A stretch of DNA of 60,922 bases, the filler included, from Rhabdomonas costata (Eukaryota): the NCBI GenBank assembly GCA_019059605.1. It is 16 parts of 16 records of this genome, joined end to end, with 100 filler letters (N's around TTAATTAATTAA, not from the genome) between each part and the next. Parts side by side here need not be neighbours in the genome. Positions count along the whole stretch, not along the records: positions 3,908 to 7,638 come from JAHMHO010000585.1; 15 more parts are not named here. One strand, given 5' to 3'. Below the pieces are notes generated by a model that did not search any database, was not told the origin of the DNA, and was given only the letters and a program-made list of their open reading frames with translations. A program made the translations under genes and the position numbers. Positions 1-60,922 of the stretch are shown piece by piece (the first letter of the stretch is position 1; each line of letters starts with the position of its first letter).

Positions 1-127
1 GGCCTTCGTTGTCCTTCCTTGCCATGTTGTGTTTTTCTCGGGCCCGCGCCTTGGCGCGCGCGTCTGCCTCCGTTCTTGAGGGTTTGCTTGACCCAAAACG
101 GCACTGATTTTAATCTCGTTCAGTTTA
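1..127. repeat. 127-bp terminal direct repeat of contig 1 (second copy 3681-3807)
   Basis: 1-127 matches 3681-3807 except one base (C39 vs T3719). Confidence 0.95.
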
Positions 128-198
128 TTAACAACGGCCGGCGGTGAGCCCGTACACACAATCCGCGCCAAATTCCCAGGCGAGCGGCATATTGACAC

Positions 199-285
199 GG
201 CGCCCGACGGAATGGCGTCACGGTAGTTTAGCAGGTGGTCAGGGCCTAGGGCCTCCACGTTGTCCTCTTCGTCGTCCTCGACGGG
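199..285 (-). CDS. Candidate internal exon of an unknown protein (PVEDDEEDNVEALGPDHLLNYRDAIPSGA)
   Basis: Open 87-nt frame bounded by a TAG acceptor and a GT donor in phase 0, with GC-rich third codon positions. Confidence 0.35.
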
Positions 286-1019
286 CTAACGAGCTGCCGA
301 CCATACCAATGACCCCCTAATGACTGAGATATCACCTGAGCTAACTGGCCGGACAGCTCGTCTTTATATTTCGAGCAGACCCTCACGGGTCAGCAAAGAC
401 AAAGCATGGAATGGAACTCTCAGATCCGCTCCCACGAAAATGAAAACTGTCCGAGACGAGTACACACGCCACTCAACGTAATGCAGATTCACAGGAAGTA
501 TCAAACTACGGCGGTACCCCTGTACATGACGAGGTAACCTGCAGCTGGGCAGGAACCAATTCAACGACCGCACCATCCTCACCAACGTCACATTGACAAA
601 CACACGCACACACACACCTTCACCGAAAAGCCCCAACATGTTGGGAGAGTGCGGCCGGGCACGCCAACACGAGAGATGCCACTGCGCACATCCAACAGCC
701 CCAGAAACCAAAAGAGATCAGCGATGAGACACGAGAAAGATGACGCAAAGCAAAAGAAAGAAAGAAAGATGGATGGAAGGAAGGAAGGAAAGAAAGACAC
801 ACCAGGCGATTGAGACGGACTTACAGGAGCGAAGAACAAGGCCGCCCGTGGCCCTGGGTCTAACAAAACGATATCATCGATCCGGCTGATACCACTGTAC
901 AACGAACCCTGGTACACCCCACCCCTTTCCCATCTTCCCCATCTTTGATACATTAAATCACCCAGGTTCTTCATCTAATGCCCAGTATCACTCACCTCTC
1001 ATTTCTCACTTCTGATTCC

Positions 1020-1600
1020 TCAGAGTAGAAAGTTAGGCAATTGGTCCACGCGCTTACCGCCCACCACGGTGAAGAAGGTGGTCGGCCACACTAAGTCCGT
1101 GTAGCACCCCGGCAACCCGGCGAACCCTCCGCCCGCATGGCTAACGCCGCACTGCTTGTGCACCTGCACTCCGACACACAGGGCGTAGTCTGCAACCTGC
1201 GGGTCTACCGCGGCCACCACAAGGGCCTCGACCCGCTCCCGCACCAGCTCCGCGGTGAGCTTGGTCAGTGCTAACAGGTTCGGCTGGGCCGCCCCGGGCC
1301 ACCGCCGCAGCAGCTCACGCCGCAGTGCAGCCATCTCGGGGTCCGTAAGATCGACTACACCGCCAAGCGATGCAGTCGAGTGCGGCGCATCTGAGGAGGA
1401 GGAGGCGGTGGTGGTAGCAGTGGTCGGGAGTTGCGGGAGTGGAAGCGGAAGCGGAAGCGGAAGCGGGAGGGGGGTCGGCCCGGCCGTGCCCGACGCGCTC
1501 CCTGGAACGGGGCGGTAAACTTGAAGCAGGTCATTGTGCAGGGCGCTTAGCGCGCTGCACGCGGAGGAGATCGTGCGGTGGCCCTTCCTGACACACAGCC
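1020..1600 (-). CDS. Last exon of an LCIB/LCIC-family (theta-class carbonic anhydrase-like) protein
   Basis: The frame is open from a CAG acceptor at 1601-1603 to the stop at 1020. The translation GLCVRKGHRTISSACSAL...DLTDPEM..LRRELLRR...NLLALTK...AVDPQVADYALCVGVQVH...LVWPTTFFTVVGG matches recalled LCIB motifs (RPGR..S.ACGAL, DPLDPE, AVDPAVADYAVITGVQIH). Confidence 0.85.
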
Positions 1601-2249
1601 CTGTGGCACCCCCGCACCGACTTCACTCCCCCTCCCCCTACAAATCAGCTATTGATGGGAGCGGTGGAAGCGATGCCGGTATGTCAATCAACATCGTCTT
1701 TTGCGACGCAGATGTGTCCTCAAAGGTCAGAAGGTCAGGCCCAAAAAAAAGAATTTCACAAATCCCCGCTAGAATGTAATAACCAAAGCTCTGGTCCATT
1801 CCGCTTCACGGATGCGGAACTTGGTTGCCAACTCTCCTGGGCCTTCTCGGATATGCGGATACCCCCATTCCGAAGACTGAATCCCCCGCTCTAGTCCTTA
1901 TTATGACGCCAGGGGGGAAACCATGAAAGCGATGAATGTATACTAAAGTTTTGCAAATGAAAGCCTTGGGAACGTGAACAGCGACCGGCGCAGTCCACTC
2001 CAATGCACTTGATAACATCACAAACCCGGCTTCCATTGTCAGGGTGCCTGTATGATTGCAATCACATTCCGATAGTCACATTCCAGTTTACAAGATGTTT
2101 GTTTGGGACTTTCCACAACGTTTCACGAAAAAAAAAAGCAGCACATCAGCATCACATCAATATAACCCAATTCATTTATACACTTGGGATTCGTTTGGGC
2201 GTGTCGTTGGTCAATCTCTATGAATTTGCCCAAGAGTCCAATTTGCTTT

Positions 2250-2690
2250 AATGTGACCGTGTTGCTCACCCAACATAGCCCCCACTATATAGGAGAGCGA
2301 AGATTTGAGCTTCTCAGTAAACAAAATACTTGGCGATGTTGCAGGACTTGCGTGGCACATCAACAGGCCAAGGCACAACATCATCTTCCACGAGGCCACA
2401 CGGAACAATTGTAGATGTCCATAAGGCAGTGGTGGTCCATTTCCTTGGACTGGAAGACTGGAAGAACCTGCTGACGATCAAACGGCACAGGGGCAGAATT
2501 TTTATAAGGTGCTGACAGTTAAGGACCGTGATTTAAAGCAGGTGATCTTGATTCCCTACTCGGACAAAGTGAAGGCACTCCAAGTGACAGAGCTGTTTTC
2601 TTCACGAGTTGGCGCGCCACAGGGGATTGCCCTCCAGCATCATTTCCGACATGGACACCAAGTTTACGAGTGCTTTTTGGAAGTCCCTAT
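2250..2690 (+). mobile_element. Decayed Ty3/Gypsy integrase remnant
   Basis: Frameshifted peptides HSPHYIG..ELLSKQ..W.CCRTCVAHQQAKAQHHLPRG (zinc-binding region), KQVILIPYS..KALQVTELF and GLPSSIISDMDTKFTSAFWKSL (DDE core). Confidence 0.75.
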
Positions 2691-3207
2691 CCCGTTCCCA
2701 CCCAACACAAAATGCCCGCATTCACCTTCCCACAACCCCGTCCGGCAGGCTTTTCAGTCACATGCCCGCCCCCTTGTAAAAGCTTGTGCTCACTCTTTGC
2801 GTGCCCGTGTTTTTGTGTATCGTCTTTATTGCTTCTGTGTGGGGTGTTCTCCCAGTGGGAATTGGTTTTTTCTCGCTACCCGCGCCTTGGCGCGAGACTT
2901 GCGGCTTCCGCCGTTTTTTTGCTCGCGCCACGCGCTCCATTTTTACGCCATTCCCTGTGCCTCCGTCCGCTTCGGAACCGGTGCCCCCAGATTGGTTACC
3001 CCAACTTTTTCCTATCCAGCCTTTTGCTTCCTTTTTGCCACCGTGACTCTCTTATAATTTGCTCTGTCAACAGCCTTTGTGTGTGTTGTTACATTTCTGT
3101 GTCGATGGTAGTAAAGTGTTGTGATTGTATTTGTTGCCGTTATGGTCGTGAACGCTGCTGTTTTTAAAGGTCTTTCGATTGTGAACTCTCCCAAAGACGG
3201 GCGTTTG

Positions 3208-3209
3208 GC

Positions 3210-3244
<35 letters not shown>
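3208..3244. repeat. (CAA)n microsatellite
   Basis: About 12 tandem CAA units. Confidence 0.9.
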
Positions 3245-3807
3245 GACTTCCTGCACGTAAGCGCCCGGTAGGAGGAATGAGAACAATGGAACGGAGCAGG
3301 TATCCGCACTGACGCGCGGATACCCTTCCGGATAAAAGATTTTGTGGCAGAAGCAAGCAAATATTATTTCAGGCGCGTGTGTTTCGTGTTCAGAATTCAT
3401 ATCAGAGTTCGTTCACCTAGCGATGTTCTGTGGGTTCCAACGGGAGGTTCAGATCCAAGCGTTTTTGCCCAGAAGAAGATAACACAGAAACGTTGGGGGC
3501 CGTCAAAAAGAGTTTGCCCGCGAAAAAAGGTAATTTGCTGTTTGCACATTCATATTCTCAAACATCCGTTTTCCATGGTCTCTCTTCCACCTTCCCTTCC
3601 CTCAGAATGTGCGGCGGGTTGGCCCATTCCCCCGTCCCCTTTGCGTTTGATCTTTCGTGCCCGCTGTTTTGCTGTTTTGAGGCCTTCGTTGTCCTTCCTT
3701 GCCATGTTGTGTTTTTCTTGGGCCCGCGCCTTGGCGCGCGCGTCTGCCTCCGTTCTTGAGGGTTTGCTTGACCCAAAACGGCACTGATTTTAATCTCGTT
3801 CAGTTTA

Positions 3808-3907
3808 NNNNNNNNNNNNNNNNNNNNNNNNNNNNNNNNNNNNNNNNNNNNTTAATTAATTAANNNNNNNNNNNNNNNNNNNNNNNNNNNNNNNNNNNNN
3901 NNNNNNN
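3808..3907. other. Artificial contig spacer N44-TTAATTAATTAA-N44 (15 such spacers in the window)
   Basis: Identical 100-nt six-frame-stop linker recurring about every 3.8 kb. Confidence 0.98.
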
Positions 3908-4186
3908 TGTTGGTTTGATCTATTCTGCGTGCTAGTGTATGACAGCGAAGAAGAAAAGTACATGCAACTGTTCGATGATGAAAATTTTATGAATTACAGA
4001 TTTCACACATTATATATGCACGATAAGATGATGAAGCTGTGGAGAAATTACAGGTCATGCATTTACTCTTTAGTGACGAGACATGAAAAGAAGAAGACGA
4101 AATTAAAAAAGATTGCCTATAGATCTATACTAAGACAATATTTTTGTGCAGATATAACAGAAATTATTGTTGAATTTATTTGCTAA
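3908..4186 (+). CDS. 5'-truncated ORFan with an F-box-like C-terminal motif
   Basis: The frame is open from the contig start and ends RQYFCADITEIIVEFIC*. Confidence 0.6.
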   Translation, partial: CWFDLFCVLVYDSEEEKYMQLFDDENFMNYRFHTLYMHDKMMKLWRNYRSCIYSLVTRHEKKKTKLKKIAYRSILRQYFCADITEIIVEFIC

Positions 4187-4214
4187 TTTTTAAAGTATAG
4201 AGTAATATTATAAT

Positions 4215-4496
4215 ATGAACTCGAAATTAAAACCTGAAGATTATGTTTTACGTTTTGGACGTTATAAAGATATGAAGGCTGTTGATGTAGCAAAAATAAC
4301 TACTGTAGATAGTGAAGGAAAGACTAATTATGTAGGAATTCGCTATTTAAAGTGGTTAATAGAACAAGCATGGTTCAAGCATATGGACATAATAAAACAA
4401 ATTTTGCAACCACAAGAAAATGAAACAGATGATGAAAAGGCAACAAGAATGCAAATTGTGGCAAAAGAACAACTTAGAATTAATCATAAACAATGA
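4215..4496 (+). CDS. Small protein with a DUF3820/QSregVF_b-like motif
   Basis: VLRFGRYKD...RYLKWL resembles the FGKYKG...YLxW motif; ATG lies in an AT-rich context. Confidence 0.65.
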   Translation: MNSKLKPEDYVLRFGRYKDMKAVDVAKITTVDSEGKTNYVGIRYLKWLIEQAWFKHMDIIKQILQPQENETDDEKATRMQIVAKEQLRINHKQ

Positions 4497-4554
4497 AGAA
4501 TATTATAGAATGATATTGATTACACCCATTTACATTGATTTTCATGATTCTAAT

Positions 4555-4588
4555 TTTTTATTCTCCTATGATAATAGGAGAATAAAAA
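4555..4588 (+). terminator. Perfect 15-bp stem, 4-nt loop hairpin after ORF 4215-4496
   Basis: TTTTTATTCTCCTAT-GATA-ATAGGAGAATAAAAA. Confidence 0.75.
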
Positions 4589-4597
4589 TATACAGCA

Positions 4598-4915
4598 ATG
4601 AAGAGGTTACACAGTGAAATAAACAGTAAGAAAGAGCTAAAAACAACCCCCGTGAAGTATTTATTGTGTGAAATATGTGGGAAACGGTGCTACAACTATA
4701 AGCTATGTAATCAGCCGTATACATACTGTAGTACGAATTGCCTTGAAGTTTTAATTCTTTCTCAAAAGAATGACTTCTTAGACGAAGACGCCCCTAGGTC
4801 GTCTACATTTTCGGATCTACGATCCGAAAACGTCAAAGAAAATGATAGCTTCATGAAAAGAGTACAGAGTAACGAAGATCTTATGGTATTAGAATCAAAT
4901 CAGTCGAATAAATAA
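4598..4915 (+). CDS. Small zinc-finger protein (TRASH/MYM-like)
   Basis: 105-aa ORF containing CEICGK...YCSTNC. Confidence 0.65.
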   Translation: MKRLHSEINSKKELKTTPVKYLLCEICGKRCYNYKLCNQPYTYCSTNCLEVLILSQKNDFLDEDAPRSSTFSDLRSENVKENDSFMKRVQSNEDLMVLESNQSNK

Positions 4916-4946
4916 TGAAATAATGGTTATTGTTTCATTATTTATT
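4907..4946. terminator. 18-bp stem hairpin overlapping the stops of two convergent ORFs
   Basis: AATAAATAATGAAATAAT-GGTT-ATTGTTTCATTATTTATT, with one G-U pair. Confidence 0.75.
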
Positions 4947-5277
4947 GTCCGTATTCAAAATTGTGGTACCAAATGGGATCTCCAATTCTATTTCTATTCA
5001 TTAAATCTATGATTTCATTTCCTGTTAACTTTCGGCTCCTAGCAGCTATATTAGTGCGCCTGTCTCTAATTTCACCCCATGTTTCTCCTTGATATTCGAA
5101 ATCTCTATATGCCCTATGCTGACGTGGTGGTAGCGGATTGTTAACTGCGATAGGTTGAACACGGGAGGAGCAAATGCCTCTTCCCTTCTTAACTGTCCTT
5201 TTTCTTGGTTTGTTCTGTTTTGCTATAGCACTCTTAACCTCCTTTTTGATAATGGAAACAATCTCTTTTTTATTCAT
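4942..5277 (-). CDS. Basic ORFan protein
   Basis: 111-aa ORF with a Lys/Arg-rich N-terminus containing KKGRG. Confidence 0.65.
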   Translation of the reverse strand: MNKKEIVSIIKKEVKSAIAKQNKPRKRTVKKGRGICSSRVQPIAVNNPLPPRQHRAYRDFEYQGETWGEIRDRRTNIAARSRKLTGNEIIDLMNRNRIGDPIWYHNFEYGQ

Positions 5278-5723
5278 GTGTATATATATACTAAGTTAAT
5301 AAAATAAATTTGAAAACAGCTTAAGAAATTAACGACTTTCATATATAATGGCAAACAANNNNNNNNNNNNNNNNNNNNNNNNNNNNNNNNNNNNNNNNNN
5401 NNNNNNNNNNNNNNNNNNNNNNNNNNNNNNNNNNNNNNNNNNNNNNNNNNNNNNNNNNNNNNNNNNNNNNNNNNNNNNNNNNNNNNNNNNNNNNNNNNNN
5501 NNNNNNNNNNNNNNNNNNNNNNNNNNNNNNNNNNNNNNNNNNNNNNNNNNNNNNNNNNNNNNNNNNNNNNNNNNNNNNNNNNNNNNNNNNNNNNNNNNNN
5601 NNNNNNNNNNNNNNNNNNNNNNNNNNNNNNNNNNNNNNNNNNNNNNNNNNNNNNNNNNNNNNNNNNNNNNNNNNNNNNNNNNNNNNNNNNNNNNNNNNNN
5701 NNNNNNNNNNNNNNNNNNNNNNN

Positions 5724-6596
5724 AAGTTAGTTGAAAACGATATTGATATCGACATTCTCAATTATGTTAAGAACATAAACCAACAGTTCTACAATATTGA
5801 TATTGATTTTATTGATGATTTTATAAGTCTTGTGGACAAAGACTACTGTTGCATTCCACATGAGTTTCTAAAAGCATGTGGAGTTACTCAACTAACATCA
5901 GGGTCAAATGATGTTAAGAAGATTTTATTAAATAATAATGGTGTAGAAGAAAAAGACTACATCGTCCAGCTCCGCCAAACGGCGGACCTGCAAGAACAGA
6001 TCACATACGTCTTACATCCAATAATTTTTAAAAAGATTTTAATTAGGAGCAGAAACACAGATAAATATGCAGATTATTATTTACTTCTTGAGATGTGTGT
6101 GAAATATTATAATGATTACTACCAATTCAAATTAAAAAAGAAAATAGAAGAAGATAACAAAATAAAATTATTACTTTTAACTGACAGTGAAACATTGGAT
6201 AACTTTACTATTTTTAAATGTGATGAAGATACACTATTTATAAGAAAGAATCGGAGAGACAAAGGATACTTATACACTCCACATGACTATACTGAATATC
6301 CATATGCACTTATTAATGGAAGTAATAGTAATCTTACAAAAATAATGAAAGCGTGTAAAATTAAACAAAGTAACCAGATAGTAAAAATTAAATGTCCATC
6401 ATATAATAATTTTCTAAAGAAAATAAAAGAAGACTTAGGGGATAAAGTTGAAAGAAAAACAACCGAGTATGAAGATGAATTAGAGAATGATGCAACAAGA
6501 ATAAGTGTAACACGATTCTTTAGACTTAGAAATATATCTGAAGATGAATTTGTTGAAGCAATAAATAAATTGCACATTTCAAGAGGATCACAGTAA
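5724..6596 (+). CDS. MSV199-like domain protein (start lies in or before the N gap, possibly ATG 5348)
   Basis: The frame is open from 5724: KLVENDIDIDILNYVKNIN..IDIDFIDDFISLVDKD.CCI.H..L...Y.LHP..FK..L.RSRNT.KYADYYLLLE.CVKYYNDY. I recall this pattern from large DNA virus proteins. Confidence 0.65.
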   Translation, partial: KLVENDIDIDILNYVKNINQQFYNIDIDFIDDFISLVDKDYCCIPHEFLKACGVTQLTSGSNDVKKILLNNNGVEEKDYIVQLRQTADLQEQITYVLHPIIFKKILIRSRNTDKYADYYLLLEMCVKYYNDYYQFKLKKKIEEDNKIKLLLLTDSETLDNFTIFKCDEDTLFIRKNRRDKGYLYTPHDYTEYPYALINGSNSNLTKIMKACKIKQSNQIVKIKCPSYNNFLKKIKEDLGDKVERKTTEYEDELENDATRISVTRFFRLRNISEDEFVEAINKLHISRGSQ

Positions 6597-6628
6597 AACA
6601 ATAATATTGCTATGCAATATTATTGTTT
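6596..6628. terminator. Perfect 15-bp stem, 3-nt loop hairpin filling the gap between convergent genes
   Basis: AAACAATAATATTGC-TAT-GCAATATTATTGTTT. Confidence 0.8.
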
Positions 6629-6629
6629 C

Positions 6630-7394
6630 TTATTCGTTGATAATATAATATTCAAATGCTAGATCTTTATTAAGTGCATAGTCAAATTTTATTCTAAAAT
6701 ATCCGTCATTTCCAAATGTTGTGCCATGACTATTCAAGATTTCCAAGGTATCTGTTGCATCATCATAACCAATAGCAACTATTGCATGACCTCCAAGGAC
6801 ATCATCATTAAGTGCTGGTAACTCTAGAATATCATTTTCTTTGGCTATCCTAAAAAAGTTAGAGTACACCATAATACCGAATAAGATTGGTTTCTGAAGA
6901 ATGGCTAGAGCATATTTTATATTGTATCGTGATGGTACTATTTGTTTATCAGAAATAAAAGGACATTTATTAATAGTTATTGACTCCTGAAAAATTTCTT
7001 TTGGTGGCACATCATTAACTTTTTCTTCTCTATACGGATATTTTACTTCATCGATATAATGGTATTGAGAAAGTGCCGTAAATACTCCTTTTAGTGTTGC
7101 TCCTTGATCCTGAACTGGCAGCATACAACCATTGTCAACATATCGTGTACAAAAGTACATATATAACCGGCTAATATTGCAATCTACCTTATCACTTAGT
7201 AAAAGGAAATTTGATGTTGCATTAGCTGAACAAGATGATAATGATAATTGATCAAACACTTGTTTTACTTTATTCTTTAAACTAAACTGAGAGGGTAATT
7301 CGATTTTCTCACAAGGTGGTAATGATAATTTTCTCTCTTTCGGATCAACTTTAGAACGTTTTAAGCCGAACTTATACTGACAATTAGAAGTCAT
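6630..7394 (-). CDS. Papain-family (C1) cysteine protease, xylellain-like, no signal peptide
   Basis: DQLSLSSCSANA (Gln, Cys), SRLYMY, DQGATL, GGHAIVAIGYDD (His), LNSHG..FG.DGYF (Asn). Confidence 0.92.
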   Translation of the reverse strand: MTSNCQYKFGLKRSKVDPKERKLSLPPCEKIELPSQFSLKNKVKQVFDQLSLSSCSANATSNFLLLSDKVDCNISRLYMYFCTRYVDNGCMLPVQDQGATLKGVFTALSQYHYIDEVKYPYREEKVNDVPPKEIFQESITINKCPFISDKQIVPSRYNIKYALAILQKPILFGIMVYSNFFRIAKENDILELPALNDDVLGGHAIVAIGYDDATDTLEILNSHGTTFGNDGYFRIKFDYALNKDLAFEYYIINE

Positions 7395-7475
7395 TATACA
7401 ATGTATGTAGAAAATTTTATTTTATCCAGACTTTCATGATGTAGTAAATTACTGAACCTATAATTGACATTACCG

Positions 7476-7551
7476 TTCAGAAATGATTTTTGCTCAGCAA
7501 AATCATTTCTGAATGATTCTAGATTGAAGTTGCATCAGCACACTTCAATCT
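7476..7551. terminator. Two tandem hairpins
   Basis: TTCAGAAATGATTTTTGCT-C-AGCAAAATCATTTCTGAA (7476-7513) and AGATTGAAGT-TGCATCAGCAC-ACTTCAATCT (7521-7551). Confidence 0.65.
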
Positions 7552-7738
7552 GGGAACCATATACACAATAAATCCCACATTTATACTTTATCATCAGAAA
7601 AAATTAATATATTTGGTAAAATGGTTTGCCAAAAACAANNNNNNNNNNNNNNNNNNNNNNNNNNNNNNNNNNNNNNNNNNNNTTAATTAATTAANNNNNN
7701 NNNNNNNNNNNNNNNNNNNNNNNNNNNNNNNNNNNNNN

Positions 7739-8560
7739 TTTTCGGAGTTGGGGTTCGGGTTCATGTCATGGTTGGGTTACGGTTTGTATCGCTACGGATC
7801 TTCTTCTTCTACAGCTACGGCTTGGTTGGACTTGGGTGTGGCGTGGTGTTGAGCTGGTGCTGTTGGGTTGCTAGGTGTGCTATGTGGTGTCGGTATCGTT
7901 GGCTAGGTTGGTCTGTAGAGTTTGGGGCTGGGAGTTGGTGGGGTCGAGTGTGCAGGTGTTTCCTACGATGCTAGTGGATGATTCGGCGTGTAAGGGTCTG
8001 GTGATGGTGTGCGTGGTGGTGAGGGTGCTGGTGTTGGGGTTCGTGGACATGCGGTGGTGCCTGGGGTCGAGGTGTGTGTTGCAGCGTTGTGGCTTTGGGC
8101 GTGTGTTGCGGTGGTGTACTTGGTGCTCGATGTGTGCTTGCCTTTCGATGTGTCATTCTGGGTGTGGTGTTGCGGTATGGTGCTCTTTGTGACTCCGTTG
8201 TTGTGTCTTGGATAGCGTGGGTGGGTGCAGGTGGTTGGGTAGGTAGGTCAAGGTGTTTCCGAGTGTGGTGCCACGGTGTCGTGGTGGGTGATGGCTTCTT
8301 GTGTGCAGGTGATTCGTGGTGGTTGGGCGTTGGGTAACTGGGTGTAGCAATGTGTGTACTTCTGTGTCCGAATGTGGTTGGTGTTCGTGCTTCATGCGTT
8401 CTGTGTGGCTTTCGTTTTGTGCGTTGTGGTCGTTGGCTGGGTCTGATGGTGCGTTAGGAGTCGTGTAGGGTATGCCGTTGGGCGGATTGGCGGGGTTGAG
8501 TCTTGGGGTTGGTGTTGCATCGTTGCTGTAGGTGGGTCTGAGGTCTTAGTGTTCTGTGAT
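7739..8560. other. Strongly G/T-skewed non-tandem tract
   Basis: The + strand is depleted of A and C over about 820 bp, with an abrupt end. Confidence 0.7.
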
Positions 8561-8726
8561 GTCCGAGTGGTCAGCCAACCACTCTCTACTCACCATGCTT
8601 GCTGCATCAGTATCGCAGCCTTTAACGTCTGTGCTTGGGGGTTTCTGCGGCCCCGCTGGTCCCACCCAATATCTGGATATTCTCTGGACAATGGGGACAA
8701 GTGTATTTTTTGGGAGGGAGGCGGGA

Positions 8727-8935
8727 GGTTAATACCGTTAAACGTTTAAAACTGTTAAACGCCAAATTGTTTTTGTTTTTCACAGTATTTTCCGAGCACG
8801 GGGTCAGTTCAATTATGCGTGCGCTGATGTGGATTGTGTTATTTTTGCGGAAGGTGTTTAGGTTTATCGTTATTATGCACCATAGACGATTTTGACGAAT
8901 TTGAGAAAACGCTTAACGGTGTTAAACGTTTAACC
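8727..8935. mobile_element. Possible MITE with inverted ends built from GTTAAACG motifs
   Basis: GTTAAACGTTTAAAACTGTTAAACG near 8737 is roughly the reverse complement of CGCTTAACGGTGTTAAACGTTTAACC ending at 8935. Confidence 0.4.
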
Positions 8936-10476
8936 ACAATACAACAACCACCTGAAATCTGTGGGATGGTTATTTTTCGCACTATGGAAAACCGAAGCGG
9001 AGGGAAAGCAAGTTTTGAATTTGCACTCAAATGTATTGTGCAGGCGTGGAAGTGCGGAAGTCTACAGCTCACAGAGGGCGCGTTGTCACTTCACTATCTC
9101 TGTCTGATATCCACTTCCAACCCTCATGTCTTTGGGACGGTTGTGATGGTCTCGGAGAGCACTGCGGACAGCGCGGCGATGAAGTTCTAGTTCCGCAATC
9201 TGGGACGCATTCTGGTACCATGGAAGGTTCAGATCGTGACGGTGTAAGAGATGCTGCAGGAGAAGGACGACTCGACTGCAGACGCGAATGCTAATATCAC
9301 TCCAAGAAAGCCGACCGAGGCATGGGTGCAGGCAAATGGCTGGAGGAACCTGAAGCCCACACGACCGCAGCGCGCTTCAGCATTCAACGACATTACACCT
9401 CTGAACGCCCCTCCACACCCCACTCACTGGACCGGACCCTGATTATCAGAAACGTGAAATCAAATCCGCACCGATGAATAAATCGGCTATTGACGCAAGC
9501 ACGCACACTCACTCGCACTCAACACACACTATCTATCATCAGCCATGCGGTGAAGAGAGAAACTAGCTGCGTGAGATCTACGGAAGGGACCCATTTCGAG
9601 ACTGGTGGCAACGACTCGTGCCAGATGCCACAGCTTCCCATTCCTCCAAGACAACAAAGCAGACAACGTGCAGGAAGACTCCACCCACAGAGGGCTACCC
9701 ACGCAGGATCTTAGTACTTTGGCCAAGTTGAGGCACCTCATCATCATCATCTCATATGTCACCAGATGAATGCCGAGTCACCAGGAAAGGACGAGGATAG
9801 CACAGGTCGGCAAGCCGGTCTGTGTGAAGACAAAGTGCGGAGAGTAGGTTTTGAGGCGACACGAGTCGCCAAGACAATAAGAAAATTGCGAGGGAGCAGT
9901 TAACGCTTGGAGATTGACCAGGAATGCTGACATTGTTATTCCTTTTCAAAACCACCCTGTTTTGCAACTACCTTCGGTTTTCTACCCAAAAATCTAACTA
10001 CGACAGCTTTGTTTTCTGAGCGGGTGGTCTCCGACGTGGAATTTCCCAGTGAATCTGCACCAGACCCACATCTGCCGAGGCCACTACTGTTCCTCATTTA
10101 CCTTTAGGAGGCATGTAGTTCCTGAAGTGTTGCATTCAGGAGATTGAGATTGCGACATAAGCGAATCCATAGTCACTGAATCTGCAACTAAACCGAAAGC
10201 GTTTCAAGCAGTTAATATTGATTATAGTCGATAAGTAAACGCGTTGGTTGTGAACAACTATGTAAGGGTGTACGCATTGCTTGGTAAATACAAGTGCGTC
10301 TGTTATTTTGTGTGATTTCAACCGCCTTTTCAGTAGTGTTGGGCTAAACATTTCTCGAAAGACAACCATTGATGGACTGGAAAAGGCGCCAAGCTCATAT
10401 ATTTAGGCGTGATGTCACCTATGTGGTCCAAGAACAACATGCATATGACGTATTCCGAACGACTGGAAGTATAATC

Positions 10477-11144
10477 GGCATACGTTCAGCAGTGAACCTT
10501 TTTCTAGGGGACACGTGCATCGCTTCCTAACAATATGTGAATTAAATATCTTGTCCTAGGGGACACGTGCATGGCTTCTTAACCCCCTGCGAGATCAAAT
10601 ATTACAATATTCACTGGAAATGTCCATTGCGAATGCGCTTCATCAACGAAAGAAAGGGGTCCTTGCCATCCAAGTTTGCTCACTGGAACTCCTCCATATT
10701 AGGGCCGCCTATCACTCCAGCACCCCAGGAAGTCTCATAGTTCATAACACATTGCCGAAACCTACCACTCCAGTCAGCAACAGTAGCGCGACCATGGCCC
10801 AGCATGTGCTCCTCCCTTAGCCCGGCATAGTCATGAGCCCACAATTAGGCCAAAACAACGAACTGTTTCAAAGAAATTTAGAGCCCTTCAGTGGACTATC
10901 CACAACAGCCGGCACTCTAAGGCGGCACTTCTGGTCAGTACACGCAAGCCCAGGCTTTCCCCAGTACACACTTCATCTGGGAGCCACATTTCGAGCACGT
11001 AGAAGGGGGCTCTCGGAGAACCCCATAACCGCTCAGCCACTCTTGGAACTTTCTGTCGTCATGGCAGAGCTCCAGGACACATAATATCAACATGAGCAAT
11101 AAAAGGAGCCTTAAATAAAAAAGGTTCACTGCTGAAAGTGTGCC
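10477..11144 (-). mobile_element. Merlin (IS1595/ISXO2-like) DNA transposon, internally deleted
   Basis: TIRs GGCATACGTTCAGCAGTGAACCTTTTT and its near reverse complement; TSD GTATAATC/GTATAATG. Decayed transposase WLSGYGVL.EPP..CSKCG...CTDQKC...TVADWSGRFRQC...IGGPNME. Subterminal 52-bp tandem units. Confidence 0.85.
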
Positions 11145-11339
11145 GTATAATGGCAGTATAATCAATCGAGCAGAAGATACAATTCAAGAGGAGAGAGAAA
11201 GCTGCCACCACGCCTTCTAGTCAAGATGAAGCTTGGTCTCATGAACATCTATCGCAAAATCTTTGTCTGCCGTGTCTTAGGGTGCCATTGAAACAGACAG
11301 TTTGTGCATCTCTGCTTCCAAGTCTGCAACCATTAAATC

Positions 11340-11453
11340 CTACCAATCACAAAATAGACCTGGTGAATGATGCCAAGGTTCCAGCTCAAAGTTCCCCAAA
11401 GTTCCTCAAAGTTGCCCAATTCCACCATTGAAGATCAGGAGTTACTAAAACAA
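11340..11453 (+). mobile_element. Possible Gypsy pol remnant
   Basis: NHKIDLVNDAKVPA...QELLKQ resembles the segment preceding Gypsy reverse transcriptase. Confidence 0.35.
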
Positions 11454-12784
11454 NNNNNNNNNNNNNNNNNNNNNNNNNNNNNNNNNNNNNNNNNNNNTTA
11501 ATTAATTAANNNNNNNNNNNNNNNNNNNNNNNNNNNNNNNNNNNNNNNNNNNNGGAGTGGGGTACGAATTAATCAGCTCTCTTCAAACAAACAATTCAAT
11601 GGATTTTCTCACCTTAGGTACGCTTAAATTTTAGAGGTGGCAGAAGACCCCTTTCACTCTCCAAGGCGTCACACTCAGAGTTACCACTTCTAAAATTTAA
11701 GCGTACCTAAGGTGAGAAAATCCATTGAATTGTTTGTTTGAAGAGAGCCGATTAATTCGTACCCTTCCCCGCAAAAAAAGAGAAATGACCGAATCGCTGG
11801 GTGCACTGAAGCCGGAGCTCTCCACAAAATGCAACGGCAACTGCATTCACAATCGAAGAATTGCCGCCGCCACGTGGCCACGGTGTTTGAAAGAGCGCCG
11901 CTGCCTTTAACGAGAAGTCCTCCAACACCTTTAGTGCGTTGCCGGATCCGGTGGCTCTGAAAAATTCGCCATCCACGCTTGAACGACGTACAGACGACCC
12001 ATTTACTTCTTCTTCAACTTCTGTCGAACCACTTTACAAATCTGCTCTGAGGTTACGTCTTGCTATATGAGCGGAAGAGAATGGGAGGGGGGGCGAGAAT
12101 GGATGGCACGAAAAACAAGAAACACGGGTACTCCAACACAAAGCGAGATCCTTCGCATTCAAAGAAGCTGATGACAGAAAAAGCAGTGAAAAAAATTGGC
12201 AACCTGCTGCTCTGCTTCTGACAGCTATACCATGCTACACGTCATCTTCGCAGCATGATCGCGGTGAGATGGATCATGACACTTCCGCATGATCGCCTTC
12301 ACACCTGACGCCAACCGCTCTCAAATTGATGGCACCTGGCACCTGGCACCTGACCAGCGAAGCATCGCGCATTTCCGGAGGAAACTGAAGCCCATTTACA
12401 CACTGAGCGATGGCCGCACCGAACCATCTGCGTTTCATTGACTCGCTCGGTTAAGGCATCTTGAGGGTGCTCATTGTCAGCACGACATAAATGAGTTTTT
12501 GGTCGTCAGATCGTCAGACCCCGTCTGAAAAAAGCTGCAGGAAATGCACACAAACACAGTTCAAGGCGTAAGAAAATGCAAAGTGTCCGTAAAGCATTCG
12601 GCAGAAAGAAAAGCAGAGAGGAGGCAGGGGGGAGGTACAAAGGTGAAAACCTTGCCAAAGCCATTCAGGAGGGCAGAAAGGAGGTGCGGGTGCAAGATGG
12701 GTGGTTCGGATGTCTGGTTGGCGCAACAAGCGTATCCTCAACGCACACCACCCCTACCCCGACCCCCCACGGCATTCCCTCTCT

Positions 12785-15260
12785 TTACTGCTGCTGCTGC
12801 TGTTGCTGTTGCTGAGTGGTGTGCTGCTGCTGCAGGGCGGTGACGTTGGGGTCGCCGATGTTCAGCAGGAGCTGCCACAGCCACTTCCGCATGAAGGCGT
12901 CCTCGTTGAGATACTCGCTGAACGTGGAGTCCCTTAGGCTGTCCGGCATGCACTGCCGCAGCGCGTCGCGTGCCCGCAGGTGGTCCGACAGCCGCAGGAA
13001 GCACCTGATGATGTGCTTCAGCAGCCTAGCCGAGGGCTTATCATTCACCTGAAGCCCACACGCATTTCTTTCAAAAATACGGTCCGAGATTTTTCTCCAT
13101 TACTTCATGTTTTAATCATTTTTTTTTACAATGTCGCCCCGGCGTAGTCGCTTGAAAGCACAAATTCCGGCGACGTACAGACACCAAAAATCAGTTTCTG
13201 AAACGTCTCTCAATTCGAGAAAGAAAGAAGCACACCTGCAAACGCCCACAATGAAATTTGACTGACCGATTATGTGTTCAACAATACCTAAACGCTTGGT
13301 TGGGAGTTAGGTGCGCTATTAAAGGATTCTCCGTGCTATGTCAGAGGTCCTATCTCCGCGCACCATTGCTGTGAGGACAGAGGCTACTGCGTAGAACCGC
13401 TCCGGGGTGGCGCAGATGTATCCTAGGCCGATGTCAAAGAGGAGAATCTTCTGCACAATGAAGGTGGCCACCTGCGCGTCGCACAGATTACAATGAGAAA
13501 TAGCACGAACGATGGACTTGGCAAAGCAAGAGACCTGGAGCCCGAAACATCACTGAAAGTCCAGAAAGAGAATGAACGCCCCCACCCCAATGCTGTCCGA
13601 CAGACTGATGACCAAAGGCTGCGTTTTCGGTTGGAAGCCGAAGGAAACTCTCCTCACCTAATTGGCTTTTGCCAGAGACAGAGATGACAGGAGCTCTCTG
13701 ATATTTTTGTTGGTTTTCGTGGATTCCGCCTTCAGCAGCCTGGTCTCATCACAAAGGGCAAAACGGCACAGCCTCAAACACCACTGGTGGCATCCCTACG
13801 CACCACAACATCTGCCTGGCATGCACAAGCACACTGTTTTCGAAAGCTCAGAGCCCGTCTCCATTATTCTAAGGCACAGAGGAATAATCTCGGTGGACAG
13901 CAGGAACTTGATCACCTGTGCGCAAAAAGATGATCGTGGGCAAAGAGAGACAGAGAAAGAAAGAAAGTGAGAAAGAAAGAGCAACCACCACAGGAAAAAA
14001 GAAAGACGGGAACATCAGACTTTTTCCTCTGGAAGAATTTCGCGCAATCCCTACATGAACATGCGAAATCAGAAAACGATTTTCCGGTTGCCCTTGATGG
14101 AAAAGGGGAGCACACCAGCCTGTGTCTGTGCCAGTCCGAACAGCCAGCCGCTATTTCACACGAAACAAATTCAAAACAAACGACCTTTCACCGTCATCCA
14201 TGCCCCTCCCTTCATTCATCTCTCTTTGTGGTAGTTGGCTTTTCCAATTGGTTTCTGCGAAGCTTTCCCTCGAGATAACTTTATAAACTCTTTTCTCGTT
14301 CTCCGGGGTTGGTCACACTGCACAAAAGGGCCCGCTTCACATTAAAAGAGCCAATTATTGACATCCAATCACAACAAATAACAAACTACAATAGGCGTCT
14401 CATTTCAACCAAATTTCCACTACGTGCTCCATTTCAGTCAGAGTTTCCACTATTTTTTTTGCCATTAAGTCCGAAAAAGGTCACTTTCAAAAAACAATTC
14501 TCACTTTATAGTGAAGCAGGCAAAACGTGTGTGTGTGTGTAGCAGTCGACGCTGGGTATGGGTGGGTGGGTGAGGACCTCCTGATCGTCTGCCTTGACGA
14601 GAGCCCCAATGACCCCCAGGGATGTCAGCCGGAGGTACTCAAAGGGCCGAGTCTTGGAAACGGTGTTGAGGAAGGGATACAGGAACAACGGGATATGCGC
14701 ATGCAGGAACATCTGCCGCGTGTCCGGGTGCGAGGCCACACACTGCAGCAGGGCCAGGGCGTTGCACACCTTTTTTGACAAGAAGGAATCGGGGGGGGGG
14801 GGTTCAAAGCCATTTGCCGTCCACCACACAAACAGCACGACCGCGCTGTAAGTTTTTGTTTTTGTTCTCTCACTCCCATTTCGCAGAAGGTCACGCGACG
14901 AAGAAAGCAATGAAGTACGCCAAGAAACTACACAGGCACGAGACGCAACTGCTCAACAAGAAATCCTCATTCCTCCCTCACATACTGGCCCCTGAAAACA
15001 CTGCATCTCGCAGAGTACAGGTATATGCATGGGCAATGTGTCGGCAAGTCAAATCTACACAATCTACACGTTGAGTCCTGCCCCAACCCCAAGCAGCGCC
15101 TGCACACATAGGCACCCGGTTGGAGGCGTGTGCGCCCAAGTTGGGTGGGGAAAGCATCGGGTACGCCTCCATAATCTCCTGCAGCAGCGCCGCCATCACC
15201 CCAACCGAGTGCCACAGGGTGGGCGCCAGATCGGGGTAGTTTTCGCGCTTCTTGGACAGT
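12785..15260 (-). CDS. CNOT9: CCR4-NOT subunit 9 (Rcd1/Caf40), 5'-truncated; exons 15116-15260, 14578-14769, 13835-13915, 13364-13471, 12785-13048
   Basis: [106 protein letters not shown]. All four introns are GT-AG, phase 0. PolyQ tail. Confidence 0.97.
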
Positions 15261-15379
15261 NNNNNNNNNNNNNNNNNNNNNNNNNNNNNNNNNNNNNNNN
15301 NNNNTTAATTAATTAANNNNNNNNNNNNNNNNNNNNNNNNNNNNNNNNNNNNNNNNNNNNGGGGGGGTTGGGAACGGCG

Positions 15380-15603
15380 CACACTCTCACCCCAATGCCC
15401 TTCGTGTCGTCCAGCACGAACAGCAGCACCGGGAACGCGCCAAAAACCAACAGGTGTGCAGAACAAGCAGCTGAAGGACACGCCACAGCACACCGCGCCA
15501 AGGCACCATGTGTGTGTTTTGAGGGGTTTGTGCTGCTGCTGCTGCACCCTTCCCGATGGAAGCGCATGATGAGGCACAGGGCGTTGGTGGGAACGCGCAC
15601 AAC
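15380..15603 (-). CDS. Candidate exons of an unidentified membrane protein
   Basis: CAG acceptor then VVRVPTNALCLIMRFHRE; downstream AHLLVFGAFPVLLFVLDDTKGIG followed by GT. Confidence 0.3.
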
Positions 15604-18600
15604 CTGAGAATGAAAGGGGTAAACTGTGTGCGTGTGTGCGTGTGTGCGCGTATGCGTGTGCGTGAGCCGCAATTTGAAGACAAACACTCGACAATACAGG
15701 CCATTGGAAAAGAAAAACCGTCTGTATATACGTGCCCTGAATTATGAGATGTCGCGAACCGGCTTGTTAACCGGATACCTGGATGGCTGCTCCGCCCGGA
15801 AACCCGGAAACTAAGACTGAGTGATGCGTACCGCTGCTCTGTCCAATCCTCAACAAGTGATCGGGATATAATCCCCCATAGCGTCGCCACTGAGATGAAG
15901 CCGCTCTTCATTCCCGGCGACCGCCAAGGAGCAAAATGCAAGCAGGGAGAATAATGGAAAAACCCTTTTGATGGACACCCCGTTTGTTGTCTTCAACTTA
16001 GTCTTTTCCAAGGCCATTCCTGGCCCAGATGAGCTAGAGAGAAGGAGAACCACGTGGCAAAGCCCCCAAAAAAATTGGGTTTTCTTTTATACTTCTTGTG
16101 TGTTCTAAATAGTGTGTGGGTTGATTTGTCCTGAAACCAAATTATATTTTGATTGTTAATCTTTCTTCGGGTCACCCCTCCACAAATCCTCTGAGGCGGC
16201 GTGGCCTTCACCCGCTGAGGTCCTAATCAGTCACATATGAGAGAGAGGTTGGATAAGGTCCAACCGGAGGGACGGAGAAGGCAAAAAGACCCCAGAGCGA
16301 TCAAGTGAGATAAAGGATTTGTAAGGAAGGTATAAAAGAGGAAAATGCAAGAAGCGATCCGACGATCACAGCAGATAAATGGTACCCTACGATATAAAAA
16401 GATAATACGCTCTGATAAATGCGAATGCTTATGGCAGGCAGTTAATATACATTTGGGAGAGCTTCGAGAATTTTGAGATAAAGTACGTGGGGATAAATGT
16501 TTACCAGCGTGAATGCCAATTGTTGTACTCGTTCCGTTTGCGTTTTGCTCAGTTTTCCAGCTAGATCTGACAGGACGCAGACCGCGCTTTCATGTTGTTG
16601 TTAGAGATAAAGAATCATTACAGGAAGATGTTGGTGTTCTTCAAAGCCAATTTCAAGATGTGATTTCTTGTCATTTGGGTATATTTTTGTCTGTGTCAAT
16701 TTGGGTTGTGAAATTAAAGATGCTTACATATTTTACAGTTCACAGCCAAAACCTTCAGCGGAGTGAGGCGAAAGCGAGGCTAGCAGGAATAGGTGTGAAG
16801 GTTAAGAGAATAACATTCTCACTCTGCCTGTGCTTCTGTGCCGTTATTTTCTTGCTTTCATTGTTTTTTGGTGGGAATGGCGTAAGCGGACGTCTGGCTA
16901 GAGGCAAGACCTCCAGAATAACACCTCCCTGATGGCAAAAACAAGTTTCAGTAAGGAAGAACAACTGATTTGGTTCATGGCCTTGTTGCAAAGTACGTCG
17001 TCTGAGTGTCAGAAAGCGCGGAAAATGTTCGAAACAATGTAAATGTACCTATTGTACTTTGTAACTGAAGAAAAGAATGGTAGCGCGTGGTCGGGTAGAA
17101 GCCGAACTGAGCCCGGTAGCGAATGCACCTCAGTGTCATAGTAGTGTACAACAGGGTGGTAGGACGCTGTTGCGTGGTCATTGAAACCACAGCAGATGGA
17201 CGTACATGCCAACTTGAGGGCTCTGTGACCCTATTCGGAGCGCATACGGATGTGTGATGACTCATGGTGTTTGTATCTGCCTAGGTAGTAGCATAGGGTG
17301 TGGTGTTACACTTACCATCTATGTGTTTACCGTACCAAGCCAACATTAGGGTAAGGTCAACCATGACATGGCGCCATCCCATTCATCATAAGGGTGGTAG
17401 GAGCGTAACAACCCTGTCAGTCTATCAATGCTATGAGTGATGTGGTGTTGGGGTATGGGCCATGGCATGGTGTCATCCCACCAAGTGTGATGATATGTAA
17501 TCACATGCACTAGTTGAGCCGATGTCATGTTGTGGTATAGTCAATGAGGCCAACCCACCAAGTAAAGGGGGAGGTGTAACAACCTAGTAAACCCTAACCC
17601 GAACACCAACGCGAAATAAAACCCCAAACACCCATATTTCCCCTTACAGCCGAAATGCAAGGCAGAAATCCACGATACCAACCCCATTAACCCAGGTAGA
17701 AACCACGCCCTGACCCCAAACACCCGAATACCCCACTGTTTAGACGCCGATAGATCCAATCCAAGAATGCCCGAACCCAAAACGCGAACCCAAATACCCA
17801 CGCGAAAAAAACACGCAGGGTGAAAAATTCCACCCTCCACCCAAAATTACCAAAAACAACCGTTTAATACCCGTCATATATGCGGGCCAATGAAAATGAT
17901 GTACGGTGGAGGAACCAGGACCCCAACACGACCTTTCTGCATCTGCATAAAAAGATACAAAATACACCATTTACTGCTTGCCACTTTTTTGCTCTTTTTT
18001 CTTCTCCGGTTCATAGTCTTAAAGTGGTGGTTTATACTCTTTGATAGGGTTATCGTATAAATTCCGTTGGGGGTGAAAAAGATAAAATGCAAAAAAAAAA
18101 AGGACGATGGTTAGGGTCAAAAAACCGGGGGCGTGGTGGCAGGACTACCAAATTGGGTAAGTGTACCACCTTAGAACACCCCGATACCCCGTGTTGACGG
18201 GGGTACGGTGCCTGACGCACTCCGGGGTCCCCCGTATGGTGGTCGTGTATTGACTATGCTCAGATTACCCTAAATGTGATGTTAATTTGCTTCCCCGGCA
18301 TAAACCGCGTTCGCTTATCCACCCATTTCGCTCTAATGATGGTCCCTGTTTTTCTCGGGCCCATCATGTTTGTGTGTTCTGTCATGACGCAAGGAGAAGT
18401 CGTATGGGCGAGGTTTGGCCGCAGGTGTCGGTGATGGTGTTTTTGTTGATGTTCTATGGATTTTTTTCGCCTATGTATGTCGGAAGATTTGGTGGGCAGA
18501 GGGTAGATGGGTTCGTTTTGGTGTTTTTGTGTCGGTTTCGTTTCTCTAGATGTGTTTGCTCGGGGCTCTCCGTGTGTTGTTTTGTGTTACGCGCCCTGGG

Positions 18601-19311
18601 TTTATGCGGACAGCGTGGTAATGGCGAAGCCCCTCAATCTACCGGAGCGGATTTGGACCCAACGCGTTGAACGAAAGCGAAATCTAAGCTCAAGAACCAC
18701 GCGGTCACCACGACACCACAGCAACCACCACTCATACGAGCAGCCCGTAACCACCGTGGCGTTGAGAGTTTAGGGCTACCGGTCGAGCAACTAAGTGGGT
18801 AACCAAACCACAATTCCCACACAAAGGCTTCTGACCAAAGCAAATTCTAAGAGGGGAACTTGCCGAAAAATTCCCCAAACCCCACCAGCCGACGCAGCGG
18901 GTGTGAGGGTGCCGGAAATGTTGGCGCTGACGCACCACAAAACTAGCCAGGGAAGGACCCCCGGGACATACGGGACACACCCATCAACAAGTGGTGGCAC
19001 CGCTCATGACCCTGCTACTGCAACGCAAACTCATGCGCTCCATGCCCCAGATACGCGGCTGGTGGATTGGGGCCATCACCACACCACANNNNNNNNNNNN
19101 NNNNNNNNNNNNNNNNNNNNNNNNNNNNNNNNTTAATTAATTAANNNNNNNNNNNNNNNNNNNNNNNNNNNNNNNNNNNNNNNNNNNNTGAGATCTATAT
19201 CCGCGAAATAGGTGAGGACCCCTCACAAAAGTGGGGCGGATGGTAATCGAGAAATGAGTGAGTGTGAGAATGCAAACAGGGGTGTGTATGTGATGTGTGT
19301 GCTGAACATAC

Positions 19312-21427
19312 CTCGGACGCGGCAGCGATGTTGGTCAGTGCACTGAGCTTCACGGAGCGCCGAGACGTACCCCCTCCGGAGGCCCTCCTGTGGTCTTCCG
19401 CTGGGACCTCCTGACCCTCTGACGGGTCAGAGCAGGACAGATCCACCTGCGCCACCTGTGGCGCGAAGCAATGCAGTAGCTCGCCAAAAGCGGTGTGTGA
19501 AACTCGAAGGGTTGCACTGACACCGACGGCGACGCTTCCACAAAGAAGTGAGTGGCGAAGATAGGGATGCAATTTACACCTGCAATGTTGCGAAGAGCGA
19601 GACGAAGTCTGTGCTTGGAAAGAAATCAGGAGAAAGAGCACTCCAAGGCATTCAGCGAAGCAGTAACCAATGGCGGCTGCTGTACAAGTGAGTTTTCGAG
19701 TGTGTCCTATTCTCTGTGCCTTCAGCGTTTTTTTAAACCCGAAGTAAAGAAGGCAAAGAACAGAAAACGTCCAAGTTGAGGCCCTGGAAGAACAGCAATC
19801 GACTCGAAATTCAGAAAGCTTGTTAGCCAAAATGTCACACACTATCTTCGCCACAAAGTGCTCCTTCACGTCCCGCCACGTGTTCGAGCTGATCAGAATG
19901 TCCGTGCCCAGGAACGCGTTCAGCTTGCACAGCGCGCTGGTCACAAGCATCACCGGGCCCACAATGCTGAAGCTCAGGTGGGCCTTACTGCCGATGTTCC
20001 CAACCTGAGCGGAGCCTGTGCCCACGGCGACCTTCACCCGCACCGTGGAAAACTCATGACATTCCGCGAGAGTTTCTCGGAGCATGAGCGCCGCGCGGCA
20101 GGCCTGAACCAAGAAAGTAACCGGGAGCGTCGAAAGCATGCAATATCTGCAGATAAAGTGTCCGTTCTTGTCCGCCGAACCATGAGAACCCGGGTGATCT
20201 TCCGAAGCCCGAAGCAGAAATTCAGAAGGCAGAGAAAGGACGGAGTGAATTTACCGACACCAATGTTTCTGGAGGGTGAGAGTGGCCTTGACGCCTCGGA
20301 AGCATTTCCTTTTGAAGGGCGAAAATTCCAACTGTCACCAACCAATCGATGACCTCACGACCCACCTTTCCATCATTCATGCATTGTGCATGTGATCTCA
20401 CCTCACCTGCTCATCTCATCCCATTTCACCCCACTGCTTCAAAGAATACAATGCCCACAGCCAGCTCAATGCGACTGCCCTGCAGACCGAAACAGCCTTG
20501 ACTGAACCTTGACGGCTACCTAACAGTCAAGCCGAACCCATCAGAAACATTCAACGCAACCACAAAAACAATTGGAAACACTTGCTATTTTCTTCAGCGC
20601 CAACCAGTTCGAAGCACACAACAACCTCCATTGCATGGGCCGCCACCGAAGACGCCGCGTTCCAGCTCAGGATCACACGGTCCCCTACAAGGCTCTGCAC
20701 GGTGCCCTTCGTGGCCTTCCCAACATCCTCCAGAACGGTGACGTAGGTGCTGTGCATCGCCAGCAGCTGCTCCATGGGCATTTTCGTCGACAGATCATTG
20801 AACCCCGAGATGTCAGCGAACAGCACGGACACGATTTTTCTATAAAAAAGGCAGATTGCATAAATGAGTGCTCACCGGGGGTTTCTTTGTAACACATTTA
20901 GTTATTCGTGTCCGATCGCGAGGGAGTGGCCAAACGTTAAGCAAGCTTGCGCAGTCTCCCATTTTTCCTGCCCGAGGGGAGTGGCTGCGCACCGTGGACT
21001 TTTTGTGTCGCATTCAGTTGAAAGAATAAAATCACTTTAAGCACTCTGCGGCATTCAACATTACCTCCTCCTTCTCCATCAACTAAATCGGTATAAGTAT
21101 TTTGCTTCCATAAACTTTCCCTGCTGAGATGAATAGAATGACCTAATTCAGAGCATGAGGCTATCCATTCGACCCTCGCAACAAAATGGATGCGACGGGG
21201 GACGGCGGGGGGTGCACTTCTTCAGCCATTTGTCTAGCAAGCTGCGGGCCTTCGTCGCGTTGGACATCAAGCTCTGCCCACCAGTGGCAGCCATGCAGAT
21301 GCTGCTTTGGTGGGGATGCTTCGCGACGGGAGCGAATGTGTCAGAGACCGCCGAGGAGAAGGCGGGGTGCCGGCTGCTCCGCGGGGAGGAAGAGGCGCTG
21401 CTCGCACGTTTCGGCATCGCAAGACAG
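19312..21427 (-). CDS. Class III adenylate/guanylate cyclase-domain protein fragment; exons about 21200-21427, 20626-20839, 19843-20103, 19312-19455
   Basis: VSVLFADISGF..LS, GTVQSLVGDRVILSWNA, ACRAAL, VGTGSAQVGNIGS..H.SFSIVGP, KLN..LGTDILIS; GT-AG junctions keep the frame. Confidence 0.88.
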
Positions 21428-23282
21428 GTAAAGGCCGCTGCTATAAACGAGAGCAAAAGAAAACGAAACCAAAACAACTGACCTAACGACTGGATGGGAG
21501 TGATCCGTTTTAAGAAAGCGAAGAGCAAGGAAAGGAAAGCTAAGAGAACAAGGATGGGATAGATAAGAACGGTAGGCTTTGCAGAAGGAGGGCAGCTTCA
21601 AGCCCCCCCCCCCCCAGCTGAAAAAAACTGGGGAAAACAAGCGACTTTCAGAACTGCGCCAGTTCTGCTGAAGCTCAAGCTTGAGGATTCGTGTTCTTTC
21701 TGCAGCAAGGAGGTCGCATGTCTCCAATGTCTCCTCGTGACGGTGCCGGAAGCCATCTCCGATTGTTGGCTATAACCAAAATTCTTAATCATGCTCAATG
21801 CCTAAAACATCCAAGATCCACACTTCCCAAATTCGCAAACGGTGCTGCGAGCAATCCCTACAGCAAACCCTCAGAGTTGAGAAACAATTCACAAAAGGCT
21901 GAAGAGCACACAAGGTGAAAGTGTTAGAAGGTAGAAAAACCAATACACTGAAATAGAGAAAGCAAGGCATGGTGACCTGTGCCAGGCGTGCGTCCAGACG
22001 ACGCACCGTTGCTGGTGGAAACCTTCCCCAGGCAGCCACCCATTAGTTTGTAGGTGGAAGTCAGGGGTTCGTCCCAGGTAGCCTGGACCCCAGGGATATC
22101 CGGCGAGAATACCCCCACCGCTTGAGAGTTGGGTTCCATCTGGGTCAGGCGGGGCACAGAAGTTACACGGCCAAGGAACTGGAAGTGATGACGACGACCC
22201 CCCAGCTCTAGCCTCTCCGTTTTGGTCAGAGGTAAATCACAAAAAGAAAAGAGGAGGCCGAAACAGAACCCAGTTGCGAAGAGATCCTCTGGAGATTTTC
22301 GGGTTGCGTTGCCATTCACATAAGCTACGCACAGTTCGCAGTTGTGATGCAGTAACCCGTCCCACAAAAACACAAGCACACACACCCTAAGAGTGAGAAA
22401 AGGAGCAAATCGGATTGACCTTGACGATTCCACGTCCCGATCCAAGGGTTCTCCCCACCATGATCTCCACGTTCAACTTGTTGGGCACGGTCTCCACACT
22501 GTGTGCATCCACAGCAAAGTGCATCTTTGTTCGGAAAACCGCACCGATACTTATGTTACTTCAAAAACAAGCACAACCGGGTGAAAGGTGCAGGGATAAT
22601 ATCAAAGCAAAAACGTATACCAGAGACAGCAGTTACGGTGCTACCCAATGTTTTAGATACAGGTTTGGCTGCCTTAAGCAAATCCAGGAGTTTTCGTGTA
22701 TTTGTCTCCAGGCATGATCACCTGGTGAGTGCATGGTAAAAACTTGATTTTTAATTAACGCGGTCATCAGCAAGTTGGCCTTTTCGCTCGAAATGCAATT
22801 ATTATGCAGGGAATGCAGCAATCATGCATCTCTCCAGAGTCTTCCAAGGTTGCAAGCGGGCCTCGGCTTTGGAACAGAAACGTCGGCACACAAACCANNN
22901 NNNNNNNNNNNNNNNNNNNNNNNNNNNNNNNNNNNNNNNNNTTAATTAATTAANNNNNNNNNNNNNNNNNNNNNNNNNNNNNNNNNNNNNNNNNNNNTGC
23001 CTTTTTCCTGTCTTTATGCCGCTGGGCTTGGGTAGCATGTGCTGTCTCTTAATGAATACGCAAGGTTGCAAACTCTCGCTTTACGCCTGCTATACAAGGA
23101 ATCGACATAGAAGGCGATGCACGCACAATCTGGCGGACAAAGCTGGACAAAATGGCGCAACGGCTGTGACAATTATAACGAGAACCTGACGAACAAAAGC
23201 AAAGAAAACCTCCCGCCCCGTGAAGGAGAAGATGTGCTACTGCACTGCAGCAAAGTCACCACACGCTAAAAGCACTGCAAAC

Positions 23283-24735
23283 CGCTCCATGGCGCTGAAG
23301 GACTCCTGGCACCCCCGGACTTCGGAGATCAAGGAAGGCCGCACAGCCTTCGTAAGCGCCTCGCCCTGAAGCTCCAGAACCGCAAGCAGGCCCATCCCCT
23401 TCGCCAGCCGCTCTAGCGGCAGCGAAAGCATCAGGGCGATCCACACAGCGATGGCCAGGGCGACTACCACAACGGCGACCAGGACCCCAATGAGGGTGAT
23501 ATTGGTGTGCCGAATGTCCTCGGAGGCCTCGGCGTGCTTCTCCAACACCGGGCCCACCCGGGAGTCCGCGCTGATCAGCAGGAAGACCTGCCACTTCAGG
23601 CCATACTGTCAACACATTTGCGGGTGTGTTGTTGTCGGGGTTTTACAATATTCAACATCAACATTCAATGGCCCATTCTGCTGACGAAACCAGGGTCTCT
23701 TTCTATCAATGGTGACCTTTATATTTATCACCTCTTTGCGCAGCATATGCTAAAAAAAAGAAAGAGAAAGAGAAAGAAGAGAGCTATCGCAGTGCAAGGT
23801 TTTGCATCTCAGAATGATAAGAGAAGCCAACCCAACGCAGAACCCATTGCAACCCAACCCACCGCACACACACATACCCTGGAGGCAATGTGGGCTGAAC
23901 GAACTGTAAATACTCCCGCAGAAAGGTTCATTCCAGTGCTGATCTCGGGAATGACGGACCAGTCGTGATACTGCTCCAGAATCATCCTCGACGCCCCGGC
24001 AATCGTCTCATCCGTCGAGTTCACTGCACTGAAAAGCTGGTACTTCGCTATCGGCGGGGGGTTCTTCAGAGGGTTGTTCTCGTCAAAGTTGATGTCCGAG
24101 TGGGAGAAGAACTTTCCGTGTGAGGCCCCAACTAACGTCCCATAGGGAGTCCGGAAAATCAGAAAGAGTCGGTCTACTGGCGTCGGGGCCAGTGACAGCA
24201 GAAGCCGACTGATGGTATACGTGTTGATGGACACCTCCATCGCAAACACCGCACGCCCGTCAAAGAACGGAAGCCCACACACCACAGAGGTGTACGGAAC
24301 TCCAAGCACGGGGAAAAAAGACACCACGTTGCTCCACTGGCATGTCAGCTCCGTCGGCTGTGTGGGAGAGATCGGGGTGCGGTAGGGGTAGGGCCGGTTC
24401 TGGTAGCACATCATGGGCTGCCCTGTCGTGGAGTTGACCATGCAGTCATGGAAGTACGTCAGGTTGCGTGAGGGGTTAACGTCCACTGGGGTTGCGTACA
24501 GTGTGGGGGATGCCTGCTGGGTGAGGTAGTTGAAGTTCAGCCGGGCGTACACCACCGCTTGCCGCACGCCAGACCTGAAAGAAAAACAACCAGCCTCTGT
24601 TGCCCCAGTCAGTTGAATAATACACGAGGAGGAAGGTCCGCCTGAATTAAAAATTAATGCCACTGAAAAGGCAAATCCAAGCGCCTTCATCACAGTAGCG
24701 GAAAAGTGAAAAGCGAAGTTCTCACTCAAAGGACC

Positions 24736-24766
<31 letters not shown>

Positions 24767-24888
24767 CCGTTGCGGATGTCGGAGAACAGCGAGAGGTTCA
24801 TCATAAACATCCACGGGCTGCTCTTTACAATCACAAACACCATCTCCCCGAACTGAGCCACCACCTCCGGGGCCTGGTTTGTGCCTTC
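23283..24888 (-). CDS. Receptor-type signalling protein fragment (Cache-like ectodomain, TM, HAMP-like), probably an adenylate cyclase; exons 24767-24888, 23878-24574, 23283-23605
   Basis: Phase-compatible GT-AG exons. GLKWQV then TM helix ITLIGVLVAVVVVALAIAVWIAL then SLPLERLAKGMGLLAVLEL...PSLISEVRGCQESFSAM. The catalytic domain is not in the contig. Confidence 0.75.
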
Positions 24889-26922
24889 CTAGAAGGGGGA
24901 GGGGGGACAAAATACGCTGGATAGGGGTGAAGGTCACGGTTGCGGTATCGCCAGTCCCCGCTAACAAGTCACAATTCAAACCATAAAACTACAACATAGA
25001 AGCGGTGGTCCCCATCCTAATGAAGCAAAGATGTGCCTGGAACCCGCGGGAAGGCGGTGGACCTTGGCCTGCGTGTCATGAGCATGCTCCCACAGCTCCC
25101 AATGCTATGTGAATGTAAGTGACAGGCATCTTTTCTGCTTCCATAATTCATTCTCTATCCAAATTCTGCAAGTCCCATAATCCTAACCCATAGGAATGAC
25201 GTATGCAGGACTCAGATTATGCCATGTGTATTCCTACCTCCTACCAGATCAAAGAGTTGGAATTCATGTGAATGAAAAACGGGCAGAAATTCGTTACAGC
25301 CTTGAGGGAGGGGAGGGAGTCGCCCTCTCATCCACAAGCACTTGCTGAATGGGGGTTCTATGACCCACGCCTTGGACGATTCGAAAAAAAAAGCCCCTAG
25401 TCGCACAAAATTGCTCTAGAAAGAGAAAGCAGCAATCGCCGACCATCAGTGGTTCGATCCACATCATTGTCAGAGACGCCAATTTGATGGGTGGTGATCA
25501 TTCGGCAAATGACTGCGGTAAACATCGCAGTGGCCACAGAGCATACCATAGGACAAAAATTGCCACCCACGGGAGCTGACCTGCCAGTGTGCAAACTAAA
25601 ACGAGCTTCACAAAACAAAATCAGACGTACCCCTAGCAGCTCGTGGGCTAGGGTCCCGTAAAAAAAATGGGTATTTGCGCAATGGCGCCTCCCAACCAAA
25701 CAGGGCAGAACGTTAAAAACTGAGTGAATCATCTCCAACCTGTATATCGAGGTGACAACCAGAGAGGCAGCAGCCTTTCATATTTATCTTGCTCTCCATA
25801 CAACACAATGAAAAATCTGGAGTGTCCGTGGGAGTGCGGTCGTAGTGTGGCTATTCATTATTCAGGAACACAAGTATGGCTTGAGTCGAGGGAACCCTCT
25901 TCACAGAGACAGAGAGACGACCCTAAACTTCATCATCCACGAATTGTACACGCGCTCCCACCCGCAAACACGCAAGAACCCAGGCGCACGTCCACAGCAT
26001 TCCTCCGCGAAACGACATTTACAACTTTATGCTCAGACAAGCAGTGCTGCGAGCTTTGATATATATCATTAATATTCATTGGATACCTCCCTAAACGGCG
26101 AATAACAACAATGGCTACGGGAAATAGGACGCAGAAGTGTAACGAGTATCTTTCCAGGGTTGTTTTACTGCAGGTCTTCCGACAGGTGCTCGCAAATTTT
26201 GAAACACAGGCTGCGTTGTGTTGTGTGTGTATTTTGACCCTCAGACTGCGTTGCTCAAAAGAGAATGTCTCGCAGAGGAAACCCCTCCCCCCACTTGCAT
26301 AAAGGCTTCTTCACTTATCACTTTCCACTTCGCTCCACTCCACTGTATCCGAAGAGTCGAGGACAACGAAAGGTGTTGAGCCACCACTACGACATGCGAT
26401 AACTTTTAGGAAAGGGAACAACATTAAGAGATGAGTGCAGGGGGGGACCTTGTCCCAAGTAAGACAGAAGAAGACACAAGTCCCATCAATATATCTCTTG
26501 AAGGTGTCCAAAAGTAGGCGTTCGCCGCGTTAAAAAAGTTCAGATCACAATTGAGTAAAAGTCAGGGGATAGGCCCGAAGGAGGCAGGGCTTTGCGGATT
26601 TATGCCACCCAAAGATGCAGCCATGGACAAAGAGGGTGGGGGTGGGTGAGTCGTTCTTGTCCATGGCTGCATCTTTGGGTGGCATAAATCCGCAAACCCN
26701 NNNNNNNNNNNNNNNNNNNNNNNNNNNNNNNNNNNNNNNNNNNTTAATTAATTAANNNNNNNNNNNNNNNNNNNNNNNNNNNNNNNNNNNNNNNNNNNNG
26801 GTGGTTGGGGTAAGCAAAGGGAAAGAAGGATGAAGAACTAAAAGAAAAACTAAACACGAATGATGCAATCTTGGCGGATCACAAAAGTAAAAAGCCAGAG
26901 CGAAAGCAAGTCGCAGCAACAC

Positions 26923-27963
26923 ACTCCAGGATTCCCGCCTGCACTTCGTCCAGGTGCTGCACCAGGTGCACCCGATTGTCTGGGGTGATAGCAGGGCCGT
27001 CGTCGGCGGGGAGGCCCTCCTCGTCCAATTTCGGCTCGGTCGAGGTGGTGGCCGACCTCACAAGGCTGGCTGCAGAGTCGGGCCCCCTCAGTAGGGCAAG
27101 CGAGCCCTGAGCTTCTTTGGAGATCTCCGCGGGAGCGGGCTTCTCGGGGTTGGGGTTGGCCCCGCCCTGCTCCTCATCGCTCTGCTGTGAGGTACGCTCG
27201 AGGAGAGACTCCAGCTTGTGCAGGCCAAACATCAACACCACGGCAAGTACAAACCCGGCAGCCACTCCCTAATAATACAGCGCCAGTAACCCTCCACGGG
27301 CAAAGTTGCGAAACGGACCCAAAGTACAAACAGGCTTGGGAACGGAAATGTCACTTCCCTGGTTTTCGCTGTCGGCATACTGAATGGAGCATAAAAAGGC
27401 GCACTCCCATAATGGGAAAGGCAACGAAGTGTGCCTGAAAAGTGTTGGGCTGCAGAAGCAAGAGAAAGCACACATCCTAAAGTAGGGCGACATGGTTGAA
27501 AATACGTCTGCAGAAGGACACCACCAGCAAAACCAAGCATTCCAGTTCCTGAAGCCCTCAGCTCTCTGCAGTGAAGATTCCAGCCCGTTGACCAAATTAA
27601 AGCCAACATACACCCCACAGTTTATTATTGAGGGGATGCGGGTCATTCCTTGAAACGACACAGGAGCGGTGAAAGCAGGGATTGGGGTTTGTTGAAGAAG
27701 GGAGAGACAGCGCAAATCTTTCACCGCTCGAATGAAAGACAAAGGCAAAAAAAAAGCACCAAGTCTTTGGTAAAGTGGTCGTGTTTCATCAACGGGAAAA
27801 GCTCCCTTCCAACAGCCGCCAAAATGATCCCCGCGCTGAAGTTCTGGGTGATGGCTTGCAAACGCTGTCCAACGTGGAAACAAGCGGCGACCACACTTCC
27901 CACCAGCATGGAAGCGGCAGGAACACAAGAAACCAGAAAAGCTCCGGCTACCGGAGTGGGCAT
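26923..27963 (-). CDS. ZIP-family (ZupT-like) metal transporter, N-terminal exons 27760-27963 and about 26923-27268
   Basis: QAITQNFSAGIILAAVGRELFP and GVAAGFVLAVVLMFGLHKL match ZIP TM2 and TM3. Confidence 0.8.
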
Positions 27964-29370
27964 TTTTCAGCACAGCAACGTGGCAAAAAAAACACAGGAG
28001 GTGAGAAAAAACCTGCGGAAACAGCAAATGGATCCTTAATTTAAGCCCGCAAGAAACCAACGGATAAGGGTCAACCACAAACCGATATCAGAATCACCCG
28101 CTCTATAGAGGACGTGGTGTATGTGCTTTTCGGGCGTCAGGGCATCCATTTCCGCATGTCCAGTCATCATCACAGGTTTCCCATTCACTACTTTGTGCCA
28201 ACACAGCCAGCTAACACCGTCTCCCAACTCTCCTCCTTTTACTTCTTGCACTGTGCTTACACCTTGGTTGTTTCTTTCGTGGCGGACACGGACGCCGGAT
28301 AGACTTAGTAACAGGATAACAAACAACACCGTGAGCTGGGCGGAGGTGAGGGGGGAACAGCCGAGCGTGGGGGCGAAGGCACGATACAACACTAGCGAGA
28401 GGAAATACACACATGGGAAGATCTTGCTAGAGACGCTCTTTTTGCACTCACTAACACAAGCGAAGTTGCCGAACCGCGGAGGGGCAGGTGAAGGTGCAAC
28501 CGTTGAATGGGACATGCATGCGATCCAATGGATCCTCTCAGGGACCATTTTCTGAGCTTCGGCGGTTGTCTGACGAAATCTTAGCACCGCACTGGACACT
28601 GGCAGCACAGATCCAGCTGCTCAGCAAATATACGGACCAATTTACCAATACAGAAGAAAGGACCTGAAAACAAGGGAGGGCAGAAACGCAGCCTAATCCC
28701 GCTTCATTTTATAACTTCAATCCCATTTAGCGCACGTCGCGGAATCGACCAGGTGGATTACCACCACCGGTCCCCAGTCGCGCGAAAAACCCTCACAGCT
28801 CCCGAAACGGAATGTCGTGTTCGAGTGTTGAGACGCTAACCACCATACCATCCAAGCACACAACGTGAAATATTTCCGAATCTGCATTGCGTGGATCGGT
28901 GCTGCCCCAATAAGAATGTCGGCTTTTGGAGAGGCTTTTGCAGGCCATGAGCGCGAAGTTCAAAAGGCGTCACATGAGAGGTCGTCAGACGCCCGAAGTT
29001 TGGCGCGAAAAGTCACGTACTATGTTTCCCCCCATCCCATTCACATCAATCTGAGTACTCCTTCGTTCCCTGCTGTCCCATGCTATCCCAGAGGGAAAAA
29101 AACGAGGAATTGCGTCGCGTCCCCCGAGGGAAGGTGGCTGGCACACTGCAATGCAGTGCAGTGCTGTGACAGGCTCCAGCCCGTCCCCCATTGAAGTCAG
29201 GACCGCAGGGCGTTAGGGAGAGAACAGGCGGCGCTAAATTCCGCAGCCCAACCTCACGTGAACAATACAGAACAGAAACATGCGGTCACTGCACTCTCTG
29301 CAGCGAGCGCAACCCCAAGGCACAAAATACATGACTCAACGCCCGATCGAAGAAGTACACCAGCTCTCCT

Positions 29371-29403
<33 letters not shown>

Positions 29404-30836
29404 TCATCGCATTTGAGCATGCTCTTGCAGCAGTAAGGCCTCCTTGCAAGAAAGGACGACTTGAGAAGACTTGAATAATAGAAAGCGCGCGCCAATGTTA
29501 CCCCTGACAGAGCAGTGAACGGATGCAACGGATGAAGGTGGGAGCCCTAAGAAGCGTCGCAGTCTCGCCCCGGCTTGTTTTCCATTTCCAGATTTCTGGA
29601 TGCAGGGTGGCTAGTTACCTGCGATTTGTTGAGAAATGACTGTTGAGAAATGGCAGCGAAACATGTTGTTAGGGCTTTCAAACTGCTGCAGAGCCACACA
29701 TAGACAAGCAGACAATACTGCACACGTACCATGCCCCGCCTGGTAGCTAAGGAGGAAAGGAGACAGGCGCCCCTGAGGCTGAGTTACTTTGGACAGGTGC
29801 CGAAGCACGCGAAGGCAGAGCCCATAGCAAACGTCGACGACAGCGAGGACGCGGCGGTGCCCTTCGCCGCCGGGGGTGGTCCTGATGGTGAGTGAAGCCG
29901 AAGCTGGGCTTGTTGATAGCAGCTCCAAGATAAAAAAACAAGCCGCGCAGGGGATTTTCGGGGATATTGGTGTGGCATTTGCGAAAACACCGTTGCTTGA
30001 CCCAAGATTGCATATCCAATGACGGAAACGACTGTGATATCTGTGGCGCGGTTTCCCAAGATTCACAGGTTGCAAGGGGTAGAGGTCGTGGGAGGCGGGG
30101 GTGGGGGGTGCGTGGCAACACTCTTGCCCTTGTACACGGAGAGGAAATGCATGAAGAAATGGCTTGAGGCTAATTAGCCTAATTATTTCTGGGTCTATCT
30201 AGGTCTATTCATAATCTGGACCTCTGGATCTTCCAGCCACATCGACCTCTGAAAACATCTTCGCAAGAGCCGTGCCTCACAACACCCGATTTTGTCTTTC
30301 GGTAAAAGAAGCTGTAGCGATCCACCAGATCGCCCGCCCAGCCTTTTCTTCACCATCGGACCGTGGATAAATCGGAAACCCAGTGCACAAAATAGCAGTG
30401 CGACAGAAATGTGTGGGCGAGCAATGAAGGAAGGCGGCCTGGATCGAAGGAGATTCTACGTGTGCACAAATACTCCCAGCAGAAGATTCATACCCCAACA
30501 AACNNNNNNNNNNNNNNNNNNNNNNNNNNNNNNNNNNNNNNNNNNNNTTAATTAATTAANNNNNNNNNNNNNNNNNNNNNNNNNNNNNNNNNNNNNNNNN
30601 NNNGGGGTTGTGGGAACGTTCGGCGGTGAGCCGGCACACCACCGTCATTTGCTCCAACGGCACTTCTCTGGCGAGCACCCTTGGCCAATAGCGCGTGGGC
30701 CCGTCAGTTCACAGCAGCCAGCGCAACACAAATTGGGAAGATTTCACGTCCCATCCCAAGTTAAATTGAATGGTCGCTTTCGCTTCACAGCTCTGACTCC
30801 TGCGAAGCGCCACTCTCAATTCTTTTTATTTTGCAG

Positions 30837-31359
30837 CACATTGACCTGAAAACTGTGCGGGTGGAGGATCTCTCGTTCTCTCGGCCCTGGTCCGTGACCG
30901 CGACCTACAACAGCTGGTGTCACGCACTGGTTGTTTGGTTCGACTATGGATTCACCAGCTGCTTCAAAAAGGTCCACGTTTCCACCGGTAGGTTCTTTTG
31001 CTGCTTATCCGACCGCCTTTCTTTCTCAATTTCCCATCTTCGACTCTGAAACCATTTCTTGGCAGGACCAGCGGCGGAGTACACGCATTGGAAGCAGACT
31101 GTCTTTTACCTCCAAGAGCCCCTCAAGCTGGTTGTTGGAGACAAAGTTCACGGCACGATATCGTGCAAGCCCAACGCCCGCAACCCCAGGCATCCCGCAC
31201 GATACACCTTGTTATGCACCTCCGCCTCCGCCGTTGCCACCATTCTCTTCCAGTTGCGTCGCTTTTCTTTGCAGGGACTTGGACATCGTCCTTGTCACGA
31301 ACTTTACGAATAGTCAGGGGCAGTCATGGAACTTCACCCAGGATTTCCGAATGCGGTGA
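30837..31359 (+). CDS. Type I protein arginine methyltransferase (PRMT1-like), C-terminal exons 30837-30987, 31066-31189, 31275-31359
   Basis: IDLKTV.VEDLSF, HALVVWFD..F, STGP..EYTHWKQTVFYL (THW loop), KPNARNPRDLDI, FRMR*. Confidence 0.93.
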
Positions 31360-32690
31360 TTCCCGTGCGTTGAGGCAAACCTTTGGACACGGCGAGCCAC
31401 AGTGCGTGCGGGGCCCGCTGGTCTTTCCATTTTGCACCCCTTCGCCTGCAGGCTGTGAATTGGACGTGCGAAAGTTTTCCTCTGGACAGCACATACAAGG
31501 TGTCACTGAAGACTTGCACTGTGAGATTCTGGAAATGGTGGTACGAGGATAGTGGGGTGGGTCAACTTTTTGCGGGTATGTGAGCTCAGCGAAGAATTTG
31601 AAGCATTGTCGCCTTATTGGGGGCTGCTGTGGTGACCGGAAACTGTACCAGTAAAAAGAAATTGCAAAGTTTACGATAAAAAGGCCATGGTTGGCTTTTC
31701 TCCTCCTACCCCTCCTCCTTCCTACCCCATCTCATTGATGGGTACTTGATTTTTGAAACAAAAAACACTCCACTTGTTTGCTGTGTACCCATCTCAGGCG
31801 CAACATGATATGTGTGGACGTGCCTTTCTATTTGGTCTGATATTACGAAGCTAGGTTGCGGTATGCNNNNNNNNNNNNNNNNNNNNNNNNNNNNNNNNNN
31901 NNNNNNNNNNNNNNNNNNNNNNNNNNNNNNNNNNNNNNNNNNNNNNNNNNNNNNNNNNNNNNNNNNNNNNNNNNNNNNNNNNNNNNNNNNNNNNNNNNNN
32001 NNNNNNNNNNNNNNNNNNNNNNNNNNNNNNNNNNNNNNNNNNNNNNNNNNNNNNNNNNNNNNNNNNNNNNNNNNNNNNNNNNNNNNNNNNNNNNNNNNNN
32101 NNNNNNNNNNNNNNNNNNNNNNNNNNNNNNNNNNNNNNNNNNNNNNNNNNNNNNNNNNNNNNNNNNNNNNNNNNNNNNNNNNNNNNNNNNNNNNNNNNNN
32201 NNNNNNGGGTGGTGGTGTAGGAGTCACTTCTTTTGTGTGTGAAGGGCTCCTGCCAACTGTTGTAGGCCTTTGCGCCTCGCAATACTCCTCTTGGGTTCAT
32301 GACAACCCGTCCCAGGTCATCTTGATGGTTGGGGTTTGCTCCTTCAGCCGTTTACCCGGGTTGTGGAATAGCGCTGTTTTTGGTGTAGTGGAGCAGCGTA
32401 GGTCCCCAGTTAGGTGTGGTTCACTCAGAGAAAAATACGTGTCCTAGTGTCCTGCTTTGTGGTCAGCTGTCATGAAACACATACCCGAAAAGTCAGCTGT
32501 TGAAAGTCGCTTTCACAAATCTGGAATGCACCACACTCTGTGCTGGCCAGCTCTCGCTCCCCCTCGAACCGAGCCTTTGATGCCCCCGCCCTCCCTTCCT
32601 GGAGGAAAAAGAGATGAGATGTGGGAAGGTCCGCGGCCGCTGGACGAGTTTTTTGGAGCAGCTCTCCCCTTTCCCTCTTCGTTTCTCCAG

Positions 32691-34101
32691 GTTGACCGCC
32701 TGGATCGCTTTTGCCGGGTATTGCTATCACTTTTGCGGGCGTGCAACCTGCGCTATGAAGCAGGTTAACGTGCTCTGTTGCCATTTCTCGCCCGGAGACT
32801 CAGAGGGCCTTCGTTCACATACTGAGCGCTTTGGGGAGGGGCGGTTCTTTTAGGTGCTGCCTCATCCCCAATTAACCTGATTTGGGTCTCGATAAGGGCA
32901 ACAACAGCGGTGGCAGATAATAATCAAATGTTGCATTGTGCGCCGAAAGAGGAGGGAATCTCTGTCAATATTGCCTCTGCATTATTATTCGGCAATTACG
33001 CCCGCACATGCAAACGTTTTTTTGTTTTTAGACGCGTTGTGATGGTGGCTGCTGTGTTGCCATGAGAGATTTATGGGCTGATGGGAGGTCGTTATCTCTT
33101 CTTGCAGCGCGAGCAGTTGTGGGGACGGTATCCTTAGTCAATCAAGAAGTCGTGCGGCTCAGCCCACCGACCTGTGGACACTCTCGGGCGTACTTGTTGC
33201 ACCGCTTGGTGCGCACAACGCAGCTGCTGGCTGAAATGCTGAGTGTCCGCTACGCGGGGGCCCTCCCACGCCATTGCACCTGGGTGATCGTCTTGGCAAT
33301 CGAGCTGATAAAGTATATTCTTCTGTATTCTTCTTCTTCTTGCTGCAGCTGTTTATGCTACTGTTGTGGCTCCTCTCTCTCTCTCTGCTGCTTTCACCGT
33401 TTTCAGAACAATCATTTTCCATGGCATATCCTGCGATCCCAGAAAACCAACGAGGCTTTCGAACTCAAACCTTTCTGATGTGCTTTTTGCCCTTGCTTTT
33501 TCTTTTCGAGCCAGGGATTCTCTGGTGCAACGGGCTTGCTGCGGCTCTCTGTCTTCAGGGCGATCATCCAGCTGTGGGTGCTCCGCAGGCTGCTCGCTCA
33601 AGCTGCGCGGCAGATTTGGCGCCGTGGCTTGGGTTCATGCTCCTCGTCCTCTTCTTCGGTGTCGGCCTCGGGAGCCGAGGAGACTGGCGCCCCGCGAGGT
33701 TTCGCTTTTCTGCGGGCTGGCCAGGGTGCGCGAACGAGAGTGCACATCCCTGCAGTGGCTGCCGTGGGCGGGCCAGAAAGGCTGTTCCTTCGCGATGGCC
33801 GGCCGCAGGTGCGCATGGAAAGTCGTTGTAAGAGAAACGTCCTCGCCAGATTTTGCGAGCGTCTCCAGTGTCTCGAGTGATGGAAGTTGGGTGATGACTG
33901 TTTATGCGTGAATATCCAGCGGTTTGATGTACAGCCAGGTGTTGTGTGTAGACATACCTGGTGTCGGATGTTCATCTCAGTGTTGTCCAGTGCTGCTTTG
34001 TTTGTGCCAGGTTGAATTGCAGAAGCTGGAGGACTATCCCCCGCTGGATCCGCTGTCTGTCTGCGCTGTCCTTGCCGACGTCTTTCGAGGGCCACTTCAC
34101 G
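32691..34101 (+). CDS. PEX16: Probable peroxin Pex16 fragment; exons 32691-32763, 33108-33312 and further exons to about 34101
   Basis: LVRTTQLLAEMLSVRYAG...TWVIVLAIELIK..LLRL resembles the Pex16 LLxEM...RWxVVVxxExxKAxxRL segment; the first two exons join in phase. Confidence 0.6.
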
Positions 34102-35816
34102 GTACTCCCCGCTCGCACACCTTTCCACCATTTCTTTTCTGTGCGCACCTCAAAAGCATCTTTTCTCCTCCCCTACGCTCAATCCCATTGGAATATTGGT
34201 AACCCCATCTTTCATTCCTTGTTTTCGAGAAACATTTGTTCACATATCTTCCCCCTTTTGGGATGCTAATCTCTTTTCTGCTTATCTCTCTCATCCTGTA
34301 CCACCCCCACCCCNNNNNNNNNNNNNNNNNNNNNNNNNNNNNNNNNNNNNNNNNNNNTTAATTAATTAANNNNNNNNNNNNNNNNNNNNNNNNNNNNNNN
34401 NNNNNNNNNNNNNGTGGTGGGTGTGTTTGGGTGGTTTTGTCGCCGGGGGTCGCTCCCTGGTCTCCACTGCCCCATTACGGGTCATCGCTTCCCTTCCCAA
34501 CCTTCTCAGGTCCTGCTCACCGCTTTTTGGTGTCGCTTGGTTTCCACGGCATCTGACTCACCTCTGCTGCACCTGCTGCCACCCATTTCTGCTACACTCC
34601 AGTTGCCGCTGGTTCTGCGACGCTCCCAATACGGTCACCGCCACTGCTGTTCTCCTTTATCTCTCTTGCTTCCATGTCCATTCTTGCCCGAAGTGATCTC
34701 CATGGTTTCCCACAATCGCTTTCCCCACTCTTTCCGTTTCTGCTCTGGGTTCTGCTGGGCCCTGCCCTCACGAATGGGCGCCGTTTGGGCACTCTCTGAT
34801 TGATGCTTGATAACTTGGGTTCTCGAATCTGGTGGCGTCCATCGGGGAGACTAGTCGGGCCTCCCTTCTCCGCCAGGTTTCCGCTTTAACTTCCCCAAAG
34901 ACGGCTTGCATCACAGTCGCATCCTCTGCTCTGGTCTACTCGCGCTGACTCTCCGTGTACTTGGCCATCTAATTCTTGTCCCCGTTGATGATCCACTGGG
35001 CTCTTTGTCATTCCCCCTCTGCTCTCCTTCTTTCTCTGCCTCGCTTCCTCCATGGCCGACTCGTCCTCGTCCTCGTTGAAGATCTTGCCGACTTCTTTTT
35101 TTGGAGGGCTATGCCCTATGTTTCTTTTTTTTTTTGGATTTTTTATTACGTTTTTTCCAGCTCCATGTTCCGCAACCGCTTCCCATTGCGAAGCAAACAA
35201 TCTCACACCTGGAGTCAGTTCCACCGCTGTGAAGTGCCCATCCACATGTGCAACTTCGACTTCCCATGCTTTTCCCTGCTCGGTCACCTACTGACGTCCC
35301 AGGTTTTGCTTTCTCATCTTGCAGGCCCGGTGTTATATCCAGCATGCCCCTGGGCAGTTCGGGCTCCATCCACAAACACACACACACACTGAGCTGGGTG
35401 TGAAACACACACACACACACAGAGACACACACACACACACTCTCTCTCTACTGCTTTAACAAAACACCTATAAAAACAACGGCGTCAGTTCTCCAGTTCT
35501 CCCGTCCCGACATTGCTGCCCTTGCTTCTTCCACTTGCCTTAATTTGTCGATTTGGTGGTTGCTGATTGTTGGCATATACCTAGCCGCTGATTTTGGGCT
35601 CTCATTTTTGTCATGACCCCATGACCTCATTTTTGACATGACGGGGAGCCCTTAGCTCTCCGACTATGCAGTGGCTGTTTCCCTCGGCCGGGTGCAAAGC
35701 CACCACCTCACTTGGCTTAGCCTCAACACATTTTTACGGAGCAAGGAGCGGCGCTGCGAGGACAGAGATGAGTGATGAAGATGAAGATGATGATGAAGGC
35801 GAGAAAGTGGGCGGAC

Positions 35817-36690
35817 CAGGTCGAGCTGCTCCAGGGCCGATTCGGAGGGCTCCTCTGCCGTGACCAGCACAATGGGGCGGGTGCCCAGCCATGGGCCCAG
35901 AACTTTTGCACGCAGCGGGAGGGCAAACGAGAGCACGTCCAGCAGAGAGCCCACCACAACCTGCACCGGAAAACCCAACCTTCTCCATCCTCTCCTCCAT
36001 CCAAGACAGATAGACGAGTCGGAGCTGCATGGAGGGAGGGCTTTCTTTCATGCGTTGTGATACGGGCATGCCCAGTGGCGGTGTGCGACCATTCGAGGGC
36101 AACGGGGACTCCACCCATACGCACTTGTCACCCGTTCAAATCGACACACATAGACAGCAGATCATGACTAGGGGAAGGGGCGACCCACAATTCACGAGGC
36201 ATCTTCGGACATGAAATCTGCGACCCCCGAGTAACTCGCAGCCGACAGAATAGGGCGCAGCGGTCTTTGATTTGCATTACAACGCACAACGTTATTATAG
36301 ACTGATCTCCGAGGCCCGGGTGATTCCTATACTATTTTTCCCCCAAGTGTCAGGGAGTACAGGTGGGGAGGCATGGTACCACGTGTCCGGTGACTTCCTC
36401 GGGGAGGTGGTCTACCAGGAGGTTTCTCTCCAGCCGCTCCAGAGAGGTCCCTGCGAACTCCCGTGGGCGCTCCCCACCGGGGCCCCCCATTGGTGAGCTC
36501 TCACTTGCCACTACAAGGGGGGAAGTTGTGGGAGGAGCGGGGAGGGGCTTCAGAGTGAATGAGAGGACCTCCCGCGGGAGGCGGGGGAGGTACTGTCGCG
36601 CGCGGAAGTCAAAGAGGTAGTCCGTGGCAGAGGAGCCGCGGGTGCAGCGGAAGGAGGGCAGCCGGAGGTCCCCGCGGTCGATGGCTGAGC
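35817..36690 (-). CDS. RCK-domain segment of a BK/Slo-like K+ channel; exons 36380-36690 and 35817-35960, more exons likely upstream
   Basis: Spliced LPEEVTGHV|VVVGSLLDVLSFALPLRAK...RPIVLV resembles the RCK2 start (GHVVVC...V.PLRA...IV.V). Confidence 0.6.
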
Positions 36691-38407
36691 CTATGTCGTG
36701 CACCCACACACCCACAAATGTGCACAAGAGAACTGCTCGGGAGGAAACCGCTCACCAACTTCACCGAAGTTATATTTCCCATGTAATAGTAACGTGATCG
36801 AAAGGAACACGGAACACGCCTTTCCATCATCAGTGACAAGTGCTCACATATCACAAATAACTGGGTTGCCAATGGTGCATACAAATGCGGAATAAGGCTG
36901 ATCGTCTTGTACCTTTAATAACTTTGAAAAAACCTTGCCATACAAATCGACCAGAAACGTCCGTTTTTCGCCCATCAACCCTACCCTATGGCCGCGCGCC
37001 CCGACCTGGAAGGGCGCGCCGCATTGTTGGGGGAAGGAAGGAGGCGGTCCCCCAAAAGGCCCGCAATGACCATGAGAACGGGGATTAAAAATAACCCCAT
37101 CTTCTTCAAAGGGGCAGGTAGGATTTACCCACGTAAACCGCAGAGAGCTCCCGTCTCTCACCCCCGCAGCGTTGCAGATCTTAGCTCATTTCTTCCATGA
37201 TATTGGGTATCACGAGAAAGGGGTTGCAGTGGGCAAGGTGCGCCACCCATCCCTCCACCTCGAAAAAAAGAGCACGTGCACGCACGCCCACCTTCCACGG
37301 GTGTCGCAGGGAACAAGTCCAGTAGGCCAACCGTCTGGGCAATGCTCATCCCCAGCTGCACACGGACGCATCATTCACGGCTCCATCTCACACATGCACT
37401 GCATGCATTCTCTCTCTGAGCTCAGCGCACCGTGTTGACTTCCCTCTTATCCGGTTGAGTGCCGTACCTCAGGCAGTATAGTCTCTGTGTGTACGTTTTT
37501 TTTGTGAGCTTCCGTGGTCTTTTCCTCGCGGAAAGGACTAACAGAATGTGTATGCGTCTGTGTGTGGCGAGTGGGTGCGCGGGTGGGAGTTGGGAGAAGC
37601 AACCTCTCCCACGAGCATTGCACCAGGGATGCGGCCGATGGTATTCTCCAGCAGTGTGAGTTCCACCTGAATGGCTCTCTTGGCATCCTGAAACCCAACC
37701 AAATAGCGTTGAAATTTGCCCTGTCTCCCGTGAATTTAATTTCCGGGGCAGAGAGAGAGTGAGGTATGGGTCGCCACTGACTCGTGGGAGCGCATTGCTG
37801 TCCGGTCCTCCTCGTTTTGATTTTGGCTCGAAACAGCCACTAAGAATGGTGCATATGCCCGCCCCCCTCCCTCGCTTGCGCTCAGCGGGGGTTTGTGATC
37901 CATACAACTGGGAAAGCCCGCATCAAAGCCGTAGTTAATAAGGTCATTCCCCGTCAGAAATGGTGTCAGAGAAGGTACAATGAATCAATTTTCATTCATC
38001 ACGCCCCCTTCCCGCGTCTGCACTCAACCCCCTCCCATTCCGTTGCAAGGCATTGCATCCAGTCCTAACCCCCAACCCCACCGGGCTTCTCTTCCTCCGG
38101 TGGCACTCCCGAGATGTGAGCTNNNNNNNNNNNNNNNNNNNNNNNNNNNNNNNNNNNNNNNNNNNNTTAATTAATTAANNNNNNNNNNNNNNNNNNNNNN
38201 NNNNNNNNNNNNNNNNNNNNNNTTGTTGGGGGGTGAAGGCAGTCCACAGGGTTTGGGCCTGCCGAAGAATTTGTGTGTGACCAAGCATTGGAAGAGGACA
38301 TTCTTTGTTGATACCGTCCGTCACGGCCTATCCCGTCGTCCGCTATCATGGGGACTGGGTGAGAGCAGCGAAAGGTATCTGTTGCACGTCGCTCATTGTG
38401 TTTCAGG

Positions 38408-41400
38408 AAGCTGATCTGGCCAAAACCCGAACGGAGCTGAGCAGTCTGCAGGAGAAATGGGACTATTTGGACCAGGTGAGTGGGAAGGATAGCTTCTTCC
38501 TTTTTCTTTTTTTTAGGCATAGTACATGTTTGCGTCCCACCCCACCCCCTTCAGAAAGCGCGAGCGCTTGTCAGAACTCGCAGCAAACATTTCGTGGCCT
38601 GGCCCAGCTCAGATTTCGTGACCCAACACTGACCATCTGTCCTATCTGTAATCGTGTGATATGGGCTAAAGGCCTGAAAGAAAAGCCTGCGTGTGATAGA
38701 AAGAAAAGAGTGCTTATCTTGCATGTACGGGGACCTCACCTCCAAATGTTCTGTGCTTGCATGGGGTGGCTTTGGGGGGCTTTGGAAACGCTTGCTTGTT
38801 TGACGGAGCATGCAGTGCATTTCCTGCTATGCAAGATGATTTACCAAGTTTGGGTTTGCGTCAAACACGGTAATGCAAAAAGTGAGTGGTGCAGTGTTGG
38901 AAGTATAATCTTGTTCGTGACTTTTTGTGCATGTGGTTAGGTTATGAGCTGCTCGACTATGCGCGAGGGTCTTTCCGGGCTGAGCCCAGAGATGGTTACC
39001 CAGCTGCTTCCAATGCAGGAGAAGCCCGAGGAGGATCCCAGCGTTATGGTTCTCCCCGCTCATTTTTCCTTGTGAAGGAACATTTCCTTGGAAAGCCAAG
39101 TGCCAGTCCTCTGCAGGTGAATTGGGCGCCACATTTAGCGGGCTATTCTTTTGGGGGGGATAGTCGCTACTGGCTATCATGTCGCACATCCCAGAGAGAA
39201 TGGCAATGTTCTTTTCTGCCGGGTTGCCAAACAAAAAGGAAGCAAACGTGTTATGTTCTACTCATAACTGTGACGATTTGAGCTGCGGTGGAAGTGCGTG
39301 TCAGAGTGGCGACTTGCATATTAGCAAATTGAGAGCTGCTTTTAACCGCGCTCTGAGATGCCCCACCACATATGTCAGCGGCATGTACATGGGATAGTTG
39401 GGATAGTTGCTTTTTTTGTCTTTATGCCAGCCGGAATCTCTCCGTTCCTTCGTGCTGGAGGACAGCTGGCTGAACGCTTCTGCAGCCAACCCGGCAGTAT
39501 CGCTCGCGAAGTCGAACAAAACCGCCACGGCGAAGCTTGTGGGGTTGCCTCCTCCAAAGCCCCCACCGAGACCCGACCCAGGTCAGTGATCAGATCCACC
39601 TGCATCACAAACTGGAACCACTTCATTCGTCCGTTGAGAGAAGTGAATCCTTATGGTTCCTCCTGGGTCGCGTGGGTCGAATCTCGGCACTTCGGCGCAC
39701 TTCTGGTGTAGGATCGTTAGCCTTCGGTTGGCCTGTGGTCGGCTATGGTTCGGAGCTTGGTGGGGTTGGATTCGATCCTAGGTCACCTGGTTGGTGCCTT
39801 CCACCTTCTGCTCGCTATCCACTTTATCACTTATCGAAAGAAACAAAGGCAAGTGGAATAACAAAAAAGAACAGAATCGGGTTCTTCTGGGTCAGTTTCT
39901 TCTTCGGTTCATTTCGGAAATAAAAAAGACACAATCGAAAAGACGCCACTTAGTAGTCTTTCGATCACACGGTTTCGAAAGGTTGCAGAGAGCTTGAATT
40001 CCCTATTTTTATCGATCTTTCTAAAAACTCTCTTCCGATTCGTTCTCAATGATTCTTTCTTGAACATGGCGCTCTCGCCCAAAAACCGGCCATTATTTGA
40101 ATTGAAATTTGACATGGGTTCAAATGGAATTGGAATTCTCTTCTTAGAATTGTACACGGGCTGGTACAGTTTGCCGTAATGCATCATTCGCTTGGGTTCT
40201 TCTGCACACAAAGGCTGTTGACAAAGCAATTGTGATTTCTTGTTTTCGATGAGACGAACAGCCATAATTTGCAATCCGGTTGTTATGAACTTGAGGGTGA
40301 AATTCTTGCAATTCTGGTGACAAGCTTTCTAAAAGTAGAGGTTGATATACGTTTCCCTGCAATGTCGCAATCAAGTCGCAGGTTGCGCCTCTTCTCAGGT
40401 ATGGTGCTCAGTACCCCGACGGCCAAGCTCACAGCCGCCTCGAGTGTGGAGCAACAGCAAGCCTACGACACCGTTCGAGGAGAGCTGCTACGCCTTTACT
40501 GGGTCATCCACATCCAGCGCAATGCGCTACTGAAGGTGTGCGGCACTCTCGTCTGTCTTGTGTGAAATAATCGGATCCTCTCGTCCGGGAGCTTGAGGGG
40601 CATGGGTTGTCTTGCACATCGTCGGGGTCGTCGTTCCTGAAACGGGAGGTCGTCCATCTCTTTCTCTCGACATTGCGTCGGTCCGTATTTCGGGCTTTTC
40701 TTCTAATTTCTGACAAAGGCATTCTTTCACTGCATCTCTGCTGTGCATCTGGGGTGTGACTGTGACAATAAAAGTCGCTCGTCTCCGATGTCTCGATCAC
40801 ATGTACCCGATGTGCAGTGATCTGCGCTGATCTGCATTGAGCACTGCGTTAAGCACAATCGCGGTTGGTAAGGTCTCTATGTGCAGCGTGTGTTTTTTCC
40901 CTGCCTTTACCTCTTTGGTTTAGCATCTATACAAGGACGCCAGATGGCGTCTTTGACAGACAAATACAAAGGAGGCGAAGAACTACTCACGGGGATGCGA
41001 ACAGGGGGGTTAGTTAGCTTCGGCCATCCGATTTGTCATGATTCTTTCTCGTTATTTTCCATTTTACGGAGCAGTGCAGGTCCGCATCATACCCTCTGCC
41101 GTTTCCGTCTGTCGGATGGTTTTTTGTGCTTTTTTGATCAATGTTGTAAGCAAGCGCATAAATTCGACTTGGATTTTTTGTGCACTTTTTAGCCTCTCTT
41201 TTCGCTTGGGGCTGCCGAGGCGCTTTTGATAGTTTCGTACACTGCGGCTGACCTCTTGTGTTTGATTTGGTTTGTCACATGTTGACCCTCATTTGCACAC
41301 AAGTTTCTGAAGCATTCGTGCACTCGCGAATGCAGCTGGAGCAGATCGCAGCCCGAGAGCGAGGCCTTTGTGAGGAGCGGCAGGTTGCCTTGCAGTGCGC

Positions 41401-41638
41401 CCTAGCTGCCTCGCAGGCCGCCACCCAGCATCTCACCACAGAGAATGCCAAGCTGGCGGTGCGGCTAAGCCAGTGCGGGGCCCAGTACGAGGACCGCCTG
41501 GCCGCGGCGCGAAAGGCTCTGCTTGAGTGCGAGCGGCGAGCAGAGATGCTGCAGGAGCAGCTAGCCGATGCGGAGACGTCGAAGGGGCGGAAGCACGGTG
41601 GAGGTGGGGCGACCTCCCCGTCCCGCGGAAAGAACTGA
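38408..41638 (+). CDS. Multi-exon coiled-coil protein of unknown function (3' part)
   Basis: AG/GT-bounded segments EADLAKTRTELSSLQEKWDYLDQ, AYDTVRGELLRLYWVIHIQRNALLK and a final LEQIAARERGLCEERQ...GKN*. The exon chain is not fully resolved. Confidence 0.5.
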
Positions 41639-44600
41639 CCACCCTATGTGAACTCGTGTGCCCTCTCTTTTTCTTTCTTCATCTGTGCTGGTATGAACGG
41701 TTGCAGATGTAACCCATGTACACGGGGTGGGGGGGGTCGATCTTTCGAGCCTTCTGCTGAGGTTTCGGGATGTGCAGTTGCTCTACAGGAGAGTGTTGAG
41801 CGGATCTATCGTTAATGAAGGGATGGGTAGACGGGAGGATGGTGCACAGCCGCAGAAGTCGGAAGGTTCTCCATTTCCCTGCTTCTATTTTTACAATCCC
41901 CTCGTGTACATGGGTTACACCCGCACNNNNNNNNNNNNNNNNNNNNNNNNNNNNNNNNNNNNNNNNNNNNTTAATTAATTAANNNNNNNNNNNNNNNNNN
42001 NNNNNNNNNNNNNNNNNNNNNNNNNNTGTTCGGTGTGTTTGGGGGTGGGGTTTGACACCCAGTATGGGTATTCCATTGGGTATTCCATTACATCAGAAGT
42101 TTTACAGGGGGTTGGAGGGCGATGGACAAGAATGCGATTCTCGACGTGCGGGAGGAGCAGGCCCTCCCTTCCCAGCAACTAGCCAAAGGTCAGGAGGCGT
42201 TAAAGCTTTGATACACTCTCTCTTGTTGGACTGAGTGTAATCATTTTTTCGGTTTCTTGTGACTGACGACGTCCCCTTTTGCTCTCTTGTTTTCGCTTGC
42301 GCGCGTTTGAGTGGAAACTCGAATGTAACCACCACTCTAAAAAGGACATCTAACGCCCCCCCCCCCTCCCGCCCACACACACTGTGCATACCCAAGCAAA
42401 AAAGTAAATAGCTGAACACAAAATTTTGGGAGACAGGGCTCAGGAGACAGGGCTGCAGTCTTCACTAAAAATTCAATTCGTAAGGTCAAAATAGTACTGG
42501 ACTTGCAGGTTTATCCCAAACCCACGCACACAGGGCACAGGAACATGTAGAACGGCCTGTTCCTTTCGCAACAGAGGAAATGCTCTCCTTTGTTCAGCTC
42601 TTAGGTTTTGTTTGGGGGGTCATTTTTGACATGTGGCAACGAATGCATCGGAGCGACACTCCGCGTAAATGGGAGCTGGATCACCTCTGCTCGGCTCTTG
42701 CTCCAAATAACGTGCAACGCAACTTACCGCCACACCAACGCTGCCTCACAAACAAAACAAAAGGCTGGTGGGGCACAGGGTTCCTGCCGGAGCAACATAG
42801 AAAACATTACAGGACTCCCACACATAACACCTTCGGACGCTGGCAGTTGTTGGGGGACCGGAAGCAACGATGGAGTCTCCACAAGCACTCGCAGCCCTAC
42901 CCCGGTGAAAGGAAACAAACAGGGACAAATGTTTTAGGGGGGGAATTGTCGTTGCTGGGGTTTGGCAGACAAATGGGACAAGATTATTGTAAGTGCGAAG
43001 GCCATTGCGCCGCTGGAGCAGGCTGATGGGTTGGGAAGGGCCAAGGGTGGCTCTGTTCAGCACTGCTAAACGTTGAGCAGTGCTAAATGACCGAATCGGA
43101 CTCTTTTTTTTGGGGGGATCTTTTTTTAGGGCACGGGGACTAAATAAACTGAGTCAGCGATCTCTAAATGCATTTAATTAGCTTTGCGATCGTTTAGCAG
43201 TGCAAAAAGTTTAACGCCCCCTCCCCCTCTCAAAAAAATACAGGAGGCCCAGAAAGAAAAAACGACCGAAAATCGACGCCGTTTCGCCAGCAGCTGCAAC
43301 GCCTCTTCCTCCTCTCACTCACCAATGCAACGCACGAAATGGAATGGGTATATAAAACTCGGCCAGCAGACCACGTTTTGGACACCGCAGCTGAGATCTG
43401 GTCTGATCAGATCGGATCCCATCACCAGCCCCCAGCCCGCAAAATAGGTGGCGGAAGGGTCAACAAAATCACACCAGAAGGCAGCATCGGATTATGAGGG
43501 CTGTAGCGCTGCATTCGCGTGGTAAAACAAGGAACAGGGAAGAAGACCTGTCCAATTGGGACCCCAATATACGAGAAGGACACCTGCCCCTACCTCGTCA
43601 CTTGCAGTGGCTATATCAAACCCCTTGTCGTTGGTCTGCCACGAGAACACGGAACACGGGCTACATTCCGCTTCAGATGAAAATTACGACCGAAGAGCTC
43701 GTGACCACCCCCCAGCAGACCATGGAAATCTGAACTTCATTGCAGCACACAATAGTGATCTGACTGGTTCAACTCTTTTCTTATGCGTTTGTCTCACAAC
43801 GATGCGAAGGTAAACGGATTCAAGTTCGCGAATTGCGATGCATGTCCAAATACCGACATGCTTTATCGCTCGCATAAAAATGCAGTGCCAATATAAAATG
43901 GGTTCCTATCTGACCATGATTTCCTTTGAAACTTTGCAAAACTTTGTCGTATACCCCCTCACCTGAGTGCTACGGCGAACAACAACACTGCAAAACCAGA
44001 TAACTAACATTCAAACGAGACATCATCTCGCAGCAGTTTGTGTCCATGCAAAATACAGTTCCCTGCGCATCACGAAGTGGCTGTTTTTCCCACACGAACG
44101 GTGGGAATTCCAGAGAAAGGAGGAGTGGTGGAACCACCCACCCAAGACCAAACGGAGCGCAGGAAGAACCCAGCATGTCTGAAGTCTCAGGGGGAAAACA
44201 ACGCAACTTTCCAATCCCATGGGTCTCCAAAGTTCTCGCCGGAAACTGTGGTTGGGTGGTGCTAGAAAAGGCCACGTCGTATGAACGAGCACCAAAGCAA
44301 TCCTTAAATCATTAACTTGATTGATACTCAAGTTCACCGAAACCTCCTGCACATCCCAACAGTGAAGTCGGGTGTGGAATACATATTCTACGTGCTGTTG
44401 GGTGGGCCCTGCCCGGCGGCTTAGCCGAAAAGTCAGTGATGTGATAGATGGTGGTTCCCCGTACATCCTCGTCCCAAAAGCCTCAAAACCCCCCGGCAGA
44501 ATTTTAGGGACCACAGGGCGGAAAGAACTTGCATAACCCACAGCGAGAGGAGTCGGACCGTGCAAAGAAAACACATATGGCTCCTTCCCGGAATAGAGCT

Positions 44601-46125
44601 GCGCGAAAAAAAAAAGTTCAACAGAAGCCGTGGAAAACAGAGAGAAGCGAGAGCTTTAGCTTGGAAGGCGGCGATACTCATGGCGAGGGCGAGGGTGAGG
44701 GCGCAGTCTTAGCAGACCTTGAAGGATTTGAAAAATGCAAGCACTTCCGCAACCAATATTCGCAACTTTTGGGCTCTGCTGCTTTTGGTAAACCGGTGTG
44801 CAGATTTGGGCAGAAACTATCTGGAAAGCAAAGCAGTCAAAAGTGTGCAGGTTCCTTATGACCCTTCGTGCTGCTTAGTCCGCAGGAGGAGTTCCTCCAG
44901 GATCTCCAAATCGCAGGACTTCTGAAACATGCCTATAAATGACCGGGCGGGGATCTGGTTAAGTGCTTCCAGGCACAAGGCTGGGCAAGCCCTGGGCGGT
45001 CGACCATTTCTCCACCAAAACAGAGCCGAAGGCGTTACCATCCATCCGCGCATCCCGGAGCATGCCTACCTTGGTGGAAAGAACCTCGACAGAATGACTT
45101 CAGACCCATTTAGACACGTCGACGGTTGAATTAGCTGCCAGTATGCATTCCTATAAGGCGCGAAATAACAAAAACATCAAGTAGTGGGTCCATGAAAGTG
45201 CTAAATTTCGATACTGCCCAATTGCTGAGTTGTTCACAGGCCCCTCTTCACCTCTCACCCCAAAACACAGCACCTGTCTTTCGGAGTCGACGGAACTCTG
45301 CAATCTGAGCGAAAAAAAGGGGCGGGGGGGGGGCAAATGTGGCAAAGGGAGGAAATTGGAATATTTTTGGCCAACCACCGGCAAAACAAAGGCATAAAAA
45401 ATCGGTTGCTCGGCTTCGCGGAGCGCTCATCCTCTCATGTTGAAAAGCTCAAAGGCCGAAACAGAAATGGGACACTCCAAAAATATGCATTCACATGGTC
45501 TCACCCTAGTCACTAAAATAGACGCACATATTGGCCAAAGTTCACCGAGCTTGGTCAGAGCCAACAACAACCGGGAACACAAACGAGCAAGGTGGGGAAC
45601 CCGCCAAGGCGGTCGCGATTTCCGCTCGCAATAGGAAACCACCAATTGGAGTTCACCACTTGAAAGGAAGGCAAAGAGAGCCTACGCAAAAGGAAGGGAA
45701 AGCAGCTTCACATATCCGCAGACAAAACNNNNNNNNNNNNNNNNNNNNNNNNNNNNNNNNNNNNNNNNNNNNTTAATTAATTAANNNNNNNNNNNNNNNN
45801 NNNNNNNNNNNNNNNNNNNNNNNNNNNNTGAACATGAACCGAAGGACCGTAAGCTTAGACCCAGAGACCGACCTTACTTGGCTGCGCTTGGGTGAAGAAA
45901 AAAAGGACAAAAAGAAGCCCACAAAAATAAATGTATTATGACGTATCACATGCGAAATCAGGCGAATGCATTGCAATGAGCAGTGGCGCGAAGAATTCAA
46001 TCAGAAGAGTTGCAAAATCCTGCAAGTCTTCCGGAAAAAATATCAAACGAAACATCACAAAAAGGGATATCCATTATGGATCAAGGAGACAAGAATTCGT
46101 CAGAAGCTCAGTATAGTAGTATACG

Positions 46126-49100
46126 CTACACGGAAGTCTTTGCCAAGCTGACCACCACCTTCCAGTCGTGCGATGACAGCGGCTTGCAAAGGAACTTCGT
46201 GAACCCCGCGTCATAGCACCGCGCCTCGTGGCCCGCGCCGTGGTTCGCAGTGAGGGCCACAATGGGGGTGCTGCCGTGCAAGGGGTGCGCCCGAATCCTA
46301 CGGCAGGCCTCCAGCCCACCCATCACGGGCATGTTCAGGTCCAGTAGAATGACGGAGTACCTTTTGATGGAGAGTGCCCACCCGCTAGTGAGTGAGAGGA
46401 GGTAACACGGAGGCTGAAATGCTGCGACGAAGTTGCCACGCAATGAACAAAACTCAGAAGTTAGAGACCTTGACCCCTAACCCTAAGTCAAAGAAGAAAA
46501 GGTGAGACTTGAAGTTGAAACAATATTTCTACGAAAAGGGCTCATGGAATCTCAAAGGAGAAACTTAATAACACTCAAAAAGTTGTGTTCTGAAAATGGC
46601 TGAAGAATTCTCCAAACCTTATCATCAGTGCATTATTGCGCAGATACGTGAAAACGTAAACACGATACGCAAAACCGATTTTATTGAAATGCAGACTCAC
46701 AACAGGGAACTGGAAAATATCGCTTGTACGGTAAAAACGCCACCCCTTTCTAAGTGCACCAAAAACTTACACTGTTGAGCTTGCTGGGGCAGAATTTTTC
46801 TAACACGTGCAGTTGCGTGTATATTGCTTCTCAGCAAAATACGGACGTCCGGATAAAGGTGCAAGGTAAACCAAAATCCAGAACAAGTATGAGACTGCAA
46901 TCCACCGCAGCACCAGTTGGTGCTATACCTGGACAAAGGTGTTACAGACATCCTGGGTATCCAAAAACCAAAACGAAGTGGCGCACACACATGACACGTC
47001 CTACTTCGACCAATGCGTCCTTTCAAATCGTCGAGTCACTGGAAACGATTTCACTCTGAAATCTCCGATTGAATTATTAAGGTCATTCAATTCAGAGCAT
47101 TAATCGATCCAATTAATTCAAATCAGTGAAAAGCGAAGAAAAAGGCAGAATACCGCCTGGCTTGAGCCAAATCCACTGCTTCGGAGCCATCATGAGCGCT
47201 GTCGACCAAGGTTAAGCCCGCACTGGCGAGCTGCCTGCAAGAAAAAAGCAGTTCAAAAGGCAACACTTCCTCTCAACATTTATTGATTAACTTGCAATTG
47301 TTAAAATGTCACCTCGAGCCGAAAATGAAAAACCACGGGACCAAAGTCTCCAATTACAACAAGTGCAGGCAACGGAGTCTAGTTTCTCCAGATTCACGGT
47401 ATAAAGAAGTCCTTTGGGAACTCAGTCCATAGTAGACAGGTGACCCACACAGACAGAGAAAATGCTGACGAAACCGATCTGTATTGGAGAAAATATCCAC
47501 ATGATCGATGGTGTAAATTGCAACTATATTTGAAATTTGATGTAAAATACAAACCAGGTTATAAAAGAGGGCGCAGCCGATGCAGGCAGGCCAGAGGTCT
47601 TTATATATGCAGTACAGTAGACCTCCTAAAACGCTGCGTAGGCCGCTCCTTGCACCCTCAGACCGGTATCCACCTGTGCCACTTGGTGGCTCTTGCCTTA
47701 ATTCTTCTTTAATCTTGTGCCGCATCTTTTGGAGGGTCTATCGACAGCACCCAACAAATGTAAAATGCAAACTGTCGCGTCTCAAGAACACGAATAATTG
47801 ATACCATTCGCAGAGGAATCTCGGAAAAAGCATCCGAAAATGCAACAACTAATCCCAAGCGGCAATAAAGGCCATTTACGCAATGCCCGCCCACCATCCT
47901 TTTCTAAGAGACAGGTGTCCGCCAGCTAAAGGACACTCTGCAACAAACCTGAGAAACAACTTATGGTTGACTTTGTTGTCCTCCGCGAGAAGAACACGAA
48001 TTTCTTTTCGCTCGGCATGAGTTTCCAAATCGCCGGGTCCAGGACCTTCCTGCACCACGGAGTTCACGGTGGAGGATTCCGGAATGGGAGCATCCGAAAA
48101 GTCACGCAAGCAAGCTCGAAGCTCTGAGACGTCCACGGGCGACTTGATGGAGAGATCTTGTGTCGGAAAGCTCAAACAGTCCGGCTTGGTCATTGTGTGC
48201 GGGATGGAAAGGCAGATCAGGCTGCCTTGCTGCCTCAGCACTGACACCTGCTCCGTGTCCTGCAGTGACGGATGCACAAACACCACATTGGGGGCAACCT
48301 CGCAGGAGGTGCTGGGTGTAAAGACGCACACCCCGATGTATCGCAGCATATTGGTGAGCGCCTCTCTGCGAGCGGTGTCCTCCTCAAGCACCAGCGCAGT
48401 GCATGAAATCCATCCCGAAAGATTCTTGATTACTGGGGCAGAAATCTCAAACCAAAACCGAGAGCCCTTTCCCTTCCCAGGGCTGCTGGCACAGATGCTG
48501 CCTCCCATCAAGGCTACCAGCTGCTGACAAATTGACAATCCAAGACCGGTGCCTCCCCTTCCATGGTCGGCTTGATAGAATTGCTCAAAAAGACTCCGCA
48601 GCTCTTCCTCCGTCATCCCGATTCCCGTGTCCGTCACGGTGACGCTTAGCTTCCCACTCGCAGCGGACCAGTCCACCCCAAGACTGATGCGCCCACCCGT
48701 GCAGAACTTAAGCGCGTTCCCCACTAGGTTCATCAGGACTCGATGAAGGAGCACCCGATCACACAGCAAACACGAGGGAACGTTGGGCGTGACGTCCAGA
48801 AGAAGTTCCGTCTTCTGCTCCATCGCTTGAACTTCGAGGATGCGCAGAACCTCGATGGCAAGCCGACGGATGCTCACCTTTTGGGGTGCAACCTTCATTC
48901 GTGCACTCCGAAGCTTGCCGAAGTCTAGCAGGTTGTTAATAAGCACCAGGGCATGCTGCAAGGCCGACCAGGCCTTTTGCAGAAGGTCCTTGCGGTCCTC
49001 TTCCTCCATTGAGCGGGTGTTGAGCACAATCTGCAGCGCTGAAAGGGCTGTGGTCAATGGAGTGCGAACGTCGTGTGTGATACTAGAGAGAGATGAGCAG

Positions 49101-49220
49101 TCATCGAACGCAGCACTGCCCCCCAAGTCTGAACTGTGCTCAGCGGCCTGCGAAGAGGAAGCCGTGGAATCGTTGAAATCAGAACCCTCCGCCGTATCCT
49201 TGGGTCGAGGAAGCATCCAC
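46126..49220 (-). CDS. Hybrid histidine kinase (HisKA, HATPase, pseudo-receiver, receiver), 5'-truncated; exons 47949-49220, 47154-47234, 46126-46360
   Basis: THDVRTPL, NLVGNALKF, DTGIG, LFEQFYQ, GGTGLGL, then VLLAEDNKVN, AHDGSEAV, ILLDLNMPVMGGLE, PIVALTAN, FLCKP. Confidence 0.95.
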
Positions 49221-50250
49221 CTGTGCAAAAAGAGAATACCAGGTGTAAACCATACAAGGCACACTTCTAACCATGAAGTCCTAATGGTGCTACAAACGCG
49301 ACCGAAATGAAAGGAGGGCAAATGGTCACACCCCACACAGAGAACTACTGTTAGCGGTGTTATGAATTCTTTCCACGAAGAAAGATAACAGACAAAATAT
49401 CTTTATCTGTGTGAAAACAGGGGACACAGCGAAAAAACCCAGTGGATGGATGGCAGACTGAGGGTCACATTCAGTGACACGTGGAAATTAAATTAACAAT
49501 CAAACAAACTGGCACATACCCCAACAANNNNNNNNNNNNNNNNNNNNNNNNNNNNNNNNNNNNNNNNNNNNTTAATTAATTAANNNNNNNNNNNNNNNNN
49601 NNNNNNNNNNNNNNNNNNNNNNNNNNNGTTGGGTGGGGGAGCGGGCAGACGACAGAAAAAAATGGGTGCTGCGTACTCGGAGCGGGAACGACACAATTTT
49701 TTTCTTTAACCTGGTAATGATCGCGAGAGACGCCGAAGAAGGAAGCATACGGGGGACTGCAGTCGTGCAATTTTCGGAAATGTCGTTAGGGGGAAAAGGG
49801 AAAGGTGAACTAGAATGCGAAACAGGGTGACCGGTGGAGGAAGCGCAGCGGAGAGTGGGTGCGTGGATGCATGGGACCGCAAACTGATTTTGAAACCGAA
49901 GGTGTCCCCCCGAAAAGGCAGCTCTCCAATCGGCTTAAACAAACATGGTACACCCCAGTTTGTTATCATTCACTAAGGCATTCCGTCCATGGGCACTGGT
50001 AGGCATTTAGACTCCCTGGTCAGAGGTGTTTCAAGTGCCTGTCACCTCAACAGTGCCCGCACACAAACAGCAGCAGCTATTCTCGGGGGGGGGGTATGCT
50101 GTACAGTAACAGATCTGATCAACAGGATTAGCACACAGGCACGAGAGAGCACACAAAAGGACACAGCGCATAAATGGCAAAGACGTTCTCCAATGGCAGA
50201 GCCGAAGGCCCCGCCGCTTTTTGAAAGGTCCATCCACACACAGCTGTGTG

Positions 50251-53172
50251 TCAGGCCAGGCAGTCCGCAATGTCCGCGGACAACGCCGAGTAATTCACCG
50301 ACACTCTCTGCGGCAGTGCGGAAGGCCCACCCCCAGGCCCGGAGGCCGCCGCCGCGGAAGCAACCGAGACCGAGGAGGGCGGGGGCAGCTGCTGGCTGGC
50401 CAGGCTCTCGCGGTTGTCATACCTCCAGAAGGCCTTGTGGTCGACCAGGAGGCTGATGATGGTGTCGCGGTTGCGGCACTGCTCGAGGTCCCTCTTCTGC
50501 ACCGTCATGTTGGCCCGGGGGTTGATCATGTCTAGGATCTGTGGGTGGGGCAAGCCGGAAGCGAGGATATCCACCCACAAACATTGCGTGGGACAGATAC
50601 ACACTTCGGCACTCAGCAGGGCCCCTGGATCAAGGTCAGACAGAAGTTTATGCTTTTATGTCCGAAATTTTTGCGCTTCTTTTTGCTTTTCTTTCTCACC
50701 CTGGGTTTTGGATTTCTTCCTCGTTCATATTTTAGCTTAATTAGTTTTTACCACCGTAAAATAGTCTAATCCTGCTTACCAGAAACCATCAGAGGCTTCC
50801 CAAATTGACCCCGCGACTCTCATGCAGAAGCAGATTCACCGCAGCGGACAGCCCCTGGTTTTTGGCATTCCATCACCCCCCCCCTCGCAGATCTGAATCT
50901 CCTCACAGCTTCACCGACAAGCGAAAACCGCTCACCACTGATATCACTGACCTCAGCACGAGCTAATAACTTTCCCCACAGCCATCACTAACATCAGCGC
51001 TTATTGACACACAGTCGGGTTTACACCTCTGACGTACGAAATTACACCCGCACCAATCCACCTCAATGACGACGTCCTCCAGCCCAGGGGGGTCCACGTT
51101 GTTCTCCACCAGCCTGGCCTGCACCTCGCGGAAGAACATCTTCAGCACCAATGGGGTGAGGTAGCCCTCCCCGTGCAGATCCAGCACCCTCCAGAAGAAG
51201 TCAAATGCGGGCTTACTCGCCGGGTTCTCCACACACAGCACAAACTCGATGTAGTTGTTGTGGTCCATCTTCCCGCCAAACGTCTGGCTCACCTGCAACA
51301 CCAGCGCTCCGATAACAGCAACCACGATAAACTGATTGGGTTTCTGGCACTCCTACCGCAGTGAACCTTCTTTCCCTTTATGTCTCCTTCTTGAGGATGA
51401 TCACTATTTATGATGTCTTGGAGCTCTGCAGTGATGATTTGAAGCTTCGGGACTGGCTAAAGGGCTATGGAGTTCTCAAGGAGCCTCCAAGTAAGTGCTC
51501 AAAGTCAAAGGGGGTTAGGAAGTGATGTACGTGTCCCCTGGAACATGATCATTAGTCTCGCATGGGGTTAGGGAGCGGTGCAGCTGTCCCGGAAAAAAGG
51601 TTCATTGCGGTAGGTATGCCGGGTTTCTGTCTTTTGCGGTGCAGCTTTCGAGCCTCTCACAACAGCGGCCATTGGAGCAGCTGAATGCCCTGAAACATAC
51701 ACAACACGTCCAAAAGGAGACAGGGCGAACAGAATAGAAGTGCAGAGCACAGGTTTCCGGGCAAGTGGAGGACAGGACACAAGCATAGTGCACGCGTCAC
51801 CCAGCAAAAAAATGAGCCAGAACCCTCGAAGCACTTCCGACTCCGATGGTCTCGATCCATTGAGGAATCGGGAAATGACCTCAATAACCCCCCCCTCCCG
51901 TTCACTCCATCCCAATACAAACCTCGAAGATAATACAGGACAGCCACAGCGTAATGTTACGACACTACGGAAGCCTTCAACTCACCCACCAAAGTCCAAA
52001 AGTATGGTATGCGGTAGGGCGGAACGCCCAACAGGCATTGATCGTTGTCGCCGCACAATATTCAGGAAGAACAGCAGCACAATGGTAAAAAAAAAGGGAG
52101 CGGGGGGGCAGAACGGCTGGACAAAGTGAATTGCGCGACCGCTGGTGTGAACAAATGGGACTGGAAGTGGAAGGACGTTGGGATGGACCGGCCATAAATG
52201 TGGGCAATAAATTTCCTTTTTTTGCGCGGGAAAGGAAACAGAACCGCCGCGGATGTCGCGAAAAAATGTTGCTTCATCTGCTGTTTCACACATAGGGTTA
52301 TCGTTTGCGGATTTCAGGCTTTTTGCTGCAAGAAAAAAGTGACAGGCTGGAAACCCAATTACCGCGAAGCAACGGGGGATTGGAGGTTGATTGTTCATAG
52401 TATCAAATATGCACGCAAGAGATGGATGTCAGTTGGCAGTACGAAAGAAGAACTACAGGAACCAAACGAGCGAGGGGCCAATTGAGTTGGTGCTGAGGTG
52501 CTGAGGTGCTGAGGGCGGTACTGTACCCAGGGCTGTGAGGAAAACAATGAGATCACGAAGAAGGAGGAAGGGTGGAGACCTCGAAGACGCGGTCGATGAA
52601 CAGCCTGGTGAACGCGCCGTCGTTATAGCCGTACAGCTCCGTGCGACTGAGCATCCCGTCGTGGTCGGAGTCCAGCTGCAAGTAGTGCTGGTAGAACTTG
52701 TCCATGGTAGTCGCCGCAAACCAGTTCCCAAAGGGGTCGTCATCCTTCCGCATCCCCCCACCCGTACTTTCGTCAAGTTCTTTTCGTCCGTGGGATAAGA
52801 AACCAAAACCGCCCGTGAATACCGCGACTTTGCTGCACATGCAGAGATTTGCTGTTTCACAGATGATCATTTTTGTGACTTGAGCCCTGACTGACAAAGT
52901 GAAAAGTTTGGAACCACAACCATCACAAAGCGCGTGGGTGGGGTGAGGTGAGGGGCAGACCTCGGTGACGTTCTGGAGGTCCAGCAGCTCCCCCATGACG
53001 GGGCTCTGCATGGCGGCGTCGATGGAGATGTGCCCACGCTTCTGCGGATCCAGGAAGAAGAAGAACTTCCGCACCGCCCCGCAGACGTAGAACGGGTAGA
53101 AGTGCTCCGGCAGCCGCGAGAGCACGGGCAGAGTGGGGATCAGCTCATAGAAGTAGTTCTCCAGGTCAGACT
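50251..53172 (-). CDS. PPP2R3C: PP2A regulatory subunit B'' gamma-like (PPP2R3C/TON2 family), 5'-truncated; exons 52961-53172, 52580-52744, 51062-51292, 50251-50538
   Basis: SDLENY.YELIPTL, FY.FYVC.AVRKFFFFLDP, NWF, YLQLDSDHDGMLS, LFIDRVFE, GKMD..YIEFVL..EN, ILDMINP, AFWRYDNRE. Confidence 0.93.
51346..51620 (+). mobile_element. Merlin-family MITE (275 bp) inside a PP2A B'' intron
   Basis: TIRs GGCACTCCTACCGCAGTGAACCTT and AAGGTTCATTGCGGTAGGTATGCC; perfect 8-bp TSD GGGTTTCT; transposase start YDVLELCSDDLKLRDWLKGYGVLKEPPSKCSK. Confidence 0.9.
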
Positions 53173-53425
53173 CTGAAGAGCACGGACACGCACCTTAGCC
53201 CCAGCGCAGCATAGCAAGAACCATCCGGCAAACGGCGAAACCTCTAAGGAAGAAAATGATTCAATTGCAGTGAGAGAACATCCAAAAATGACGTGCCCCG
53301 ATTGCGGACGGCAAGCCCACCCACANNNNNNNNNNNNNNNNNNNNNNNNNNNNNNNNNNNNNNNNNNNNTTAATTAATTAANNNNNNNNNNNNNNNNNNN
53401 NNNNNNNNNNNNNNNNNNNNNNNNN

Positions 53426-53552
53426 ATTCATGCTTCTTTGTGACGGACTTTCATCGCGAGCTGCTGCAACAGCATTTTCTGTGACTCTGACAGAGCATTC
53501 AATCGCGAAGTTTTGGCAGGAACTCACATGGGAGCTGCATTGCAGAAGGATG
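53426..53552. repeat. 127-bp terminal direct repeat of contig 15 (second copy 56998-57124)
   Basis: Identical sequence at both contig ends. Confidence 0.95.
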
Positions 53553-53618
53553 TGCAAGTTCTGCTTCCGCCGACGTCCCGCTTTTGCACTTTCTGTCGCC
53601 CTTGTGTGCTTGAGTGAG

Positions 53619-53854
53619 GTGAACGCGACCATCTCTGAAAACATGGACAAGGTTAGAACTCGGAGGGAGGTGAGGAGTTGCGTCGGACGGTCACAGTTGT
53701 AGCCGGCGTTTTGGGTTGCTGATTGGAATAGGAGCTGGACTACAGCGAGGACGACGCGGAATTTCTCTTTCGCGTCGAAAGCTGCAGCCCAGACACAGTT
53801 TACACCCGGGGAGTAGTAAAGCAGCGGCTGCTGCGAGCTTCGGTATACGACTAA
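53619..53854 (+). CDS. Exons 2-3 (53619-53651, 53732-53854) of a small gene whose exon 1 lies at 56737-56925
   Basis: AG/GT-bounded phase-0 exons VNATISENMDK and ELDYSEDDAEFLFRVESCSPD...VYD*. Confidence 0.65.
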
Positions 53855-55195
53855 GATGCGGTATCCCCCTCCGTCGGGTTTCCCTTTTCCACCGCCTCTT
53901 TGCATTCTATCCAATACTTTTCGTTTCCTGCGGTTGGTTTTGTACGAGGGATTACCTACTTTGTGAGGTTCCCGTCCCGGCTGGCATGGGCCACATGAGC
54001 TCCTGTGTTGTTTCTGATATGGCTGAAACCTTGTCTCTTACTTTGTACCCATAACTCTGAAGACTATAGTGTGGGCCAATTCCCCTCTTCTCGATCCCTG
54101 AGATTCCCCCCCTCCCTTCAGTGATGACGTTGTCCATGTTTGTGGGGCCTGCATTGGCGTTGCCCCTTTTCCTCTTTCCTTCTCAATCTGACCTGAGCAG
54201 TCTGCAGATTGTGGCCCCTTGGCTGCGTGAAGAGCTGTGAGAGCCCTTAGAGCTTTACAGCTTCCAGCTGCCTTCCTGGTCGAATCTGCCATTCTGCCTT
54301 CTTCTCTCTGTTCTCTTCAGTGAAAGCGCCTCCTTTCTTGCGTATGAAGCCCAATGTGCACATTGCGGCCACTGATCCGCATCGTTGCATTTTTGGCTGG
54401 TGACTGCCTGGAAGTGTGGGATATAGGGTTTTCTTGAAGCAACTGTGTCTGAGCGAGATTGGACATGGTCTAATGCAACTGGAATGCGGCCTTTTTTATT
54501 AGCTTTTTTGATCCCATTCCCAACAGTGATCCACACCGCTTGAATGATTGCATAACCCTAACGTGTGATACTTGCCCTTTAATACTGGAGGAGGCGAGTT
54601 GGCATTTGTTGGGTGGTTCCGGTTTTCGACGTTCTTCTTGTAAATCCTGGTAATTCTGGAATGCTTCCGCCAGGCCGGATTACTACTGGTTGAGGGCAGT
54701 CACAGAGCCACAGTCATCGACCCACATTGATGTATTTGATGTGCACGCGTGGGACGTTTTGCGCCGCAGAAGGCGTATTTCCCAACAACCCCATATCAGT
54801 CTCCTTTTGACGTCGGCGTCATGCAAATGATACAGCGGCAGTTCCATCTCGATCGCTATGCAACAAGCAAGTTATCATATGAGGTTGGGCGAACATAGCT
54901 GCCGAGTGCACTTACGCTCCTGGACCCCACCTTTCCTTTTTTTTCAGGTTGGATGGCTGTTAGTAGTTGGTCCCCAGAGAAGTTCGCATGAACTGGAATC
55001 ACCACGTGGCTGTTGCGGCCCCGAACAAGCAATTAGCTTACCTAACCGTAAATGTGTCGCCATCTTCCTTACCATATTCTCCGCGGCCCAAGATTCTAGG
55101 TGTTTTTTCGAATCATATTGTCCCCGGCTCGTTTCCCTTGCTGTTTATAGGTAGAGAGACAATATCTTGCCCGTCGGAAAGACCAAAATGTGCAT

Positions 55196-56456
55196 GGCAT
55201 ACCTTCAGCAGTGAACCTTTTGGAACATGGGGAACATGTGCATCGTCCTCGAAACCCCTGCGAGATCAAAATTCTTGTCCTTGGGGACACGTTCATCGCT
55301 TCCCAACCTCCACCCAGGATCTTGGACCGCGGGGCGCAGCGAATCAAAAAACAGTCCTCATGGACGTTCTTCATGTAAATCCTGGTAATCCCAGCTCCCG
55401 CCAGTTGAATGTGGTCCCCACGAACCTTGACGCATCTGAGTGCATTGCGTTCGCGTGGGTCGTTTTGTTGGCTGCGCCGCAGAAGGTATTGTCCTGTCCA
55501 ACCGCTGGCCTATGCCGTCCATTTTGGAATTCCGAGAACCGGCATATGAATGAGGACTTGGGAAGGGAAGGGAAGCCTCAACTTCCTGCCCCTTTAATTC
55601 GGCTTTAACCAGGTAGTCTCCAGGGCCGACAGAGGATCTGGTGCCACTTGCCAGTGAGGGAGTGGCAATTACACCGCTTGCTGCAGTTAAAGTAGCGCTT
55701 TGGTCTAGAAGGATTTTTGTGCTGCGTTTCCCAGTGTAATCATTAGGTTTCAGGTTGGTTTTTCCTTTGAGAGGTCTTAAACCCCGTGTTGGTTTTCAGT
55801 TGTTGCTTCATGTTTGGTTCTGGGGGCATATGTGACTGCAAATTTCGAGGAAAGCCGAAAAAATGTTTGGGTTGATGTGATTTCTGCGCAAGCCTGGAAA
55901 GTTTTTGGAAAACCAGCTTTTCATCAAATCATTCATATGCAGTGGTTGAAGTAATGAGGATGGCACTACCGGGGTTGACGTCCTTATGGGGGAAACTGGC
56001 AAATTATACCTTACCCGCTGCTTCTGAAAAATTTGACCTGTTCTTACATGATTACTTGGCAGTTTTTTCCTAGGGCGAACGAGGCTTTTCTGCGTGGGCT
56101 GTGGTCTCGCAGCTGCAAAGATTGCGGCAGAAGGAGGTGGAACACCGGGATTCGATCGAACTCTGAAAATACCTGTCGTAGGGGGAACCTGGCAAAGTAT
56201 ACTTCACCCTTACATAACAACCGGAACTCTTAGACCGCACTTCTGGTCAGTGCACACCAGCCCAGGCTTGCCCCTGTACACACTGGCCTTCAGCTCGGAG
56301 CCACATTTCGAGCACTTAGAGGACTCTCGGAGAATCCATAACATGTTAGCCACTCTCGGAAGTTTGTTCTCACTTCAGTGGTCCAGGACATCATAAAGTG
56401 TCGACCTGAGCACAAAAAGGAGCTTTAAAGAAAAGGTTCACTTCTGAAGGAGAGCC
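55196..56456 (-). mobile_element. Merlin-family element (1261 bp) with unrelated internal DNA
   Basis: TIRs GGCATACCTTCAGCAGTGAACCTTTT and AAAAGGTTCACTTCTGAAGGAGAGCC; TSD ATGTGCAT/ATGTGCTT; 56205-56440 aligns by eye to 10895-11130. Confidence 0.8.
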
Positions 56457-56736
56457 ATGTGCTTGAATACACGGCGCCCTTCGGCATTCTTGCTCAACGC
56501 GGAAATGTTCGAGAGCATTTGTGACAAAACCCACACTGGTTACCAGCAGTTCCAGTTCTCTTGAAAAATGCTTGCAAGCACTTCTGACTACAGGCAATTT
56601 GCATCTAGGCAGAGGGTCAGCCCTAGTGTGCGTGGGTGTTGTGAAGGTCCTATCGCATCGTTTGGGAAAGGGTTTTCCTTTGGCCCTTCTGCACTCAGAT
56701 AGTTCCCTCTTGTTGCTTCTCTTTTGTGGGGTGCAA

Positions 56737-56925
56737 ATGATTCACCGCCTCCTTCCCCGGCTCGCCGCGATGCTGGCCCCGCGCCGACTTCCCCCGGCGC
56801 CCCAGGTCTTTGTAGTGTACACTGAGCCCCTGGGCTTTGTCGGGACGCGGCCTGGGCGGCTGATGGTGCACGGGCTGTTTAGCAGCCGAGAAAAGGCGGA
56901 GGAGGCCGTTGAGATGGTGAAGAAG
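56737..56925 (+). CDS. Exon 1 of a 114-aa protein of unknown function, with a possible mitochondrial presequence
   Basis: MIHRLLPRLAAMLAPRR...VFVVY...HGLFSSREKAEEAVEMVKK, then a phase-0 GT donor. Confidence 0.65.
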
Positions 56926-57298
56926 GTTTCTTTTCCTTTCTCCTTCCCCATCTTCTCCAGCTTTTCCTCCGCCTTGTCCGTTTTTGCCCCCCCACCCATT
57001 CATGCTTCTTTGTGACGGACTTTCATCGCGAGCTGCTGCAACAGCATTTTCTGTGACTCTGACAGAGCATTCAATCGCGAAGTTTTGGCAGGAACTCACA
57101 TGGGAGCTGCATTGCAGAAGGATGNNNNNNNNNNNNNNNNNNNNNNNNNNNNNNNNNNNNNNNNNNNNTTAATTAATTAANNNNNNNNNNNNNNNNNNNN
57201 NNNNNNNNNNNNNNNNNNNNNNNNGGTTGGTGTGTTTGGGTGGTGGGGGGTGGTGATGCGTGTGGGCCTCTTTCGTTTAAGACCCTGATAGAGAAAAG

Positions 57299-57508
57299 GT
57301 GAGCACCGAGGTGGCTTTGGCAAGGGTCCTGTTCCAGCAGCCATTGCGAAATAGAGAACGCTTCCCGATAGAGCGGAGTTGGTTCTTCCGGGATGACAAG
57401 AAGGGCTCCCCCACTGCGGTGTCGATTCTGATCAACAACCTGAGGAGCTCGTTGTGTGGAACACACGGGGAGAGTTACGAGTGGATCACCATCGACAGCT
57501 CCGAGTAG
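57299..57508 (+). CDS. Candidate terminal exon of an unknown protein
   Basis: AAG acceptor, 69 open codons with coding-like bias, stop TAG. Confidence 0.4.
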   Translation: MSTEVALARVLFQQPLRNRERFPIERSWFFRDDKKGSPTAVSILINNLRSSLCGTHGESYEWITIDSSE

Positions 57509-57949
57509 TCCGCCACCGCTTCCAACAGGTTCTTTGTGACGGAAGAGAGCCGCTGCTTGAGGTCCGCCACACGCGAAGTAAAAAGGCGGCCTCACACTAA
57601 AGCAGGACGGAGACGTAGGATTACCCTTGTTCCGCTTCTGCCACAGGTGCAGATGAGCAGCAGCGTCACGAGTTGCCCCAAAAGCGCCTTTGTAAGTGCG
57701 ACTTGAAATCATGGTCGGAGTCACCCGATTATCAGGAGCAGCGCCTTTTGCCATCAACTGTGATCTGATTGGACAGGGACCGTAAAGGCGAGGGCATAGA
57801 ACAGGATAAAGATGCTCCAGGTGATGTGGATCGTTTGGCTTTCAAGTTGTATGGTAAGCCAGTCCACGTCCGCGTGAATAAATGATAGTAGTGAGTGTAA
57901 AAAGAGACCCACAGATATTTGCAAAATGTTCCGGAGAACCCAATCCGCA

Positions 57950-58600
57950 GATAATGCTGTCAGTGCAGTCCCTCGTTCCTGACAAACACGGACCCAAATC
58001 TCATGTGAAAAATGTGCGCAGTCTGATAAATCAGAAGCATCGCATAACTTGAAAGCATGAACGTCGTTCTCGTGGTAGCCACAGACATGGTGCTGGGCTG
58101 AGGAACTCACTGTTTTTTGAAGAGCCGCAACCTGGTGCACCGGCACGCGCACGGGAAGTCCACCTCAAAACGGATATAGGAGACGTGTAGATGAACTGAA
58201 CGCCAACCACTGTGGGCGAGCGAAGGACATAACAGGAGGCAGTCCAATCGATGTCAACCCGAGTGGATTAAGTAGCCGAAACCAGTGCCGACGCTTGGAT
58301 CATGTAGAGAGCTGCGATTGCCACCATATTGAGTCAACAACACTAACTTGATCGCAAATCCAAACGCCTCTGGCATCACCACATTGCACGGCATGCTCAA
58401 GGGAGTGATCCAACGTGTAGGTCATTTTTCCAGAGCGTCGGCATGCTCATTCCCCAACGTCTTGATGTTAGAGTTATTGCGCCATAATTCATCGTGCGCC
58501 TTGACATTCTCAATGATGGGTGTTAGGTGGAAATTATTCCAGTGAACTCCCCGGTTGTGTTCAGGTAGACCAACAAACTGTGTTTTTCCGACGGCGATTG
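57950..58600 (-). mobile_element. Decayed non-LTR retrotransposon 3' region (RNase H end plus CCHC knuckle)
   Basis: ENVKAH...GNEHADAL followed downstream by HVCGYHENDVHAFKLC. Confidence 0.55.
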
Positions 58601-59299
58601 ACACTGCAGGACCAGACTGGCTAGGGCGCCTCCACCGACCGCCTACAGGACAATGTTTGAAAGTGCCGTTTGTTTATTCGATCGACCAAATGAACGTAAA
58701 AATGGTAGGAGTGGAAATATTTTCTGACCACAACAACCCAGAAGAAGCAAAAATGGGCTGTAGGTTTCGGGTATTTTTGTGTGCAAAGCGCGACCACTAC
58801 ACCGCATATTAAGAAGTTCGTTTCTAATTTCCAGTGGACATCCAACTCATTCCACCACCACAGTGCGACTTAGGGAGCACTTTACGGCGATACCATTTTT
58901 ATAAAAAACAAAAAAGCGTGCGTTTATTCCGTTTGGTTCATCTTCTTGCTGCTTGTCACAGTCTCGCAAAAAAACAGCATACTGGAGCACATGAAATTGA
59001 AAATCGGCACCTTTTCCACCGCAATATTTGCAGAGTTGTCTAACGTTGGTCCTAATTCCGCCACGTTCTAATCCCTGTTCTATTCACCCAAGCCTATTTT
59101 CCAATATGCACACCTCGAAAATAAAGAACAATCTCCACAAAAAGCCCACAGATGACCAACATTCTTCACACCAATCATCTGACCGATCACCCGAGCACCC
59201 GCCGCACCCAGATAATGAAATCCATCAAGAGCCTCATTTCCACCAGTGCGGCGGGCAATTGTTGACGATGTTGGTTTTTGTGCATCACAAAAAACAGAT

Positions 59300-60260
59300 T
59301 CGGAGCGCCAAAGGCCTCTGCGACTCGCTTGCTATCAGATTCGCCAGATTTGCACTTGGTGTAGGAGGATACGGTCACTGTGAGTGCAGGAAAGTTGACA
59401 CCTGGAGCCACGTTGTTCATATTCTGCTGGAGAGTTTCCTGCACGCTGACCTCAACACCAAGCTTCTGACACAGCTGTACACTCTGCATATTCAAAGCAA
59501 TAATCTGAATACATATTACGCCCAATTTCAGGACTGCCACCAGTACCTGAACGAGCGAACACTGATCACTGCCTTTGCTCAAAGTCTAGAGTTGTTTTTG
59601 ATTTACCCAGTTGCCACATATCAACCTGAAACGCTGTAGGCAGCGTTTGAATTAGCGTGGAATGCCCATTTGTGACCATCCACACCTTTGGAAAACTCCC
59701 AGAAGCAGACTCTCTACAACGTGAACAACCATCCGGATATATTCTCCCAAGAATCGGGTCGCTGTATCAATTATCAGAGCAATCAGCTCCGCAAGGCTTG
59801 TCAACCTTCCACGACCTGGTGATAACAAAAGAGATCAAGAAGTTTAAGACATACTTTTTGAATACGATACTTATTGTCACAAAGTTGTCACCTGGTCGCC
59901 AACAGTTGTGAACAAACGGCCACCTGGTGACGCTCCGTGGTCAGCTGAAACCACAACCAGCCAGACAATTGGGACATCAATTTCTGAGTGGTGTAGCAGC
60001 CAAGAAGATTTTCCAACATCACCGGAGTCCCAGGAAATGAAGAAATGAAATGTCACAGGAACCAAACAGAGAACACCGACAAACACAAGGCATGAAAATC
60101 TCCAGAATAGCACAGACATCTTGTTGAGCGTCCTTTTCGGTTGGATATCTTGGTAAACCCCAGTTTTAATCATCCATGTAGCCGGGCTGTCCGGAGCCAG
60201 ACCATCCAAGATCCAGCCATATTATGGCGGTACCCAAGTGTTGGAGAATGGTCTTTCCAT
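59300..60260 (+). mobile_element. Decayed Ty3/Gypsy element (gag remnant plus GPY/F-like integrase tail)
   Basis: TWSHVVHILLESFL...QLYTLHIQSNNLNTYYAQF...LITAFAQSL...YQPETL*AA is retrotransposon-gag-like; SKIQPYYGGTQVLE lies near 60200. Confidence 0.55.
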
Positions 60261-60556
60261 GCCGTGGCTTTCATACTCGGGTCAGTTTCTTTTTGCGTTC
60301 ATTTTGGATGGAAATGAAGACAAAGTTGAAAAGACGCAGTTCGGTATGAGAGGAGGATCACCCGGTGTCAAAACGTTGAGTGTAGGGCATCCATCGAATC
60401 CACGATTTTACCTCAAAATTTAATGAGGTTGCGGACACCGCTCCGCACGGGAATCCGCGGAGGCTGCTTCGCGCTTCCCACACCACATGGTTTTCACACG
60501 GGCAACCGGCGGGAACCAGGAGCCAAGACGGGCTATTCACCATGGCGTGGACGCCC

Positions 60557-60634
60557 CGACCCGGTACGGAAATCGAACCCGCGACCTTGCGGCCACGAGC
60601 CCGGCCCCAAGATCACTAAGAAATAAGACCTGCC
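60557..60634 (-). pseudogene. Degenerate tRNA-like sequence (pseudo-tRNA or SINE head)
   Basis: GCCGGGCTCGTGGCCGCAAGGTCGCGGGTTCGATTTCCG contains a B-box/T-arm, but the D-arm and acceptor stem are poor. Confidence 0.3.
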
Positions 60635-60922
60635 ATGTCTGATTCCTCGTTGCCCGCGTTGTCCTTGGCAAAGGCCTGACTCGCAACTCTCGTCCGATTC
60701 TTTCCCAATACCCTTCTCAAAACTGAGGCTATACAAAATAAACGTTGCACTACGAGAATGTCCTTTGGAATGGAATGGTGTTTCCCCCATTTTTGGGCGC
60801 AAGAAAAAGTCCCTATCCTATCCAGTTTTCTTCCCTCCAAATCCCGGGTCTCGAAGGAGGGAAGAAAACTGGATAGGATAGGGACTTTTTCTTGCGCCCA
60901 AAAATGGGGGAAACACCACCAC

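Follow-up and report, generated by a model that had tools for sequence, protein, structure and literature searches.

A probable fragment of a polinton-like virus or virophage among contigs of a Rhabdomonas costata assembly

One AT-rich contig in the assembly of Rhabdomonas costata is probably (at roughly 80% by our estimate) a 3.7-kb fragment of a small dsDNA virus of the polinton-like virus or virophage kind (Preplasmiviricota), rather than giant-virus, bacterial or host DNA. This class is favoured because the gene block is syntenic with that of metagenomic loci L015 and L001, which carry small-virus hallmark genes. The assignment rests on the synteny of three to four genes with relatives that are only 34–68% identical, the contig itself holding no hallmark gene, as the original prediction had stated. 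That prediction of a viral fragment had left the class open; the viral origin stands, and the class is now narrowed to polinton-like viruses or virophages. The fragment may be integrated in the eukaryote-like genome assembled with it, or may come from a free genome sampled at the same time. Viruses of this kind are well known already; here the contig was assembled together with protist-like DNA.

Composition, gene layout and signals of the contig

The window, i.e. the whole stretch of 60,922 nucleotides analysed, consists of 16 contigs of ~3.7 kb each, separated by N44-TTAATTAATTAA-N44 spacers. A single contig of 3731 bases has a GC content of 30.6%, compared with 48.7–55.1% in the other 15, bearing out the ~30% initially judged by eye. 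All six of the closely packed ORFs first reported are present, on both strands and with spacers of 28–101 nt (Table 1), and TATA-rich runs do precede the ATGs. A run of 365 Ns inside the contig had gone unmentioned. The most likely start of ORF5 is the ATG upstream of this run, because two relatives (P0058 and P0061) share its first three residues and join the post-gap sequence 8 residues later. The N run overstates the gap, since ~8 ORF5 codons are missing by comparison with relatives; provided that ORF5 is intact, the real gap is probably ~25 nt. The 5′ end of ORF1 is truncated by the contig edge; with the frame already open at 3908, the GTG at 3929 is an artefactual start. At the other end, the non-coding 244 nt hold stops in all six frames and showed no homology to the fetched metagenomic loci.

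Table 1. Features of the AT-rich contig. Positions count along the window; L and P numbers denote metagenomic loci and protein relatives, respectively.
Positions	Strand	Feature	Basis
3908..7638		Whole AT-rich contig, probable accessory-gene arm of a polinton-like virus or virophage	Homologous and syntenic loci L001-L016, L021
3908..4186	+	ORF1, small protein, conserved C-terminal YFC-DI motif	Open frame; relatives in L015, L001, L002, L011
4215..4496	+	ORF2, 93 aa, FGRYK protein	Relatives in L015, L016, L011
4554..4589		Hairpin, 16-nt stem, 58 nt past ORF2 stop, just upstream of ORF3	
4598..4915	+	ORF3, 105 aa, Cys-rich	Relatives in 7 loci
4907..4946		Palindrome, 18-nt arms, over convergent ORF3/ORF4 stops; candidate 3′-end signal for both directions	
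4942..5277	-	ORF4, 111 aa, basic N-terminus (KKGRG)	Near-orphan
5278..5347		AT-rich divergent spacer, 70 nt, between ORF4 and ORF5 starts; candidate promoters in both directions	
5348..5358	+	ORF5 probable start, ATG and 8 bases ahead of N run	Relatives P0058, P0061
5359..5723		N run, scaffold gap or masked stretch	Sequence and ORF5 relatives
5724..6596	+	ORF5 body, 290 aa, putative DNA-binding protein	34 relatives, AF2 model, BFVD
6595..6629		Perfect palindrome, 15-16-nt arms, between convergent ORF5/ORF6 stops	
6630..7394	-	ORF6, 254 aa, papain-family (C1) cysteine protease	PF00112, 55 relatives, 3ois_A
7395..7638		Non-coding contig end, 244 nt, with ORF6 promoter-like stretch and hairpin	Stops in six frames
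7474..7515		Hairpin, 17-nt stem, in non-coding contig end	

Five hairpins with stems of ≥12 nt were found on the contig, compared with a mean of 0.23 (maximum 1) in 30 simple shuffles, which do not preserve dinucleotides. Upstream of genes, TCT occurs at -20 to -11 in 25/55 cases (7–8 per bin in four bins farther upstream) and TATA at -10 to -1 in 35/55. Two hexamers chosen by eye were weakly enriched in held-out loci, namely TTTTCT (3/24, p = 0.08) and GTATAG (2/24, p = 0.02). Each gene would thus form its own compact transcription unit, with a short AT-rich promoter (TCT at -20 to -11, TATA at -10 to -1) abutting the ATG and with hairpins marking the 3′ ends of many genes. The promoter-like stretch upstream of ORF6 has TCT at -17 and TATA at -4. 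This stretch resembles the capsid-gene promoters of relatives.

Metagenomic relatives and their hallmark genes

For five of the six ORFs, the closest relatives (34–79% identity) are restricted to AT-rich metagenomic contigs. The ORF6 family was used to fetch 22 JGI metagenome loci, 17 of which are AT-rich (26–36% GC), and the syntenic relatives of the gene block are AT-rich contigs of 10–19 kb. The 19-kb contig L015 (30.4% GC) carries a C1 protease (9980-10726, +) followed by relatives of ORF3 (10752-11117, -), ORF2 (11140-11493, -) and ORF1 (11529-11825, -), matching the gene order and relative strands seen here. Its 550-aa capsid protein is modelled with a double jelly-roll fold (pLDDT 72). 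The best BFVD matches to this model were the capsid of Sissi virophage (E = 6.8e-14), the major capsid protein (MCP) of Qinghai Lake virophage and that of mavirus (8.5e-11), and the best solved structures were Sputnik 3j26_A (3.4e-13) and mavirus 6g45_A (1.4e-12). L015 also encodes an rve integrase (E = 2e-12) and a 149-aa maturation protease whose family matches Peptidase_C5 in 2/7 members (best E = 4.8e-6, adenain-like). A 1376-aa protein is a candidate pPolB, judged by eye from its motifs and by a language-model neighbour search (21/30 Atlas neighbours carry PF03175, DNA_pol_B_2; score 0.97); no match to it came from Pfam, PDB or phage searches. The packaging ATPase and penton are candidates assigned from position and by eye. 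Locus L001 contains the 149-aa protease, the C1 protease, relatives of ORF3 and ORF1 (the latter at 1942-2346), GIY-YIG, a 1445-aa SF1-helicase protein and rve (E = 2.6e-13). Close relatives of ORF5, ORF6 and the L015 capsid protein were not found in IMG/VR.

By comparison with these loci, the contig would cover a variable arm of accessory genes. In relatives with complete genomes, such an arm separates a morphogenetic module (capsid protein and adenain-like maturation protease) from a replication and integration module comprising an endonuclease, pPolB or the SF1-helicase protein, and the rve integrase. The position upstream of the C1 protease, non-coding here, is taken by the adenain-like protease gene in 9 of the 17 AT-rich relatives. 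This, together with the lack of a hallmark gene, the shortness of the contig and its internal gap, is what would be expected of a decayed, non-autonomous viral remnant fixed in the host genome. However, every ORF that can be judged is intact, ORF6 keeps its catalytic residues, the promoter-like and hairpin signals are retained and the GC content shows no drift toward the 50% of the other contigs, so that a dead endogenous element seems quite unlikely.

Proteins encoded on the contig and their possible origins

ORF6 was confirmed as a C1 protease, Pfam PF00112 (Peptidase_C1) matching with E = 6e-10 (40 bits; cut-off 20.7). The catalytic set is complete (Gln49, Cys55, His203 and Asn221), and there is neither a propeptide domain nor a signal peptide. 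The enzyme's site of action would be the cytoplasm, the virus factory or the virion, with viral or host proteins as its substrates. Most of its 55 relatives (51) share 53–70% identity. The closest solved chain to the family profile is 3ois_A (E = 4.6e-27, positions 45-255), annotated ‘Cysteine protease’, which we take to be xylellain, a bacterial enzyme, of Xylella fastidiosa. The match spans the Cys, His and Asn motifs, but is a distant one; ORF6 has NSHG in place of the NSWG of the solved chain, and it lies in a viral gene block.

This bacterial likeness raises the question of whether the contig derives from an AT-rich bacterium, endosymbiont, phage or organelle contaminating the assembly. 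Distant relatives of ORF6 (25–31% identity) do lie on contigs of 65–70% GC, two of them named C1A family cysteine protease; PHROG phrog_16701 ‘peptidase’ gave a match (E = 6.7e-14), and phage-rich families are among the leads for ORF2. Nevertheless, these GC-rich contigs gave only distant C1-protease matches; no best match was to a bacterium or an AT-rich eukaryote, which the original prediction had named as telling against a virus. The contigs that carry the close relatives are all AT-rich and have hallmark genes of eukaryotic viruses, and the polymerase and ATPase candidates of L015 had no tblastn match in 50,697 phage records. Moreover, the reported absence of consistent Shine-Dalgarno sites holds by eye (0/5 visible upstream regions at proper spacing), and an Rfam search of the whole window at gathering thresholds returned no RNA genes. 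Contamination is therefore most improbable.

ORF5 has 34 relatives (30–79% identity). A Pfam scan of the protein itself passed no model, and across 22 family members PF12299 (DUF3627) matches 11 and PF10553 (MSV199) none. The AF2 model (pLDDT 79) matches MSV199, T5orf172, KilA-N and DUF3627 proteins in BFVD (E = 2.6e-7 and weaker), with low TM-scores (0.27–0.39) as expected of a multi-domain model. The label ‘MSV199-like’ thus holds at the level of the fold but not by Pfam on the protein. Within the MSV199/DUF3627/KilA-N/Bro-N families, proteins of Terrestrivirus, Hokovirus and Heterosigma akashiwo virus match the model, as do those of iridoviruses and entomopoxviruses (E = 2.6e-7 to 1e-3). 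We therefore regard ORF5 as a putative regulator that binds DNA and belongs with the MSV199/DUF3627/KilA-N proteins also present in giant viruses, from which it differs in lacking a Pfam match and in its C-terminal half, which has no relative in 13 giant-virus loci from IMG/VR.

The N-terminal ~150 aa of ORF5 are 37–50% identical to genes of AT-rich giant-virus bins, which most of these 13 loci carry at 2–4 copies per 20 kb, so that a giant-virus origin of at least the ORF5 gene is to be taken as real. The whole contig could then be a fragment of a mimivirid-like member of the Nucleocytoviricota, infecting or integrated in the protist, and the metagenomic relatives would be virophages with borrowed genes. 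In keeping with this, NCLDV capsid genes that pass the Pfam cut-off occur in two records of those loci, and hairpins at 3′ ends, present on the contig, are named among Mimiviridae features in a passage of PMC6163669. Against it, the giant-virus loci have 15–25% GC compared with 31% here, and AAAATTGA lies upstream of 18/136 of their genes (background 1.1%) but of 0/32 in the contig, L001 and L015. The families of ORF6, ORF2 and ORF3 are absent from all 13 loci, and two giant-virus records with the ORF5 domain (one a 951-kb bin, 94% complete) likewise gave no match to them. Furthermore, the full-length relatives of ORF5 (59–69% identity, ~301–303 aa) come from short contigs, and in four JGI loci its relatives adjoin (L004, L005, L013) or lie near (L012) the C1 protease. 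The neighbourhood itself is conserved within a 19-kb contig that has small-virus capsid, maturation-protease, polymerase and integrase genes. A giant-virus fragment is thus unlikely, and a small virus of the polinton-like or virophage kind remains the preferred reading.

The remaining ORFs are small. ORF1 had been described as an F-box-like ORFan, a description that fails on both counts; relatives occur in four loci (those of Table 1), and F-box families match 0/4 of the family members scanned. The relatives of ORF2 share 37–48% identity; ExoX-like_C in Pfam matches 1/4 family members (E = 0.014) and Atlas leads score 0.82–0.89, weak leads by which ORF2 is possibly a small ExoX-like_C or QSregVF_b-type domain. 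Four Cys (C24, C27, C44 and C48) are invariant in the ORF3 family and zf-HIT matches 2/7 members (E = 0.032), making ORF3 a candidate zinc-binding protein. ORF4 has no relatives in the fetched metagenomic loci. When 1.84 billion representatives were searched exhaustively with phmmer, a single true relative emerged (P0134, 113 aa, 49% identity), the one other match being repeat-driven.

Comparison with virophages, Polintons and polinton-like viruses

A full-text literature search did not find the accessory block of C1 protease, Zn-finger ORF, FGRYK ORF and ORF1. Polintons have a core of pPolB, RVE integrase, Ulp1-family protease, packaging ATPase, and major and minor capsid proteins, as listed in PMC11161782. 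L015 shows four of these core genes by test, with the ATPase and penton as candidates. According to PMC5499653, the fusion of a helicase with an inactivated polymerase is a signature of polinton-like viruses; L001 has its SF1-helicase protein in place of pPolB, a likeness that concerns the helicase part only. Terminal inverted repeats and target-site duplications, by contrast with both groups, were not seen.

The mavirus-type virophages and EMALEs of Cafeteria, as portrayed in PMC8547959 and PMC11161782, resemble L015 in its length of 19 kb, ~30% GC, candidate pPolB, rve integrase and adenain/Ulp1-like protease. The double jelly-roll capsid matches those of Sputnik and mavirus among the best solved structures, and here too a short promoter-like motif lies upstream of each gene. 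EMALE types are separated partly by GC content and have diverse promoter motifs (PMC8547959). Core genes are present in the relatives and none on the contig, and the likeness to virophages lies at the level of the fold (8–13% identity), no sequence similarity to named virophages being detectable. What sets the relatives apart from mavirus-type virophages is a conserved papain-family (C1) protease gene beside the maturation protease.

The AT-rich contig and its six frames

The contig at 3908-7638 (3731 bases) is best taken, with a probability of about 0.8, for part of a polinton-like virus or virophage, namely its accessory-gene arm. Each of the 16 contigs of the window is ~3.7 kb long and is parted from the next by a spacer (44 N, TTAATTAATTAA, 44 N); the window is not a single molecule and the finding is limited to this contig. 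As the original prediction held, its GC content is far lower than that of the rest of the window (30.6% versus 48.7-55.1% in the other 15), and all six ORFs with short spacers were recovered (Table). Frames this long are unlikely to have arisen by chance in such AT-rich DNA, and homologues were found for five of the six. Inspection by eye agreed on two further points: in none of the five upstream regions that are visible does a Shine-Dalgarno site stand at the right distance, and TATA-rich runs precede the ATGs. Absent from that account was a run of 365 N inside the contig. Another contig also has an internal run, of 340 N, so these runs look like assembly scaffold gaps rather than a peculiarity of the AT-rich contig.

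Coordinates of features on the window and on metagenomic loci carrying ORF6 relatives (L001, L009 and L015 from JGI, L023 from IMG/VR)
Feature	Sequence	Coordinates	Strand	Remark
ORF1	window contig	3908/3929-4186	+	ORF scan
ORF2 (FGRYK)	window contig	4215-4496	+	ORF scan
ORF3 (Cys-rich)	window contig	4598-4915	+	ORF scan
Hairpin within ORF3	window contig	4805-4833		13-nt stem
Palindrome at convergent gene ends	window contig	4907-4946		stop-associated hairpin
ORF4 (basic N-terminus)	window contig	4942-5277	-	ORF scan
N run	window contig	5359-5723		365 N
ORF5	window contig	end at 6596	+	ORF scan
Palindrome at convergent gene ends	window contig	6595-6629		stop-associated hairpin
ORF6 (C1 protease)	window contig	6630-7394	-	ORF scan
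N run	other contig of window	31867-32206		340 N
Histidine-kinase frame	other contig of window	47879-49402	-	508 aa
Protease-spanning frame	L009	2-1069		356 aa
C1 protease relative	L023	10001-10654
Gene 1, fibre-like	L015			1163 aa, Ser/Thr-rich
Gene 2	L015			264 aa
Gene 3, phospholipase A2-like	L015	4355-5080		241 aa
Gene 4, P-loop candidate	L015	5463-6134		223 aa
Gene 5	L015	7269-8921		550 aa
Gene 6, protease	L015	9285-9734		149 aa
Gene 7, C1 protease	L015
Gene 8, ORF3-like	L015
Gene 9, ORF2-like	L015
Gene 10, ORF1-like	L015
Gene 11, HNH endonuclease	L015			Pfam E 1.9e-13
Gene 12	L015	12866-16996		1376 aa
Gene 13, rve integrase	L015	16997-18016
Integrase-side end	L015	18465-18643
SF1-helicase protein	L001	3516-7853		1445 aa
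Integrase-side end	L001	9740-10058

The other 15 contigs carry broken frames; their longest stop-free frame is in most cases 134-359 aa, reaching 508 aa in one. Such a pattern is compatible with eukaryotic DNA that bears introns, without proving it. When six long frames from these contigs were searched against Pfam, only the 508-aa frame matched, as a histidine kinase (HisKA and HATPase_c) on a contig of 49% GC. A tblastn search with all ORFs of the AT-rich loci matched 3908-7638 and none of the other 15 contigs, and Rfam gave no match in the whole window.

Among the six window ORFs, Pfam matched ORF6 alone, to Peptidase_C1 (PF00112, residues 39-238) at E 6e-10; the score is 40 bits, with the cut-off lying at 20.7. 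The C1 protease identity first assigned by eye is upheld by this score above gathering level and by a complete Gln/Cys/His/Asn set. Q49, C55, H203 and N221 are invariant in 27/27 aligned sequences and coincide with motifs of 3ois_A; by comparison with papain, they are taken to be the catalytic residues. The same chain is the nearest solved one (E 4.6e-27); cathepsin B-like peptidases come next. Since the Pfam match begins at residue 39, too little space is left for a propeptide domain; the N-terminus appears hydrophilic by eye. Against PHROGs, ORF6 matched a 'peptidase' family (E 6.7e-14), the remaining hits having E values of 0.016 or weaker. A large protein collection yielded 55 relatives, four at 25-31% identity and 51 at 53-70%; the closer ones are unnamed and come mostly from contigs of 0.5-2.3 kb.

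The smaller ORFs gave fewer leads. The frame of ORF1 is open to the first contig base and its relatives are longer N-terminally, so that the gene is truncated by the contig edge; a C-terminal YFC-DI motif is conserved in the family. Its earlier description as F-box-like has to be dropped, as no F-box family was matched at E up to 1 by any of four members (0/4). For ORF2, an FG-Y...DVA...YL motif is kept in 4/4 sequences, and there are weak leads to ExoX-like_C and QSregVF_b (Pfam in one of four members, E 0.014 and 0.074; Atlas scores 0.82-0.84). ORF3 shares four invariant Cys with its aligned relatives, and the longer of these add another Cys/His cluster not present in the window protein; zf-HIT (PF04438) matched two of seven family members weakly (E 0.032) and the window ORF3 not at all. 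A hairpin lies within the ORF3 coding sequence, in a stretch absent from its relatives (alignment columns 70-88). ORF4 is a near-orphan: when 1.84 billion representatives were searched exhaustively with HMMER, a single true relative emerged (P0134, 113 aa, 49% identity). Another match to ORF4, P0133 (E 7.6e-15), was rejected: its ten matches are to one 27-residue stretch, and it is a repeat-rich protein of a composition unlike ORF4.

Gene order in metagenomic relatives

JGI metagenome contigs were scanned with the ORF6 alignment, which gave 22 loci. Seventeen are AT-rich (26-36% GC) with ORF6 identities of 50-62%; the remaining five have 65-70% GC and identities of 25-30%. The conserved order was established by tblastn of the window ORFs against these loci, together with a family table. 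A capsid gene, a small gene, a gene for a 149-aa protease, sometimes a 72-77-aa gene and the C1 protease gene follow one another, the 149-aa protease gene standing immediately upstream of the C1 protease gene in nine loci. Beyond the C1 protease, the opposite strand carries either an ORF5-like gene (L004, L005 and L013; nearby in L012) or a run of ORF3-, ORF2- and ORF1-like genes (L015, L011 and L016; partial in L001, L002, L008 and L009). The window combines both arrangements, with ORF4 and ORF5 placed between ORF6 and ORF3. In L009, a single stop-free frame of 356 aa links the end of the 149-aa protease to the C1 protease, possibly a fusion or read-through of the two.

In the window, the 244 nt upstream of ORF6 (7395-7638) showed no coding frame and no nucleotide homology, and neither a family-F10 small gene nor a relative of the 149-aa protease was found there. 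The window contig has no recognisable terminus. Scans of IMG/VR with single proteins (ORF6, ORF5 and the L015 capsid) gave no match; with the ORF6 alignment as query, a single distant locus came up (L023, 29% identity). This C1 protease relative sits on a 36-kb viral contig of 32% GC.

ORF5, giant viruses and upstream signals

The probable start of ORF5 is the ATG at 5348, immediately before the N run, since two relatives (P0058 and P0061) share its first three residues and reach the post-gap sequence eight residues on; with that start the true gap would be ~25 nt rather than 365. In the large protein collection, 34 proteins are related to ORF5 at 30-79% identity, and none of them is named. 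A look-up by cluster for ten of the collection's relatives returned neither names nor accessions. The window protein matched no Pfam family at E up to 1; of 22 family members, 11 matched PF12299 (DUF3627) and none matched PF10553 (MSV199). Nor did the family profile match the PDB at E up to 1. A model of ORF5 (AF2, pLDDT 79, built on 22 sequences) was compared with 48,161 chains by VIA-align and gave no usable match, the best Z of 5.2 being driven by the long helix. Foldseek against BFVD returned 33 matches for the same model at E up to 0.001, led by a Terrestrivirus MSV199 domain protein (2.6e-7); the matches are giant-virus proteins labelled MSV199, T5orf172, KilA-N, Bro-N, N1R/p28 or DUF3627, the DUF3627 proteins standing at ranks 32, 33 and 42 of the list. 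TM-scores were just 0.27-0.39, as expected of a multi-domain model. The MSV199-like character ascribed to ORF5 is thus borne out by fold and not by Pfam.

When IMG/VR was scanned with the ORF5 alignment, 13 loci of 15-25% GC came up, seven with 'GVMAG' in their names; most of them carry, in two to four copies per 20 kb, a domain 37-50% identical to ORF5 residues 2-170. A giant virus as the source of the contig was weighed on the remaining genes. None of these 13 loci showed a relative of the remaining window ORFs or of the proteins of the long loci L001 and L015. Two giant-virus records, one a 951-kb bin rated 94% complete, were searched whole: NCLDV capsid genes scored above the Pfam cut-off in both, and the ORF6, ORF2 and ORF3 families matched neither, a negative that speaks for these two records and not for giant viruses at large. 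Pfam detected no NCLDV core gene on the window contig. The motif AAAATTGA, which PMC6163669 lists as a Mimiviridae mark, stands upstream of 18/136 genes in the IMG/VR giant-virus loci (versus 1.1% of background windows) and of 0/32 genes in the window contig, L001 and L015. One domain, that of ORF5, is thus shared with mimivirid-like giant viruses; taken together, the genes of the block are best assigned to the small viruses.

Two hexamers were chosen by eye from the regions preceding genes in the window contig, L001 and L015. In those same data, TTTTCT precedes 9/32 genes (5.3% of background windows) and GTATAG 8/32 (1.6%). Because the hexamers were chosen from the data in which they were counted, they were retested on 24 genes of held-out loci, where enrichment was weak (TTTTCT 3/24, p 0.08; GTATAG 2/24, p 0.02). 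The giant-virus loci showed no enrichment (6/136 and 0/136, respectively). A count over 55 genes gives a clear positional signal that is less biased than the hexamers: in 25 genes a TCT begins between -20 and -11, versus 7-8 in each of the four farther-upstream bins and one in the last bin, and in 35 a TATA begins between -10 and -1. The window ORF6 has TCT at -17 and TATA at -4, and GTATAG stands at -20 of ORF2, likewise in its L015 relative. For comparison, TCTA is given as the late motif of CroV and ChlorV in PMC13196603.

Moreover, hairpins whose stems reach 12 nt or more are numerous when compared with simple shuffles, which do not preserve dinucleotides: five in the window contig (mean 0.23, maximum 1 in 30 shuffles), six in L001 (0.53) and four in L015 (0.9). 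By coordinates read by eye, 9/15 lie on a stop codon or at most 60 nt after one, among them the two palindromes at convergent gene ends. Hairpin-forming 3′ motifs are also among the Mimiviridae features in PMC6163669. By analogy, the 3′ hairpins, the TCT motif and the domain shared with giant viruses may be taken as hints, and nothing more, of a virophage-like dependence on a giant virus.

Hallmark genes and the Polinton/virophage core

No capsid, pPolB, rve integrase or Ulp1/adenain protease gene was found on the window contig, and the assignment to a class draws on its long relatives. L015 covers 18,643 of the 19,042 bases of its contig (30.4% GC). Its 550-aa protein is predicted to have a double jelly-roll capsid fold (model pLDDT 72, 23 sequences). 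In BFVD the model matched best the Sissi virophage capsid (E 6.8e-14), then capsids of adomavirus, Qinghai Lake virophage, adintovirus, mavirus (8.5e-11) and giant viruses; among solved structures the best Foldseek matches were Sputnik 3j26_A (3.4e-13), a chain from a grouper iridovirus and mavirus 6g45_A (1.4e-12). The rve integrase scored E 2e-12 (47.7 bits, cut-off 32.6). No polymerase was matched by the 1376-aa protein in Pfam or PDB sequence searches. Among its 30 nearest ESM Atlas clusters, 21 carry PF03175 (protein-primed PolB) and Endonuclease_7, with scores up to 0.97 and labels mostly of Eukaryota and Preplasmiviricota, and family-B polymerase motifs are visible by eye. In the 149-aa family His, Asp, Gln and Cys are invariant; Peptidase_C5 (adenovirus protease) matches two of seven members (best E 4.8e-6), and adenain chains in the PDB match weakly (E 0.19-0.41). 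The 223-aa and 264-aa proteins had no Pfam or phage match and are, by position, candidates for an FtsK-type packaging ATPase and a single jelly-roll penton, respectively. Neither the polymerase nor the ATPase candidate matched any of 50,697 phage records.

Within the virion-gene region of L015, the 241-aa protein matches PF08398 above its cut-off (E 2.1e-8), a domain of phospholipase A2-like type. Domains of this type occur in parvovirus capsid proteins, where they serve endosomal escape.

The second long relative, L001 (10,058 bases), carries the 149-aa protease, the C1 protease and ORF3- and ORF1-like genes, then GIY-YIG (E 1.1e-7), an SF1-helicase protein of 1445 aa and rve (E 2.6e-13). The two loci have the protease/accessory block and rve in common and differ in replication genes, SF1-helicase in L001 versus a putative pPolB in L015, which looks like a module swap inside one lineage. 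At the integrase-side ends of both, 180-320 bases are by eye markedly less AT-rich, with short tandem repeats in L001; these stretches may mark the ends of the genome or, in integrated copies, the flanking host DNA.

The kind of virus is already well known, and elements of this kind are described as abundant in water and protist genomes in PMC10120064, PMC7805220 and PMC8547959. The lineage itself is without a name, and IMG/VR holds no close relative of it. Full-text literature searches brought up no C1 protease adjoining a maturation protease; supplementary files may list polinton-like virus gene families among which the C1 protease is found. A bolder reading, which we consider improbable, is an undescribed mavirus- or polinton-like clade marked by a C1 protease directly after an adenain-like protease, whose members would be virophages of very AT-rich mimivirids and would have taken the ORF5 domain from them; this assembly would then be their first link to a cellular host. 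The accessory arm of a polinton-like virus or virophage, our preferred reading, is by itself a modest finding, being a 3.7-kb fragment without hallmark genes. To our knowledge, most metagenomic lineages of polinton-like viruses and virophages have no known host. If the contig belongs to or infects the co-assembled eukaryote, a lineage that is apparently common, judging by its 51 protease and 34 ORF5 relatives, gains one. Moreover, the extra protease and the domain shared with giant viruses offer handles on giant-virus dependence and on additions to standard capsid maturation.

Lastly, the lineage can be set against known systems. Mavirus-type virophages and Polintons have a core gene set in common. 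For Polintons it comprises pPolB, rve integrase, an Ulp1-family protease, a packaging ATPase and two capsid proteins, as defined in PMC11161782. L015 shows four of these members by test, pPolB putatively, with the ATPase and the penton as candidates.
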